DNA from: Octopus sinensis | Lineage: Eukaryota | Assembly (NCBI RefSeq): GCF_006345805.1 | Contig: NW_021825365.1 | Coordinates: 1-15,805, forward strand | DNA: 15,805 nt | Direction of reading: 5' to 3' | In this document: piece after piece, positions 1-15,805 of the stretch | How positions within the stretch are numbered: position 1 is the first letter of the stretch | Layout: every line of letters starts with the position of its first letter | Notes under the pieces: model-generated | Database searches by the model: none | What the model was told of the DNA's origin: nothing | What the model saw: the letters and a program-made list of their open reading frames with translations, nothing else | Translations under genes and position numbers: made by a program

Positions 1-204
1 TGTTGGTATGTATGTATGTTTGTATGTATGTATACTGGTATTACCTGGCACAGAGGTATATATAATATATATATATAGACAGGAAATAGATAGGTAATGG
101 ACAGGTGAACAACTAGAAAGGCTGGTAGATAATACTTGTGCAGATAAAGCAATGTAGTGCACACCTCTGTCTGGCTGTCTGTCTGTCTGTCTGTTTGTCT
201 GTCT

Positions 205-240
<36 letters not shown>

Positions 241-260
241 CGTGCAAAACTACACACACT
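1..260. repeat. Compound microsatellites (GTAT)n, (TA)n, (TCTG)n, (TC)n, (CA)n
   Basis: Directly visible simple repeats. Confidence 0.9.
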
Positions 261-468
261 CGTTAGAAAAACACACGTACCTATGCTTACGTTATGGATC
301 TATGTATTCGGTGTATAGACGTGTGTGCATGTGGTTTCTGTGTGAACGGTATATATTAGGTAATATATTATGTGTATATCTGTATATTACAGCACAGTGT
401 GTATGATTTAATTCTAAATAAGAAATTATAATCAATCTATTTCGAAATATTTTGTAGTATGAAGGGGT

Positions 469-1169
469 GTGGCAAAAATAAATCAAGACAATGAGGTAGG
501 TGGCTTCTATATGGCCATATAAATTGTTAAAAATAGTCAAATATCCCTCAAATCACAATTTGCTGTCTAAAACAAACCAGGGGATCTCTGCAGTGTTGTT
601 TGACCTGCTGAAAAAATAGCTGTCAAATAACTCTCAAATCAATAAAAAAATCAAAACAAAGACAATAAAAAAATCAAGAAAAATAGTCAAATATCCTCAA
701 ATCACAATTGGCTGTCTTAAACAAGCCAGAGGATCTCTGCAGTGTTGTTTGACCTGCTGAAATAGCTGTCAAATAACTCTCAAATCAATAAAAAAAAATC
801 AAAACAAAGGCAATAAAAAAATCTAGAAAATGAGGTAGGTGGCTTCTATATGGCCATATAAATTGTTAGAAATAGTCAAATATCCCTCAAATCACAATCT
901 GCTGTCTTAAACAAACCAGGGGATCTCTGCAGTGTTGCTTGACCTGCTGAAAATAGCTGTCAAATAACTCTCAAATCAATAAAAAAATCAAGACAATGGC
1001 AAAAAATAAATCAAGAAAATGAAGTAGGTGGCTTCTACACAGCCATATAAATTGTTAAAAAATAGTCAAATACCCCTCAAATCACAATTTTCTGTCTTAA
1101 ACAAACCAGGGCATCTCTGCAGTGTTGTTTGACCTGCTGAAAATAGCTGTCAAATAACTCTCAAATCAA
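469..1169. repeat. Tandem array of about 4 units (150-190 bp)
   Basis: Anchor aaatagtcaaata recurs at 531, 681, 870 and 1060. All units share atctctgcagtgttg(t/c)ttgacctgctgaaa. Confidence 0.92.
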
Positions 1170-1327
1170 ACTCAATTGTCTTAAACTATACAAGAATTAG
1201 ATAATTTATTCTCAGGCAGCAGTCCCCACTTCCCACAAAAAAAAAAAAAAAACAGAAAAAGAAAAGGATGTATATGAAGGGATGGTCATAGCTGGAATGC
1301 CTTTGATTACCTTGAAGTATTTAGATG

Positions 1328-1460
1328 AACAAATCAATACCAGTACTTATATGTTTTTGTAAAAGTCTCTTTTGCTGGACTGCTAAGTTATGAGGATATA
1401 GACGAAGTATGCTAATTGTCAAGTGATGGTTGGGTTCAAACACACAAACACACACATTTA
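1328..1460 (-). mobile_element. Degenerate 3' half of SINE family A
   Basis: cagtacttat...gtctcttttgctggactgctaagt...ttgtcaag...caaacacac aligns by eye to 12996-13100. Confidence 0.6.
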
Positions 1461-1470
1461 TATATATTTA

Positions 1471-1803
1471 ACTGGTGGCATTCTGCTGGTTGTGGTGGCA
1501 AGGGTTCCGGTTGATCCGATTAATGGAACAGCCTTTTTGTCAAATTAATGTGCAAGTGGCTGAGTACTCCACAGACACGTGTATCCTTAATGTAGTTCTC
1601 AGGAAATTCAGCACAACACAGAGCGTGACAAGGCTGGCCCTTTGAAATATAGGTATTTCTCATTTTTGCCAGCTGAGTGGACTTGGAGCAATGTGAAATA
1701 AAGTGTCTTGCTCAAGGACACAACACATTGCTAGGAATTGAGCTCACAACCTTATGATCACGAGCTGAGCTGAATGCCCTAACCACTGAGCCATGTGCCT
1801 TCA
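1471..1803 (-). mobile_element. tRNA-derived SINE, family B
   Basis: Minus strand starts tgaaggcacaTGGCTCAGTGGttag (A box), then a decayed B box gagctcaattcc and the typical SINE central motif gtgtccttgagcaagacacttt. Confidence 0.8.
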
Positions 1804-1835
1804 CACACACACACTATATATATATATATATATAT

Positions 1836-2070
1836 AGGTGTAGGAATGGCTGTGTGGTTAGTAGCTTGCTTACGAACCACATGGTTCCGGGTTCATGTTT
1901 GACAACAGATGCTGGTGTATTTACGTCCCTGTAACTTAGTGGTTCAGCAAAAGAGATAGATAGAATAGGTACTAGGCTTACAAAGAATAAGTCCTGGGGT
2001 CGATTTGTTCGACTACAGGCGGTGCTCCAGCATGGCCACAGTCAAATGACTGAAACAAGTAAAAGAGTAA
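1836..2070 (+). mobile_element. SINE family A, internally deleted copy
   Basis: Head (tggctgtgtgg...ttccgggttca) joined at 1895/1896 directly to the 3' half (ttgacaac...gaaacaagtaaaagag); compare 14321-14766. Confidence 0.9.
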
Positions 2071-2253
2071 TATATACACATATAACATATACATATATAT
2101 ATATAATAATATATATATAATATATATATATATACATACCGTGAAGTATATTTGCCATCTAATGTGGCAGACCCATATGGCATGATGCTACTGTTGTTTA
2201 TAGCCAAAGAGAGACATCTCTTCCAGCTGGCTAATGACACACTGTCTGTGTCA

Positions 2254-2357
2254 TTAACCTGAAGATTGACTATAATTTTAATTCGAATTTGTTTCAATTG
2301 AATTTAAACTTAATTGTAATTCGAATTTAATTATAGCCATGAAACGTACGTAGTGTT
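2254..2357 (+). ncRNA. Hammerhead ribozyme-like motif (family 1) with long AT-rich stem II
   Basis: CTGAAGA 2259-2265; stem II tgactataatt...aattatagcca; GAAA 2341-2344; palindromic stem III ACGTACGT; GUA site after 2352. Stem I is weak (2 bp). Confidence 0.55.
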
Positions 2358-2607
2358 TTTACTTATTATATTATATTTATCATTCATTTTATACTTTTTG
2401 AAAAAAAAATTATATATATATATTTTTTATATATTATATTAATTATATATATCACTTGTTATTTATGTATTGGTTTATGTCTATCACTGTTTGAGTTGCG
2501 TAATAATGTTTTTCTCTAATTCATATTTATATAGTCATATGTGAATTTGATTTAATACTAAATTCCAATTGGTCCCTGTAAGTTTGGAGTTATACTCCCT
2601 AATATTA

Positions 2608-2610
2608 TAT

Positions 2611-2659
<49 letters not shown>

Positions 2660-2672
2660 TATATATATATAT
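2608..2672. repeat. (TA)n microsatellite
   Basis: Direct observation. Confidence 0.95.
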
Positions 2673-2725
2673 TTAGATATACATTATATATAAATAAAAA
2701 AAAAGCAGCAGGATATCCAGAGGTG

Positions 2726-2813
2726 ATGTAGTACGACAGTTTCATGCGACGCCATTTAATTGAACAATGCAATTATTACATCAATTTAAATGCAGAGCTA
2801 TCCTCAGCTGCAT
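2726..2813 (-). ncRNA. Hammerhead ribozyme-like motif (family 2), minus-strand arm
   Basis: Minus: atgcag CTGAGGA [long stem II] GAAA C tgtc GTA ctacat; stem I has one mismatch. Confidence 0.65.
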
Positions 2814-2846
2814 TAATAAATAGAATTCTATCTATTTTATTTATTT

Positions 2847-2934
2847 ATGTGGCTGAGGATAGTTCTGGATTTAAATTGATGTAATGATTGCATTGTTCAA
2901 TTAAATGGAGTTGCTTGAAACGGTTGTACTGCAT
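2847..2934 (+). ncRNA. Hammerhead ribozyme-like motif (family 2), plus-strand arm
   Basis: atgtgg CTGAGGA(2853-2859) ... GAAA(2917-2920) C ggtt GTA ctgcat; stem I is 6 bp with two G-U pairs; predicted cut after 2928. Confidence 0.68.
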
Positions 2935-3105
2935 CACCTCTGGATATCATGTTGCTTATTTTGAATTAGTCACTTTTCTTGAAACTATGCAGATAATTCT
3001 GCACTAATTTTTGGTGTCTCAACGTAGGTACCTAATTCATCTGAATCTCAATTATTTTGCTATATATAATATATATTTATATATATATATATATATTTAT
3101 ATATG

Positions 3106-3140
<35 letters not shown>

Positions 3141-3141
<1 letters not shown>

Positions 3142-3680
3142 GTATTTCATCTATCTTTACATTCTGAGTTCAAATTCCTGATGTCGATGTTGCCTTTCAT
3201 TCTCTCAGGGTCAATTAAATAAGTACCAGTTACACACTGGGGTCGATATAATCGACTTAATCTATTTGTCTGTCCTTGTTTGTCCTCTCTGTGTTTAGCC
3301 CCTTGTGGTTAGTAAAGAAATAAGTATTTCATCTATCTTTTCATTCTGAGTTCAAATTCCACGGAGGTCAACTTTGCCTTTCATCCTCTCAGGGTTAATA
3401 AATTAAGTACCAGTTGCATACTAGGCCAATCTAATCGACTGGGCCCCTGCCTCAAATTTTCTGTCCTTGTTTGTCCTCTCTGTGTTTAGCCCCTTGTGGT
3501 TAGTAAAGAAATAGGTATTTCATCTATCTTTACATTCTGAGTTCAAATTCCACCGAGGTCGACTTTGCCTTTCATCCTCTCGGGGTCGATAAATTAAGTA
3601 CCAGTTGCATACTGGGGTCGATCTAATCAACAGGGGCCCCTCCCTCAAATTTCCAGGCTTAGTGCCTAGAGCAGAAAATA
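3141..3680 (+). mobile_element. Three head-to-tail, 5'-truncated copies of SINE family C
   Basis: gtatttcatctatcttt..attctgagttcaaattcc starts at ~3142, 3324 and 3515. The shared central motif gcctttcatcct..ggggtcgataaa..agtacc also occurs in the copy with a head at 13639-13836. Confidence 0.85.
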
Positions 3681-4066
3681 AAAGAATCCCTATTGATCTT
3701 TACTATGTTGACATATTTCTGCGGCTTAATTTCAACATGATACTTAACACAATTACAATCTTATGCATTAACACTTTTGATACGAATCTGTGTTGGAAAA
3801 CTCCTTCATATTGACATAAATGCTATGTCAATCAACACGTAGGTACATTATCATTAGTACACATTGACATGCCACCCTATCAACACTGTATTCCAAGTAT
3901 GTGTTATTAAACTTGACAGATTAATAGCTTTGTAGAAATAAACAAATAAGAGACGTGGTTACATCCAAAATCTGTTCTTCTAAACAGGCTGCCAGTCAAT
4001 ATGATTAGTATTCCTCCTGGAGAAACTGAAATTTGAAACAAGCAGCCTGTATTATATATGTGTTAA

Positions 4067-4110
<44 letters not shown>
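4067..4110. repeat. (TG)n microsatellite
   Basis: Direct observation. Confidence 0.95.
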
Positions 4111-4114
<4 letters not shown>

Positions 4115-4119
4115 CTATG

Positions 4120-4201
4120 TTTCACTTCTTGAAGTCCTCGCTCTCTTGTCTATCAACCTTTTTCACTTCTCGAAGCCCTCGCTCTCTCGTCTATCAACCT
4201 T
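4120..4201. repeat. 41-bp tandem duplication starting a pyrimidine-rich tract (to ~4465)
   Basis: tttcacttc(t/c)gaag(t/c)cctcgctctct(t/c)gtctatcaacctt twice. Confidence 0.9.
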
Positions 4202-4464
4202 CGCGTATTCGCGGTGCACCCGCCCTTGCCCACCCCCACCACCAATACTGGATATCTCTATATTTTTGCTCCATCTATACTGGATGTCGCTTCTCCCACC
4301 ACCATTATAGGTGTCTACTCTTCGAACCCCCCTCTTCAATACGCTATTTCACCATGCATCACCCCTCTCGTGATATCCTACGTTCTACTTGTCTAGAACC
4401 TGTCATCGTTTCTCTCGAACACCCACCCCTCCACTGGTGCTCCCCTATATTTCTGCACCCCCCC

Positions 4465-4720
4465 CACATAAAAAGCACCATCCGAATGTGGCCGATGCCA
4501 GCACCGCCCCGACTGGCTTCTGTGCAGGTGGCACGTAAAAATCACCCACTACACTCGCGGAGTGGTTGGCGTTAGGAATGGCATCCAGCTGTAGAAACAC
4601 TGCCAGACCAGACTGGAGCCTGGGGCAGCCCCTGGCTCCCCAGACCTCGGTCGAAACCGTCCAACCGGTGCTAGCGCGGAAAACGGACGTTAAACGATGA
4701 TGATGATGATGATGTTGATG
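4465..4720 (+). mobile_element. SINE-like retroposon family D (3' part) with (GAT)n tail
   Basis: gagtggttggcgttaggaa(g/t)ggcatccagctgtagaaac...cggacgttaaacgatgatgat; homologous to 5191-5469, 9857-10080 and 10775-10890. The motif resembles RTE-associated SINE ends (recalled, not searched). Confidence 0.85.
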
Positions 4721-4841
4721 ATATATATACATATATATATGTATATACATAGACATATATACATATATATGTGACCGCGTGTGTACCGTTGGTGATTTTT
4801 TCCCCTCTGTCTTCCCTTCTCTGGATCTTTCCTTCTCCTAT

Positions 4842-4876
4842 GTTTCCGATGAAGGGCTCCGCTCGAAGCGTTAAAC
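4842..4876 (+). ncRNA. Degenerate minimal hammerhead motif (family 3) inside a short repeat spanning ~4771-5030
   Basis: gttt CCGATGA a gggc tcc gctc GAAG cgtt aaac: stems I and II pair, but the core has two substitutions (U4C, and GAAG for GAAA). Confidence 0.6.
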
Positions 4877-4959
4877 CCTCCTTCTTTCCTTCTTTCCTGA
4901 GCGTCCGGGCTCCGCTCGAAGCGTTAAACCCTCCTTCTTTCCTTCTTTCCTGAGCGTCC
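4854..4959. repeat. Perfect 53-bp tandem duplication
   Basis: 4854-4906 is identical to 4907-4959. Confidence 0.97.
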
Positions 4960-5190
4960 AATAATACTATATTTGTTCCACGTCCTCGCGTTGTTGTGTT
5001 TTTTTGTGCTTTCTTGTTTGGATTAACTTTATATATATATATATACATATATATCCGTAAATATATCCCTGGTTTATTGTGCTAGGTCGCTTGGTGTTAA
5101 AATAAGGGTATTATTGAATTAATATCTAAAATTTTTTTAACCCTCATTATTGAATGTATATATACATATATATATATGTATGTATGTATA

Positions 5191-5469
5191 TCATCATCAT
5201 CATTGTTTAACGTCCGCTTCCCAATTTAGCATGGGTCGGATGATTTGACTGAGGACTGGCTAACCAGATGGCTGCACCAGGCTCCAATCTTGATCTGGCA
5301 GAGTTTCTACAGCTGGATGCCCTTCCTAACACCAACCACTCCGAGAGTGTAGTGGGTGCTTTTACGTGCCAGTCAGGCGGTACTGGCAACGACTTCGCTT
5401 GAATGTTTTTTTCGTGTGCCACCAGCACAAGTGCCAGTAAGGCGACGCTGGTAATGATCACGCTCGAAT
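5191..5469 (-). mobile_element. SINE-like family D, minus strand
   Basis: (CAT)n-gtttaacgtccg...tttctacagctggatgcccttcctaac..caaccactc is the reverse complement of the family D motif. Confidence 0.85.
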
Positions 5470-5470
5470 T

Positions 5471-5755
5471 ATGCCTTGGGCTGACCAAAGCCTTGTGAGT
5501 GGATTTGGTAGACGGAAACTGAAAGAAGCCCATCGTATATATGTATATATATATATATAATATATACATATGTATGTGTTTGACCCCCCCAACATCGCTT
5601 GATAACTGATAGTGGTGTGTGTTTACGTCCCCGTAACTTAGCAGTCAGCAAAAGAGAATGGATAGAATAAGTGCTAGGCTTACAAAGAATAAGTCTGGGG
5701 TCGATTTGCTCGACTAAAGGCATGGCCACAGTCAAATGACTGATCAAGTAAAAGA

Positions 5756-5757
<2 letters not shown>
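5471..5757 (+). mobile_element. SINE family A, 5'-truncated
   Basis: gaccaaagccttgtgagtggatttggtagacggaaactgaaagaagcc...gtaaaagag; 11-bp deletion near 5720. Confidence 0.9.

Positions 5758-5810
<53 letters not shown>
5757..5810. repeat. (TA)n microsatellite
   Basis: Direct observation. Confidence 0.95.
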
Positions 5811-6388
5811 TGTGGTGATTCATTCTACATTGGAATATTGCATATTCTGACATAATAGAGCAAATGCAGTGACTCTTTGACCTTATATAATGGTTCACAA
5901 CCTTTTCTATGTACTGCATCCCTTAGAAATGTTTGATTAATTTTCACACCTACAATAAAACCAATTTCATATTTGAAGATGAAAAAAGTCAATTTTCTTA
6001 TAATTATTATTTTATTTATTTTTTAATTTTTTTAAAATTGAACCAAATACAATAATTGTGGAATACTAAAGTTTTTGCTGTGTTTAAAGAGAACAATGGT
6101 ATTTTCGAGAGATTTTAAACTCTAATTCAGGATACCGATTTTAATAAATTATATATTGGAGGTGTGTATAAGAGTTGTAGGTAACACCTTTACATCACAT
6201 GCTAACAGGATTTAAAAAAAAAGAAAAAAAAGGAGCTTTAATAACTTCTGTCTTTGATCTTCATAAGAAAGAAACAACATTCTTGAAATTCAAGTAAATT
6301 GGTTCCTGATATAAAATCTATTGGATAGCCATATTAACCCTTTCGTTACCGTATTTATTTTGAGATGCTCTGTGTTTCTTTCAATGAA

Positions 6389-6782
6389 TCTCTCTCTATA
6401 TATATAGCTGAAGTTGTCTGTGTATGGCAGGTTTGGTAGCCTTCAACTAACACTATCTCCTCCGAGACCCTGCGGCGCAAGTTGACCAAAATTCAGAGTA
6501 TGATAGAAGAAGGCTTGCTCTTCCTTCTGTAGAAGATAAAATTCAAATTGGACCATGTTAACACCAAAAATTATTTACATCCAAAAGGTGCTTTTTTTAT
6601 ATGAAAATCCCTATTTTTTACGATTTTTTGACTGCTGTGTTGCCATTTTTCAGTGTATTTCAACCAGAAAAATGTTCACTTAAAGAGAATAACAAACTAC
6701 ATAATGCAAAATTTTTACTTTTCAAAAATTCCAATTAAAAAGGGTTGAAACAAACCTGAGCAACGCCGGGCGATACTGCTAG
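6389..6782 (+). mobile_element. Non-autonomous Helitron-like element
   Basis: Begins TC after host A (6388) and ends CTAG (6779-6782) before host T. GC-rich hairpin cctgagcaacgccggg (6755-6770) lies 8 nt before CTAG. No TSD. Confidence 0.78.
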
Positions 6783-6823
6783 TTTCAAATATAACAAAGA
6801 ATTGAGTAAAATAACTTAGCTAT

Positions 6824-7003
6824 AGGCACAGGAGTGGCTATGTGGTAAGTAGCTTGCTTACCAACCACATGGTTCCGGGTTCATTCCCACTGCGTGGCAC
6901 CTTGGGCAACTGTCTTCTACTATAGCCTCAGGCCGACCAAAACCTTGTGAGTGGATTTGGTAGACGGAAACTGAAAGAAGCCTGTCGTATATATATGTAT
7001 ATA

Positions 7004-7043
<40 letters not shown>

Positions 7044-7258
7044 GTTTGTGTGTCTGTGTTTGTCCCCCTAGCATTGCTTGACAACCGATGCTGGTGTGTT
7101 TACATCCCCGTCACTTAGCGGTTCGGCAAAAAAGACAGATAGAATAAGTACTGGGCTTACAAAGAATAAAGTCCCGGGGTCGATTTGCTCGACTAAAGGC
7201 GGTGCTCCAGCATGGCCGCAGTCAAATGACTGAAACAAGGAAAAAAGAGTAAAGAGAG
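6824..7258 (+). mobile_element. SINE family A, full length (tRNA head, CORE-like motif, internal microsatellite)
   Basis: A box tggctatgtgg, B box ggttcattccc, CORE-like ggcaccttgggcaa, tail aaagag; probable TSD agctat (6818-6823) / agttat (7259-7264). Confidence 0.93.
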
Positions 7259-7479
7259 AGTTATCATTAAGCTAGTGTTAGGAACATAAATTATGACTAA
7301 GGTTTGGAGTGGAAGATTTTAATTCAAAACTTATGAAAACTAGACATTTGTACTAGAGAGCCAGAGGCGGTTTCAGTCCGGTAGGTAATGAAAGAGTTAA
7401 ATGTGTTACTCCTGTCTCATCCAGTTCTAAGTTGACTGTTGACCATTAGCCTTTGGCCAAACATCCACTATTGTCCAAG

Positions 7480-7827
7480 CAACCACTGATGCTGCCAATG
7501 CAATTGCATCTGCTGTTGCTGAGGATGCTACCTTTACTGCTGCTGTTGCTGCTACTGCCTTAGTTGCTGCCACCACTACCCCTGGCTCTGCCGCTGCTGC
7601 CACTACCACTGCCATGGTGTTGCTTGTCACTGTTGCTGCTAATGCCTTTGTTGCTGCCACCACTACCTCTGACTCTATCATTGTTGCTGCTGCTGCCACC
7701 ACCATTGCTGTTACCAGGCCCCTGCTACTATTGCTTCCACCACCTCTGCTGCTGCCACTTTCACTGTTACTTCCACCACAACTTCCGCTTTTACATATGC
7801 CACCGCTTCTGCAACTACTTCCACTCC
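7480..7827. repeat. Degenerate trinucleotide low-complexity tract (GCT/CCA/CTA)n
   Basis: Repeated gctgctgccactaccact-like motifs; explains the Ala/Leu/Pro-rich ORFs in several frames. Confidence 0.85.
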
Positions 7828-8195
7828 TGCTGACAACTGATGTTGGTGTATTTCTCCGTCAGGGTTGCGGATCTGTGGAATAAGCTGCCGGATGAGATAG
7901 TGAAGATGCCGATGACCGCTCGGTTCAAATCTCTCTTGACCAGAAATGGCCTGAACTCTGCATGAACACCCTCCTTGTACATGTCCCCCTACATGGCCTT
8001 GCTTTTTGCTTTTTGAGCCAAAAAATTAACTTAACTTAACTTAACATCCCTGTAACTTACCAGTTCGGATAAAAGACCAATAGAATAAGTACTAAGCTTC
8101 CAAAGAATAAGTCCTAGGGTCAACTTGTTCGACTAAAGGCGGTGCTCCAGCATGGCTACAGTCAAATGACTGAAACAAATAAAAGAATAAAAGAA
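7828..8195 (+). mobile_element. 3' half of SINE family A, split by a LINE insertion
   Basis: tgacaactgatgttggtgtattt (to 7853) resumes as acatccctgtaactta at 8044. Confidence 0.88.
7852..8045 (+). mobile_element. 5'-truncated CR1/L2-group LINE: ORF2 C-terminus, 3' UTR and (TTAAC)4 tail
   Basis: Frame from 7852 reads FSVRVADLWNKLPDEIVKMPMTARFK, then after a frameshift SLDQKWPEL. This matches the CR1 ORF2 terminal motif FSxRVxxxWNxLPxxVV...FKxxLD. Confidence 0.85.
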
Positions 8196-8221
8196 TTATG
8201 CTATTTCTAGCAGATGGATAT

Positions 8222-8270
8222 CCACCACTGAGGATGAGCACAAGGAGCTTGAAACCATACGGTCTGGTGG
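8222..8270 (+). ncRNA. Type I hammerhead ribozyme (family 4), near canonical
   Basis: Stem I ccacca/tggtgg (6/6); CTGAGGA 8228-8234; extra U; stem II gagc/gctt; GAAA 8251-8254; stem III acc-atac-ggt; GUC site after 8264. Confidence 0.82.
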
Positions 8271-8416
8271 TCTTGTCACTGAAAGACAGTAGGGGTTCAC
8301 TCCCTTACATGCAATATTTATCAGGTGCAGATTGCATTGATTAATCACCTGGTGAAGGCGTTCTCCTGGAGTTAAAACAGTAGTAATTCATATTTGTCCT
8401 CATCTTGTTTGTTGTT

Positions 8417-8462
8417 AACACAACATTTCGGCAGATATACCCTCCAGCCTTCTTCAGGGGTC
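8417..8462 (-). ncRNA. Minimal hammerhead motif (family 5)
   Basis: Minus: gaccc CTGAAGA a ggctg..ctgcc GAAA tgtt gtgtt. The vestigial stem III (AAYGTT palindrome) is typical of Penelope minimal hammerheads. Predicted cut at 8422/8421. Confidence 0.7.
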
Positions 8463-8511
8463 TTGGGGAAATTTTGAACCTGGGTTCTCATTCCTAAGGT
8501 ATTTATCGATG

Positions 8512-8528
8512 TTATTATTATTATTATA

Positions 8529-8561
<33 letters not shown>
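8512..8561. repeat. (ATT)n microsatellite
   Basis: Direct observation. Confidence 0.95.

Positions 8562-8562
<1 letters not shown>

Positions 8563-15805: not shown

Follow-up and report, generated by a model that had tools for sequence, protein, structure and literature searches.

At positions 8222 to 8270 on the plus strand of Octopus sinensis contig NW_021825365.1, the stretch analyzed here (15,805 nucleotides, hereafter the window) can be folded as a hammerhead, which raises the question of whether this is a ribozyme retained by its host or the relic of a mobile sequence. The initial annotation took the motif for the best candidate for an active self-cleaving ribozyme in the window, and proposed that it could cut any plus-strand transcript, for example an intronic one, after 8264. 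Our analyses make the relic highly probable. The type I hammerhead lies in a repeat of ~357 bp, old and non-coding, whose copy here is truncated and mutated; a Penelope-like retrotransposon likely spread this repeat, and the window copy is predicted to be a weak cleaver at best.

The hammerhead motif at 8222 to 8270

The structural elements of the motif, with the basis of each assignment where it applies, are as follows.

8222 to 8270, plus strand: type I hammerhead, a three-way junction with the cut predicted after C8264 (sequence, HH9 alignment, shuffles)
8222 to 8227 with 8265 to 8270, plus strand: stem I, CCACCA with UGGUGG, six Watson-Crick pairs (sequence)
8228 to 8234, plus strand: hammerhead core CUGAGGA (sequence)
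8235, plus strand: extra U, placed after A9 and before G10.1 (63 of 66 family copies have T)
8236 to 8250, plus strand: stem-loop II, 8236 to 8239 with 8247 to 8250, four pairs (sequence)
8251 to 8254, plus strand: GAAA of the hammerhead core (sequence)
8254 to 8263, plus strand: stem III and dimer palindrome, 8254 to 8256 with 8261 to 8263, three pairs, loop AUAC (sequence)
8262 to 8264, plus strand: GUC cleavage triplet (sequence)
8213 to 8277, plus strand: extended stem I, with an internal loop UAU (8219 to 8221)/U (8271) followed by a distal helix
8213 to 8218 with 8272 to 8277, plus strand: distal stem I helix (HH9 alignment)

In the window copy, CUGANGA, GAAA and UH lie at a three-helix junction with stem I open, as defines a type I hammerhead, and the complete core, 6-bp stem I, 3-bp stem III with tetraloop and GUC triplet reported initially can all be read in the sequence from 8222 to 8270. 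A strict hammerhead descriptor matched once in the window and in none of 300 dinucleotide shuffles. If the fold were a chance match, this would agree with its Rfam result, which was far under threshold (Hammerhead_HH9 only, 16.9 bits versus a gathering score of 52, E value of 0.16; the scan of the whole window gave no hammerhead among 86 rows), and with the folding prediction, in which the minimum is 2.5 kcal/mol below the hammerhead fold and the pairing of stem III is near 0.01. However, a better-preserved relative scored equally low in Rfam (HH9, 17 bits), and low predicted stem III pairing was common to the repeat family described below (median of 0.0 in 62 copies). Considering the shuffles, the number of copies aligned (66) and the compensatory change in stem II, a chance match was ruled out by the family alignment, and its probability is practically nil.

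Elsewhere in the window, degenerate hammerhead-like motifs in an inverted or repeated arrangement were observed at 2786 to 2934 (plus strand) and 11073 to 11132 (minus strand), and others were recognized by eye near 14087 to 14210 and 11185 to 11235; two of these other motifs passed the loose scan only, and none the strict one.

The ~357-bp repeat family

The genome is large (2.7 Gb) and repeat-rich. A family search with 8170 to 8330 as the query gave 255 candidates, of which 40 were scored; the other copies were 78 to 86% identical to the window copy, and no search returned another copy above 86%. One 30-mer occurred exactly eight times genome-wide, two of these within the first 61 insertions, which suggests a rough total of a few hundred copies. 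The family is old and apparently extinct. Tandem self-repeats with offsets of 334 to 364 bp were present in seven loci, and two ribozymes stood in tandem, 357 to 372 bp apart, in four. Three units had a GC content of 0.44 to 0.46 and a longest ATG open reading frame (ORF) of 24 to 63 aa, and the unit falls within the bounds of non-LTR retrozymes (150 to 450 bp, GC content below 50%, non-coding); one unit folded at a z score of −2.4, with 1 of 100 shuffles equally good. Arrays were short, with 34 of 124 blocks exceeding one unit, one reaching two and the window copy remaining under one. The loci were chosen by similarity, so that intact and long copies are over-represented. We found no description of the 357-bp family in the hammerhead, Penelope, retrozyme and octopus literature, although Repbase, Dfam and the supplements of PMC7229834 and PMC4209133 may list it; a squid genome paper gives 235 Hammerhead_1 matches.

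Among 66 copies, the pair equivalent to 8238/8248 was C-G in 30, G-C in 20 and something else in 16. Judged from the alignment, this pair defines two subfamilies (A and B) through one inherited compensatory event rather than many. Once 10 copies with indels or truncation had been set aside, 57 of the 67 extracted remained, among them one duplicate; 85% of their cells paired, versus 13 to 42% for slid partners. Together, the compensatory pair and the pairing excess suggest that selection acted on the fold in the past. CpG columns of the family alignment departed at 24 to 34%, and non-CpG departures amounted to 25/439 in the core, 32/446 in loops, 108/1042 in stems and 229/1398 in flanks. The core was thus below stems and flanks, but the searches favored intact ribozymes and the loops were about as low as the core, so that these values give no sign of selection after insertion.

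The strict core was intact in 21 of the 66 copies, G10.1-C11.1 was present in 37 and the palindrome was intact in 22. The features by which the motif had been singled out were found together in five copies, three of which (L007, L020 and L047) are in a better state than the window copy; all three retain G10.1-C11.1, and L020 and L047 the palindrome as well. As a "best candidate", the motif therefore stands within the window, where it alone satisfies the strict descriptor, but not beyond it. At the equivalent of 8229, C4 was observed instead of U4 in subfamily A (CG in 12, TG in 10 and CA in 4 of 30 copies), and TG was found in 17 of 20 copies of subfamily B, that of the window. C4 appears to be ancestral in subfamily A, so that CpG decay can restore a canonical-looking core; U4C lowers hammerhead activity in vitro (PMC3088659).

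State and predicted activity of the window copy

The sequence at 8222 to 8270 belongs to a decayed, 5'-truncated repeat copy and is no specially preserved ribozyme. Its surroundings comprise four parts.

8041 to 8194, plus strand: SINE-like repeat of high abundance, 3' fragment adjoining the repeat copy at its 5' end (75 to 87% to five other window copies)
8193 to 8390, plus strand: left part of the 5'-truncated ~357-bp repeat copy (76 to 79% to the unit of L028 at 8193 to 8386)
8391 to 8879, minus strand: later SINE-like insert (target duplication, inverted piece, very high copy depth)
8891 to 8929, plus strand: right part of the split repeat copy (79 to 90% to family copies)

Overall, the copy spans ~8193 to 8929 with a ~0.5-kb insert and amounts to about two thirds of one unit; the best other copy is 81.7% identical to its left part, and its right part ends at unit position ~211, a hot spot for short 3' ends in the family. 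The fragment at 8041 to 8194 is headless, the head being present in the SINE-like copy at 6826 to 7253. The insert is bounded by an 11-bp target duplication (8380 to 8390 and 8880 to 8890, 10 of 11 identical, one mismatch) and has a 33-bp inverted piece of its own (8390 to 8422 and 8778 to 8810); a tRNA-like head was read by eye, and ARAGORN found no tRNA in 8391 to 8879. Within the window, no second repeat copy for a cis dimer was found, and an inverted head-to-head arm is absent at the window's own copy. As side observations, a hammerhead-like core was seen near 8458 to 8428 on the minus strand of the insert, which may represent another Penelope-mobilized family; a short frame, which we take to resemble the C terminus of CR1/L2 LINE proteins, is followed by a TTAAC tail at 7840 to 8045; local tandem arrays with a ~190-bp period occupy 529 to 1169 and 3141 to 3652; and degenerate telomere-like repeats lie at 12356 to 12455.

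By its 8238/8248 pair the window copy belongs to subfamily B, from whose commonest letters it differs at 12 of 83 columns. The extra nucleotide noticed between A9 and stem II is the U at 8235, a family trait and no mutation of the window copy. Stem II does have the four pairs ascribed to it, but the first is G·U where most copies carry the quasi-conserved closing pair G10.1-C11.1; the change responsible, 8250 C>T, leaves the stem at −1.8 versus −3.4 kcal/mol in L002. The single departure from the palindrome, correctly spotted, is 8257 G>A, which breaks the dimer palindrome (predicted self-duplex of −4.8 versus −16.4 kcal/mol). Both changes fit CpG decay, given the departure rate of CpG columns, and two larger sequencing runs list no other letter at either position, which gives weak support to their not being assembly errors. 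Moreover, the distal stem I is reduced to two Watson-Crick pairs, three wobbles and one mismatch, with a mean pairing probability of 0.05 versus 1.0 in L002, and loop 2, ACAAGGA, is unique to the window copy (ACAAAGA or ACAAATA in the family).

For an active ribozyme retained to cut a host plus-strand transcript, such as an intronic one, after 8264, one can cite the intactness of every conserved core nucleotide and of the six Watson-Crick pairs of stem I, the 3- to 4-fold increase that an extra U at this place gave in trans-cleavage by the CChMVd (viroid) hammerhead (PMC3705267), and an axolotl hammerhead whose helix II has a basal U·U and which still cleaved 22% in 1 h (PMC7229834). An intact core is, however, found in 21 of the 66 copies, and core positions depart about as often as loop columns, so that selection on the window copy is not needed. 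The copy is also changed at 10.1-11.1, in the palindrome, in loop 2 and in distal stem I, while it is tertiary contacts between loops 1 and 2 that give activity at low Mg2+ (PMC3088659), and its hammerhead fold is not the predicted minimum. No gene was recognized among 44 frames of at least 70 aa, short exons being possible, and the SINE-like fragment upstream has no head. The position after 8264 is the correct site to predict for the cut, but a host transcript or intron around the motif was not found within the window, and cutting of plus-strand RNA in vivo is therefore unsupported. In two runs guessed to be RNA, no contig lay over 8208 to 8368 at 88% likeness and the flanking repeats were covered; such contigs show presence only, so that this speaks neither for nor against expression. 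A retained, host-serving ribozyme is very unlikely.

Weak cleavage in vitro by the window copy is nevertheless plausible. We rather expect detectable cleavage at 10 to 20 mM Mg2+, while efficient cleavage at 1 mM or less would be surprising, and any role in the cell is highly improbable and unsupported. Hammerhead motifs of the Penelope type cleaved poorly, even as dimers (PMC4209133), and the literature searched, passages of PMC2837043 and PMC544870 included, yielded no kinetics for a G·U pair at 10.1-11.1.

Insertion architecture, mobilization and known systems

The architecture of the insertions bears on how the family spread. Of the first 61 insertions, 24 carried a head-to-head inverted copy at the 5' end and none a tail-to-tail one, and over all loci the counts were 34 of 90 and 0. 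Among these 34, one short and one long 3' end were combined in 14, and in 17 the arms on both sides ended at the short or the long site; the loci beyond the first 61 came from a query that stopped at the long site, which biases their 3' ends. In the first 61 insertions, the 3' ends clustered at unit positions 200 to 219 and 260 to 279 (26 and 21 of 85, i.e., 47/85 in two 20-bp bins); the 5' ends, in contrast, were spread. Microsatellites lay within 60 bases of 34 of 123 3' ends versus 518 of 4,160 random windows, and no poly(A) tail was present among the listed 3' ends. The family thus combines 5' truncation, a fixed 3' end, partial tandems, an inverted 5'-truncated copy and one-end extension, matching the Penelope insertion traits listed in section 6 of PMC8557442. 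Five of 124 blocks start at unit positions 43 to 47, near the predicted cut; L031 and L092 start no more than 2 nt from it, and three others inspected are diverged or deleted upstream. With two such cases among those inspected, 5' ends at the cut site were too few to be taken as a cleavage signature. Family copies span the cut site intact, so that the template would have been a circle or an uncleaved multimer.

Penelope-type frames are present in this genome, with 147 GIY-YIG matches among 150 scored and both RVT_1 and GIY-YIG in L074. Many GIY-YIG matches shared an identical score, at least six of them in 781-aa open frames on several contigs, and these equal-score frames suggest a recently active Penelope family. 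At L071, L074, L083 and L086, a hammerhead-like motif of the minimal kind, with U3 and A8, was observed in the Penelope 3' ends, 78 to 120 bases before the 3' microsatellite; covariation of U3 and A8 in the core is reported for Schistosoma Penelope elements (PMC4209133). One insertion joins a Penelope fragment to the repeat unit.

L056:910-1874 (G000:C2:119324820 onward): composite insertion, Penelope fragment on the minus strand

Here a 5'-truncated GIY-YIG Penelope fragment (C terminus plus 3' untranslated region) is fused head-to-head to the unit with no spacer; the junction has an overlap of 2 to 4 bases, and both outer ends run into microsatellites. Among relatives of the fragment, the CxxxxCxxC linker of the Neptune/Nematis type was found in 4 of 30 loci. 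The simplest reading is a single template-switch event. The Penelope family involved is 88 to 91% identical and the repeat unit of this composite up to 84%; the former looks younger, so that two separate insertions into one microsatellite are possible.

We propose that multimeric transcripts of former master copies would have cleaved themselves at GUC, either as monomers through loop 1-loop 2 contacts, which are presumed for this family by analogy, or as dimers joined by the palindrome of 10 nt. The resulting RNA of ~357 nt would probably have circularized. Priming by a Neptune/Nematis-type Penelope reverse transcriptase (RT)-endonuclease may then have occurred at one fixed position, ~170 nt 3' of the cut, with no more than two units being copied and a 5'-truncated copy frequently added in inverted orientation. 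We lean toward regarding the family, whose copies bear every insertion mark of Penelope elements, as fossil evidence that Penelope machinery moved a retrozyme, and L056 as a template switch during which a single Neptune/Nematis-type RT copied its own RNA and that of the retrozyme. If true, animal non-LTR retrozymes would thereby have a named autonomous partner, at present a conjecture in the literature consulted.

Two other accounts of the spread have to be weighed against Penelope-driven movement of a retrozyme. Considering that the flanks were only ~1.5 kb long and ~90 insertions were sampled, the unit might derive from an autonomous Penelope element, as its pseudo-LTR (pLTR) or a remnant of its 3' end, the coding part having escaped sampling. 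However, the unit is repeated head-to-tail at a spacing of ~357 bp without an intervening ORF; of 104 loci, just two matched a Penelope protein, in one case inverted and in the other ~400 bp away, and none had a collinear RT plus GIY-YIG ORF; 20 GIY-YIG loci lack the unit, as do 29 of the 30 loci of the L056 Penelope family; and the Penelope families seen have a different, minimal hammerhead variant. This account is accordingly unlikely. The other is that an ordinary LINE (CR1/L2/RTE) or amplification at the DNA level moved the retrozyme-like repeat. LINE twin-priming inversions are not expected to give two arms that both end at these two 3' sites, yet half of the inverted insertions have arms ending at the short or the long site on both sides; neither the lack of poly(A) among the listed 3' ends nor the Penelope fragment in the one composite favors such a route. 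What speaks for it is that no sequence is common to the unit and Penelope 3' ends (against 18 of the latter no clear likeness emerged, the best being reached by 2 of 100 shuffles) and that such repeats carry no motif naming their partner (PMC7761336). On balance, we consider it a little less probable still than the remnant account.

Along its whole length, the Rfam model Hammerhead_HH9 (RF02275) can be aligned with the extended type I layout, but at 17 bits versus a gathering score of 52; HH9 represents an intronic locus conserved in amniotes, the window motif a transposon copy. Taken alone, this copy matters little, since animal genomes hold thousands of such motifs; the family matters more. 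In size, composition and ribozyme frame, it resembles the non-LTR retrozymes of coral, mussel and axolotl (Cervera and de la Peña 2020, PMC7229834), whose type I hammerhead has a helix I of 6 bp, a helix II of 4 bp and a helix III that is short and palindromic, and whose non-coding units of 150 to 450 bp (350 to 390 in mussel), with a GC content below 50%, stand head-to-tail. Further marks of this class are abundant circular RNA and, when present, a target duplication longer than 4 bp. Unlike these retrozymes, the family has the extra U after A9 and, commonly in subfamily A, C4; it forms only partial tandems (coral arrays range from dimers to 62-mers), has inverted 5' arms of the Penelope type, looks extinct and is known here from DNA alone.

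With the minimal pLTR hammerheads of Penelope elements (Cervera and de la Peña 2014, PMC4209133), the family shares the nucleotide between 9 and 10.1, the palindromic helix III region, the G10.1-C11.1 norm and mostly dispersed, truncated copies. It differs from them in having a 6-bp helix I plus distal helix and a 4-bp helix II (4 to 5 and 7 to 8 bp, respectively, in the minimal type), a helix III and flanks with no RT-endonuclease ORF. As in Penelope-like elements of the Neptune/Nematis clade (Craig et al. 2021, PMC8557442), 5' truncation, partial tandems, an adjacent inverted 5'-truncated copy, one-end extension and a microsatellite bias are found, whereas the family is without an ORF and has two 3' ends ~55 to 60 bp apart rather than a tail of 30 to 40 bp. 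The mobilizer of animal retrozymes is described as unknown, Penelope elements having been proposed from co-occurrence alone by the group that defined these retrozymes (PMC7229834, PMC7761336). The insertion architecture, as read from the genome, supports that idea; it constitutes a direct genome-only test, favorable here and repeatable on the retrozymes of coral, mussel and axolotl, in a family whose ribozyme mixes a retrozyme-type frame with a Penelope-type extra nucleotide.
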